This document shows, in pieces, positions 1-64,000 of a stretch of DNA of 64,000 bases (positions within the stretch are counted from its first letter, which is position 1; each line of letters starts with the position of its first letter). The position numbers and the translations under genes were made by a program. Source of the stretch: an uncultured delta proteobacterium (lineage in GTDB: Bacteria; Desulfobacterota; Binatia; UBA9968). The notes beneath the pieces were generated by a model. The model made no database searches. It was given only the letters and a program-made list of their open reading frames with translations, and was not told the DNA's origin. The stretch covers positions 32,001 through 96,000 of the forward strand of contig CAVUZH010000001.1 in assembly GCA_963745835.1 (NCBI GenBank), read 5' to 3'.

Positions 1-13560: not shown

Positions 13561-13857
13561 ATACGATGTTTCTCATTGGATCTGAGTTTTTGTTGCCGCG
13601 GCACGTGACCATTATGGCCGCGCGGTCTTTTGTCTATTCCTCTACAGGCAAAGAGGGACAAAGAGAGTCTGAATTGGAACTCCGGCCATGCTGCTTTTTG
13701 GTCATTTCTGGTCCTCGTACTTGTTAGACATCGCGTTCTGCACACATTCGCTTTTACTGATCTACTGAAAATTGGGCGATAGAATCCTTCGGCCTGCCCG
13801 CGTCTCAACTTGTGGCTGACCTTCCACTTTGCTACAAGACAGGACTCACCTAACGTC

Positions 13858-15105
13858 ATGCGTTTGTCTCCCACTCCCTGGTTAGTTGCTGCTCTTGCCT
13901 TCGTCGTTCTCGGGTTTTCGCGCGGGCTGCATTCCTCATTTGGAGTTTTCAACGTCGCATTGCTTGATTCCTTCAACTGGAGCCGAGGCGCGACCGCCGG
14001 TATTTTCTCCGTTGTTCTTACGATTGACGCGATGTTGTCGCCGGTTGCCGGATATCTTCTCGACCGTTATGGAGCAAAAAAAATTGTGCTCGCCGGATGC
14101 CTTACTTTGGCATTGGGGCTTTTTTTAAGCAGCCAGGTAAGCGAGCTTTGGCACTTGTATATCTGCTTTGGTCTTATTACTGCTTTTGGCTTTACCTTTG
14201 TCGGCATGGTGCCGCACGTCTTTCTGATTTCCGAATGGTTCTCCTCAAATCGGGCCTCCGCTATAGGCGTCGTCTACGCCGGCTCCGGCGTAGGAATCAT
14301 GATTCTCGCGCCGCTCAGCGCATGGCTGATCGCGGCTTATGGTTGGGCGCGAGCTTTGGAGATTTACGCGGCAGTGGTTTTGATTTCACTCTTGCCGTTG
14401 GTGTGGATCTTTTATCAGCACGGACCGTTCGGCGAAAAGTTCCGCCATCATGGACAGAAAAGGAGTCAGCAAAAGCAATGGACGGCAAAGCTCGCGTTGA
14501 AAAGCCTTCAGTTTTGGCTGCTTTTCTTCGCGCGCATCTGCGCCGCGGCCGGTACGACCGTCATTGTGACTCATCAAGTCGCTCACGTTGTGGAGGTTGG
14601 CTATAGTCAATTGCTGGCTGCGTCCATTTTTGGTTTCGCGGGTATCACGAGCAGCTTTGGTCGGGTGGTTTTCGGTTTCATCGCCGATCGGTTGTCGAGA
14701 CAAGCCGCCTATACGCTCAACATCGCGATGACGTTGGTCGGTGTTGGCGCTCTAATGATCCTGCAGGATCCCAGCCAAACCTGGTTACTTTACGTCTACG
14801 TGATCTTCTTTGGCATAGGTTTCGGTTCCCGGGCGGTCATTTTCTCAGCTTTGACCGCAGACATCTTTTCCGGAAAAGGCTTTGGTTCGATTCTCGGTTA
14901 CTCGACAGTGGCCGTTGGCGTTGGCGGTGCGCTGGGCTCCTGGTTGGGTGGCGTATATTACGACTGGACCGGCAGTTATCTTGTTTCGTTTGGGTTATCG
15001 GGTTTGGTGCTGTCCTTATCTGACATTTGCATCTGGTTGGCTGCGGTTCCATCTGTGGCTAACTACGACAAGCGACTTTGGCGAGAGAGTCCAACGGCGC
15101 GATAA
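13858..15105 (+). CDS. MFS transporter (OFA/MCT-like)
   Basis: About 12 hydrophobic segments; GYLLDRYGAK and GFIADRLSR motif A. Confidence 0.9.
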   Translation: MRLSPTPWLVAALAFVVLGFSRGLHSSFGVFNVALLDSFNWSRGATAGIFSVVLTIDAMLSPVAGYLLDRYGAKKIVLAGCLTLALGLFLSSQVSELWHLYICFGLITAFGFTFVGMVPHVFLISEWFSSNRASAIGVVYAGSGVGIMILAPLSAWLIAAYGWARALEIYAAVVLISLLPLVWIFYQHGPFGEKFRHHGQKRSQQKQWTAKLALKSLQFWLLFFARICAAAGTTVIVTHQVAHVVEVGYSQLLAASIFGFAGITSSFGRVVFGFIADRLSRQAAYTLNIAMTLVGVGALMILQDPSQTWLLYVYVIFFGIGFGSRAVIFSALTADIFSGKGFGSILGYSTVAVGVGGALGSWLGGVYYDWTGSYLVSFGLSGLVLSLSDICIWLAAVPSVANYDKRLWRESPTAR

Positions 15106-15276
15106 CCAGGCTCTCCCGGCGCACCTGAGCATTGCTCATCAGTGCATTCGCCGCCGCATGTGCTATCTTGGTCCCCGCTAACTCTTGGTTCAACAAAACG
15201 CCAACCTGCTTAGCCTCGCCTAGCGCGATCACCGCTGCGTCAACCTTGAGGGTGTGACGAGAAGTTGTTATTTTGA

Positions 15277-15654
15277 ATGTCTCGGATTCCCATGGATGCC
15301 CGCTTGCGCGAAGGGATAAATCTTTTCAATCAGGGTCGTTTTTTTGAGGCTCACGAAAACTGGGAGATGCTCTACCAGAGCGCCGAGATAAACGACAAAT
15401 CATTTCTCGAGGGATTGATCCAACTATCTGCGGCTTGCCGGTTGATCGACGATTTCGGCGAGATCAGAGGACCGGTTAAGTTAATCTACCAAGCGCTTAT
15501 CCGCTTTGAGAATTATCAACCCACCTATTTGGACGTCAAGGTGGCCGACCTGGCTGTGGCGATGGAGGCCTGGGCCAAAGAGCTCGAGGCTAGCGGTGTT
15601 AGAGGACGGAAGCCTGTACCAACTATCGCCGTGCGGCGCTTCGGGTTTTTCTAA
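15277..15654 (+). CDS. DUF309-family protein
   Basis: GINLFNQGRFFEAHENWE and GLIQ motifs. Confidence 0.85.
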   Translation: MSRIPMDARLREGINLFNQGRFFEAHENWEMLYQSAEINDKSFLEGLIQLSAACRLIDDFGEIRGPVKLIYQALIRFENYQPTYLDVKVADLAVAMEAWAKELEASGVRGRKPVPTIAVRRFGFF

Positions 15655-18600
15655 ATGAGCCTTTCACAATTGGAAGAGACACTGCGTCGCTTTCTCAATG
15701 GGCGGTGGGCAGGAGCCAAGCGACTTCAGGGTCTCCAGGGCGGTGCGCTTGCCTATGTGTTGGGGCTGGCTGCGGAACAAAACAACCGCCCAATGCTGGT
15801 CATCGCCGCTAGCGCTCAGAGTGCCGAAAACTTGCATCGCGATCTTAGCTTCTTTATCGGTGAGGAGCCCTCGTTAGCTCCATTCCGTAAAAGGCTTCAT
15901 CTGTTCCCATCGTGGGAGGTTCTTCCGTTCGAGAAGTTATCTCCTCATCCCGACAATCTCGCTGGACGACTAGAGGGACTCTATAAGCTCGTTGAAGAGC
16001 CGGCGCCTATCTTAATATCAACCCCTGCCGCGCTGATGCAGAAAGTCATCCCGCGAGATGCCCTAAAACGATCTTACCTCTACATTGTTGCCGGTCAGGA
16101 TCTGTCCCGTGAAGTGTTAACTGAGCATCTGGCGCAGTGGGGCTTTCAGAACGTTCCGCTGGTGGAAGAATATGGTGACTTCAGCGTGCGTGGCGGCATC
16201 ATCGATCTATTTTCCCCGGGTTACAAGTTGCCGATCCGCTTGGAGTTCGATGGCGATCGTTTGGAATCCATCCGCGAATTCAATCCCTCGAGTCAACGCT
16301 CGGAGGGAGTCTTAGAAGACCTTCTTTTGTTGCCGGTGAAGGAATTTTCGCTCAAGCGAGTTGGCACCGATCACATCGTCAGGAAACTGGACCAGCGCGG
16401 GATCGAGTTGGATATGGACAGGCGCGAGAAAAATGCTTTGCTGGATTCGATCAAGGAAGGCATTCCTTTTCCCGGCATCGAATTCTTACTTCCATATTTC
16501 TATCACGAACTGACATCGGTGTTTTCTTACCTGCCATTCGATACGTTGGTTTGTCTGGCGGGGGCGGATCGGGTCGAAGCAGAGGTTGAGCGATTTGCGA
16601 AACTGGCCTGGGATCGCAATGCCAAAGCAAAAGAAGAAGGACGCTTGGTGGCACCCGCGGAAGGGCTCTTTCTCCACGAGCATGAATGGCGCGCGGCCAT
16701 GGAACCTTTGGCTCAAGTCAATTGCGAAGCATTGACCATCATGGCTGCCTCGGAGCGCTTGCAGGAATCGACCTTAACGATTGATTCGTTCCTTACCAAC
16801 GACATCCAGCACGAAAGTCTCATTAAGCACGGCAAAGAGCCGTCGTTGGCGCCGCTCGTCGAACGACTCGGTAGATGGCAGGACCAAAAAGTAATTTTTG
16901 TTGCGCCAACCAGAGGCGATGCTGGTCGATTGCGAGAGTTACTGGGCCATTACGAAATCGACGTTCCGGTGATGGAGCAACCGGTTAATGCGCTGCTGAG
17001 CACGGCTAAGCTCCCCCGGGCAATCGTCCTGGGTCATCTCAATCAAGGATTCCGTCTGCCGGCCGCGGGCTTGGTCGCCATGACTTTCGACGAGATTTTC
17101 GGAACTCACAAGCGCCATTCCACGACGTTGGCCAAAAAGCACCCGAGCCATTTTCTCACCAGCTTGAGCGAACTGAAGCAGGATGATTTCGTGGTTCATC
17201 TCGATCATGGCATCGGCGTTTACCGCGGCCTGAAATTTCTGACGGTGGCCGGCGTCCAAGGCGAGTTTCTGCACTTGGAGTATGAGGCCGGGGATCGGCT
17301 TTACCTGCCGGTAGACCGCATCAATGTCGTGCAGAAGTACATCGGTGGCGATGGTGCGCAGCCTTCGCTCGACAAGCTCGGCGGCACCTCCTGGGAACGG
17401 GTCAAGGCCAAAGCCCGCAAATCGATTTTCGCAATGGCGGAGGAACTGATTCAGCTCTATGCGGTGCGTGAAGCTCGCCAAGGCAATGCTTTTGCGCCGC
17501 CGGATGCGCTTTACCGCGAGTTCGAAGCCGGTTTTGAATTTGAAGAAACGCACGATCAACAGCGCGCCATCGACGAATCTCTTACCGATATGCAGCGACC
17601 AAAGCCGATGGATCGATTGGTGTGCGGCGATGTCGGTTTCGGCAAGACCGAGGTGGCGATGCGCGCTGCCTTTCTAGCAGTGGAGGGCGGCAAGCAGGTG
17701 GGGGTGCTGGCGCCGACGACGATTCTGGCGCAACAGCACCTACAAACTTTTCGCCATCGCTTTCGCAATCATCCCGTGCGCATCGAAATGGTCAGCCGTT
17801 TTTTGACAAGTAAGGAGATCGAACAGGTTCTCAAGGATGCGGCGAGAGGGATCGTCGATATCGTCATCGGCACACATCGGCTGCTGCAAAAAGATGTCGA
17901 GTTCAAGGATCTAGGCCTGGTAATTATCGATGAGGAGCATCGATTCGGGGTGGCGCATAAGGAGCGCCTTAAAAAGTTGCGTCAGATGGTCGACGTCATG
18001 AGCCTTACGGCGACGCCGATCCCGCGCACGCTCCATATGTCGATTATCGGTATACGCGATTTGAGCATTATCGAAACTCCGCCGGTTGACCGCCTGGCAA
18101 TCCAAACCTATGTTACTCGCTACGATGAGCGGCTGATTCGCGATGCGATCTTGCGCGAATTGGAACGTGGCGGACAGGTATTTTTTTTACACAACCGAGT
18201 TGAAACAATCGATCGGATCGCCATGAAACTTGCCGACCTGATTCCCGAAGCCAAGCTGGCTGTGGCACATGGTCAAATGAAACCCAAAGATCTGGAAAGA
18301 GTGATGCTCAAGTTTCTCAACAATGAGACCCAAGTCCTGGTCTGCTCGGCGATTATCGAGTCGGGCCTGGATTTTCCCAACGCCAACACCATCATTATCA
18401 ACCGCGCCGATCGGTTTGGCTTGGCGCAACTGTACCAGTTAAGAGGGCGGGTTGGCCGCTCGCACCGGCATGCTTATGCTTATCTCCTCATTCCCGGCGA
18501 ACAGGCGATTACTCCAGACGCGGAGAAGAGACTGCGGGCGCTTCAAGAGATCGATGGGCTGGGTGGCGGGTTCAAATTAGCGCTGCACGATCTGGAAATC

Positions 18601-19215
18601 CGCGGCGCGGGTAATCTTTTGGGGCAGCAGCAGTCCGGTAATATTACCGCGGTTGGATTTGAGCTTTACACCGAAATGATGGAAAATGCCGTCCGTGAAC
18701 TTAGAGGCGAAGAAGTGACGCCCAACGTCGAACCGGAAATCCGTTTAGGCATCTCCGCTTATTTTCCCGATGATTATATTCCCGATGTGAATCAGCGTTT
18801 GTTTTTCTACAAGCGGCTGGCGAGCTTGCGTAGTCCGCTTGAGCTGGAGGAGATCAAGGAAGAGATCCGGGATCGGTTTGGTCCTTATGGCGCCGCAGTG
18901 GAAAATCTCTTTTTGGTTATGAATCTGCGCCGCGTGCTCAAAGAATTTCTGGTGCAGCAGATCAGCGTGTCTGACGGGAGAGTCTTTTTGCTGTTTCACC
19001 CGCAATCACCGGTGAAAATCGAAAAACTCCTGGAATTGATCAACAAACCGAAGAGCCGCTTCAGGCTAGCACCGGACGGCCGGCTGTCGTTCTCACCGAA
19101 GAACCAAGAATGGGAAATCTTGGTTAGTGAAGTGGAAGAGTTGCTCTATAGCATTCATGAGCCTGCGGTGAATATGGCGCCCAGTTCCATACCCCTGCAT
19201 GATAGTGCGATGTAG
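15655..19215 (+). CDS. mfd: Transcription-repair coupling factor
   Basis: UvrB-homology N-terminus, RID (VVHLDHGIG), CGDVGFGKT, DEEHRFGV, TATPIPRT, QLRGRVGR and TRCF C-terminus. Confidence 0.98.
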   Translation: MSLSQLEETLRRFLNGRWAGAKRLQGLQGGALAYVLGLAAEQNNRPMLVIAASAQSAENLHRDLSFFIGEEPSLAPFRKRLHLFPSWEVLPFEKLSPHPDNLAGRLEGLYKLVEEPAPILISTPAALMQKVIPRDALKRSYLYIVAGQDLSREVLTEHLAQWGFQNVPLVEEYGDFSVRGGIIDLFSPGYKLPIRLEFDGDRLESIREFNPSSQRSEGVLEDLLLLPVKEFSLKRVGTDHIVRKLDQRGIELDMDRREKNALLDSIKEGIPFPGIEFLLPYFYHELTSVFSYLPFDTLVCLAGADRVEAEVERFAKLAWDRNAKAKEEGRLVAPAEGLFLHEHEWRAAMEPLAQVNCEALTIMAASERLQESTLTIDSFLTNDIQHESLIKHGKEPSLAPLVERLGRWQDQKVIFVAPTRGDAGRLRELLGHYEIDVPVMEQPVNALLSTAKLPRAIVLGHLNQGFRLPAAGLVAMTFDEIFGTHKRHSTTLAKKHPSHFLTSLSELKQDDFVVHLDHGIGVYRGLKFLTVAGVQGEFLHLEYEAGDRLYLPVDRINVVQKYIGGDGAQPSLDKLGGTSWERVKAKARKSIFAMAEELIQLYAVREARQGNAFAPPDALYREFEAGFEFEETHDQQRAIDESLTDMQRPKPMDRLVCGDVGFGKTEVAMRAAFLAVEGGKQVGVLAPTTILAQQHLQTFRHRFRNHPVRIEMVSRFLTSKEIEQVLKDAARGIVDIVIGTHRLLQKDVEFKDLGLVIIDEEHRFGVAHKERLKKLRQMVDVMSLTATPIPRTLHMSIIGIRDLSIIETPPVDRLAIQTYVTRYDERLIRDAILRELERGGQVFFLHNRVETIDRIAMKLADLIPEAKLAVAHGQMKPKDLERVMLKFLNNETQVLVCSAIIESGLDFPNANTIIINRADRFGLAQLYQLRGRVGRSHRHAYAYLLIPGEQAITPDAEKRLRALQEIDGLGGGFKLALHDLEIRGAGNLLGQQQSGNITAVGFELYTEMMENAVRELRGEEVTPNVEPEIRLGISAYFPDDYIPDVNQRLFFYKRLASLRSPLELEEIKEEIRDRFGPYGAAVENLFLVMNLRRVLKEFLVQQISVSDGRVFLLFHPQSPVKIEKLLELINKPKSRFRLAPDGRLSFSPKNQEWEILVSEVEELLYSIHEPAVNMAPSSIPLHDSAM

Positions 19216-19329
19216 TGACCCTTACATGGATCACATTTTGACGCGGCGAGGTTTGGCTTTTTTCGACCATCGTGTTACGCCTAAACAAGTCTATATACCC
19301 AACACATCATCTGCCGGGGTAAGATTCTT

Positions 19330-20649
19330 ATGCTGAGGCATGCCTTTAGAAACAGCTTTTTGATCATATCTTTTCTGCTTCTTATTCCCTTGTCACTGCA
19401 GGGCCGAGTCGTTGAACAGATTGTTACGGTGATCGATGGGGAGCCGTACACTCTCACAAATATTGCCGCCTACGCGAAGAGCAAGATGGGGCGAGAGTTC
19501 CCCGTCGGGTCACTGGAAAAAATCAACGGCAGCGATCGAGAAGTACTGGAGCAGTTTATTACGGAAAAGCTGCTCGACGCGGAAATACGCGAGGCTGGAA
19601 TCAAAGTTACCGACCAGGATATCGAAGTCTACATAGATCAGATCAAGCAGAAGAATCGTCTCACGGACGCGGATTTGAAAACTGCCTTGAGCCGTGAGGG
19701 ACAAACCTTGCAGGGCTACAAGGCTTCAGTCCGAGCCGAGCTTGAGAAAGGTGAGTTGATCAATCGTCAGGTGCGAAAGAAAGTCAATATCACCGATGAG
19801 GACGTCGAACGATACTACAAGCTGAATTCGAAGAACTATAGGGCCGATGATCGCGCTCGGATTCGTCATATCTTGCTGCCGCTGTCCGAGAAAGCTTCGC
19901 CAGAAGAAGTACAAGCGGCGGTCGCAAAGGGCAACGGGTTGTACGATCAAATTGCCGCGGGCGAAGATTTCGCCAGGTTGGCGCAAAAATATTCCGACGG
20001 GGCTGGCCGGGAATCAGGTGGCGATATTGGCTGGGTAAATCGTGGAACCTTGTTGAAGCCCATCGAGGATGCTGCGTTCGACAAGCTTTCGGTCGGCGAA
20101 GTCAGCCGCCCGATCCGGAGCAGCATGGGTTTGCACTTGGTTAAACTGGAGAGCCGGAATCTCGGCGCGGTTCTTCCATTATCTTCAGTGGCTTCCAGGA
20201 TCAAGGAAGAGCTCTACACCAAAGCGATGGAGGAGCGTTACTCTAAATGGCTCAAAACCGAGCTGCGTCGCAAGCATACTGTCGATGTAAAAATTGCCGG
20301 GGTCGTATTCAAGCCGGAAGATTCGAAGGAAGATACCATGGGTTCCCTGATGGCCAAGTCTCCTCGGCTTAACCGAAAAGAGGAGCGTGGGTTTTTAGGT
20401 TATTTGAATCCACTTTCGTATGTGATCAAGGAAACCGCGTCTGATGAACAAGATCAGAAAACGGGACCGCTAGCCGGCAAGAATGTCGTTAGCGTCTTCG
20501 GCGTGCCGCTTTTTACTACGGATCGAGTCGATGATGTTCCCGATATACTCTCTCCACCCGTGCAGTCTGAAAAAAATTCGGAACCACAAGAATCAGACAG
20601 CGGCTTTTTCTCCTCCATTGTAAACCGGTTGAACCCCTTCAAGCGCTAG
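19330..20649 (+). CDS. surA: SurA-like periplasmic chaperone / parvulin PPIase with C-terminal extension
   Basis: Signal peptide, SurA N-domain, RIRHIL...FARLAQKYS...GGDIGW parvulin domain; mfd-surA-pdxA synteny. Confidence 0.8.
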   Translation: MLRHAFRNSFLIISFLLLIPLSLQGRVVEQIVTVIDGEPYTLTNIAAYAKSKMGREFPVGSLEKINGSDREVLEQFITEKLLDAEIREAGIKVTDQDIEVYIDQIKQKNRLTDADLKTALSREGQTLQGYKASVRAELEKGELINRQVRKKVNITDEDVERYYKLNSKNYRADDRARIRHILLPLSEKASPEEVQAAVAKGNGLYDQIAAGEDFARLAQKYSDGAGRESGGDIGWVNRGTLLKPIEDAAFDKLSVGEVSRPIRSSMGLHLVKLESRNLGAVLPLSSVASRIKEELYTKAMEERYSKWLKTELRRKHTVDVKIAGVVFKPEDSKEDTMGSLMAKSPRLNRKEERGFLGYLNPLSYVIKETASDEQDQKTGPLAGKNVVSVFGVPLFTTDRVDDVPDILSPPVQSEKNSEPQESDSGFFSSIVNRLNPFKR

Positions 20650-20697
20650 CCCTCCGGTTCTCTGTTAAGCTGCCCGATCTCGGATCCATCTAAGCTT

Positions 20698-21723
20698 ATG
20701 TCGCGTAAACCGATAGTTGCCGTAACTATGGGCGATCCTGCAGGGGTAGGCCCCGAAGTCATTCTGAAGGCGCTCAACCATCGGGCGGTGGGGCGGGCGT
20801 GCAATCCGCTGATTCTTGGGGATTGGGGAGTTCTCCAACGCGTCCGTGCCAGAAGTAAACGGCTTCCCAAGTTAATTTCCTGGCAATCCGGGATGCCGTT
20901 GTTGCCTCTATTACGTGGCAGTGGCGGCTTTGTCGTATGTCCTCTCTCGACCTTGCGTGAAAATGAATCGCGCCCGGGCCGGCCGGTAAAAGCGGGCGGG
21001 CATGCGGCCTATCGCTATATAACCGTGGCGGCTCGACTGGCCCTGTCGAGTGTAGCCGATGCGATTGCGACGGCACCTATCAGCAAGAGTATCTTGATCG
21101 ATGCAGGCTATAACTATCCGGGGCATACCGAACTTCTTGCGGAGCTCAGCCGGACGCCGGAATGTCGCATGATGTTGATCGGCAAAAAACTGCGAGTTGT
21201 CCTGGTGACCGGACATGTAGGTTATACCAAGGTGGTGCGCTCGTTGACGTGTGATGGCATTCGGACGACCCTGGAGCTGACCCATCGGGCTCTGAAAAAT
21301 TCGTTCGGGATCGCGCGGCCGCGCATCGCTGTAGCGGCTTTGAATCCGCACGGCGGTGAAGAAGGGATTTTCGGAAGTGAAGAAAAAGAGATAATCGTGC
21401 CCGGAGTTCAAGCCGCAAAACGCAAGGGAATTCCAGCATCCGGGCCGTTTCCGGCCGATAGTCTTTTTCACAAAGCCGCGCGCGGAGAATATGACGCGGT
21501 AGTCTGCATGTATCACGATCAGGGGTTGATCCCTCTCAAGCTGCATCATTTTTTTGGCGGAGTGGCGCTCACCTTAGGGCCGCCCTTCATTCGAACCTCG
21601 GTCGATCACGGCACAGCCTATGACATCGCCGGCTCCGGCAGAGCCGATGAAACCAGCATGGCGCAAGCGATCTTGCTTGCGGCAGAATTAGCCAGGCTAA
21701 GAATGAAGAGCAAAAATCATTGA
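20698..21723 (+). CDS. pdxA: 4-hydroxythreonine-4-phosphate dehydrogenase
   Basis: TMGDPAGVGPE, GHTE, NPHGGE, MYHDQGLIP, RTSVDHGTA. Confidence 0.96.
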   Translation: MSRKPIVAVTMGDPAGVGPEVILKALNHRAVGRACNPLILGDWGVLQRVRARSKRLPKLISWQSGMPLLPLLRGSGGFVVCPLSTLRENESRPGRPVKAGGHAAYRYITVAARLALSSVADAIATAPISKSILIDAGYNYPGHTELLAELSRTPECRMMLIGKKLRVVLVTGHVGYTKVVRSLTCDGIRTTLELTHRALKNSFGIARPRIAVAALNPHGGEEGIFGSEEKEIIVPGVQAAKRKGIPASGPFPADSLFHKAARGEYDAVVCMYHDQGLIPLKLHHFFGGVALTLGPPFIRTSVDHGTAYDIAGSGRADETSMAQAILLAAELARLRMKSKNH

Positions 21724-23074
21724 ATCCATCGATCTTTCGCGAATACGATATCCGGGGGCTGGCAGAGAAAGAGTTCGATGAAGATTTTGCTCTCCTGCTT
21801 GGCAAAGTGCACGGCACGATCATCAATGAGGCGGGCGGTGCTCGCGTTAGTGTAGGCCGCGATTGCCGTGCTACTTCCTATCGTTACACTCAGGCTGTCA
21901 TAGCCGGGCTGGTTTCGACGGGTCTCCAAGTCACTGATATTGGTGTCTGTCCGACACCGTTGCTTTATTTCTCGCTGTTCCATCTCGACACCGACGGTGG
22001 TATCGAGGTCACCGCGAGCCACAATCCCTCAGAGTATAATGGATTCAAGCTTTGCCTTGGTAAGGACACGCTTTACGGCGCGCAAATCCAGGACATCAAA
22101 ACTAGAATCGAGCAAAATCATTTCGTCGAGAAGCCCGGCGGCACGGTCGAACACTATGACATCGCTGTGCCTTACCAAGAGCATCTGTTGCGCGACGTTC
22201 CTAAGTTAAAACGCTCTCTCAAGGTGGTCGTCGACGCCGGTAGCGGCGTTGGCGGACCCGTGGCGCCGCCTATTTTCCGTCATTTAGGCTGCACGGTTTG
22301 GGAGATCGCCTGTACACCCGACGGTAATTTTCCAATCCATCATCCCGACCCCACCGTCCCCGAAAATCTCGAGCTTCTTATTGAAAAAGTTCGCGCGGAA
22401 GGGGCCGACTTAGGAATAGCTTACGATGGAGATGCTGATCGTATCGGCGCTGTGGATGAACAGGGCAGGATCGTCTGGGGGGATGAATTGATAGTGATTT
22501 TTGCCCGCGATATTCTCCAGCGTAACCCCAGACGCGACGATCATTTCTGAAGTCAAATGCTCGCAACGGCTTTACGACGATATCGTCGCCCGCGGTGGCG
22601 TACCGATCATGTGGAAAGCGGGCCACTCGCTGTTAAAGGCTAAGTTGAAGGAAACTAATGCCCTGTTGGCCGGTGAGATGAGCGGCCATATGTTCTTCAA
22701 AGAGCGTTACTTCGGTTATGACGATGCGATTTATGCTTCGCTGCGGTTGCTGGAGATTATTGCCAATTCCGGATAGACCTTTCTCGGCCTTGCTTGCGGA
22801 CCTGCCTCGGACTGTATCGACACCCGAAATCAGAATCGACTGCCCGGATGATAGGAAATTTATCATCGCCGAAAGGGCAAAAGAGTATTTTCGTCAGCAC
22901 TACGATATCATTGACATCGACGGCGTGCGCGTGCAGTTCCCCGAAGGCTGGGGGCTGATTCGCGCATCGAATACGCAGCCGGCACTGGTGCTTCGTTTTG
23001 AGGCTCAAACTGCGGAGAAAATGAACGAATATCGCGCCTTGGTCGAAGGCAAGCTTAAGGAACTGGAGATCTGA
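21720..23074 (+). CDS. Phosphomannomutase/phosphoglucomutase (AlgC-like), two apparent frameshifts near 22530 and 22772
   Basis: IFREYDIRG, TASHNP, DGDADR, then GEMSGH and RASNTQP in successive frames. Confidence 0.9.
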
Positions 23075-23083
23075 CAACCGATA

Positions 23084-25598
23084 ATGCGCGGCGAGATTGT
23101 TGTCAGCGGAGCGCGAGTCCATAACCTTCAAAATGTCGACCTTAAGATTCCGCGTGAGCAATTAGTCGTTATCACCGGAGTTTCCGGTTCAGGAAAATCG
23201 TCCTTAGCCTTCGATACACTTTACGCTGAGGGCCAGCGCCGCTACATCGAATCGCTACCTGTCAACCATCGTCAATTACTTCAGCAGCTCGACAAGCCCG
23301 ACGTCGACTTTATCGACGGACTTTCTCCCGCCATCGCGCTTCAACAAAGACCATCAAGCTTTGGCCCGCGCTCGACGGTAGGAACAATGAGCGAGGTGCA
23401 AGATTTTTTGCGGCTGCTGTTCACTCGTGTCGGCCAGCCGTTTTGCATTCAGTGCGGCGCACGAATCTCGGTGCAGACTACAGAGCAAATAGTCGATCAA
23501 CTTCTGGCCCTCCCGCCGGGCGCGCGCATCGTTCTGATGGCGCCGATTGCCGGCGCAAGAAAACTGAATGCCAACAAACTGCTTCGCGAGTTTGCCCGTC
23601 AGGGCTTCACCCGCGTCAAGATTGACGGCCGATTGCACGAGCTTGAAGAAGAGACTCACCTGGAAGCAGGCCGGGCTTACCAGATCGACTTGGTGATTGA
23701 CCGCTTGACGATTAAAGAAGGCGATGGAAAAGCGCCTAGCGGATTCGCTTGAAATAGCTTCTCGTGTCGGCCAGCACGTTATAAAGATCGAAGTGCAGGC
23801 AGGAGACGGCGCCGATCAAAGAATTACGTTTCAGCCAAAAGTTTGCCTGTGCTGAATGCGGCAGTTCTTTTCCGGAGATTGTTCCGAGCCTGTTTTCATT
23901 TAATAGTCCTAATGGCGCCTGTCCGGTCTGTGCGTGGGTTGGGTAGTTTGGAGCAGACGGGTCGAAAATCAAAAGCCGCTCCTGAGGCCAGTGATATTGT
24001 GATGTGTAAAGCATGCAACGGCGCTCGTCTGAAGAAAGAAAGCTTGGCGGTCCGGATTGACGGCAAAAATATCGCTCAGTTGGCCGCATTGCCCATAAAC
24101 GAGGCGATCCAGTATTTCGATGCCCTCCAGTTCCCAACCCCGGGAGCAGATCACTGCCGGCAAAATACTCGCGGAGATCATCCCGCGGCTTCGGCTTTTG
24201 GCGCAACTCGGACTTGATTACCTGACCTTGGATCGCTCATCGACCACCCTGTCGGGCGGCGAATTGCAAAGGGTCCGCTTGGCCAAGCAAATTGGCTCAA
24301 AGTTGTCAGGGGTCCTCTATATCTTTGACGAGCCGAGCATTGGGCTGCACCAAAAAGACAATGCACAACTGCTGCAGCTTTTACAGGAGCTTCGTGGTGC
24401 CGGCAATTCCATCTTGATCGTGGAGCATGATCCGGAAACTATTCTCAGCGCCGACTATGTCATCGATATGGGACCGGGCGCGGGAACTAAAGGCGGCCGG
24501 ATCGTCGCGACTGGATCACCCGAGGAGCTCATGGCCCAGCCGCACTCGCTCACCGGTCAGTATTTATCCGGACGTCGAAAAATCACCATTCCAGCTTTGC
24601 GCCGAAAAGGTTCAGGCGAGTTTGTAATCTTAAAAGGGGCGCGACAAAACAATCTGCAGGACATTACGGTTGAAATCCCGCTGGGCGTGGTGACTTGTGT
24701 CACCGGAGTTTCGGGTTCCGGGAAGAGCACCTTAGTGATGGATGTCCTTTATCATGAAGTTTCCCGACGCTTGCGGCGATTGCGCGTGAGGACCGGAGCC
24801 TTGGATGATTTGATCGGCTGGCAGCATTTCGATCGGGTGATCGGCGTCGATCAAGCTCCGATAGGCAGGACCTCACGCTCCAATCCAGCCACGTACGCGG
24901 GAATCTATGATCCGATTCGCGATCTTTTCGCGCAACTGCCAGAGTCGCGAGTAAGAGGTTATCAGCCTAACCGGTTCTCATTTAACACCATCGGAGGCCG
25001 ATGCGAAGCTTGTGGCGGCGAAGGCCTGATGCGCATCGAGATGTATTTTCTGGCCGATGTTTTTGCTACCTGCGATATCTGCAAAGGCCGTCGCTTTAAC
25101 CGAGAAACCCTCGAGATTAAATACAAAGGGCATAGCATTGCGGATGTTCTGGAATTAACGGTAATTCAGGCTCTGGATTTATTCGCTCACATACCGGCTA
25201 TCGCCGAGCGGCTTCATACATTAGTTGGCGTGGGCTTGGGTTATATTCAGCTCGGCCAGGCAGCTCAGACCCTTTCGGGTGGCGAGTCGCAGCGTCTCAA
25301 GCTGGCTAAGGAGCTGGCGCGACGGTCGAGCGGCCGATCTCTCTACGTTCTGGATGAACCCACTTCGGGACTTCATTTTGCGGATATCGAGCAACTCTTA
25401 GAACTACTGCATCGTTTGACCGACGCGGGTAACACTTTGGTGGTGATTGAACACAATCTGGAAGTCATCAAAAACGCCGATTACGTCATCGATCTAGGGC
25501 CGGGAGCCGGGAAGAGCGGCGGTAGGGTTATAGCGCGTGGGACGCCAGAAGATGTTGCCGCGGTATCCTCATCGCACACCGGCCGCTATTTGGCGTAA
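23084..25598 (+). CDS. uvrA: Excinuclease ABC subunit A (short form), several apparent frameshifts at 23720-24140
   Basis: [41 protein letters not shown], second [12 protein letters not shown], Zn-finger [22 protein letters not shown]. Confidence 0.92.
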
Positions 25599-25681
25599 GC
25601 TGCTAACCAGCTAGAACTTCCGCGCCATTTAACGAGCCTCCCGGCGGGTTTCTGCTCGAGCTAAAATCCCCGATCACTCCA

Positions 25682-25736
25682 TTGACTGAGAGTACCCGAT
25701 TAGTTATCTTTAAATCAGACCAAACTAGTGGGATAA
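25682..25736 (+). promoter_or_regulatory. Sigma70-type promoter of the Fe-S operon with a possible Rrf2/IscR-type site
   Basis: TTGACT (25682)-N17-TATCTT (25705), followed by ATCAGACCAAACTAGTGGGAT resembling IscR type-1 boxes. Confidence 0.55.
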
Positions 25737-25763
25737 GCTGACTACTGGGCCCCGTGATTTCCT

Positions 25764-26990
25764 ATGAAACTGCCTATTTACATGGACAATCATGCCACGA
25801 CACCGGTGGACCCAAGGGTCATCGAGACGATGTTGCCGTTTTTCACAGAGAAGTTCGGCAACGCTTCAAGCCGTAATCACGTGTTCGGTTGGGACAGTGA
25901 AGCGGCAGTAGACCGGGCGCGCGAACAGGTCGCCTCTTTGATTCATGCGGCATCGCCACGGGAGATAGTTTTTACCAGCGGTGCCACGGAGTCGGACAAT
26001 ATTGCGATCAAAGGGATCGCCGAAGCATATGCCGGGAAGGGCAACCACATCGTTACCTGTGCAATCGAACACAAGGCGGTGCTGGACAGTTGCAAGAGTC
26101 TGGAGAGAAAAGGTTATCGAGTGACCTATTTGCCGGTGCGGGTAAACGGCTTGATCGATCTGGATAGACTGCGGAATGCTCTTACCGATAAGACGATTCT
26201 CATCTCGATAATGGCTGCCAATAATGAGATCGGCACTATTGAACCGGTGAGGGAGATCGGCCAAATAGCTAAGGAAAAGGGAATTTTGTTTCATACGGAT
26301 GCGACTCAGGCGGTGGGCAAGATTCCACTGAATGTCGAAGAGATGGGCATCGATCTGCTTTCGCTTACCGGGCACAAGATCTACGGCCCCAAGGGCGTCG
26401 GAGCACTGTACGTCCGATCATCGAAGCCGCGGGTTAAGCTCAATCCGCTGATCGAAGGCGGCGGGCAGGAACGGGGTCTCCGGTCAGGCACCCTCAATGT
26501 TCCGGGGATTGTCGGGCTTGGTAAGGCTTGTGAGATTGCGCAAGAAGATATGAAGGCCGACGGTGAGCGTCTGACCGGATTGGGTCAGCGATTGAAGGCC
26601 CAGATCATCGGCCAGCTCAACGAGGTAAGTGTCAATGGTGATTCGCTAAAGCGACTGCCTGGGAACTTGCACTTGAGCTTTGCCTATATAGAGGGTGAAT
26701 CGTTGTTGATGGGGCTTAAGGATATTGCGGTCTCAACCGGTTCCGCGTGCACTTCAGCAAGCCTGGAACCTTCCCACGTCTTGCGTGCGATTGGCTTGGA
26801 GGAGCATTTGGCCCATTCTTCGATTCGTTTTGGTTTAGGCCGGTTTAATACCGAAGAAGAAGTAGATTACACGGCGCGCCGGGTGGTTGAGGAAGTGCGC
26901 CGGTTGCGGGAGCTATCGCCAATTCTCCGCGCCAGAAAAGCGAAAATGAAAGGCCAGGCGAATTCCCACTCACAGGAGAGTGCCTCCTAG
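25764..26990 (+). CDS. iscS: Cysteine desulfurase IscS
   Basis: [40 protein letters not shown]. Confidence 0.96.
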
Positions 26991-27016
26991 TCGATCTAGA
27001 GAGGAGAAATGGATGT

Positions 27017-27346
27017 ATGGCTGCAGGAATTAGTGTTACCGATCGTGCAGCGGCACGTATTAAAGAATTGGTCAGTGCCGAAAACCGTCAAGGGCAAGGG
27101 CTCAGAGTCAAAGTCGTTGGCGGCGGCTGCTCCGGACTTCAATATAAGGTAGATTTCGATATCCCCAAGGGCTCCGATAAGATCTTTGAGAAAGATGGAG
27201 CAAAGGTGCTGGTCGACATGAAGAGCCTGCTTTACCTCACCGGCACAGAGCTCGACTATAAAGAAGAATTGATGCAATCAGGATTTGTTTTTCAAAATCC
27301 CAATGTCAAAAAGGCCTGCGGTTGCGGCGCCTCTTTTACAGTTTGA
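27017..27346 (+). CDS. iscA: A-type Fe-S carrier (IscA/HesB)
   Basis: GGGCSGLQY and NPNVKKACGCGASF. Confidence 0.95.
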   Translation: MAAGISVTDRAAARIKELVSAENRQGQGLRVKVVGGGCSGLQYKVDFDIPKGSDKIFEKDGAKVLVDMKSLLYLTGTELDYKEELMQSGFVFQNPNVKKACGCGASFTV

Positions 27347-27382
27347 AGCGTAAATAATGGTGGTTGTACAGGAAATTCTATT

Positions 27383-28845
27383 ATGAAAAGCGCTAACGAC
27401 ACGCTAGAGGAACTAGCCGGGCGCGAGTATAAGTACGGGTTCATCACCGACATCGAGTCCGATACCGTACCACCAGGTTTAAATGAAGATATCATCCGGG
27501 TAATTTCGGCAAAGAAAAATGAACCCGAATTCATGTTGGAGTGGCGCCTAAAAGCATACCGGCACTGGGCTAAATTAGAGAAAACACAGGCCGAACCGAA
27601 ATGGGCGATGGTTCATTACCCGTCCATAGATTATCAGTCGATAAGCTATTATTCAGCGCCAAAAAACAAAGGCGATGCTCCGAAGAGTTTGGCGGAAGTG
27701 GATCCCGAGCTTCTGAATACTTATGAAAAACTCGGTATTCCGCTGCGGGAGCAGGAGCGTCTTGCCGGGGTTGCAGTGGACGCAGTGTTTGACAGTGTTT
27801 CTGTGGCGACGACTTTCAAGGGAAAATTGGCCGAGATGGGGGTGATCTTCTGCTCTTTCTCAGAGGCTCTGCAGAACCACCCGGACTTGGTTCAGAAGTA
27901 TCTAGGGTCGGTGGTTCCCTACACAGACAACTTTTTTGCCGCTCTGAATTCCGCCGTTTTCAGCGATGGTTCATTTTGTTATATCCCGAAGGGCGTGCGC
28001 TGCCCGATGGAACTGTCGACCTACTTCCGAATTAACGCCGCCGAGACCGGGCAGTTCGAGCGGACTCTGATCATTGCCGAGGAGCGAGCGTCAGTGAGCT
28101 ATCTTGAAGGTTGCACGGCGCCCATGCGCGATAAAAATCAATTCCACGCAGCGGTGGTTGAGTTAGTGGCTCACGATGATGCTCAGATCAAATATTCAAC
28201 AGTTCAGAACTGGTATCCGGGCGATGCGCAAGGGCCGCGGCGGTATTTACAATTTCGTCACTAAGCGTGGCAAATGCCTTGGGAAGCGTTCGAAAATTTC
28301 ATGGACTCAGGTGGAGACGGGATCGGCGATTACCTGGAAATATCCAAGCTGCTTGCTTCAGGGCGATGATTCGGTAGGGGAATTTTATTCCGTCGCCTTG
28401 ACCAATAACTATCAGCAAGCCGATACCGGCACCAAGATGATTCACATCGGTAAAAACACCAAGAGCACAATCGTATCAAAAGGTATTTCCGCGGGCCACG
28501 GACAAAATACCTACCGCGGGCTTGGTTAAGATAATGAAAGGAGCGACCGGCGCGCGGAACTATTCGCAATGTGATTCGTTATTGCTCGGGGATAAATGCG
28601 GCGCGCATACCTTTCCTTACTTGGAAGTTCTGAATAGCACGTCGCAAGTGGAGCATGAAGCATCCACCTCAAAAATCGGCGAGGATCAGCTTTTTTATTG
28701 CCGGCAGCGAGGGATCTCTACCGAAGATGCGGTCAATTTGATTGTCAGCGGATTTTGCAAGCAGGTATTCCGCGAATTGCCGATGGAGTTTGCGGTAGAA
28801 GCTCAAAAGCTTCTGGGCGTCAGCCTGGAAGGAAGCGTTGGTTGA
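27383..28845 (+). CDS. sufB: Fe-S assembly protein SufB, two apparent frameshifts near 28232 and 28522
   Basis: [58 protein letters not shown] end. Confidence 0.94.
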
Positions 28846-28869
28846 TAGCAGCCGCTCGGTGGGTGAACG

Positions 28870-30101
28870 ATGACGAGCGAGATATACTTCGATAATAACG
28901 CGACGACCCGGGTAAGGCCCGAGGTCTTTGAGGCGATGGCGCCGTATTATGCGGAGTCTCTATGGCAACCCTTCGAGCATCCATCGTTTCGGCAGCCAAG
29001 TCAGCCAGCGCCTTAGCGAAGCCCGAGTACAAGTCGCAAGTTTGATCGGCGCCGCCGATCCTGTGGAGGTGATTTTCACCAGCTGCGGTACTGAGGGGGA
29101 TAATGCTGCAATTCGCGGCTTGCTTGAGATGCGGCCCGAAAAGCGCCAGATCATCACTACTCATGTCGAACATCCGGCGATTCTGGGTCTGTGCCAGCAC
29201 CTCGAGAAGAAAGGCTACCGAGTCACTTGGCTTGGTGTGGACCAGGACGGAATGCTGGATTTGGATGAACTGCGCCAGGCCTTAACCGACGAGACCGCGC
29301 TGGTCTCGATAATGTTTGCCAACAACGAAACCGGCGTAATCTTTCCGATTGAGCAAATCGGCGAGATCGTAAAGAGCAAGGGAGTTCCGTTTCACGTCGA
29401 TGCCGTGCAGGCGGCGGGCAAGCTGGCTATCGATGTAAAGAATAGTCCTGTCGATCTTATGACCCTATCGGCGCATAAATTTCATGGGCCCAAGGGCGTT
29501 GGTGCTCTTTACGTTCGGCGCGGCATGACCTTTCCGCCGTTTATCATCGGTGGACATCAGGAGCGCAGCCGGCGGGCCGGAACGGAAAATGTTGCCGGTA
29601 TTGTCGGCATGGGCAAAGCGGCGGAATTGGCTCTGAGAAATCAGAAGGAAGATTACGGCAACGGATTGGCGCTTTGCGCGATCATCTTGCAGAATTCGTT
29701 GCTCGAGTCCTGTCCCAGCGCCCGGGTCAATGGCGACAAAGTAAAACGAGCTGCCCAATACCTTGAACATCAGTTTCCGGTATTTGGAAGGGGAATCCAT
29801 TTTGGTTCTGCTCGATCAACATGGTATTTGCGCCTCAACCGGTTCTGCCTGTACCGCCGGCTCCTCCGAGCCGTCACATGTTCTGCGTGCGATGAGGACT
29901 TCCGGCCGACTGGCTGCAAGGCGCGATTCGGTTTAGCCTTAGCCGGTTTAATACAGCAGACGAGGTTCGATTTGTCAATGAAAAGATGCCTCCATCGTCA
30001 AAAGGTTAGAGGGACTGTCTGCATTGGGTAAATTGGCCGTCGAACAACGGAATCAGACGCCAGGCTCAGACAACTCCAGCGGCATCGGAGCAAGGGGGTA
30101 G
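28870..30101 (+). CDS. nifS: Second cysteine desulfurase (NifS-like), several apparent frameshifts
   Basis: [43 protein letters not shown]; [18 protein letters not shown] in another frame. Confidence 0.85.
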
Positions 30102-30114
30102 CCGATGAGCTCTG

Positions 30115-30528
30115 ATGCAGATTCCTCGACGAGTGGACTATGGGTTGCGCGCGATTATTTATCTCTCCACCCAGGATCCAGAGAAATGCTGCTCAATTGC
30201 GGAGATTGCCCGGCAACAGAATGTGCCCAAAAAGTTTTTGGAGAAAATCATTCAAGATCTTATGCGCCGCGGGTTGATCAGATCTAAACGTGGCGCGTGC
30301 GGTGGATATACACTCGCCCGGTTGCCGGATCAGATATCGTTTTATGACGTGATTGAGGCGCTTGAAGGGCCAATCGCCGTCAATGCATGTATGAATGAGG
30401 AGCTCAGCTGCGATCAGCTGCCCCGCTGCGCTATGGTGGGAGTTTGGAGCGAAATTCAACAGAAGGTGACGGAGGTGTTTACCCGAACAACTTTAGCGGA
30501 TTTGACGGCGTACTCCGTGTCGGGATAA
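30115..30528 (+). CDS. Rrf2-family regulator (IscR-like)
   Basis: DYGLRA, FLEKI, SKRGACGGY wing and C-x5-C-x5-C cluster ligands. Confidence 0.92.
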   Translation: MQIPRRVDYGLRAIIYLSTQDPEKCCSIAEIARQQNVPKKFLEKIIQDLMRRGLIRSKRGACGGYTLARLPDQISFYDVIEALEGPIAVNACMNEELSCDQLPRCAMVGVWSEIQQKVTEVFTRTTLADLTAYSVSG

Positions 30529-30620
30529 TCCTGAGCGTCTCTTCTCTCTCAAGCGCGGCGTAATCAGGATCCCAAACTTGGACATGGCGGCAGGCCGTAA
30601 CCTAAAGGGAGGTGATAGTT

Positions 30621-31079
30621 ATGAGCTATGATACCGGACTGAGCATGGAGGAAAGGGTGACTTCGCTGTTCCAGCCGGACACACTGATGCCAGAACAGTA
30701 TCTGGAAACTTTCCGCCGGAAGCTTCATCTCGAGCCCGAGAAGAAACTCTTGCTCGCGGTTCTTGAGGACGCCATTGCTTGTTTTCAGAAGTACCTCTTA
30801 GCCAAGGACGGTAAGGGGAGAGTTCTATTTCTCGAAGCCGAGGAATGGATCTTGGACGAAGATACCGATTGGCTTTTCTCATTTGCAAACGTTTGCGAGA
30901 TGCTCGGTTTCGAGCCTAGTTATCTTCGCGACGGGCTGATGCACTGGAAAGCCGACAAGCTCGAGAGTCATTCCAAGGCCAAAATCTATCAAATCGCCGC
31001 ACGAACAACTCGTCGAAAAAGAGAAGTTTCAGCCTCGCGCAGATCGACTCAGCGAATGCGTAAAGCCGCAAGCCGTTAG
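30621..31079 (+). CDS. Hypothetical protein with basic C-terminal tail
   Basis: GGGAGG RBS; protein-like core (EKKLLLAVLEDAI...FSFANVCEMLG); own terminator. Confidence 0.8.
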   Translation: MSYDTGLSMEERVTSLFQPDTLMPEQYLETFRRKLHLEPEKKLLLAVLEDAIACFQKYLLAKDGKGRVLFLEAEEWILDEDTDWLFSFANVCEMLGFEPSYLRDGLMHWKADKLESHSKAKIYQIAARTTRRKREVSASRRSTQRMRKAASR

Positions 31080-31102
31080 CGGCTTCAATAAGTTGGTATT
31101 TT

Positions 31103-31140
31103 AAGGCGGTGAATGCCTGGGGCGTTCACCGCCTTTTTTT
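31103..31140 (+). terminator. Intrinsic terminator
   Basis: AAGGCGGTGAATGCC-TGG-GGCGTTCACCGCC followed by T7. Confidence 0.9.
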
Positions 31141-31179
31141 GGCTTGCAAAGCTGTGAAAACGCATTCATAACTCTTCCC

Positions 31180-32184
31180 ATGAAGGGGCGACGATCAAAA
31201 AACAGTTCGGCTCTAAACCGATTTTTCCATCGCCTGAGATATGGACTTGGCGCTTATGCTTTGCGTGTCTTCATTCTCGTACTCGGTCGGTTGCCGGATC
31301 ATATGGTGGTTTCCGCTGCAACTTTTTGGGCTTGGATCACGCATAAGCTTCTGTGGAGATATCGGATTCGGATGGAGGAGAATATTGCTACTGTGGCCGG
31401 CGATCGTTTTCCCGACGGAGCGCAACGGAAGGCAATGGTGTGGCGCATTTGGAAGAACTTTTTGCTCGGGCTCTTTGAAGCCGGTGCCTCAATTGTTTCT
31501 CCAAAGGAAGCAATCATTGCAAAAATCCGAGTTGAAGGCGAACAACATTTGCGCGATGCTCTGGTGCGAAGAAAAGGCGTGCTTGCTTTAAGTGCCCACT
31601 TGGGCAATTTCGCTATGATCGGTGCCCGATTGGCTGCGGCGGGTTATCCGTTCAGTGTTGTAGTGAAACACCCCAGCGACGAGCAATTCGCACAGCTAAT
31701 CACCAAATACCGGGCGCAAGTAGGAATTGACACGATCTCGGCCAAGCCACGGCGGGAAGCGGCGCGTCGCATTCTCCAAGCGCTGCGCGACAATCGGATC
31801 GTACTGGTCGTTGCCGATGAGTTCAAATCCGGCGACATCACGGTTGAATTTATGGGGCAAAACTTACCCGCGCCGCGAGGTCCGGCGACTCTGGCATTGC
31901 GCACCGGCGCGGTAACCTTGCCTATGTTTGCCGCCCGCCAGCCCGATGGCTCTATCGTTCTTGCGATTGGCCGCGCCATTAAAGCAGTGCATGGAGAGAG
32001 CCTGGAGGAAACGATCACGGCAACCACGGCGCTATATACGCGCCATCTTGAGGAAGTTATTCTCCGTTATCCCGATCAGTGGAGTTGGCTCGGCTTTCCG
32101 CGAAAACGCAGAGTCGTGGGCTCCGAGATGTTGAATTTACGAGCATCGACAAGCGACGTAAATGTCAGTCGTGGAGCGTCGTAA
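31180..32184 (+). CDS. LpxL/HtrB-family lipid acyltransferase
   Basis: GVLALSAHLGNF, GPATLALRTGA, YPDQWSW. Confidence 0.85.
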   Translation: MKGRRSKNSSALNRFFHRLRYGLGAYALRVFILVLGRLPDHMVVSAATFWAWITHKLLWRYRIRMEENIATVAGDRFPDGAQRKAMVWRIWKNFLLGLFEAGASIVSPKEAIIAKIRVEGEQHLRDALVRRKGVLALSAHLGNFAMIGARLAAAGYPFSVVVKHPSDEQFAQLITKYRAQVGIDTISAKPRREAARRILQALRDNRIVLVVADEFKSGDITVEFMGQNLPAPRGPATLALRTGAVTLPMFAARQPDGSIVLAIGRAIKAVHGESLEETITATTALYTRHLEEVILRYPDQWSWLGFPRKRRVVGSEMLNLRASTSDVNVSRGAS

Positions 32185-32210
32185 TTGCTTGGCGGTCGAT
32201 GAGCGGGAGA

Positions 32211-32813
32211 TCATACTTTGGAGTCGAAGCCAGGACTCAATATCGCTTTGTTCTCGGTTCGCTCCAGGTAGCGCATGAACAGATACTTGTTCTCTAGTTC
32301 GTCAAGCTTCAACGACGGCAAGGTTTTCGGCTGTCCGGGATCCACCTTAACCGCAATCAAGGTGAGGCGGTTACCCTGCCATGCCTCGAGAAATTCCGCT
32401 CTAAACTCCTCCGGCGTACGGACCCAGCAGGCATGTGGATATCCCGCTCCTTGGGCCAGTGACACGGCATCGGCAACGTGAGAAGCGGTTGCGGTACCGC
32501 CCGAGGCTTCATAAACCCCGTTATCGAAAAGCAGATGGATCAGATTGGGCGGATTTTGTAGAGCAATCGTTGGCAGTCCGCACAGATTCATCAGAAAAGC
32601 ACCATCCCCGTCAATTGCGATCACTTTGCGATGCGGCAATGCCAAGGCGAGGCCGGCGGCGATCGAAGAGACTAACCCTAATGTGCGTGTTTTGAGATTG
32701 CCATCGCTGGGTTTAATCGCCCACCACTCCCGCGCTCCCCACCCCGTGCACACCGTCAACGCGTCGCCGGTGTCGCCGCCAATAGCCTTTAGATAATCGT
32801 AGCGTTGCATCAT
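32211..32813 (-). CDS. TPP-dependent decarboxylase beta subunit (ComE / phosphonopyruvate decarboxylase-like)
   Basis: TPP motif DGDGAFLMN...FDNG; coupled to the alpha subunit. Confidence 0.85.
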   Translation of the reverse strand: MMQRYDYLKAIGGDTGDALTVCTGWGAREWWAIKPSDGNLKTRTLGLVSSIAAGLALALPHRKVIAIDGDGAFLMNLCGLPTIALQNPPNLIHLLFDNGVYEASGGTATASHVADAVSLAQGAGYPHACWVRTPEEFRAEFLEAWQGNRLTLIAVKVDPGQPKTLPSLKLDELENKYLFMRYLERTENKAILSPGFDSKV

Positions 32814-33322
32814 TTCACTCCCAGCACGCTCTTCGTTAAGAGCACTGCAACCGGTCTCTTCGAATCCTCGGCGAGGACTTCCGCGCCGGTGACGGTTTCG
32901 TCGATCTCGTCAGACCGGCGCAGGATGTATGAGCGAATGCCCAAAGCCTGAAGCACCGGCTCGGTGACCGCGCCCAGAGTGGTAAAGCCGCGATCGCCGA
33001 TATCGCCGGCATAGTAAATCAACAGCACAATCGGTATCTGAAACTGCAAACAAGTGGTGGTCAAGGCATTGCAACTGTTCAAGAAGCCGGCATTCTGCAT
33101 GATTATGGCGGTTTTCCGCCCAGCCAGATAAGCGCCGGCACAGATGCCGATACCCTCTTCCTCGCGGCACAGCGGAATGTGCCGAAGCTCTGGATCGCTT
33201 TCTACCGTCCGAATCACTTCAAGCATCTTTTCATCCGGCAAGGTGGCGACGAAATCAATGCCCGCTTTCTTGAGTCCACCGACAATTGCCAGCGCAGATC
33301 GTTTAGAATCCATTTTTTCCAT
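32810..33322 (-). CDS. TPP-dependent decarboxylase alpha subunit (ComD-like)
   Basis: REEEGIGICAGAYLAG and MQNAGFLNSCN. Confidence 0.85.
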   Translation of the reverse strand: MEKMDSKRSALAIVGGLKKAGIDFVATLPDEKMLEVIRTVESDPELRHIPLCREEEGIGICAGAYLAGRKTAIIMQNAGFLNSCNALTTTCLQFQIPIVLLIYYAGDIGDRGFTTLGAVTEPVLQALGIRSYILRRSDEIDETVTGAEVLAEDSKRPVAVLLTKSVLGVK

Positions 33323-33466
33323 CAAACGAGACCTCTTTGATTAGAGAGAGTGAGTGCAGCCGATTGTCAATCATGTAGCCGGATCTATGAACAGTGAGCT
33401 ACACCGGGACGAGATACTGCGTGTCCTCAACCTTGTCAAGCTGGCGGCAAATTGCCCCAACCTGCC

Positions 33467-33494
33467 TTGACACAACCGAAGCAGTGCCTATAGT
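33467..33494 (+). promoter_or_regulatory. Sigma70-type promoter upstream of pcm
   Basis: TTGACA-N16-TATAGT. Confidence 0.5.
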
Positions 33495-33626
33495 GAAATC
33501 GCCTCTTTGAAACGTCAAGCCTGCGAGCAGTGCGTCGCGGTAGCACTCAAAGCACGTGTCTTGTCGATCTTGCAGCTTCCTCGATTTTGCCCCCGACGCA
33601 ACGACGTGGATGAGGAGTGTCGTTGT

Positions 33627-34388
33627 ATGGCAGTGAGAAAGCTTAAACCCCGATCTTCTGTCGGCCTTTACTGCCTCTGCTTCTTATTCGTCGCTTCGTC
33701 GTTTTTAATGCTCGGACCCGCGGATTCAGCGCCGGGCGAAGATCCAGAAACGATCTTTCGCGAAGCGCGTCGGACCATGATCGAACGGGACATCGCCCGG
33801 CGCGGCATCAAAGACCAGCGGCTCCTTCGGGTAATGGCAACTCTGCCGCGCCATCTGTTCGTACCGGAAGAAATGCGCTCCTCCGCCTACCACGACCGGC
33901 CGCTGCCGATTGGCGCTGGACAAACCATCTCCCAGCCGTACATCGTAGCATTCATGACCGAGCTACTGGAACTCAAAGGAGGCGAACGAGTTCTGGAAAT
34001 TGGCACCGGCTCAGGCTATCAAGCGGCGGTGCTTGCGGCCTTAGTGGAAGAAGTCTTCTCAGTGGAGATTCGTGCCGAGTTGAGCGCTCGGGCCGAAAGG
34101 ACTCTTAAACAGCTGGGTATTCAAAATGTAAAATTAAGAGTCGGTAATGGTTTTCACGGATGGGCAGAGGAGGCACCGTTCGATGCCATTATGATTACTG
34201 CGGCGGCACCCAAAATTCCTTCGCCTCTCTGGAATCAGCTTCGTGAGGGCGGCGTCTTAATTATGCCGTTAGGTAAGGAAGGGCATACCCAGCAATTAAT
34301 TCGCGCCAGAAAGATCGGCGGCCGACAGGTCATAGAAGAGCACAGCGCGGTTATTTTCGTACCGTTGACGGGCGGGACTCAGCAGTAG
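33627..34388 (+). CDS. pcm: Protein-L-isoaspartate O-methyltransferase with hydrophobic N-terminus
   Basis: GAGGAG RBS; GQTISQPYIVA, VLEIGTGSGYQAA, APFDAI, FVPL. Confidence 0.93.
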   Translation: MAVRKLKPRSSVGLYCLCFLFVASSFLMLGPADSAPGEDPETIFREARRTMIERDIARRGIKDQRLLRVMATLPRHLFVPEEMRSSAYHDRPLPIGAGQTISQPYIVAFMTELLELKGGERVLEIGTGSGYQAAVLAALVEEVFSVEIRAELSARAERTLKQLGIQNVKLRVGNGFHGWAEEAPFDAIMITAAAPKIPSPLWNQLREGGVLIMPLGKEGHTQQLIRARKIGGRQVIEEHSAVIFVPLTGGTQQ

Positions 34389-34722
34389 GGTCTTCGTTGA
34401 GTAAGTTGCGCCGGTCCTTGTCATGCTTAGACCTAGGAAAACGGTAGATGATTTCGCCCGGACGCACCAGGTTCAGTTCCTCGCGCGCTAGTTTTTCGAG
34501 ATAGTGGTTGTCGTTGCGGATGCGCGAAACCCGCTGCCGCAAAGCTTCGTTTTCCTTCTGTAAACGATAATTTTGCTCGTCGATTCTGCTTTTTTCGCCG
34601 CGCAATCGCCACAGATGAATCGCGCCGCGCTCACTAACGACCGTGACCACCGCAAGCAGTAAAATCAGACCGCCTAGGAAGTAGAAAAGGTGACGTTGCG
34701 AAATGTGAAATGGTAATGTCAT
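34351..34722 (-). CDS. ftsB: FtsB/DivIC septum formation initiator
   Basis: One TM, coiled coil and LEKLAREELNLVRPGEIIY. Confidence 0.88.
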   Translation of the reverse strand: MTLPFHISQRHLFYFLGGLILLLAVVTVVSERGAIHLWRLRGEKSRIDEQNYRLQKENEALRQRVSRIRNDNHYLEKLAREELNLVRPGEIIYRFPRSKHDKDRRNLLNEDPTAESRPSTVRK

Positions 34723-34745
34723 GGGCGCCAATAATGGCAATATAA

Positions 34746-36819
<2,074 letters not shown>

Positions 36820-37478
36820 TTGAGGCAGTCTTCAGCTCTAACGCCATAAATGCTTCACCGGCGCCGTATTCATTTTCCAATCCGAAAAGATCCGCCCTTC
36901 TAAATGCGAACCGGTGGTAATACTCAGGCTCGCCAAGGACGACAACGAATCCCGCGCCGAGACGCTCGCAGGCACGCAGGCCTTCACCAACCAGTTCGGC
37001 CCCTAGGCCGCGTCGCTGCAGCTCCGCGACGATTGACAGCGGAGCTAGCCCCAATCCTGTTGAATTAGCTACGGACCCGGCGATCGTTACCTGGCTGAAC
37101 GCAATATGGCCGACGATTACACCGTCGATTTCCGCTATCAAGGATAGCCGTAGCCGTTGATGTTTGCGCAAGAGGTCGACGAGTCGCGCCTCCTGGTCCG
37201 TCGGGAAGGCGGACCTAAGAACATAATCGATGGCAGCTGCGTCGCTGGATTGCTCGAGTCGAATCAGAGCGTTCATTAGCAGAAAATGGTCGCGGTCAGT
37301 AAGCTCAAAGCCAGTTCTCAAGCAACCAGGACGGCTCATCGAATCTGCAAGGCGGTGGTGATCTTTTCAGTGTCTAGTTGTAATCGTACAGCCCTGAGCT
37401 GTTGGATTTATATCGAAAGTACACCTATTTGGTATCTATCATTCCGGTGAACGGACGATTTGTTCCAGGTGTTAGGTT

Positions 37479-37889
37479 TCACCATCTTCGATTGGTGAAT
37501 TTCGATATCATGCGCCTATCCTTTTTGGAAGGCCGCCCTGGGCTATGAAAATCGGCTGGCCGTTCGAGTTTAAGCTGAGCCAAAGCGGCTTGCCTTCTTG
37601 ATCTGCTTTCTTCGGTCTCTTCATAAAGCCTTTGGGCGTCCGAGGCCGGGCCTCGGTAAGTAGACGTTCCTTTGACAATGATGATCCATTCGTAAACGCT
37701 GCGACGGATGTTGAGGTGATCGCCCGGGCGGATCGTTCGGCTCGGCTTAGGACGGGCGCCGTTCAGCGCAACTTTGCCGCCCGCTACCGCCTCAGCGGCA
37801 AGCGAGCGCGTCTTGAAAAAGCGCGCCGCCCAAAGCCACTTGTCGATTCTGACTTCAGCCGTGTTTTCTTGGGTATGCCTATCGTTCAC
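37479..37889 (-). CDS. hslR: S4-domain ribosome-associated heat shock protein Hsp15
   Basis: RIDKWLWAARFFKTRSLA and GRPSKKDRR. Confidence 0.93.
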   Translation of the reverse strand: MNDRHTQENTAEVRIDKWLWAARFFKTRSLAAEAVAGGKVALNGARPKPSRTIRPGDHLNIRRSVYEWIIIVKGTSTYRGPASDAQRLYEETEESRSRRQAALAQLKLERPADFHSPGRPSKKDRRMISKFTNRRW

Positions 37890-37898
37890 TGCGCAGAG

Positions 37899-38651
37899 CT
37901 ATGGCCAAACAAAGTTGGGCAGAGTGCTGTTCTCAAGCACCCGGTAATTTGTCAGATCGACCTGTAGCGGAGTCACCGAAACATATCCCTCATGAACTGC
38001 CATGCAATCAGTGCCGTCTTCTTTGTCAAACCCAAGATCATCGCCGCCTATCCAGTAGTATTTGGCGCCGCGAGGATCGACACGTTCGATAATATTCTCA
38101 CTGTAATGACGCTTCCCCATCCGGGTTAAGCGCCAGCCTTTGAGCTCGGATTTCGGCAGCGGCGGCACGTTCACATTGAGAAGCGTTTCGGGCGGAATAC
38201 CCCCAGTCTCATGGATGCTTGAGACCAAGAAGGCGGTAAATTCCGCCGCCGCGCGAAAATCAAAATCACGGAAGGTAACCAACGATACGGCAACTGACGG
38301 AACGGTTAGCAAGGCTCCTTCGATAGCGGCTGAAACGGTTCCGGAATAGATAATATCGTCGCCCAGATTAGGCCCTTTGTTGATTCCGGAAACCACGAGG
38401 TTGGGACGAACCGGCAAGAGACCGGTTAAAGCTAGTTTAACGCAGTCACTTGGGGTCCCGTTCACTGCCAGACGCCGCGGCGCAACCTCTTGCACGCGCA
38501 ACGGCCGATGGAGGGTCAATGCATGGCTCATAGAACTCTGCGCGCGATCGGGTGCGACAGTGAAAATCTCGCCGACAGGGCGCAGCGCTTCTTCAAGCGC
38601 GATGATTCCTTCCGATTGAATGCCGTCGTCGTTGGAGATCAGAATGATCAT
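37899..38651 (-). CDS. surE: 5'/3'-nucleotidase SurE
   Basis: ILISNDDG, GTPSDC, SGINKGPNLG, YSGTV. Confidence 0.96.
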   Translation of the reverse strand: MIILISNDDGIQSEGIIALEEALRPVGEIFTVAPDRAQSSMSHALTLHRPLRVQEVAPRRLAVNGTPSDCVKLALTGLLPVRPNLVVSGINKGPNLGDDIIYSGTVSAAIEGALLTVPSVAVSLVTFRDFDFRAAAEFTAFLVSSIHETGGIPPETLLNVNVPPLPKSELKGWRLTRMGKRHYSENIIERVDPRGAKYYWIGGDDLGFDKEDGTDCMAVHEGYVSVTPLQVDLTNYRVLENSTLPNFVWP

Positions 38652-38779
38652 TGCACCTATGATGGCAAAGAAGCTCGGCAGGGACAAGCATCTGGTTGAT
38701 CGCCCTGGCGACTCTTAAGCTTGTGTGACGTCAATCCGAAGGGTATAGGTTTCTAGGCGAACCAAGGAGAGTTTTACCT

Positions 38780-40031
38780 ATGGCAAATGCCGAGATCGTG
38801 GCAATCGGTTCCGAGTTATTGCTCGGGCAGATCGTCGACACCAATTCGGCCTGGATGGCGCAGCGGCTGACTGCATTGGGAGTAAATTTGTATTTTACCT
38901 CGGTGGTCGGCGACAACCCCGGTCGTATGCGCGAAGTAATCCAGCGGGCATTAGAACGAGCCGATATCGTTATTACCAGCGGCGGACTGGGGCCCACTCA
39001 AGATGACTTGACGAGAGAGATTGTCGCTGAAGTGACCGGCCGCAAACTCATCCTGGACGCCGGCTTGCTAGAACAAGTGGAGGAGCACTTCCGCCGCCGC
39101 GGCCGGACCATGACGCCCAATAACCGGCGTCAGGGATACATGCCCGAGGGAGCGATTCCGGTAAAAAATCCCAACGGTACCGCGCCATCTTTTATCGTCG
39201 AAGATCCTCGCGGCGTTGTTTTTTCGCTTCCCGGCGTGCCGGTGGAACTTAAATGGTTGTTCGAGAACGAAGTCGAACCTTATCTGCGCAAAAAATTCAA
39301 CCTGGCTGAAGTTATTCACTACCGTGTGATGAAGGTCGTCGGCATTGGCGAGAGCGCCGTGGACGATAAGATCGGCTATCTGATCGCCAACTCCAGCAAT
39401 CCGACCGTCGGCGTCCTTGCCCTGCCGGGACAAGTCGATGTGCGGATTGCCGCCAAGGCCGCCAACAAAGATCAAGCGATGAACCTTATCGCGCCCGTCG
39501 AAGCCGAGGTGCGCAGCCTGTTGGGCAATGCGATCTTTGCCGCTGATCAAGAGACGATGGAAGATGTCGTCGGGAGATTACTTCGGGCTCGAAATAAGAC
39601 GCGTCGCGGTTTATGAAGATCTCACCTGCGGCAACTTATCGGAGCGCTTACAGGTCGCAAGCACGGAAAGCTTTGGCGCTGGGGTTATTTGCAACAGCGA
39701 GGTTGCAATCCGTACCCTGTTGACGCACGGGCGCGATCCAGCACGAACAGATGCTTTGATCCAAGATCCGGAGGCGCTAACCGACGAGCTTGCCTGGTCC
39801 GTGCGTCACCAAGCAGGGTGTGATTTTGGCCTGGCGCTTCATGCGGTGACCGATCCAGGCAGCACGGTTCAGAATCTTGCGCGCGGCCAGAGCTATGTTG
39901 CCCTTACCGACGGCGAGAATTTCATCCGACGGCTGAGCACCTCCGCCGGTCGCGGACAGTACGACCGCAGCCGCATGACCCTCAACGCCCTCGATCTGCT
40001 ACGCACCGCGTTGCTTGAAGGGATGGGTTAG
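38780..40031 (+). CDS. cinA: CinA-family protein (molybdopterin-binding N-domain plus degenerate PncC-like C-domain); apparent frameshift near 39600
   Basis: GSELLLGQIVDTN, GGLGPTQDDLTR, GTAP, LPGVP; the C-domain VAVYEDLTCG replaces the canonical AESCTGG. Confidence 0.85.
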
Positions 40032-40146
40032 ACTGAGCACATCCCGATTTGATCCATCTGCTTTCGTACCCTCTTCACAAGTGCTCGGGGCCGAAAAGCC
40101 GATCGGCCAAGTCTCAGTGGGAAGGTCGGCGGTTAGCTCAGCGGTG

Positions 40147-41940
40147 TCATAAACCTTCAGCCACTAACATCTCCAAACGCGCTAAAGGTTCTTCGAGACT
40201 GTCAATTGCCTCAGCCCAGAATTGCGGCTGTTCTATGTCCCGGCCGATTGTGTGCTGAACCAGCTTTTCTGCCGGCTCGGTGCCGGCCAGACGCAAGAAC
40301 TCTTCATACTTCGGTAGAAATTCGCCCGGGTCTTTTTTGAACATTCGGTAAAGCGCGCGGCTGAGCAGATATCCAAAAGTGTAGGGGAAGTTATAGAAGG
40401 TGATTCCCGTGATGTAGAAATGCAGCTTAGAGGCCCAGAAGTAGGGATCCTCTCCGCCAACCTCAAGCACGTTGCCAAAGATTTTTCGTTGAGTATCGAC
40501 CATGAGTTCTTTTAAACGGGAGACGCTCAGCGGGCCGCCGGCGCGCTCCTCATAGAATGCCTTCTCAAATTCATAACGAACCGGAATGTCCAAAAGGTAA
40601 ACTGCGCCGTGTCCCGTTTCGATATCCAAGATCAAAGCCTTCTGCGCTTGACTTATGGCGGGATCGTCCAGAATGCCGTTCATCAGAACCTGCTCGCCAA
40701 ACGTGGATGCAGTTTCTGCCAAGGTCATCGGATATCCGCGACCATAAGGGCGCATGTCACGCAACATGGCGGCATGATAGGCATGGCCGGATTCATGTGC
40801 GAGAGTGAGCACATCGCCCAATGATTGATCGTAGGTCATAAAGATTCGCGACTCTTTGTTGAGCATCGAACTCGTGCAGAATCCGCCGGGACGCTTGCCG
40901 GTGCGGGGCTCCCAGTCCACCCATTTCTTTTCGATGACCTGCTGCTCGAAGAATTTCCCGAGGGCGGGATAAGCGCGCTCGAACGATCTCCCGACCAGGG
41001 ATGTAGCCCTCTCCCAGGAGAGCTTCTCTTGCCCTGGCAACTCGAGCGGCGCGCCGACATCGAACCAGGCAAGGCTTGGCCGCGCCAACAGCTTGGCCTT
41101 GAGACGGAGAATCTTTCGCGGCACCTCGAGCTTTGAGAATAACGCCTCAAACATAGCATCCAGCGTTTTGCGAGTGATCGAAGCCTGGAATAGGGCAATC
41201 TCGAGGAAGTGGTCGACCTGCCGATAGCGGTTAAGCGTTAGCCGCGTGCCGGCAATCGCATTCAACGCGGCTGCAGCCATATCTTCAATACTTTCCCAGG
41301 CCGCATTGCCGCCCTCGAAAGCAGCCTTGCGTACTCGACGATCAGGATCTTCCAGCAAGGAGCGGCGCTGCGAAACCGGCAATCGATGGCGCTTGCCATC
41401 AGGAAACAGCATGTCGAACTCCAACTTCGATGAAACGGTATCGTAAAGTCGGCCCCAGGCTTGAATGCCGTCAACTCCGAGGTCGGTAGCCAATATTTCA
41501 TTCTCCGGTGTCATGGCGCGCCGCGCTTCGTGGCGCATCCTGTTTAGGTAATTCTGCGCGCCGTCCAATGCCGGCCGCGCCAAGAATGCCGTGAACGTTT
41601 TCTCCCCGGTTTCTTTAATCGCCCGGAGAAATTCGACTCGCAGTTTGCTCAACTCGGCTCTCATTCCGATCAGTTCGGCTTCTTCTTTGAGGTATGATTC
41701 GTTGCGCGCATCCGACGAAGCGAGGCAACTGATGTACGAGCCGAGATGCGACATGCGCTGGAGAATGTCTTCATTGCGCAGCAATACGCGCTCCCAACTG
41801 GCGGAGCTTTCAGTTGCCAATGGCGGCAGCGCAGCCGCTTCCGCTTTGAGCGAAGCGATATCGCTGGCCAGCCCTTGTTTGAACCGGCGCATTTCCGACC
41901 CATTGAATTCAGGAAAGTAGCTTGCAAGATCCCAGCTCAT
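40147..41940 (-). CDS. pepF: M3-family oligoendopeptidase F
   Basis: MSWDL start, TLAHESGHAYH (HExxH), LAETAS, FYNFPYTFG. Confidence 0.92.
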   Translation of the reverse strand: MSWDLASYFPEFNGSEMRRFKQGLASDIASLKAEAAALPPLATESSASWERVLLRNEDILQRMSHLGSYISCLASSDARNESYLKEEAELIGMRAELSKLRVEFLRAIKETGEKTFTAFLARPALDGAQNYLNRMRHEARRAMTPENEILATDLGVDGIQAWGRLYDTVSSKLEFDMLFPDGKRHRLPVSQRRSLLEDPDRRVRKAAFEGGNAAWESIEDMAAAALNAIAGTRLTLNRYRQVDHFLEIALFQASITRKTLDAMFEALFSKLEVPRKILRLKAKLLARPSLAWFDVGAPLELPGQEKLSWERATSLVGRSFERAYPALGKFFEQQVIEKKWVDWEPRTGKRPGGFCTSSMLNKESRIFMTYDQSLGDVLTLAHESGHAYHAAMLRDMRPYGRGYPMTLAETASTFGEQVLMNGILDDPAISQAQKALILDIETGHGAVYLLDIPVRYEFEKAFYEERAGGPLSVSRLKELMVDTQRKIFGNVLEVGGEDPYFWASKLHFYITGITFYNFPYTFGYLLSRALYRMFKKDPGEFLPKYEEFLRLAGTEPAEKLVQHTIGRDIEQPQFWAEAIDSLEEPLARLEMLVAEGL

Positions 41941-42272
41941 AAGTTTTCATCCGCTGCTGTGAAGTCGAATCCGAACACATTCCATGAATCGCTGTCCCGG
42001 TGCAGTAGAACCGCAGGCTCGACGACGTCGGTTCTGTTGCTGCGATTGCATTTCATGCCAAGTAAAGAACTCACAAAACGTTTCGACTGAACTCCGAACC
42101 GCACACGCCCGGCTTCGCTTTACAAGTAGCCTGCTCTAATCCTTCTTCGACCATTGCAATCGTCCCATGAACCCAGTGGCGTCAAAATCTGGCCAATCTT
42201 GAGGATTCGGCAAGAAACCGGTGACAGAGCAGAGAGACCGTCGTCATCGACCGGCTGAAATCGCTCATGCTC

Positions 42273-43175
42273 TCAGAGACTTATGACCATGCCTTCGACG
42301 GCAGCCGTTGTCGAAGTAAAACGCCGTCGCGCTAATTTCAAGATCTGATCGATACAACCGTCATCATGGGTCGGTTCGTGATGAAACAACACGAGTCGTT
42401 TGACCCCGGCTTTTTTGGCAACTACGGTCGCCGATTCAACCGTGCTGTGTCCCCAGCCTTTGCGCGGATTTGTCGCCGATGTGTATTCCGACTCTAAATA
42501 TTGTGCGTCATGTATCAACAAGTCGGCGTCGCGCGCGAACTCGATCACGTCTGGATGACCCCCCGGTGTTTCCTCTAAATCTGTAGCGTAAACCAAACTT
42601 TTGCCTTGGAAAAAAACTCGATACAAAATTACCCCGTTGGGATGGGCGGGACTGCTATGGCTAAGAATGATTGGGTGCTGGTTGTTGTTGTCCCTCTGAC
42701 TAACTGCTTTGCTTATTCGTGGGGCCTGCCGGTTGTCGCGCAATTCGATACCCTCCCGGCCAACCAGAGACCAAATTGATTTTTTCGCATCAAGCCTGTC
42801 GAGCCCGATTGGAAAAAGCGCAGGCTCCATCGCCATGCGCAAAGTTTCAGCCAAGGATCGTTTTCCCGAACCCGGCCCGAAAATGTTGATCCGGTTCCGA
42901 TTATCAAATAGCGGATCAAAAAAATAAAAGCCTGAGAGGTGGTCGTGATGTGTGTGGCTTAGAAAGAGATTCAAGCTTAGCGGACTCTGGTTGTTTTTGA
43001 CAAGCTCCTTGCCGAGTCCGATGATGCCAGTGCCGGCATCGAAAATGATCTGGTGCTTTCCCGCAATCACCTCAACACAAGAGGTGTTGCCGCCGTATTT
43101 CAGCGCACCGCGGTGCGAGACCGCATAACTGCCCCGCACTCCCCAAAATCTGAGAGAGAAATTGCTTTGCGCCAC
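42273..43175 (-). CDS. MBL-fold metallohydrolase
   Basis: FWGVRGS, YGGNTSC, DAGTG, SHTHHDH, GWGHS, FHHEP. Confidence 0.9.
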   Translation of the reverse strand: MAQSNFSLRFWGVRGSYAVSHRGALKYGGNTSCVEVIAGKHQIIFDAGTGIIGLGKELVKNNQSPLSLNLFLSHTHHDHLSGFYFFDPLFDNRNRINIFGPGSGKRSLAETLRMAMEPALFPIGLDRLDAKKSIWSLVGREGIELRDNRQAPRISKAVSQRDNNNQHPIILSHSSPAHPNGVILYRVFFQGKSLVYATDLEETPGGHPDVIEFARDADLLIHDAQYLESEYTSATNPRKGWGHSTVESATVVAKKAGVKRLVLFHHEPTHDDGCIDQILKLARRRFTSTTAAVEGMVISL

Positions 43176-43228
43176 TAGAGCTCACGCTCGCTCTTGATTG
43201 GTTGCCGTTGCCACTGAATGTTCTCTAT

Positions 43229-43378
43229 TAGTCCCTGAGAAAGTCTTATTATGCGCTCTTGAAAAAGAGTCAGATGCCAGCGCGCGAAAAATTGACGAGC
43301 TGAGGCGTAGTTGTTTAGCACGTTGACGCGAGGCGTTTGAGCGCAAGCAAGCATATGAAGCTTTTCCAGCATCCTGTA
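43229..43378 (+). mobile_element. MITE-like element, copy C (degenerate)
   Basis: GAAAAAGAGTCAGATGCCAGCGCGCGAAAAATTGACGAGCTGAGGCGTA...AAGCATATG...TTTTCCAGCATCCTGT aligns with 49500-49615. Confidence 0.8.
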
Positions 43379-43572
43379 AAATGTACCTTAAGCAACCCTA
43401 TTGTGACAAACGGCGGCGGATCTTCGAGCGGTGATTACGTCGTTAGCATGTTCACTCTAAGCGACCTAAAGTCACGGCTGAGGCTGGTTTAGTGCATTGC
43501 GGTGCTTTATGGTGTGGCTGGCAGTGCTGTGCTTAGCAGCTAATCGTTCCCGCCAAACACAAGGAGAGAGCC

Positions 43573-44511
43573 TTGGTTCAACGACTTCAAGCAACCGACA
43601 GTCCGGACATCTTTCTTGAGGCGCCGCCGGCGCCAAGGCATAGGTTCCGGTCATTGATATTCGCTGCTCTTTTTCTAGTTGTCCTTGCATGGGCTTTTCA
43701 CGGCGCGAAGATCAGAGTGGGAGAATTGCTCGAAGGCATTCCTCAGATCGCCCAGACTCTTGCGCGCATGTTACCTCCCGACTTTTCTAAACTGACGGAT
43801 GCAAACTATTATTTTTTCCCGGAAGAATTATCATGGCACGAGCTCTTGCTACCGGTGCCATTGCCCGAGGCGACCGCGCGTATCAAGCAGCGCTGGTGGA
43901 ACAACATATTTCCGCAAACCGTGGTTGGGGCAACTTTGGAGACCGTGCAAATGGCGTTGGCGGGGACGTTCACGGCGTTGATTGTGGCGTTTCCGTTGGG
44001 ATTTCTCGCAGCGCGCAATACCACGCCGCATCCGCTGGTTTACCGTAGTGTTCGCACTGTTTTGAATCTGCTGCGCACTGTACCCGATCTGGCGCTGGGT
44101 CTCTTGTTCGTCGCCGCGGTGGGTCTAGGCGCTTTTGCCGGAACCCTGGCATTGGCGATTCACACGGCCACCGTTCTGGGTAAACTGTTGTCGGAGTCCG
44201 TGGAGAATATTGACGAGGGCATGGTCGAGGCAATTCGCGCCACCGGCGCCGGCTACACGCAGATTCTTTCCTTTGCCGTTTTACCGCAGATCCTGCCGGA
44301 TTTGATCTCGTTTACACTGTATCGTTTGGAAACCAACATCCGAGCGGCCTCCGTGCTTGGTTTAATCGGCGCCGGTGGCATTGGCTACTTGATGAACACT
44401 AGCTTTCGCACCTTTCAATACCAGGAAGCAGCCGCCATCGTGCTTGTTCTGATTGCTCTCGTTATGCTAGTGGATTACCTCAGCTCGCGTTTACGAACCC
44501 TGGTGGTGTAA
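43573..44511 (+). CDS. phnE: PhnE/PtxC-family phosphonate ABC permease (stand-alone)
   Basis: ETVQMALAGT, RTVPDLA, GKLLSESVE, YRLETNIRAASVLGLIGAGGIG. Confidence 0.9.
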   Translation: MVQRLQATDSPDIFLEAPPAPRHRFRSLIFAALFLVVLAWAFHGAKIRVGELLEGIPQIAQTLARMLPPDFSKLTDANYYFFPEELSWHELLLPVPLPEATARIKQRWWNNIFPQTVVGATLETVQMALAGTFTALIVAFPLGFLAARNTTPHPLVYRSVRTVLNLLRTVPDLALGLLFVAAVGLGAFAGTLALAIHTATVLGKLLSESVENIDEGMVEAIRATGAGYTQILSFAVLPQILPDLISFTLYRLETNIRAASVLGLIGAGGIGYLMNTSFRTFQYQEAAAIVLVLIALVMLVDYLSSRLRTLVV

Positions 44512-44532
44512 CACTCAGAAGGAAGCTAACAG

Positions 44533-46782
44533 ATGAATTTGAAAGTTGTCGGTCGCCCCATCAGCCGCGTTGACGGACCCGATAAGGTCAGCGGCAACAC
44601 GGTCTACACCGCCGATGTGCAGTTGCCCGGCATGTTGTGGGGGAAATGTTTGCGCAGCCCCTATGCTCATGCGCGCATCGTTTCCATCAACACGGAACCG
44701 GCGAAAAAGGTTGAAGGTGTGCGCGCCGTTCTGACCGGTGAGGATCTCCCGGATAAGCGGGTCGGATTGAGCCTGCAAGACACGCCGCTCCTAGCGATCG
44801 GCAAGGTACGGTTTATCGGGGAGAAAGTTGTCGCGGTGGCCGCCGAAGATCGCGATGCTGCCGAAGAGGCTCTCTCGGTCATAGAAGTCGAGTACGAAGA
44901 ACTGCCGGCTGTGTTCGATGCGCCTCAGGCAATGAGCAGCGGTGCGCCGCTGGTTCATGAGGAATTGGCGACATACGCTGGTTTCAAAGCGCCGGGCGAC
45001 GAAATTCCCAACGTCTTTGCCATGCAGAAATGGACCGCTGGAGATATCGCGGCCGGCTTCGACGAAGCGGATCTAGTCGTCGAGCATACTTTTAGAACCT
45101 CAGTTGCGCATCAAGCCTATATCGAACCGCACTCCGCGATCGTGGCCGTGGATAGCTCGGAGCGTGTCGACATCTGGGCGTCGTGCAAGGCGCCGTTCCG
45201 GGTGAAGTCACACCTGTCGCGCCAATTAGAGATTCCCAAAGAAAAGATTCGCGTCCATGTCGTTGCCGTTGGCGGCGATTTCGGCGGCAAGGGCGCCTTG
45301 ATGGACATTCCCATTTGTTACGAGCTCGCCAAGGCCACTCGAACACCGGTGAAAATGGTCATGACCTATGCGGAAGAGCTAGTCGCCGGCGATCCACGCC
45401 ATTCCTCGATGATCAAGATCAAAAGCGGGGTCAAGAAAGACGGTACTCTCACAGCACGTGAAACCGAAGTGATCTTCAACAGCGGCGCGTATGCATCGTT
45501 TAAGCCCGGCGATCCGCCGAATCTCGGCGGGGCAACCTTTACCAATGGTGTTTACCATATCCCACATTACTCAATCCGGTCCTATGGCGTTTACACCAAT
45601 TCTGTGCCGTGCGGCTATTATCGCGCTCCCGGTCAACCCCAGGCGGTGTTTGCCGCCGAGTCTCACATGGATTTGATCGCCCAAGAGTTGCGTATGGATC
45701 CGCTCGAATTGCGGCTAAAAAATCTCCTGCGCGACGGTGAGAAGTTAGCCGGTGGCCGGGCCGTCGATAAGGTGCGGGTGCGCGAAACTTTGCAGGCGGC
45801 GGCGCACAAGGCCGGTTGGGGAAAAAAGAACGGCAACAATACCGGTCTCGGGATCGGCGTCTCTTTCCGACATGTCGGCGGCTCCGGTAAAGCGAGCGCG
45901 GAGCTTTCTCTGTCCGCTGACGGTAAACTCAAGATCTTAACCGCGGTGCCGGATATCGGCACTGGAACGCATACCTTGCTGCGGCAAATCGCCGCGGAAG
46001 TTTTAACAGTTCCGCCTGAACTGATTTCGAATGAAATCGGCGATACCGAAAGCTTTGAAAGCGACGCCGCTCCGGGAGGCAGCAAGATTACCAATATGAG
46101 CGGCCATGTGGTGCTGCAGGCGGCGGAACAGCTGCGCCAGCGATTGACTCCTGTCGCCGCCTCACTTCTCGGTTGCGCTGTGACTGACGTGGTTCTGCAG
46201 AACGGCCGCTTCGGCAGCGCTTTGAATAAAAAGCGATGGATCGAATTTGGCACGGTGGCGCAGGAGGCAACCAAGCCTAACGGTGAGCTGCGCATACGTG
46301 AAACCTTCGAGGTAAAAGGCCGCTCACCGGTGCCGGCCTTTGTGGTGCAGATCGCCGAAGTTCAAGTCGATGTCGAAACCGGCCAGCTGCGGGTAAAACG
46401 GATCGTTACGGCGCACGATGTCGGCACAGTGATAAACCCCGTGGCGCATCAAGGCCAGATCGAAGGCGGTTTGGTTCAGGGGTTGGGTTACGCCACTCTC
46501 GAGGAGGTGATGACCGAACAGGGCAAAGTTCTCACGGCGAATTTAGGCGACTACCGCATTCCGTGCCCGCGGGATTTACCGGCTTTGGAAACGGTGCTGA
46601 TCGAGGATCCAACAGGGCCAGGGCCATTTGCCGCCAAGCAGATCGGCGAAAACGGGATTATCGCCACGGCTCCGGCGATCGCCAACGCTATCGCGGCTGC
46701 CGTGGGCGTGAGGCTGTTTGATATTCCTCTGACTTCAGAGAAAATTTACCGGGCGTTGAAACCGTCCACGCCTGCCGCATAG
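44533..46782 (+). CDS. Xanthine dehydrogenase-family molybdopterin-binding subunit
   Basis: RSPYAHARI, GGDFGGK, YRAPGQPQ, DIGTG, GQIEGG, AKQIGE. Confidence 0.92.
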   Translation: MNLKVVGRPISRVDGPDKVSGNTVYTADVQLPGMLWGKCLRSPYAHARIVSINTEPAKKVEGVRAVLTGEDLPDKRVGLSLQDTPLLAIGKVRFIGEKVVAVAAEDRDAAEEALSVIEVEYEELPAVFDAPQAMSSGAPLVHEELATYAGFKAPGDEIPNVFAMQKWTAGDIAAGFDEADLVVEHTFRTSVAHQAYIEPHSAIVAVDSSERVDIWASCKAPFRVKSHLSRQLEIPKEKIRVHVVAVGGDFGGKGALMDIPICYELAKATRTPVKMVMTYAEELVAGDPRHSSMIKIKSGVKKDGTLTARETEVIFNSGAYASFKPGDPPNLGGATFTNGVYHIPHYSIRSYGVYTNSVPCGYYRAPGQPQAVFAAESHMDLIAQELRMDPLELRLKNLLRDGEKLAGGRAVDKVRVRETLQAAAHKAGWGKKNGNNTGLGIGVSFRHVGGSGKASAELSLSADGKLKILTAVPDIGTGTHTLLRQIAAEVLTVPPELISNEIGDTESFESDAAPGGSKITNMSGHVVLQAAEQLRQRLTPVAASLLGCAVTDVVLQNGRFGSALNKKRWIEFGTVAQEATKPNGELRIRETFEVKGRSPVPAFVVQIAEVQVDVETGQLRVKRIVTAHDVGTVINPVAHQGQIEGGLVQGLGYATLEEVMTEQGKVLTANLGDYRIPCPRDLPALETVLIEDPTGPGPFAAKQIGENGIIATAPAIANAIAAAVGVRLFDIPLTSEKIYRALKPSTPAA

Positions 46783-46889
46783 GCGATGCCGTGCGGCCGA
46801 TATCAAGGCATCGTCCGTAATCCCCGTAAATCGATGAGACAGATGTCTGCGCAGCGGAGATAAGTTCATTTCGGAGAGAAGCAACTTCG

Positions 46890-47741
46890 ATGATTCGTGC
46901 CGTAGGATTAGTAGCAAAATATCACGAGCCCAAGGCCACCGAGATGGCCCGTTGGCTCGTCCCCTGGTTAAAGAAACGAGGTCTGAAGGTTTACGTGGAA
47001 AATGGCATTTCCCGTAGCGGCGGTATCTCTTCGAGCAAGAAAGAGATGGCGGCCAAAGCTGATCTGATTATTTCCTTGGGCGGCGACGGGACTTTGCTCA
47101 ATATCGCGCCGTTGGTCGAAAGGCCGGATGTGCCGATTCTCGGGGTCAATCTAGGCGGTCTCGGATTCATCACCGAAGTTGCGGCCGATGAATTAGAGTC
47201 GGTTCTGACGCAGACGCTGGAGGGTGAATACCAAACAGAGCAGCGCATGACTTTGGAAATTCAGGTCCAAAGTAAAAACGGAATAGCTCATCGCTTTCGC
47301 GTTTTAAATGACGCGGTGATCACCAAAGGAGCGCGCAGCCGCATCATCAATCTGGAAACCTATCTCGATGGCGAATATTTATGTAACTACCGGGCTGACG
47401 GGTTGATTATTTCGACGCCCACGGGTTCGACCGCTTATTCCCTCGCGGCCGGGGGGCCGATTTTGGCGCCGGCGCTCAGCGCCATCATCCTGACTCCCCT
47501 ATGTCCTCACACATTGACCAACCGACCGATCGTGGTGCCTGGTGTGGCGGGAATACAGGTTACGCTTCGCTCTTTTGGCGATACCGTTTTCTTGAGTCCC
47601 GACGGACAACAGGGTGTTCGGCTCGAGAACGGCGACAAAGTCGAGGCACGCGACTACGGCCTGCCGGTATCGTTGATAAAGTTGCCGAGCCGCAGTTACT
47701 ATGAAATTTTGCGCGAGAAACTGAAATGGGGGGAACGTTAA
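46890..47741 (+). CDS. nadK: NAD kinase
   Basis: LGGDGTLL, LND, DGLIISTPTGSTAYSLAAGG. Confidence 0.96.
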   Translation: MIRAVGLVAKYHEPKATEMARWLVPWLKKRGLKVYVENGISRSGGISSSKKEMAAKADLIISLGGDGTLLNIAPLVERPDVPILGVNLGGLGFITEVAADELESVLTQTLEGEYQTEQRMTLEIQVQSKNGIAHRFRVLNDAVITKGARSRIINLETYLDGEYLCNYRADGLIISTPTGSTAYSLAAGGPILAPALSAIILTPLCPHTLTNRPIVVPGVAGIQVTLRSFGDTVFLSPDGQQGVRLENGDKVEARDYGLPVSLIKLPSRSYYEILREKLKWGER

Positions 47742-47748
47742 GCGGGTT

Positions 47749-49458
47749 ATGTTGCGCGAACTCCGGATTAAGAACTTTGCCATCATCGACGAGGTCGTTC
47801 TGCAACTTGGCCAGGGCCTTAACATCATTACCGGCGAAACCGGCGCAGGCAAATCGATTATCCTTAGCGCGTTGGGACTTATCTCCGGGGAGCGCGGCAG
47901 TTCGGAGATTATCAGACACAAAGAAGAGGAGGCCACAGTCGAAGCTTTATTCGAAACCGTGCCGCCAGCACTCAGCGCTGACTTAAGCGAAGCCGGTTTC
48001 GAGGTCGAAGGCGAACTGGTTATCAAGCGCATCCTCAACCGCTCGGGTAAAAACCGGATTTATTTAAACGGCAGTCTCTGTCCATTAGGCTTGCTCTCGC
48101 AGGTGGGCGCTTCTCTCGTGCACATCTACGGCCAGCACGAGCACCATACGTTGCTGCAGTCGGAAACCCACTTAAACCTGCTCGACGCTTTTGCTGATCT
48201 CGATGCCATGGCGAGATCCATGAAGCAGCGCTTCGAAGGCTTATCCCACGCCTGGAGCAGTCTGAATGATACCCGTGAGGCTTTGGAACAGCAGCGCCGG
48301 GAGAAAGCGCTCTTAGAAGCTCAGGCTGAAGAGATTGCCAAATCCGGCTTGAAGCCCGGCGAAGAAGAGGAGCTGCGCTCGAGCAGAAATATTCTGGCGC
48401 ACTCGGAAAGACTCTACCAGGGTTGTCGTGAAGGGGAGGAGATCCTTTACGAAGGGGAGTCCGCGCTCGTCGGCCGTTTGGGAAAATACGTCGGGAGGGC
48501 GCGCGAGTTGGCGGCCATTGATCAGGAATTGACCCCGACGTTTGAATTACTTGAATCTTCACTGGCGCAACTGCAAGAGGCGGCGTTACAACTGGGGCGT
48601 TATGCCGATCGAGTTCATTTTGATCCGCGCGCGCTGGAGCAACTCGATGATCGTCTCGCCGAGATTCAGCGTCTCAAACGCAAGTACAACGGCGATATCG
48701 AAGAGATTCTGCGCCTACAAACCGGGATTCAGGTCACATTGGAAAATCTGCAGCAAGGCGAAGCACAGATCCTGAACCTTGAAAAATCCTTTGAGGAGGC
48801 GCGTCAAGCCGCGTGGGACATGGCGGAGAAACTCTCCGGTGACAGGCAGCGCGCAGCCAAGAAATTAAAGCGGGAATTGGAAAAGGAAATCCGCGGGCTG
48901 GGAATGCCTGACACGGTATTCGAGGTGCGCTTCAGACGCCAGGATGAGGAAAACGACAATCCGCCGTTTTTCATTGCCGGTAAAAAACTTACCGAACGAG
49001 GTATGGATCAGGTTGAGTTTTATTTCTCGCCTAATCCCGGAGAACCGGTGAAACCTTTAGCCAAGATTGCTTCCGGCGGCGAACTCTCCCGGCTTATGCT
49101 CGCTCTCAAAGCACTAGTGCTCACCCCGGGTGTCGTCTCGACCCTTCTATTCGACGAAGTCGATACCGGAATCGGTGGCAGGGTGGCCGAGATCGTCGGA
49201 AAAAAGCTCAAGCAAGTGGCCGGTTTGCATCAAGTCATCAGCGTGACTCACCTGCCTCAGATCGCCGCGATGGCGGACTCTCATTATGTCGTGCGCAAAG
49301 AAGTTGATAACCGGCGAACCTTCACTCAGGTCGAGCGCCTTTCGGAAGCGGAGAGAGTCTCCGAGGTGGCGCGCATGCTGGGAGGCGTCAAAATTACCGA
49401 ACGAACCCTGCGTCACGCCGAAGAATTGATCGAGGCAACGGTGAAGACCAGATCATAA
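47749..49458 (+). CDS. recN: DNA repair protein RecN
   Basis: ITGETGAGKS, IYGQHE, ASGGELSR, FDEVDTGIGG, THLPQIA. Confidence 0.97.
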   Translation: MLRELRIKNFAIIDEVVLQLGQGLNIITGETGAGKSIILSALGLISGERGSSEIIRHKEEEATVEALFETVPPALSADLSEAGFEVEGELVIKRILNRSGKNRIYLNGSLCPLGLLSQVGASLVHIYGQHEHHTLLQSETHLNLLDAFADLDAMARSMKQRFEGLSHAWSSLNDTREALEQQRREKALLEAQAEEIAKSGLKPGEEEELRSSRNILAHSERLYQGCREGEEILYEGESALVGRLGKYVGRARELAAIDQELTPTFELLESSLAQLQEAALQLGRYADRVHFDPRALEQLDDRLAEIQRLKRKYNGDIEEILRLQTGIQVTLENLQQGEAQILNLEKSFEEARQAAWDMAEKLSGDRQRAAKKLKRELEKEIRGLGMPDTVFEVRFRRQDEENDNPPFFIAGKKLTERGMDQVEFYFSPNPGEPVKPLAKIASGGELSRLMLALKALVLTPGVVSTLLFDEVDTGIGGRVAEIVGKKLKQVAGLHQVISVTHLPQIAAMADSHYVVRKEVDNRRTFTQVERLSEAERVSEVARMLGGVKITERTLRHAEELIEATVKTRS

Positions 49459-49463
49459 AAGCT

Positions 49464-49617
49464 TAGCAGGGTGCTGAAAAAAAGCCTCTTGCAGGCTGCT
49501 TAAAAAGATCCAGAGGCCAGGCGCGCGAAAAATCGACGAGCGGAGGCGTACTACAGTACGTCGCAGCGAGGTGATTGAGCGGCAACGAAGCATATGGTCT
49601 TTTTCAGCAGCCTGTTA
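49464..49617 (+). mobile_element. MITE-like element, copy B (best preserved, doubled left end)
   Basis: Left TAGCAGGGTGCTGAAAAA plus inner CAGGCTGCTTAAAAAGA; right TCTTTTTCAGCAGCCTGTTA; bounded by TA. Confidence 0.85.
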
Positions 49618-49755
49618 GAGGAAAAAGTCATATCAGGGAGTTCGAGAAGGTTGTGAATTGCTGATTTGACTTTTGCGAATCGTTTATCGATATTACGAAG
49701 TACAATGGTGGTTAGCAGCAGAAATGCTCCGTCTTTTCCGCCTTAATCTTTTCGT

Positions 49756-49831
<76 letters not shown>

Positions 49832-50173
49832 AAAATCAATAACTCGCATGCCATTTAAATTCTCTCCACTTTCAAATTGTCCGTGTTCTGTCATTGATTG
49901 GCCCTTAACGCGACTATTTTCTCCGTAGTTTGATCCTCAACATGCATCTGCAGCTTCTCTGTGGTGGTTCTAGAGAGGCTGTGAATTTAAGCCGTTATTC
50001 TTCGTCCCTACACTCGAGCTTCATCAACCAGTCCCATATGCACAGAACTCGGTTATCGAAGTCTTTGCGCCGACAATCCCTTGAGTTTGCCTATTGTGCG
50101 GCACTCCCGAGATAACTCTGTTGGACTTTACCCTATCCTTTTTTCGCATGAAATCGTTATAGGAGAGGCAACC

Positions 50174-51202
50174 ATGACAATTTATCTCGGAACGATCAGG
50201 TGCGTACAAGATGCTTACAAAAGAATAGCGATGATTTTTCTGGCGCTTATGTTTTTACCTTCCCACGCATCCGGGCAATCTGTGCCAAAAATCCGCATGG
50301 CGTATACGTCAATCGCAATTCAGTTCACCCCAGTTTATTTGATGAAGGAGCTCGATCTCGGGCGAAAGCAGGGACTCGATGTAGAGATATTGATGATTCC
50401 GGTGAGCTCACGCGCGGTGCAGTCGGCTTTGGCTGGCGAACTTCATTTCATTACCAGCGGCGGTGTCGCTAACATCAACGCCAATATGGCCGGCGCCGAT
50501 TTTGTCGGCATCACATCAACGATCAATACGCTCGTTTATAAAATTCTAGCTCAACCCTCAATTAAAGAACCGGGACAGCTCAAGGGAAAGAAAATCGCCA
50601 TTTCACGGCTCGGCGGAGTTAGCGATTTCTCGGTGCGCTTCGGTCTTGACCGCTGGGGACTCGTGCCTGACAAAGACGCCGCTCTTATCCAGATCGGCGG
50701 CGATCCGGAAGCATACCTAGCGCTCCAAAACAAAGCTGTCGACGCCGCGGCTCTATCCGAGCCTTTCGCCACGATGGCGCAACGTGAAGGTTATTCTCTG
50801 GTTTCAGACCTGAGCCAGTTGAATATCCCTTTTACACATCATGGCATCGGCGCGCGCAAACAGCTGATCCGTGACCGTCGTGAGACTGCCGTGCGCTTCT
50901 TGCGCGCATATCTAGAAGGCATTTACGTTTTCAAGACCAATAAAGACTTGTCCCTAAAAACCTTCCAGAAAGTCGCGCGATTGAGCGATCTTTCCCTGGT
51001 TCAAAGCATTTACGACGACTATAGTCAGCGTCTAATCCCGGCCGTGCCATATCCCACTCCCGCTGGCATCCAAACCATCATCGACCAACTCGCAAAAACC
51101 CGCGCGCAAGCCAAGACTCTCAATCCCAACGACTTCATCGATGCATCCATCTTAAAAGAGATTGAAGACAGCGGCTTTATAAAGCGTTTGTATGGAAGAT
51201 AG
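50174..51202 (+). CDS. NMT1/THI5-like ABC substrate-binding protein
   Basis: GGAGAGG RBS; signal peptide; KQGLDVE, QLKGKKIAISRLG, VPYPT. Confidence 0.85.
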   Translation: MTIYLGTIRCVQDAYKRIAMIFLALMFLPSHASGQSVPKIRMAYTSIAIQFTPVYLMKELDLGRKQGLDVEILMIPVSSRAVQSALAGELHFITSGGVANINANMAGADFVGITSTINTLVYKILAQPSIKEPGQLKGKKIAISRLGGVSDFSVRFGLDRWGLVPDKDAALIQIGGDPEAYLALQNKAVDAAALSEPFATMAQREGYSLVSDLSQLNIPFTHHGIGARKQLIRDRRETAVRFLRAYLEGIYVFKTNKDLSLKTFQKVARLSDLSLVQSIYDDYSQRLIPAVPYPTPAGIQTIIDQLAKTRAQAKTLNPNDFIDASILKEIEDSGFIKRLYGR

Positions 51203-51487
51203 ATCGATCGCTCGGAGCACGTAGTGGGTTGAGCAAAACGGAAATGAGGCAGCGAAATAGCAGGGCTGAATGTTGTCCGATCTACGAAGGTAGCCAGCTC
51301 TGATGGTGGCAGCCGGCACCGCTTCTGAAGCCTCCCTAGTCATGTTGCTAATTTAACGAGCAGTAATTTACGTTCGTGTGGGTGTGCTCGGGTGTTTGAC
51401 CAATCATCGCTTTGAGCGATATAGCAAGTGCGTAACTTGATCTTCAGTTCATCTAGGAAAGCGGAGATAGAATTAAGGAGGTGCAAT

Positions 51488-51844
51488 ATGAGCCGGATCC
51501 GTCACATTGCTATCGTTACTTCGAACCAGGAAAAGCTGGGAAACTTTTACAAGACTGCTTTCGGAATGAAGGAGGTGAAGGGTATTGGGTCAGCACTTTA
51601 CCTTTCTGACGGATATATGAATCTCGCTATTATTAAGAAGACGCCTGAACTGAAGGTCGGCGAGGGCCTCTATCATTTCGGTTTCGAGGTAGACGATGTC
51701 GCGCCGCTTAGAGACGTTGTCAAAGAGGTCGGAGCTTCCAGTGAAGTACAACCTAGACCAAAAAATCGTGACGCTGAATTCAGGGTTCACGATCCGGATG
51801 GGAACGCCATCGATCTTGTATGCTCCAGGAAATGGCCCGTATAG
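51488..51844 (+). CDS. VOC/glyoxalase-family protein (copy 1)
   Basis: AAGGAGG RBS; RHIAI, YLSDG, GLYHFGFEV, DPDGNAIDL. Confidence 0.9.
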   Translation: MSRIRHIAIVTSNQEKLGNFYKTAFGMKEVKGIGSALYLSDGYMNLAIIKKTPELKVGEGLYHFGFEVDDVAPLRDVVKEVGASSEVQPRPKNRDAEFRVHDPDGNAIDLVCSRKWPV

Positions 51845-52044
51845 AAGGCTCGCGCTCGGATTATCGAGGACTGCACATCGGCCTGCGTTCTCGGGATCGA
51901 TCTCGCCATAACAGTTGACCCGGTAGAAGATGGTTGATGATAGCAAAGATACGCGGAGGGGATTGACCCGGCGGATAGCGATGCTCACCAGGAAATGTAG
52001 CTCAGAACTGCATGACAACTACAGTATTAGTAAGGAGGATTAAC

Positions 52045-52470
52045 ATGGGCGTTGAAATCATTGATCTAGTGGAACTCGCACGTCGAGAAAAACGTCGAAA
52101 GGTTGTGTTCAATACGCCACGTTGTCACGCATGGGTCCACTACTATCCGAATCCCGGCGAGAGAGACGACATGCATTGTCACAACGCGGATCAGACATTT
52201 TATGTCATTGACGGCGAATGCACCATGCATTTTCCTGATGGTGGCAAGGCGGTAATGAAGCCGGGAATGGTTGCCACCATTACCGGTGGATCCTTCTATC
52301 AATTGGAAAATAGCGGTGATGGCCCGATGATAATGATGGGCAATCGCTCCGGACCTTCTGAAGCTATCCAACACATCAACTATGAGCTTCGAAAGGACAT
52401 TAAAAAACTCAGCAAAGAGGAATTAGAGCGCGCCAATATCCCTCATATTTCGATGCAGGGAAGAAGTTAA
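52045..52470 (+). CDS. Cupin-domain protein
   Basis: AAGGAGG RBS; MHCHNADQTFYVIDG cupin motif 1 and KPG motif 2. Confidence 0.85.
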   Translation: MGVEIIDLVELARREKRRKVVFNTPRCHAWVHYYPNPGERDDMHCHNADQTFYVIDGECTMHFPDGGKAVMKPGMVATITGGSFYQLENSGDGPMIMMGNRSGPSEAIQHINYELRKDIKKLSKEELERANIPHISMQGRS

Positions 52471-52496
52471 TTGATCAAATGTTGCGGAGGTGTCCC

Positions 52497-53546
52497 ATGA
52501 AACCAGTAGCTATGGCTTGGCTTGGGATGTTTCTCGGGCTGATGCCGAATTTATCATGGGCCCAGCCGGATTTTTATCGAGGCAAACTGATTACGCTCAT
52601 CCAAGACAGCACGCCGGGTGGGGTGGGCCAGCTCCGAACCCAGGCATTGCTCCCTGTTTTGCAGAAGCACATTCCCGGTGAACCAAGGATCGTAATGCAG
52701 TTCATGCCAGGCGCTGGAGGCAGAACGGCTGCGAATCATCTTTACAACAATGCGCCGCGCGACGGCTTAACCATTGGTCGGGTGAGCAGTGGACTGGTAA
52801 CGTCTGCCATTCTCGGGCTGCCGGGCGTTCAATATGACATCAATAAACTGATTTACTTGGGCTCTGGTCACAACGAGGTAAACAACGTCTTTTTTTCACG
52901 GAGTCAACTCGGTCTGGATAACCTCAATAAACTCAGAGCAGCTACAGGGTTGAGGATCGGAGGACAGTCGGTTGGCCACTCCAACTATGTGATTGCCAGA
53001 CTTTTTGCATGGCTGCTTGATTTAAAAGAACCCCGGTTTGTGGTGGGCTTTTCCGGAGCGGAAATGGACGTAGCTCTCATGCAAGGCGAGCTGGATGCTC
53101 GCGCGAATAGTGCAGAAACCGTAGTTCAGCGTACGCCTCAATTCATTAACGAGCGACTTATGAACTTCCATGGTGTAGCCGAGATTCCGCACGGATATCG
53201 CTACAAGCATCCGGCCTTCGGCGAGCTCCCCGCACTGCACAGCTTTAGTAAGACTGACAAGGAAAAAAGAGTGCTGGATATGTTCGCTGCGTTCGGCCGT
53301 TTCAGCCAAGCTTTTGTTCTACCACCAGGCACTCCAAATGACCGGGTGAGAACTCTTAAAGACGCTTTCAGGAAGTCATGGAAAGACCCTGAATTTCATG
53401 CAAACTGGACAAAGATGACTCGTGCAGATCCTTCCCCTCTGATGCCCGAGGAGTTAGAAGAGCTAGTTAAAAATATCCCTAGAGACCCGGAAGACATTAA
53501 GCTTTACAACACGATCGCTGGAGCAGATCCCTTGCCGAGGCGGTAA
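52497..53546 (+). CDS. Bug/TctC-family periplasmic solute-binding protein
   Basis: Signal peptide; FYRGKLI, PGG, MPGAGG..AAN, PRDGLTIG, PPGTP. Confidence 0.85.
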   Translation: MKPVAMAWLGMFLGLMPNLSWAQPDFYRGKLITLIQDSTPGGVGQLRTQALLPVLQKHIPGEPRIVMQFMPGAGGRTAANHLYNNAPRDGLTIGRVSSGLVTSAILGLPGVQYDINKLIYLGSGHNEVNNVFFSRSQLGLDNLNKLRAATGLRIGGQSVGHSNYVIARLFAWLLDLKEPRFVVGFSGAEMDVALMQGELDARANSAETVVQRTPQFINERLMNFHGVAEIPHGYRYKHPAFGELPALHSFSKTDKEKRVLDMFAAFGRFSQAFVLPPGTPNDRVRTLKDAFRKSWKDPEFHANWTKMTRADPSPLMPEELEELVKNIPRDPEDIKLYNTIAGADPLPRR

Positions 53547-53623
53547 CGATGTTGGCACACTCTACCTCAATCGTTTTTGACGGTAGCGGCTTCGGTTAGA
53601 AATTACATGCAGGAGGATTGCAG

Positions 53624-53971
53624 ATGCCTAAGATTCGCCATATTGCTATCGTGAGTTCAAACCGTGAAAAGTTAGCAGAATTTTATAAACAAGCCTTCGG
53701 GATGAAACAGGTGCAAGGCGAAGGAGGTGCTATTTACTTGTCGGACGGTTCTATAAACCTCGCCCTGAACCCACACTATGCCGGACGAGAACCCGGTCTT
53801 TATCATTTTGGTTTTGAAGTCGAGGATCTCGACATTTTAAAAAAGAAGCTTAAAGAAGCGGGCGCAGGTAGCGAGGTTCAGAGGCGGCCGCGGAATCGAG
53901 AAGCCGAGTACCGGGTTCTCGACCCAGACGGTAATCCCATCGACCTTTCAACTCACGGCTGGCCAACCTAA
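53624..53971 (+). CDS. VOC/glyoxalase-family protein (copy 2)
   Basis: AGGAGG RBS; same motifs as copy 1. Confidence 0.9.
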   Translation: MPKIRHIAIVSSNREKLAEFYKQAFGMKQVQGEGGAIYLSDGSINLALNPHYAGREPGLYHFGFEVEDLDILKKKLKEAGAGSEVQRRPRNREAEYRVLDPDGNPIDLSTHGWPT

Positions 53972-54019
53972 TCACTTACCCGTGCTGACAAGAATGGATA
54001 TTCATGAAGGGAGGCGCAA

Positions 54020-54370
54020 ATGCCAAGAATACGTCATCTCGCAATCGTAAGTCCAAACCGAGAGCGTCTGGTAAATTTCTATACGACCGCCTTCGATATG
54101 AGAGTCGTCTATGGTCGCCCGACTAGCACACATCTTTCCGATGGAGATTTCAATTTAGCCATCGTCGATCAAAAACCTGACCTGAAGCCAGGACTCTATG
54201 TCCTCGGTTTTGATGTTGATGATCTCCACGACTTGGAAGGGAGCCTTAAGAAAGCCGGCGCCTCTTCAGAGCTTACACCGATGCCGAAGGACCATGATGC
54301 TGAGTTTAGAGTTCTTGATCCAGATGGGAACCACCTTGATCTCGCGATACATGGGTGGTGCGTTGTTTAG
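54020..54370 (+). CDS. VOC/glyoxalase-family protein (copy 3)
   Basis: GGGAGG RBS; RHLAI, HLSDG, DPDGNHLDL. Confidence 0.88.
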   Translation: MPRIRHLAIVSPNRERLVNFYTTAFDMRVVYGRPTSTHLSDGDFNLAIVDQKPDLKPGLYVLGFDVDDLHDLEGSLKKAGASSELTPMPKDHDAEFRVLDPDGNHLDLAIHGWCVV

Positions 54371-55048
54371 GACTTATACTCGAATCCTCCATAGCTCATC
54401 TGGTCAAACGTGTCTTTGTAGGTGGGCAATTCATTCCATTCATCATTGAGCAGATTATTCCCTGAAGAGATGGTCGACGAGGTTTGACCAATATATTTAA
54501 TGCTTCCAAGCAAACAGCCGGATCCGAAAATCAATGAGAAGAGATTTTCTTGGCAACCTTAGGTTTCTGATGGCAGTTTCTACCTTGAAAAAGTTGTTTG
54601 TGATCTGAAAGGACGATGGCGCCATGCCTTTGACGTGACCCTACCGCAACCGCAAAAGCAAAAAGTCCGTGTTAACGTCAGCGGCGGGCAGCAGCCAAAT
54701 AGCGTTATCCTTATTCTCAGCCAAACATCCCTGTGGCGTTGGCAGCGGTTTGTCCTTCGGCTCTGTGCATTGAAACAAACCGCTTGAAACAAAGACCAAC
54801 AAAACTAATAACAACAAGCAAAACATTTGGCCGGGATTCTCTATCTCAGCTAGTTCTGCTTTGCGCCACACACTGGGCAATGTGCAAACCACCGTCGAAT
54901 GCGCGACCGACATCGACGGCAAACATTTGTTCGACCGCGCCTGACCAAAAGCACGGACGTGACGACAAGGAGACCAGCAACTACAGTTGAGAACATTTTT
55001 TACCAACCATGCTCGCGCAACCAGAATCGTAAGAAGGCGACTATCTCC

Positions 55049-55198
55049 TCAGGTTGGCACCCTCCAGGCACTTCTTAGATCTACCCATGCTCTGGCCAGT
55101 GATAACCCATCTGCCTCCGCTTCTTCTTTTGTTTTGAATATCGTGCCCTCGATCCGTTGTAGCTCGATAACAGAAGCGTTAGACGAACACCAGAAGGG
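55049..55198 (-). pseudogene. Probable remnant of a small hypothetical gene
   Basis: Start-less frame reading SVIELQRIEGTIFKTKEEAEADGLSLARAWVDL..., protein-like. Confidence 0.35.
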
Positions 55199-55408
55199 TC
55201 AGACACGACGGCTTAATCCGAACAAGTTGTGATTTCGCATACGACGAAGCGATTTCGAACTCTGTTCGACGAATTACCAGCCGAAATCCGAAATCAAGCA
55301 CGACGGGCATACCGCCTGTTTCAAGACAACCCCAATCATCCCAGCCTACGTTTTAAGCCAATTCATGCCACGCAGCCCATCTATTCCGTGCGGATCAGGC
55401 AAGTTTAG

Positions 55409-55614
55409 GAGACTGGGAGACTCGGAAGACGAGACTGGGAGACGAAAGGACGAGATTGGGAGACGGAAGAGAGAGACTGGGAGATCTGAAGACTCGACGA
55501 ATCTCGATAACTCATTGGTCTCTATGAGTCCCTGAATCTCCATCAGTCTCCTTCTTAGACATCTCGATCAGTCTCGTTCTTAAACGTCTCAATCAATCTC
55601 AACGAATCTCAATC
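55409..55614. repeat. Bipartite GAGAC / RTCTC repeat array 1
   Basis: Four 21-22 bp units GAGAYTGGGAGAY... (55409, 55431, 55452, 55473), then opposite-sense units including 25-mers ATCTCSATCAGTCTCSTTCTTARAC (55536, 55561). Confidence 0.9.
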
Positions 55615-55676
55615 TGCTTGAGATCATTTAAGATCGGCTCCTGAACAGTAACAACCAGATCGCAAGCACAATGTGC

Positions 55677-55937
55677 TCAAGTTCCTAAAACGTCTTTATG
55701 AGTTCCAACGGCTGTAATGATAATGCGTGTTCCATCTCGAATATAGGTTGCCCTGTAGTTCATGGTGATGCTGAAGGCCCAGTGATCGGTACCCTTTAGT
55801 TTTTCATTTCTCAGACCAGGGTAGGATGGGTTGGCAATAAGTCTTTCTAGCTGATCCCAAAATTTTATTCTAACTTCTTTAGGAAGGGAATTGAGTATCT
55901 TAAGAACCGAATCAGGGATGACGATGTTAGTCGCCAA
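55677..55937 (-). CDS. RelE/ParE-superfamily toxin
   Basis: 86 aa; NPSYPGLRNEKLKG...FSITMNYRA...VGTH; overlaps the antitoxin stop. Confidence 0.8.
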   Translation of the reverse strand: MATNIVIPDSVLKILNSLPKEVRIKFWDQLERLIANPSYPGLRNEKLKGTDHWAFSITMNYRATYIRDGTRIIITAVGTHKDVLGT

Positions 55938-56202
55938 AGTGCTTCCGCGCCTCTTTCACCGATTTAAATGCCTTGAGCTTCCCCTTTTCTATGTTTTTTT
56001 TGGATCGGACAATCTGCTCCTGCCATTCCTTGCTCCAGAACCATGCCTGGTCCCTGGGAACCTCGATTATCGGGCGGATTACGATATTGCCTGCCTCCGC
56101 TATCACTTCCACGCGTTCTCCGACCTGCAAGGGAATTTTGGCTCGAACATCTTCGGGAATGGTAATCTGATACTTTTCCCTGACCTTAACGGTTGCGCCC
56201 AT
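55927..56202 (-). CDS. AbrB/MazE/SpoVT-family antitoxin
   Basis: KYQITIPEDVR..L..GE swapped-hairpin motif; DQAWFWSKEWQ tail. Confidence 0.88.
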   Translation of the reverse strand: MGATVKVREKYQITIPEDVRAKIPLQVGERVEVIAEAGNIVIRPIIEVPRDQAWFWSKEWQEQIVRSKKNIEKGKLKAFKSVKEARKHFGD

Positions 56203-56225
56203 AGCTTGTGACTCCTTTTCCGACC

Positions 56226-56275
56226 GTATTACTGTATTACTATACGATTTTATACAGCAGGTCTTTGCGGGTCAA
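56226..56275 (-). promoter_or_regulatory. TA operon promoter with tandem operator-like repeat
   Basis: Minus strand TTGACC-N17-TAAAAT, then AGTAATAC AGTAATAC direct repeat. Confidence 0.65.
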
Positions 56276-56278
56276 GCT

Positions 56279-56436
56279 GTCTCGTTCTTCGACATCTCAA
56301 TCAGTCGCCTTCTCAAACGTCTGAACGAGTCTCGTTCCTCAACAATCTCGATCTTAAAGTCTCAATGAGTCTCTCTCTGAAAGTCTCCACCAATCTCAGC
56401 CTTCGCCGAAAGGAATCTCCATGAGTCTCGTTCGAC
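56279..56436. repeat. RTCTC repeat array 2
   Basis: GTCTCGTTCTTCGAC, ATCTCAATCAGTCGCCTTCTCAAAC, GTCTGAACGAGTCTCGTTCCTCAAC and further RTCTC units; same 25-mer as 55536-55585. Confidence 0.88.
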
Positions 56437-57116
56437 TAACAACCGCGCTTGCGGCCAAGCGGCTTTTCGATATAACGGTCGCGGCTAACGCTCTGATATT
56501 TCTCTCGCCGCTGATCGGGCTGATTCTGTTGGCGATCAAATGGGATGACGGCAGGCCGGTATTTTTTGTTCAAGACCGGGTCGGCAGGGGACGGAAAAAT
56601 TTTCGCTGCTACAAGTTTCGCACGATGGTCATCGGCGCGGAGAATATGGGCAATAAAATGACGGTGACAGCGGATGACGAGCGCATCACACGGGTTGGGC
56701 GGCTCTTACGTAAGTGGACACTGGACGAGATTCCGCAGCTCTGGAATGTACTCAAAGGCGATATGAGCATCGTCGGGCCGCGACCGTGGGTGCCGAGCCA
56801 GGCGGCCTACTGCTCGGCAGAGGACGGCCGGCGCTTCGACTTTAAGCCTGGAATGGCGGGGTTGGCGTGGATTAATGGGCGCAATCGACTGCCTTGGGAT
56901 GAACGGGTTCGAATGGATCTTTGCTATGTCGATCACTGGTCGTTGTCGTTGGACTTCTCGATCTTACTAAAGGCGGCCGTGTTACTTTTTCGCCGCGACG
57001 GCGTTTACTTTCCGGAGGTCAGCGATGAGCAGGGAGTTAACAGCAAGAGCAACGAGCATGGAGCAAGGAGCGATGAGCTAAGACTTAGAAGTGAAACAGC
57101 TGGGGGTGAGACGTAG
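56421..57116 (+). CDS. Bacterial sugar transferase (undecaprenyl-phosphate phosphoglycosyl transferase, PglC/WcaJ C-domain-like)
   Basis: [47 protein letters not shown]. Confidence 0.92.
57021..57082. repeat. Degenerate heptamer tandem repeat (AGCRNNG-like, nine units)
   Basis: AGCGATG AGCAGGG AGTTAAC AGCAAG AGCAACG AGCATGG AGCAAGG AGCGATG AGCTAAG. Confidence 0.75.
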
Positions 57117-57140
57117 AGGTTAGGGTTAGGGCGATAGCTA

Positions 57141-57281
57141 GAGACTGGGAGACTTGGAGACTGTGAGATGCGAAGACGAGATTAAGAGGTTAGGAAATTC
57201 TCGCTTCGAAGCTGTCAATCTCAATGAATCTCGATCCTAATCTCAAGAAGTCTCAATTGATTTGCTCAGAGATCAGAGATC
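57141..57281. repeat. Bipartite GAGAC / RTCTC repeat array 3
   Basis: GAGACTGGGAGACTTGGAGACTGTGAGAT...GAGATT, then AATCTCAATG AATCTCGATCCT AATCTCAAG AAGTCTCAAT, then TCAGAGA x2. Confidence 0.85.
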
Positions 57282-57283
57282 GC

Positions 57284-57362
57284 GAACAGATTATTTAAAA
57301 ACACATATCGCAAGCTGCTCAAAAAGAGCTCAGATGCGCAGCGCGCGAAGAAGCGACGAGCT
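57284..57362 (+). mobile_element. MITE-like element, copy D (left half only)
   Basis: CAAGCTGCTCAAAAAGAGCTCAGATGCGCAGCGCGCGAAGAAGCGACGAGCT matches the left halves of copies B and C. Confidence 0.7.
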
Positions 57363-57382
57363 AGTGAGCGGCTGGATAGCTG

Positions 57383-57443
57383 TTAGGTTTTGGGTATTCG
57401 GTAGTTCGGAAATTCAATACCCAAGACCCAGAACCGGAGAACC
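57383..57443. repeat. Heptamer-based hairpin
   Basis: TTAGGTT TTGGGTA TTCGGTA ... TACCCAA GACCCAG AACCGGA; GGTTTTGGGTATT pairs with AATACCCAAGACC. Confidence 0.7.
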
Positions 57444-57465
57444 AAAGAAAGAGAGGAAAGACATT

Positions 57466-58646
57466 GTGGCGGACGTTGACATCATCGGTGGTTCGGCAGC
57501 AGGACTTTTTGCAGCATATCTACTCGCGCGAGAAGGCAAGCGGGTACGGCTCTTCGATGCAAATGATGTGTTGAATGTCGAATCGCGAACCTTGATAACC
57601 ACATCGCGGCTCACAGATGTATTAGAGTTTTTTCCAGAAGAGGCCGTGGTCAATGAAATCGATCAGATCGACCTTCACTCTCCCGGTCGATCAGTGACGA
57701 TCCTGATGAAGGAACCGGACCTGGTTGTCGAGCGATCAGCGGTGGTCCGGTTGCTGGCCAGGAAAGCGCGTGATGCCGGGGTAGAAATTCGCCCGGGCTG
57801 CAAACTGGTCGATTTCAAGCCGAATGATCAAGGCTCTACGATAACTATTCGAGATACGCATCAGCAGATCTTCGAGAAATTCAAAACCAGAATTTTGATC
57901 GGCGCAGACGGCACGTCGAGCAGGGTCGCCAAGACCGCAATCGGCAATGGTCACGCGACGACGCCGCTGCTCCAAGCGGTCGTCGAGCTCCCCAGCGGCT
58001 GGCGCGCGGGTACGACCCAAGTGTGGTTTGAGCCTGAGGATACGCCGTACTTCTATTGGATGATCCCGCAATCGCCGACTCACGCAGCGATTGGCTTCAT
58101 CGCTGAGGAAGGAAAAAGTGCCAGGAGCAAGCTCGAACGATTTTTGAATCGAATCGGATTTAAACCTGTGGAGATCCAGTCTGCGCGCATACCGTGCTAC
58201 TCACATAGAATGCAGCCGTGGCGCCGCATATCGGGTTGTCAAGTTTATCTCGTTGCCGATGCGGCGGCGCAGGTCAAAGTGACGACAGTGGGCGGACTGG
58301 TCACCGGACTCCGCGGAGCCAAGGCTGCAGCTAGTGCAATTCTAGGATGCAGAGATTACGCAAAGGAACTGAGGTCGCTGCGGCGAGAGCTGAGCCTCAT
58401 CTGCTGATCCGGAGGGTTTTGAACCGGTTCCAGGGCGCGGATTACGACCGGCTTCTCGGTTTGTTAAACGAAAAGACCATCCACTTGTTGGGCAGATACA
58501 ACCGCGACCAGGCGGCTAGCATCGTATGCCGCATCCTTCTTGCGCAGCCGCGATTTATAAGTCTGGCGGCCGTGTTGTCGCGAAAAGAAATAACTGAGCC
58601 TTACAGGAACGGTTATAAGTCAACAGACGCCAGACTTGATGCGTAG
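57466..58646 (+). CDS. Geranylgeranyl reductase-like FAD-dependent oxidoreductase; apparent frameshift near 58398
   Basis: DIIGGSAAG, LIGADG, FYWMIP, VADAAAQVK..GG; C-terminus continues in the 58347 ORF frame. Confidence 0.8.
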
Positions 58647-58706
58647 TTTGGTGTATCCGAAGGTGACGATTTCGCACTAAGGCACCTGGTAATCGCATTT
58701 TGACCG

Positions 58707-58740
58707 GCCCGGCTGGGGAGTCCTCCAGACCGGGCTTTTT
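58707..58740 (+). terminator. Intrinsic terminator
   Basis: GCCCGG-CTGG...CCAG-A-CCGGGC followed by T5. Confidence 0.7.
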
Positions 58741-58837
58741 AATTTCAGCGATCAGCCGGTTCAAAAGTGTCGGAGGCCCGAGTGTCCGCATCAACGAACG
58801 CGGTGAGCTGGTCGTAAGCTTTAGTTTTCCTAGCTCG

Positions 58838-59269
58838 CTACAAAAACAGCATTGTCGCGATCAAGAGACATTCGACTAGCAGCAGAAATAGGTAAACCCA
58901 CCCGTAACGTCTCAGGTGATTGACGATTTCATATTTGCTCTTAAAGACCGGTGCTTGAGCCGTTGGGGCTTTAGCCGTTGGCCGTCGAGAAGGCCTATCT
59001 GCCGCCGGACGAGATGTCGGCCGGGGCTTGGCTGGCGGTTCAGCTTCGACTTTCCGGATCCATTCGTCATGTTTCCGTCGCAGATCAGGATCGGACAGAA
59101 CCCTGTAAGCCGCATTGATGATCGCCATGGTCCTGGACGCTCTCGGGTCACCCGGGTTTCGATCGGGATGGTACTTCTGTGACAAGGATTTATAGGCGGC
59201 GCGGATCACTTCGGGCGGCGCATCGCGTGCCACTTTTAAGTTGTCGTAGTGCGTGCGCACCTTAGGCAC
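58838..59269 (-). CDS. J-domain protein with C-terminal membrane anchor
   Basis: THYDNL...AYKSLSQKYHPDRN...INAAYRVLSDP; Pro/Ala linker; hydrophobic tail. Confidence 0.9.
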   Translation of the reverse strand: MPKVRTHYDNLKVARDAPPEVIRAAYKSLSQKYHPDRNPGDPRASRTMAIINAAYRVLSDPDLRRKHDEWIRKVEAEPPAKPRPTSRPAADRPSRRPTAKAPTAQAPVFKSKYEIVNHLRRYGWVYLFLLLVECLLIATMLFL

Positions 59270-59501
59270 GGCTGTCCTCCGTGAAATCAGTGAATGGTTC
59301 TTCGAGCTGTATCATCGGCATTTCATTCGGACAATTGCTCCGGCTGCTCCGCGCAAGCTTAGTTTAGCAGAATGCACGTCCGCCTGGTTGACGTCTTGTT
59401 TGCCATCGCACCGCTGCATATTATGACCGTAAAACGGCGGGAAACCAGTATGAACGAAGGTTGCTGACCGAAATTTACATGAGTTAGGATGTAATCTCTC
59501 G

Positions 59502-59990
59502 ATGAATTTGCGCATTGAAAGACGCGCGGCTCTTCTCTTGTTTATCGGATTACTGGCGTTTATGACGCTCGGAGCAACGACCGAGAAGACCGCTTATTCG
59601 GACGTATCAAACAAAGTACTCAAGCAAAAGTCGCTTCAGCTCGTCCAAGACATCCGCCGCTTGCTCGATTCTTACAAAAAAAAGGACAGCGAGTTAATGA
59701 CCGAGTACGACAGAAAAGACCGGCCGAACACGAGTAAAGGGGGGGCGCAGGCATCACGGCAGCAGTGGCTGAAAGACTCGGACCTGGCTCACGATTCAAC
59801 CATGCGTTACTACAAAGATCATTACTGGGCCGATGCCATATTGCTGGTTGGCGAGTTAAACCGGAGGCTGTCGAAACGAGCAAAGCAGCCTGAGGTCCTG
59901 AGACTGTACCAACATCCCACCAATGTTCTTGGTCTGGCCGCCGTAGCTGATCACCTGGAGCTTCATTCCAAGTTATTGCCGGACTCCTAA
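59502..59990 (+). CDS. Exported hypothetical protein
   Basis: N-terminal signal peptide; 162 aa helical composition. Confidence 0.7.
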
Positions 59991-60088
59991 AACCATCCTG
60001 CACGAGATTGCTCGAAGTCGGTCGAAGCGGGGCGCGATTTGAAGAGCTAACTTCAGTGTGTTATAAACAGCCTGATCGCGAGGGAGTT

Positions 60089-60298
60089 ATGAAACAAGGC
60101 ATCCATCCAGAGTACAAGCAGGCGCAGGTGATCTGTGCCTGTGGCTTTACAGTTGAGACCCGTTCCACCGTCGGCAACATCCACGTCGATATCTGTTCCA
60201 ACTGTCACCCTTTCTTTACTGGGAAACAAAAATTCATCGACGCAGCAGGACGCGTAGAGAAGTTCAGAAAGCGATACGCCCCCAAAAGCGAAGCTTGA
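60089..60298 (+). CDS. rpmE: 50S ribosomal protein L31 (Zn-binding C+ type)
   Basis: [28 protein letters not shown]. Confidence 0.97.
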
Positions 60299-60350
60299 GT
60301 TCAGCGGAGGACTGGGGCTGAACTGAGAGACTTAACAGTTTCCGGCGCGG

Positions 60351-60390
60351 AAAGGGCAAAGAGTTGTCATCCTCTCTTTGCCCTTTTTTT
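60351..60390 (+). terminator. Intrinsic terminator after rpmE
   Basis: AAAGGGCAAAGAG ... CTCTTTGCCC followed by T7. Confidence 0.85.
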
Positions 60391-60428
60391 ATCTTTTCGG
60401 AAACATCCAATTTCTCAGGTTAAATCTT

Positions 60429-61493
60429 ATGCTTGATAAACTGGCCGAAGTTGAAAAGCGCTACGAAGAGCTGGAACGTTTGATGTCGGATCCGGGCCTT
60501 GCCAACCTACAGCGGGAATATTCCAAGCTGGCCAAGGAGAGATCCGAATTGGAGGAGATCGTCGTCTCTTACCGTGAATGGCGCAAGGTCGAGCAGGAGA
60601 TACAAGAAAATCGTCAACTCCTTGAAGAAAATGACGAGGCCATAAGAGAGCTCGCCAAAGAAGAGGTCAACGCTCTTCGTCAGCGTGAGGAAGAGTTGGA
60701 AAACCGTCTCAAGTATCTGATTCTGCCAAAAGACCCTAACGACAGCAAAAACGTCATTATCGAAATTCGCGCCGGCACCGGCGGTGACGAGGCCGCACTC
60801 TTTGCCGGCGAGCTTTACCGCATGTATTCTCGCTACGCCGAATCTCGCGGCTGGCGCGTTGAGATTCTGACGTCCAGTCCGACCGGACTCGGCGGCTTCA
60901 AAGAAATCATTCTGATGGTCGAGGGAAAGGGCGCCTATAGCCGGCTCAAGTTCGAGGGCGGAGTTCATCGAGTGCAGCGAGTTCCCGTCACCGAGGGTTC
61001 CGGGCGTATTCACACATCGGCAGTGACGGTCGCGGTGCTTGCGGAAGCGGATGAAGTGGAACTCGACATAGATCCGAAGGATATCCGCATCGATGTTTTT
61101 CGCTCGTCGGGACCCGGCGGCCAGAGCGTCAATACAACCGATTCTGCGGTGCGGATCACGCACGTCCCAAGCGGCATCGTGGTGTCATGCCAGGATGAGA
61201 AATCACAGCACAAGAACCGAGCCAAAGGGATGAAAATCATGATGGCCCGGCTACTGGAAAAGAAACAGGAAGAACAGCGCTCGGAGATTGCCGCAACGCG
61301 AAAGCTGATGGTTGGCAGCGGCGACCGGAGCGAACGGATTCGCACCTATAACTTTCCTCAAGGAAGGCTCACCGATCATCGCATCAATCTAACGATTTAC
61401 CAGCTCGAGCGTATCATGGACGGGCAAATCGATGAGATTGTCGATGGACTGATCACGCACTATCAAGCGGAAGCACTGAAGGCCACCGGGTGA
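60429..61493 (+). CDS. prfA: Peptide chain release factor 1
   Basis: [11 protein letters not shown] motif (VQRVPVTE), GGQ, RTYNFPQ. Confidence 0.98.
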
Positions 61494-62420
61494 TGACTTG
61501 CATGGATACCGACAGCCAGGTGGTATATTCAACGTCGGGACCGCAGACAATCCGTTGCGTACTCGTTGACGCTACACAGCGACTTAAAGCGGCGGGAATT
61601 GATTCGGCGCGTCTTGATGCCGAGGTGCTGATGTGCCACGCGCTACAAGTCGAGAAATCGCAGCTCTACGTCAGTCTCGATGAGCCACTGGAGCTTAGTG
61701 CGCGACGTAAGTTTAGTGATATTTTCTTGATCCGCCGGTTACACCGCGAGCCGATAGCCTACATCACCGGTTGTCAGGAGTTCTGGTCCCTGGATTTCCT
61801 AGTCACGCCCGATGTCCTCATTCCGAGGCCGGAAACCGAACGGCTCGTTGAGATCTCACTGGAATGCGCCGGCGCTTTCGATCGATGACTTGCCCTTGCG
61901 AATTCTCGATATCGGCACCGGCAGCGGCGCCCTTGCAGTCACACTGGCAAAGGAGCTGCCGCGGGCGCAAGTATTGGCCACGGATGTATCACCGGCGGCA
62001 CTCGAGATTGCGCGCCACAATGCCGCTCGTCATCAAGTCGCCGATCGGATTCAATTCCGTGCCAGCAATTTGTTCGAATTAATCAGAGAGCATGAGTTCC
62101 ATCTCATCGTTGCTAATCCTCCGTATGTTAGGCGCGGTGAGCTCCCCGCTCTGGCGCCGGAGGTTGGTCAGTGGGAGCCGCGAACCGCACTGGATGGCGG
62201 TCTTGATGGACTCGATTACTATCGCCGCATCGTAGGCCAAGGATGGCGTCATTTGCTGCCGGGCGGTGCGTTGATCATGGAAATTGGCGCTGCTATGGGA
62301 CGGGAGATTACGGCGTTGTTGGGCGACGCCGGTAATTATACGCCGCCGCTCGTGTACCAAGATTATGCCCTTAAGGATCGCGTGATTGTCGCTCACGCTG
62401 CGTCGCCAAACTCTACCTAA
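61490..62420 (+). CDS. prmC: Release factor glutamine methyltransferase; apparent frameshift near 61882
   Basis: [17 protein letters not shown], then DIGTGSG, NPPY and ALDGG in the next frame. Confidence 0.93.
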
Positions 62421-62431
62421 AGCCACAACCA

Positions 62432-63700
62432 ATGGACAAAATCATCGTGCACGGCGGAAAGAGACTCACCGGTGAAGTCACTGTCAGCGGATCGAAAAAT
62501 GCCGCGCTGCCAATTTTAATAGCATCCTTACTGACGGCGGAACCTTGCCGGTACCAGCGAGTTCCTAATCTGGCCGATATCCATACGACTTTGAAACTTC
62601 TCGGCGGGCTGGGTGTAAAGATCGACAAAGAGGGGTGGGCTCAAGGAACCAGCGAACTAACTGTGCAGGCCGAAATGGTTGGCAAACTCGAAGCCTCTTA
62701 CGATCTGGTCAAAACCATGCGCGCGTCTTTTTTGGTGCTGGGACCTTTGACGGCTCGCTTCGGCCAAGCCAGAGTCTCAACCCCCGGCGGCTGCGCCATC
62801 GGCGCGCGTCCGGTCAATCTGCATCTCAAAGGCTTGGAAGCAATGGGCGCGCGCATTGAGCACTCCCATGGCTACATCGAGGCAACTGCGGTTCGGTTGC
62901 ACGGGGCAAAGATCTATCTCGACTTGCCCTCGGTTGGCGCCACCGAGAATCTCATGATGGCGGCGACGCTTGCCGACGGCACAACGGTGATTGAGAATGC
63001 CGCCAAGGAACCCGAGATCGAGGATCTGGCCTCTGCCTTGAACAAAATGGGCGGGAGAGTTCGCGGCGCAGGCACCGACATTGTTCAGATCGACGGAGTA
63101 GATTCGCTGCATGGATTTTCGCACGAGATCATTCCCGATCGCATCGAAGCCGGCAGCTTCGTCATCGCCAGCGCCATCACCGGCGGTGATGTTTGGATTA
63201 AAGGCGCGCGGGCCGAACACTTGGACGCTTTTCTGATCAAGCTGCAGGAGGCGGGTGTCGTGCTTAGCTGCGATCCCGGCGGTATCAGAGTGCAGAGAAA
63301 TGGCAAAATCAAAAGCGTTGATGTAACGACTCTGCCTTATCCTGGCTTCGCAACGGATCTGCAAGCTCAGATGATGGTTCTCATGTCGGTGGCTGATGGC
63401 GTTAGCGTTATCACCGAAACGATTTTCGAAAATCGTTTTATGCATGCGCAGGAACTGGACCGTATGGGAGCCCAGATCCAGCTCGAAGGCAATCGCGCCG
63501 TGGTTCGTGGCGCCAGGGAGCTGTCGGGAGCGCCGGTAATGGCGACGGATTTGCGAGCGAGTATTTCGCTCATTCTTGCGGGACTAGTAGCAAGCGGGTC
63601 GACTGAAGTCTCCAGGGTGTACCACTTGGACCGGGGCTATGAATATATCGAAGAGAAACTATCGAGCCTGGGGGCGCAGATCGAGCGGGTTAAAGCGTAG
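62432..63700 (+). CDS. murA: UDP-N-acetylglucosamine 1-carboxyvinyltransferase
   Basis: [35 protein letters not shown]. Confidence 0.98.
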
Positions 63701-63748
63701 GCAGCAATCCACGTGGTTCTTCGTCTCTGCCAGGGAGAATCGCTAACC

Positions 63749-64000
63749 GTGAAGGTTAGGATCTATAAAACATCTGAGCCGGGCTATCGCTCTCTGATCA
63801 GGCGAATTCTTGCGCGGCGTGGCGGTCGTCAAGGCGACATCGAGCAGCGCGTCAATGAGATCATCCGGATAGTGCAGCAACAAGGCGATCGCGCGGTGCT
63901 GCGTTACACTCAGGAATTTGACCAGAGGCGCATGACTCGCGCCAGCATGGAAGTCACAGCTGGTGAAATCGACCGGGCGATGGGCAAAGTGCCTGCCAAG
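63749..64000 (+). CDS. hisD: Histidinol dehydrogenase, N-terminus (truncated by window end)
   Basis: Manual translation from GTG: ...VNEIIRIVQQQGDRAVLRYTQEFD..., typical of the HisD N-terminus; follows murA. Confidence 0.8.
   Translation, partial: MKVRIYKTSEPGYRSLIRRILARRGGRQGDIEQRVNEIIRIVQQQGDRAVLRYTQEFDQRRMTRASMEVTAGEIDRAMGKVPAK

Follow-up and report, generated by a model that had tools for sequence, protein, structure and literature searches.

A locus in the genome of an uncultured soil bacterium, which we studied within a stretch of 64,000 nucleotides (hereafter the window), has five arrays of degenerate GAGAY or RTCTC cores packed into 1.9 kb between its genes, raising the question of what these arrays are and whether they move the genes around them. 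The first-pass annotation of this DNA had read them as recombination or single-stranded DNA hairpin signals of an undescribed system that captures and shuffles toxin-antitoxin (TA) and surface-polysaccharide genes with an enzyme supplied in trans, a reading that we now regard as very improbable. On balance, we favor the view that the GAGAY/RTCTC blocks locally represent a wider class of polar, inverted short-unit arrays, one that typifies this family of uncultured soil bacteria. The Atlas cluster closest to the PrfA of the genome carries the label Candidatus Binatota most often.

The genes of the locus are as follows. A ParE-like toxin gene fragment (55229-55408, + strand; 59 aa) matches positions 2-40 of the 67 positions of the PF24732 profile with 20.9 bits, below the 24.4-bit cut-off. 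Downstream, on the - strand, lie a ParE-family toxin gene (55677-55937; 86 aa; PF05016 18.8 bits and PF24732 17.8 bits, both below cut-off) and an AbrB/MazE-type antitoxin gene (55927-56202; 91 aa; PF04014 33.8 bits, above the 24.7-bit cut-off), which share an 11-nt overlap and which, being small, side by side, and matched to antitoxin and toxin families, make up a type II TA module. This pair is kept as a unit in three other genomes (74-76% DNA identity), and homologous pairs in relatives G033, G022, and G010 sit in unrelated gene contexts. The TA promoter region holds two copies of GTATTACT (56226-56241), and a similar repeat lies upstream of the homologous pair in G022; the two copies are likely the operator of the TA module, and judging from them the pair appears to have its own promoter region. 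The next gene is a sugar transferase on the + strand (56421-57116; Bac_transf, 231 aa; Pfam E 5.9e-63), the C-terminal tail of which is encoded by AGCAAGG-type repeats and the ortholog of which in relative G006 is 90% identical; a search for related loci with this gene gave distant relatives from many phyla, with identities of 50% or less. An FAD oxidoreductase gene starts at 57466. Two further repeats precede it: what had been called half a MITE (57297-57361) is an incomplete copy of a dispersed MITE, which measures 155 nt, has 24-nt terminal inverted repeats, and is present in full at 49464-49621, and this partial copy is outside the GAGAC system; what had been called a heptamer hairpin (57386-57428; 13-nt arms, 92% complementary) is a GGTNNNN/NNNNACC inverted repeat, a small forward-reverse element built from other units.

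Mapping of the cores, together with Tandem Repeats Finder (TRF), confirmed the repeats at the positions first assigned to them, and annotation of open reading frames and Pfam domains confirmed the order of genes and repeats. Arm F1 (55409-55493, +) has eight GAGAY cores at 55409-55485 in steps of 8 or 13-14 nt, is 78% purine, and scores in TRF as 4.0 copies of period 21 with 79% matches; arm R1 (55501-55614, +) has nine RTCTC cores at 55501-55610 in steps of 10 or 15 nt and scores as 2.6 copies of period 25 with 85% matches, so that the super-periods are 21 nt in F1 and 25 nt in R1. Arm R2 (56279-56433, +), with ten RTCTC cores at 56279-56429 and TRF period 24, continues into the sugar transferase gene, covering its first codons. 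Arm F3 (57108-57190, +) has five GAGAY cores at 57141-57182 in 8-nt steps plus a single core at 57108, and arm R3 (57215-57258, +) has four RTCTC cores at 57218-57254 in 10-12-nt steps. Overall, TRF reported periods of 8, 10, 13, 21, 24, and 25 for these arrays. The first base of F1 directly follows the TAG (55406-55408) of the ParE-like fragment, and F3 starts at the stop codon of the transferase gene (57114-57116). A detail absent from the first-pass annotation is that the GAGAY arms step by 8 nt and the RTCTC arms by 10 nt, so that neither arm type mirrors the other; this indicates that the arms here are not simple inverted copies and speaks against the explanation that we favor.

The GAGAY/RTCTC arrays are far beyond chance. 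When all 7,276,699 bases of the genome were scanned for chains of at least five cores (gap ≤30), there were five in total, four at this locus and one at C22:75112, and 25 of 40 random degenerate pentamers used as a control gave no such chain at all. An Rfam search over 54300-58800 and 49300-55100 gave no match at the arrays, the sole match being a tRNA at 49756-49828. R1 and R2, which flank the TA module on either side, are ~79-80% alike over ~55-62 nt (the first ~60 nt of R2 match 55539-55600 of R1 with 79% identity), and the 25-nt RTCTC form occurred in one of the 81 family genomes, namely in this genome and at this locus only. This confinement to one locus speaks against gene capture, and the 25-mer form could be a plain local tandem duplication. 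This result also counts in favor of reading the whole block as a neutral mutational scar, produced by tandem duplication or slippage in a rearrangement gap at the edge of a polysaccharide cluster and devoid of function or mobility, its likeness to arrays elsewhere reflecting a tendency of the lineage to form short-unit repeats. We consider such a scar unlikely.

The surroundings of the locus do fit a spot of turnover. In G006:C21 and G004:C306 the sequence is unrelated beyond the window equivalent of ~54890-55002, and in G006:C12 the transferase ortholog is preceded by glycosyltransferase and carbamoyltransferase genes without a close counterpart in the genome under study (G000; best match 47% identical) and followed, at the same place 3' of the gene, by arrays of other units; all of this is in favor of a scar. 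Against a scar, the contigs of three independent soil studies that span F1-R1, R2, and F3-R3 are identical in sequence and lack any length variation, which slippage-prone tracts would be expected to show. The locus is therefore stable across these studies, although contigs drop rare variants; runs X10 and X13 yielded contigs over part of the locus only, and the gaps in their cover do not speak for absence of the sequence. A soil RNA-library run gave three 151-nt contigs (55577-55727, 55913-56062, and 56179-56329), for which DNA carry-over is possible and which, as contigs, reveal no transcript ends.

The same comparisons bear on gene capture. Consistent with capture, G006:C12 shows one synteny break at the end of R2; against it, the remaining junctions of the variable region do not fall at arrays, and the transferase, which sits outside the brackets, keeps its downstream synteny in G006. 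Likewise, the contigs of the three studies contained no joints, circles, or inversions, with the same proviso that rare variants are lost in contigs. The statement that the window contains no integrase or transposase holds for both profiles searched: PF00589 (tyrosine recombinase) has 13 matches in the genome and PF01797 (Y1 transposase) has 12, none of them in the window, the nearest PF00589 match being at C1:121450, ~32 kb from the locus. A window without a recombinase speaks against capture, whereas the matches elsewhere in the genome, 12 of them to Y1 (HUH) transposases, leave room for an enzyme in trans. DNA folds of F1-R1 (z -1.03) and F3-R3 (z +0.28) were no better than 200 shuffles, which counts against capture by hairpins and is in line with a scar. 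The term "cassette-like" is apt insofar as the TA pair is bracketed, but there is no array of cassettes and the transferase stands outside.

Tabulating the flanked genes in relatives revealed diverse and unrelated ones, which speaks against capture. A pattern of four GAGAY cores (GGAGACNN arrays) was present in 24 of 81 family genomes, when compared to 3 of 81 for the reversed control pattern, and these arrays adjoin unrelated housekeeping genes; elsewhere, GAGAC arrays flank or sit within genes for MFS transporters, TamB, TetR, SDR, NMT1, and an ABC ATPase. In the last case, a fused ABC ATPase, the sequence encoding the linker contains (GGAGACNN)n followed by (NNGTCTCC)n in frame; this holds for 8 of 10 genomes, including G000, and the open frames of 621-855 aa run uninterrupted across the arrays. 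The linker arrays are vertically inherited and decay slowly, which again does not suit a capture system. Judged by the refuting conditions that the first-pass annotation had itself set, the outcome is mixed and leans against a dedicated system for capturing TA and polysaccharide genes, while the bracketing of small genes in the family, and of the TA pair by inverted flanks, stands.

The main version of the architecture in this genome has other cores, (GTTCMANNN)x4. Of 24 family genomes, 23 had the GTTCMA pattern, when compared to none of 16 genomes of the two sister families (control pattern: 0 of 41), which shows its spread through this family; GTTCMA arms are absent from G024. Its polarity is strict: all 21 pairs in G000 run forward-reverse and none reverse-forward, as do both pairs at our locus, and the number of units per GTTCMA arm is fixed at four. 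Both the set order and the set unit number speak against a neutral scar. It should be added that ~2/3 of the GTTCMA groups are single arms, which speaks against our explanation. Screening with strict exact 6-mer chains gave 30 inverted pairs; almost all of them were GTTCMA, and the degenerate arrays around the PF05635 genes considered below escaped this screen. Quantification of arm positions revealed that 40 of 101 arms begin ≤30 nt past a sense-strand stop codon, a proximity that may simply reflect short intergenic spaces.

At three orthologous intergenic sites, the element was present in all eight relatives having both flanks, while the core subtype and the spacer varied among these relatives and the spacers were not homologous; spacers of 19 paired groups likewise differed in sequence and length. 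The element therefore persists while its sequence turns over quickly, and the retention of the architecture in 8/8 relatives despite this turnover speaks against a neutral scar. Inspection by eye did not reveal target-site duplications. The arrays break short-read assemblies; contigs of G004 end at one such array. No trans-acting protein for the arms was found, a further point against the explanation that we favor, and the flanks of 8 of the 12 Y1-transposase matches showed no consistent link to arrays: GAGAC or GTTCMA arms did not bracket any of the eight loci, and a TTGAAC arm lay ~210 nt downstream of one of them. The loci inspected (8/12) resemble ordinary IS-like copies that have ends of their own, and on this basis the Y1 transposases were rejected as the mobilizing enzyme.

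We then consider what lies between the arms. The TA pair is enclosed by inverted flanks, with a z of 4.2 for inverted 6-mer sharing (z ≥3.8 was reached by two genes in each of two control sets, one of 300 random and one of 300 small genes), and also by the two direct RTCTC copies R1 and R2, an arrangement within which capture would be conceivable. Genes of the PF05635 family (23S-rRNA intervening sequence/Avd-like) are bordered in the same way: 10 of 28 PF05635 loci had inverted arrays at z ≥3.8, when compared to 2 of 300 controls, and the arrays around them use various core vocabularies. This enrichment speaks against a neutral scar as well. In G000, PF05635 proteins are encoded at C14:12522-12854 and C8:131722-132096. 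G059 presents a filled site, where the insertion lies precisely between hlyD and ybhF and consists of a PF05635 gene flanked by a GAGAC arm and, on its opposite side, a GTCTC arm; G001 presents the empty site, in which hlyD and ybhF overlap; such a filled and an empty site would also suit capture. An unbiased screen of 6755 genes for any 5-mer present at least three times in both flanks was dropped, since the inverted (81) and direct (94) counts were at background level.

Based on these observations, we envisage an element in which short cores, evenly spaced, make up a forward arm and complementary cores a reverse arm, with a non-conserved spacer in between that may amount to a few bases or to a small accessory gene. 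The window would then hold two cargo-less elements, F1-R1 and F3-R3, each beginning at the stop codon of a gene, and the ParE/AbrB module would have landed in, or recombined into, an RTCTC arm, duplicating ~60 nt of it as R2, at the border of a region that varies in gene content among the species of the genus. Such elements probably spread as selfish or weakly useful DNA rather than as a dedicated gene-capture system. The arms may be sites for a sequence-specific protein, or the halves of RNA stems at the 3' ends of transcripts, comparable to the way in which complementary termini enclose the S23p ORF in intervening sequences of 23S rRNA.

Folding of the arms bears on these two options. In RNA minimum-energy folds of six cargo-less GTTCMA pairs, 21-28 of the 33 forward-arm bases paired with the reverse arm, when compared to means of 4-13.5 after shuffling of the reverse arm. 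At our locus, F1-R1 gave 62 of 85 bases paired, barely above the shuffled-arm maximum of 61, and F3-R3 gave 21, below the shuffled-arm maximum of 25; like the DNA folds of these pairs, both values weigh against the explanation that we favor. In GTTCMA arms, the variable positions of forward and reverse arms were alike in 48 of 152 comparisons at the same locus and in 772 of 2351 between different loci. Since the variable positions are no more alike within a locus, the stem reading is weakened and arrays of sites are favored.

Sharing of cores without sharing of variable positions, albeit measured on GTTCMA arms, would also be seen if the arrays were operator or iteron-like sites for a DNA-binding regulator (an AbrB-type antitoxin, a ribbon-helix-helix protein, or a response regulator) controlling the TA operon and the transferase. 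The 10-nt spacing of RTCTC, close to one helical turn, and the position of R2, which fills the divergent promoter region between antitoxin and transferase up to the transferase start codon, are both in line with local regulation. However, the TA homologs in G033, G022, and G010 lack GAGAC/RTCTC arrays and have their own promoter repeat of the GTAATAC type, which is present here at 56226-56241; GAGAC/RTCTC arrays are also absent upstream of the transferase ortholog in G006; and elsewhere GAGAC arrays follow stop codons or lie within coding linkers. We find control of this kind improbable.

A more specific form of the explanation that we favor can be put forward, one that we regard as unlikely as it stands. 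The arrays could be the ends of an undescribed non-autonomous element, built as polar arrays of evenly spaced protein-binding cores (commonly four GTTCMA nonamers, here GGAGAC octamers), which would settle at the 3' ends of genes and carry genes for Avd-like PF05635 four-helix-bundle proteins or, here, ParE/AbrB. Its arms would be read by the PF05635 protein or by a lineage-specific factor, our locus would be a copy with cargo next to a solo copy, and the same gene ends would have been targeted repeatedly, giving the turnover at orthologous sites.

The main result is thus a correction: the repeats are not evidence for an integron-like machine that captures TA and polysaccharide genes. What has emerged is a regular repeat architecture in a large uncultured soil family that is apparently undescribed as far as the literature was searched; we found no published description of these repeats, most subscription journals lying outside the coverage. 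If the arms are protein sites or RNase III stems, they would offer a handle on selfish inserts of the intervening-sequence type outside rRNA and on the function of stand-alone Avd-like proteins.

Among known systems, the integron resembles our locus in that the repeat element begins where the preceding gene stops and in that some small genes lie between such elements. However, there is no intI, attI, or Pc near the locus (nearest PF00589 match ~32 kb away) and no run of co-oriented promoterless cassettes, the TA pair being on the - strand and the transferase on the + strand. The cores of attC sites are organized as R''-L''/L'-R'; by inspection, such an organization is not recognized here, and unlike attC sites the arms fold no better than shuffles and step by 8 versus 10 nt. 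The ribbon-helix-helix proteins omega (pSM19035) and ParG (TP228), small repressors or centromere-binding proteins, read 7-8-bp units that follow one another in both direct and inverted orientation, as found in our arrays, but their heptad or tetramer-box arrays lie at plasmid promoters or centromeres, whereas the arrays here are chromosomal, number tens per genome, and are found mostly after stop codons. Rickettsia palindromic elements are in-frame gene insertions of roughly 100-150 nt with one consensus; the ABC-ATPase linker similarly tolerates palindromic repeat DNA in frame, but only short cores are shared here. Unlike MITEs, the GTTCMA elements share no internal sequence between their ends.

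The short tandem repeats of cyanobacteria (STRR) consist of heptanucleotide units in tandem. Like STRR and other 6-9-nt repeats, our arrays are degenerate, short-unit, intergenic, and typical of a lineage; unlike STRR, they have units of 8-10 nt with 21/25-nt super-periods, form polar arms in inverted pairs, and, in the GTTCMA type, are fixed at four units. Reports of 6-9-nt repeats in bacteria are described as rare (PMC4692102). REP sequences and REPINs (PMC3116915) and the arrays here are alike in being short extragenic repeats that a single lineage carries in large numbers, often as inverted pairs with a less conserved spacer, and mostly at the 3' ends of genes. REP sequences and REPINs go with RAYT (Y1) transposases, and each REP is an imperfect palindrome. 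Our arms, in contrast, are direct arrays of one core orientation, their spacers share no sequence, and a consistent association with Y1_Tnp was not seen among the 8 of 12 matches inspected.

Finally, the intervening sequences of 23S rRNA in Coxiella burnetii and Leptospira are portrayed as small selfish inserts whose complementary termini can form a stem around a PF05635 ORF and which are tolerated in a transcribed region (PMC4990558). The elements described here differ in lying outside rRNA, in having arms of 3-10 short units rather than a near-perfect stem of 28 bp, in an arm vocabulary that changes from locus to locus, and in their cargo, which in the window is a TA pair or none. At other loci of this bacterial family, the gene between the arms is itself a PF05635 ORF, and there the likeness to the intervening sequences lies in PF05635 genes bordered by inverted arms.

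Five blocks of a 5-nt core repeat lie between window positions 55229 and 57465, comprising two forward arms with GAGAY cores [F1: eight cores, 55409-55485; F3: five cores, 57141-57182, with one extra core at 57108] and three reverse arms with RTCTC cores [R1: nine cores, 55501-55610; R2: ten cores, 56279-56429; R3: four cores, 57218-57254]. The core is common to both arm types in opposite orientation, but they are not mirror images: GAGAY arms advance in steps of 8 and 13 nt, and RTCTC arms in steps of 10 and 15 nt. Tandem Repeats Finder reproduced the higher-order periods reported in the first-pass annotation (21 nt: 4.0 copies, 79% matches; 25 nt: 2.6 copies, 85%; and 24 nt). The genes of the locus encode a 59-aa ParE-like toxin fragment (+ strand), a ParE-family toxin followed by an AbrB/MazE antitoxin (the TA pair; - strand), a Bac_transf sugar transferase (+ strand; E 5.9e-63), and an FAD-dependent oxidoreductase (+ strand). 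R1 and R2, which flank the TA pair, are ~79-80% alike over ~55-62 nt. When we searched the whole assembly of this genome (G000; 7,276,699 bases, 25 contigs) for chains of at least five cores (gap ≤30), we recovered five, four at the window locus and one at C22:75112; 25 of 40 random degenerate pentamers gave no such chain. For the PrfA of this genome, the nearest Atlas cluster mostly bears the label Candidatus Binatota. The arrays are therefore borne out as observed, with long chains nearly confined to this locus.

The neighboring repeats proved to be of other kinds. What had been called a MITE half (57297-57361) is an incomplete copy of a MITE of 155 nt, whose 24-nt terminal inverted repeats are 88% complementary. 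Each same-genus genome searched holds many copies of this element; the window's full copy (49464-49621) precedes a tRNA gene (49756-49828) by ~135 nt. The reported heptamer hairpin is a short inverted repeat whose unit is not that of the GAGAC/RTCTC arrays. A second dispersed repeat of ~150 nt (54850-55002), with copies in the relatives G001, G004, G005, and G006, lies in the non-coding DNA preceding the ParE-like fragment.

The first-pass annotation had proposed that the repeats may be recombination or hairpin signals of an undescribed system that captures and shuffles TA and surface-polysaccharide genes, its enzyme being supplied in trans. Its statement that the window holds no integrase or transposase stands for the two families searched, tyrosine recombinases (13 matches in the genome, none inside the window) and Y1 (HUH) transposases (12 and none, respectively). 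The flanks of eight Y1 loci that we read have ordinary IS-like ends, without the GAGAC/RTCTC arrays. Separately, tandem arrays (C20:77381-77451 and C13:630784-630836) made of a 20-mer (3.5 copies, 96% matches) and GGGATAT units precede two G000 genes whose products resemble Y1 transposases and carry a long C-terminal extension; these arrays could be the cognate repeats of those elements. The suggestion of an ssDNA-hairpin signal was not upheld, as F1-R1 (z -1.03) and F3-R3 (z +0.28) folded no better than dinucleotide shuffles, and an Rfam search of the array region gave zero matches. Scanning 81 family genomes revealed that the 25-mer RTCTC form is private to G000, at the window locus only, while a four-core GAGAY pattern was present in 24 (among them G000, G018, and G063, the last two unpublished) and its reversed control in 3. 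In one annotated batch of neighbors, the GAGAC-flanked genes of relatives were mutually unrelated, encoding MFS transporters, TamB with an M48 peptidase, a TetR regulator, a cobalamin adenosyltransferase with an SDR reductase, an NMT1 binding protein, and a fused ABC ATPase. The locus also lacks defining features of integrons (an adjacent IntI with attI and Pc, folding better than chance, several co-oriented cassettes), STRR (heptanucleotide units), REP (repeats that are each palindromic), and MITEs (internal sequence common to the copies).

Comparison with the same-genus relative G006 indicated a spot of gene turnover, given the differing gene content of two of its contigs and G000. On C12, the transferase is 90% identical and synteny downstream runs to the window end; a glycosyltransferase and a carbamoyltransferase replace the window's genes upstream, the TA pair and GAGAC arrays are absent, and short-unit arrays of other kinds occupy the same spot downstream of the transferase. 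G000 has no close copies of these C12 upstream genes (top match 47% identical). On C21, the window's upstream flank is matched at 95-97%, and window ~54891-57737 is replaced by unrelated sequence. One synteny break coincides with the end of R2, as a capture system would have it, but the remaining breaks lie off the arrays. Downstream of the locus G006 has two versions, L009 (C12; 94% identical to the window up to 64000) and L157 (C21; 77-89% identical up to ~60129), reflecting a segmental duplication or the binning together of two strains (contamination given as 6%). At L009 8739-9614, the transferase and the upstream glycosyltransferase are frame-broken after ~78 aa and ~219 aa, respectively, which may be real decay or assembly error. 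A search for rearranged joints found none: contigs from three independent soil/rhizosphere studies cover F1-R1 (55330-55637), R2 (56226-56448 and 55927-56643), and F3-R3 (56630-57340, 57013-57450, and 57089-57250) with zero differing letters, indels, or joints. Since contigs lose rare variants, this identity shows stability and is no proof against rare rearrangements.

Arms do enclose genes elsewhere. PF05635, the 23S-rRNA intervening sequence (IVS) protein family, which resembles Avd of diversity-generating retroelements (PMC10053308), is present in 23 of 24 family genomes. Four of the five G000 copies (C14:12386-12907, C8:131500-132290, C23:59540-59990, and C15:235990-236680) lie visibly between inverted short-unit arrays, the vocabulary being different at each, and at one locus two arms, forward then reverse, precede the gene and a further reverse arm follows it, the same arrangement as that of the window's TA pair. 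We scored brackets as 6-mers of the left flank that recur in the reverse-complemented right flank at 28 PF05635 loci, leaving out two at contig edges; z 3.8 was reached by 10 of 28, compared to 2/300 random and 2/300 small genes in G000. At the window, the TA pair scored z 4.2 and the transferase 2.2; homologous TA pairs in other genomes occur in unrelated contexts. In G001, hlyD and ybhF overlap (the empty site); in G059 (L117, C147, 3440-4045), precisely one insert separates them, made up of a GAGAC arm, a PF05635 gene, and a GTCTC arm (the filled site). Arms bracketing small accessory genes in the family are thus real, and to that extent the capture proposal survives; a dedicated TA/polysaccharide capture system was not shown.

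A far commoner array type in G000, the GTTCMA array, has the unit GTTCCANNN or GTTCAANN, usually in exactly four copies; the full element consists of four such units, a variable spacer, and four reverse-complement units (e.g., C14:286431-286541, C18:206724-206873, and C24:267132-267212, all outside the window). Among 140 groups, a forward arm was followed by a reverse arm within 200 nt in 21 and the opposite order occurred in none. Of the genomes scanned, 23/24 in the family and 0/16 in two sister families carry the exact nonamer pattern (reversed control 0/41), and the four-unit forward-reverse repeat is a hallmark of the family. By a crude gene finder, 40 of 101 arms start ≤30 nt past the stop codon of a sense-strand ORF, and many of the genes ahead of these arms encode binding proteins. 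Spacers are wholly different in sequence and length between elements. At three orthologous intergenic sites, a forward-reverse element is present in every one of the eight same-genus relatives that have both flanks; flank identity is 80-97%, while the elements differ in core subtype, variable positions, and spacers, indicating that the architecture is conserved while the sequence turns over. RNA minimum-energy folds of six cargo-less pairs placed 21-28 of 33 forward-arm bases in pairs with the reverse arm (shuffled-reverse-arm means: 4-13.5), and the two arms of one locus were no closer at variable positions (48/152 alike) than arms of different loci (772/2351), so that an RNA stem and a protein-site array are both possible. 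Two G004 contigs (C228 and C293) end at or beside such an element. The arrays break short-read assemblies, and counts in fragmented genomes are therefore probably underestimates.

GGAGAC arrays, whose architecture is the same as that of GTTCMA arrays, also lie within a gene: the interdomain linker of a fused (YbhF-like) ABC ATPase contains (GGAGACNN)n then (NNGTCTCC)n in 8 of 10 genomes examined (G000 C25:23646-25610; orthologs L123 and L134-L141), G003 and G014 lacking them. The arrays are in frame, encoding, e.g., ETRRQGD and SLSPSLPVS, and open frames of 621-855 aa pass through them; repeat DNA has been turned into a protein linker. An alignable, partly decayed version is common to G000, G004, and G006; the linker arrays are therefore old and vertically inherited. 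Similarly, the C-terminal tail of the window's transferase (57021-57087) is encoded by AGCAAGG/GAGCA-type short repeats, present in G006 too, the reading frame being extended by repeat DNA.

The best explanation, and one towards which we lean, is that the window arrays are local members of this family-typical class of inverted short-unit arrays and not a gene-capture system. The window holds two cargo-less forward-reverse elements, each beginning at a stop codon; the TA module probably entered an RTCTC arm, part of which was presumably duplicated, and both the elements and the insertion are located in a gene-turnover region. In the mainly open-access literature covered, we found no published description of these arrays. 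The nearest described things are 6-9-nt simple repeats (PMC4692102), REP/REPIN elements (PMC3116915), and 23S-rRNA intervening sequences, selfish inserts in which a stem of complementary termini encloses an S23p ORF and which RNase III excises (PMC4990558).
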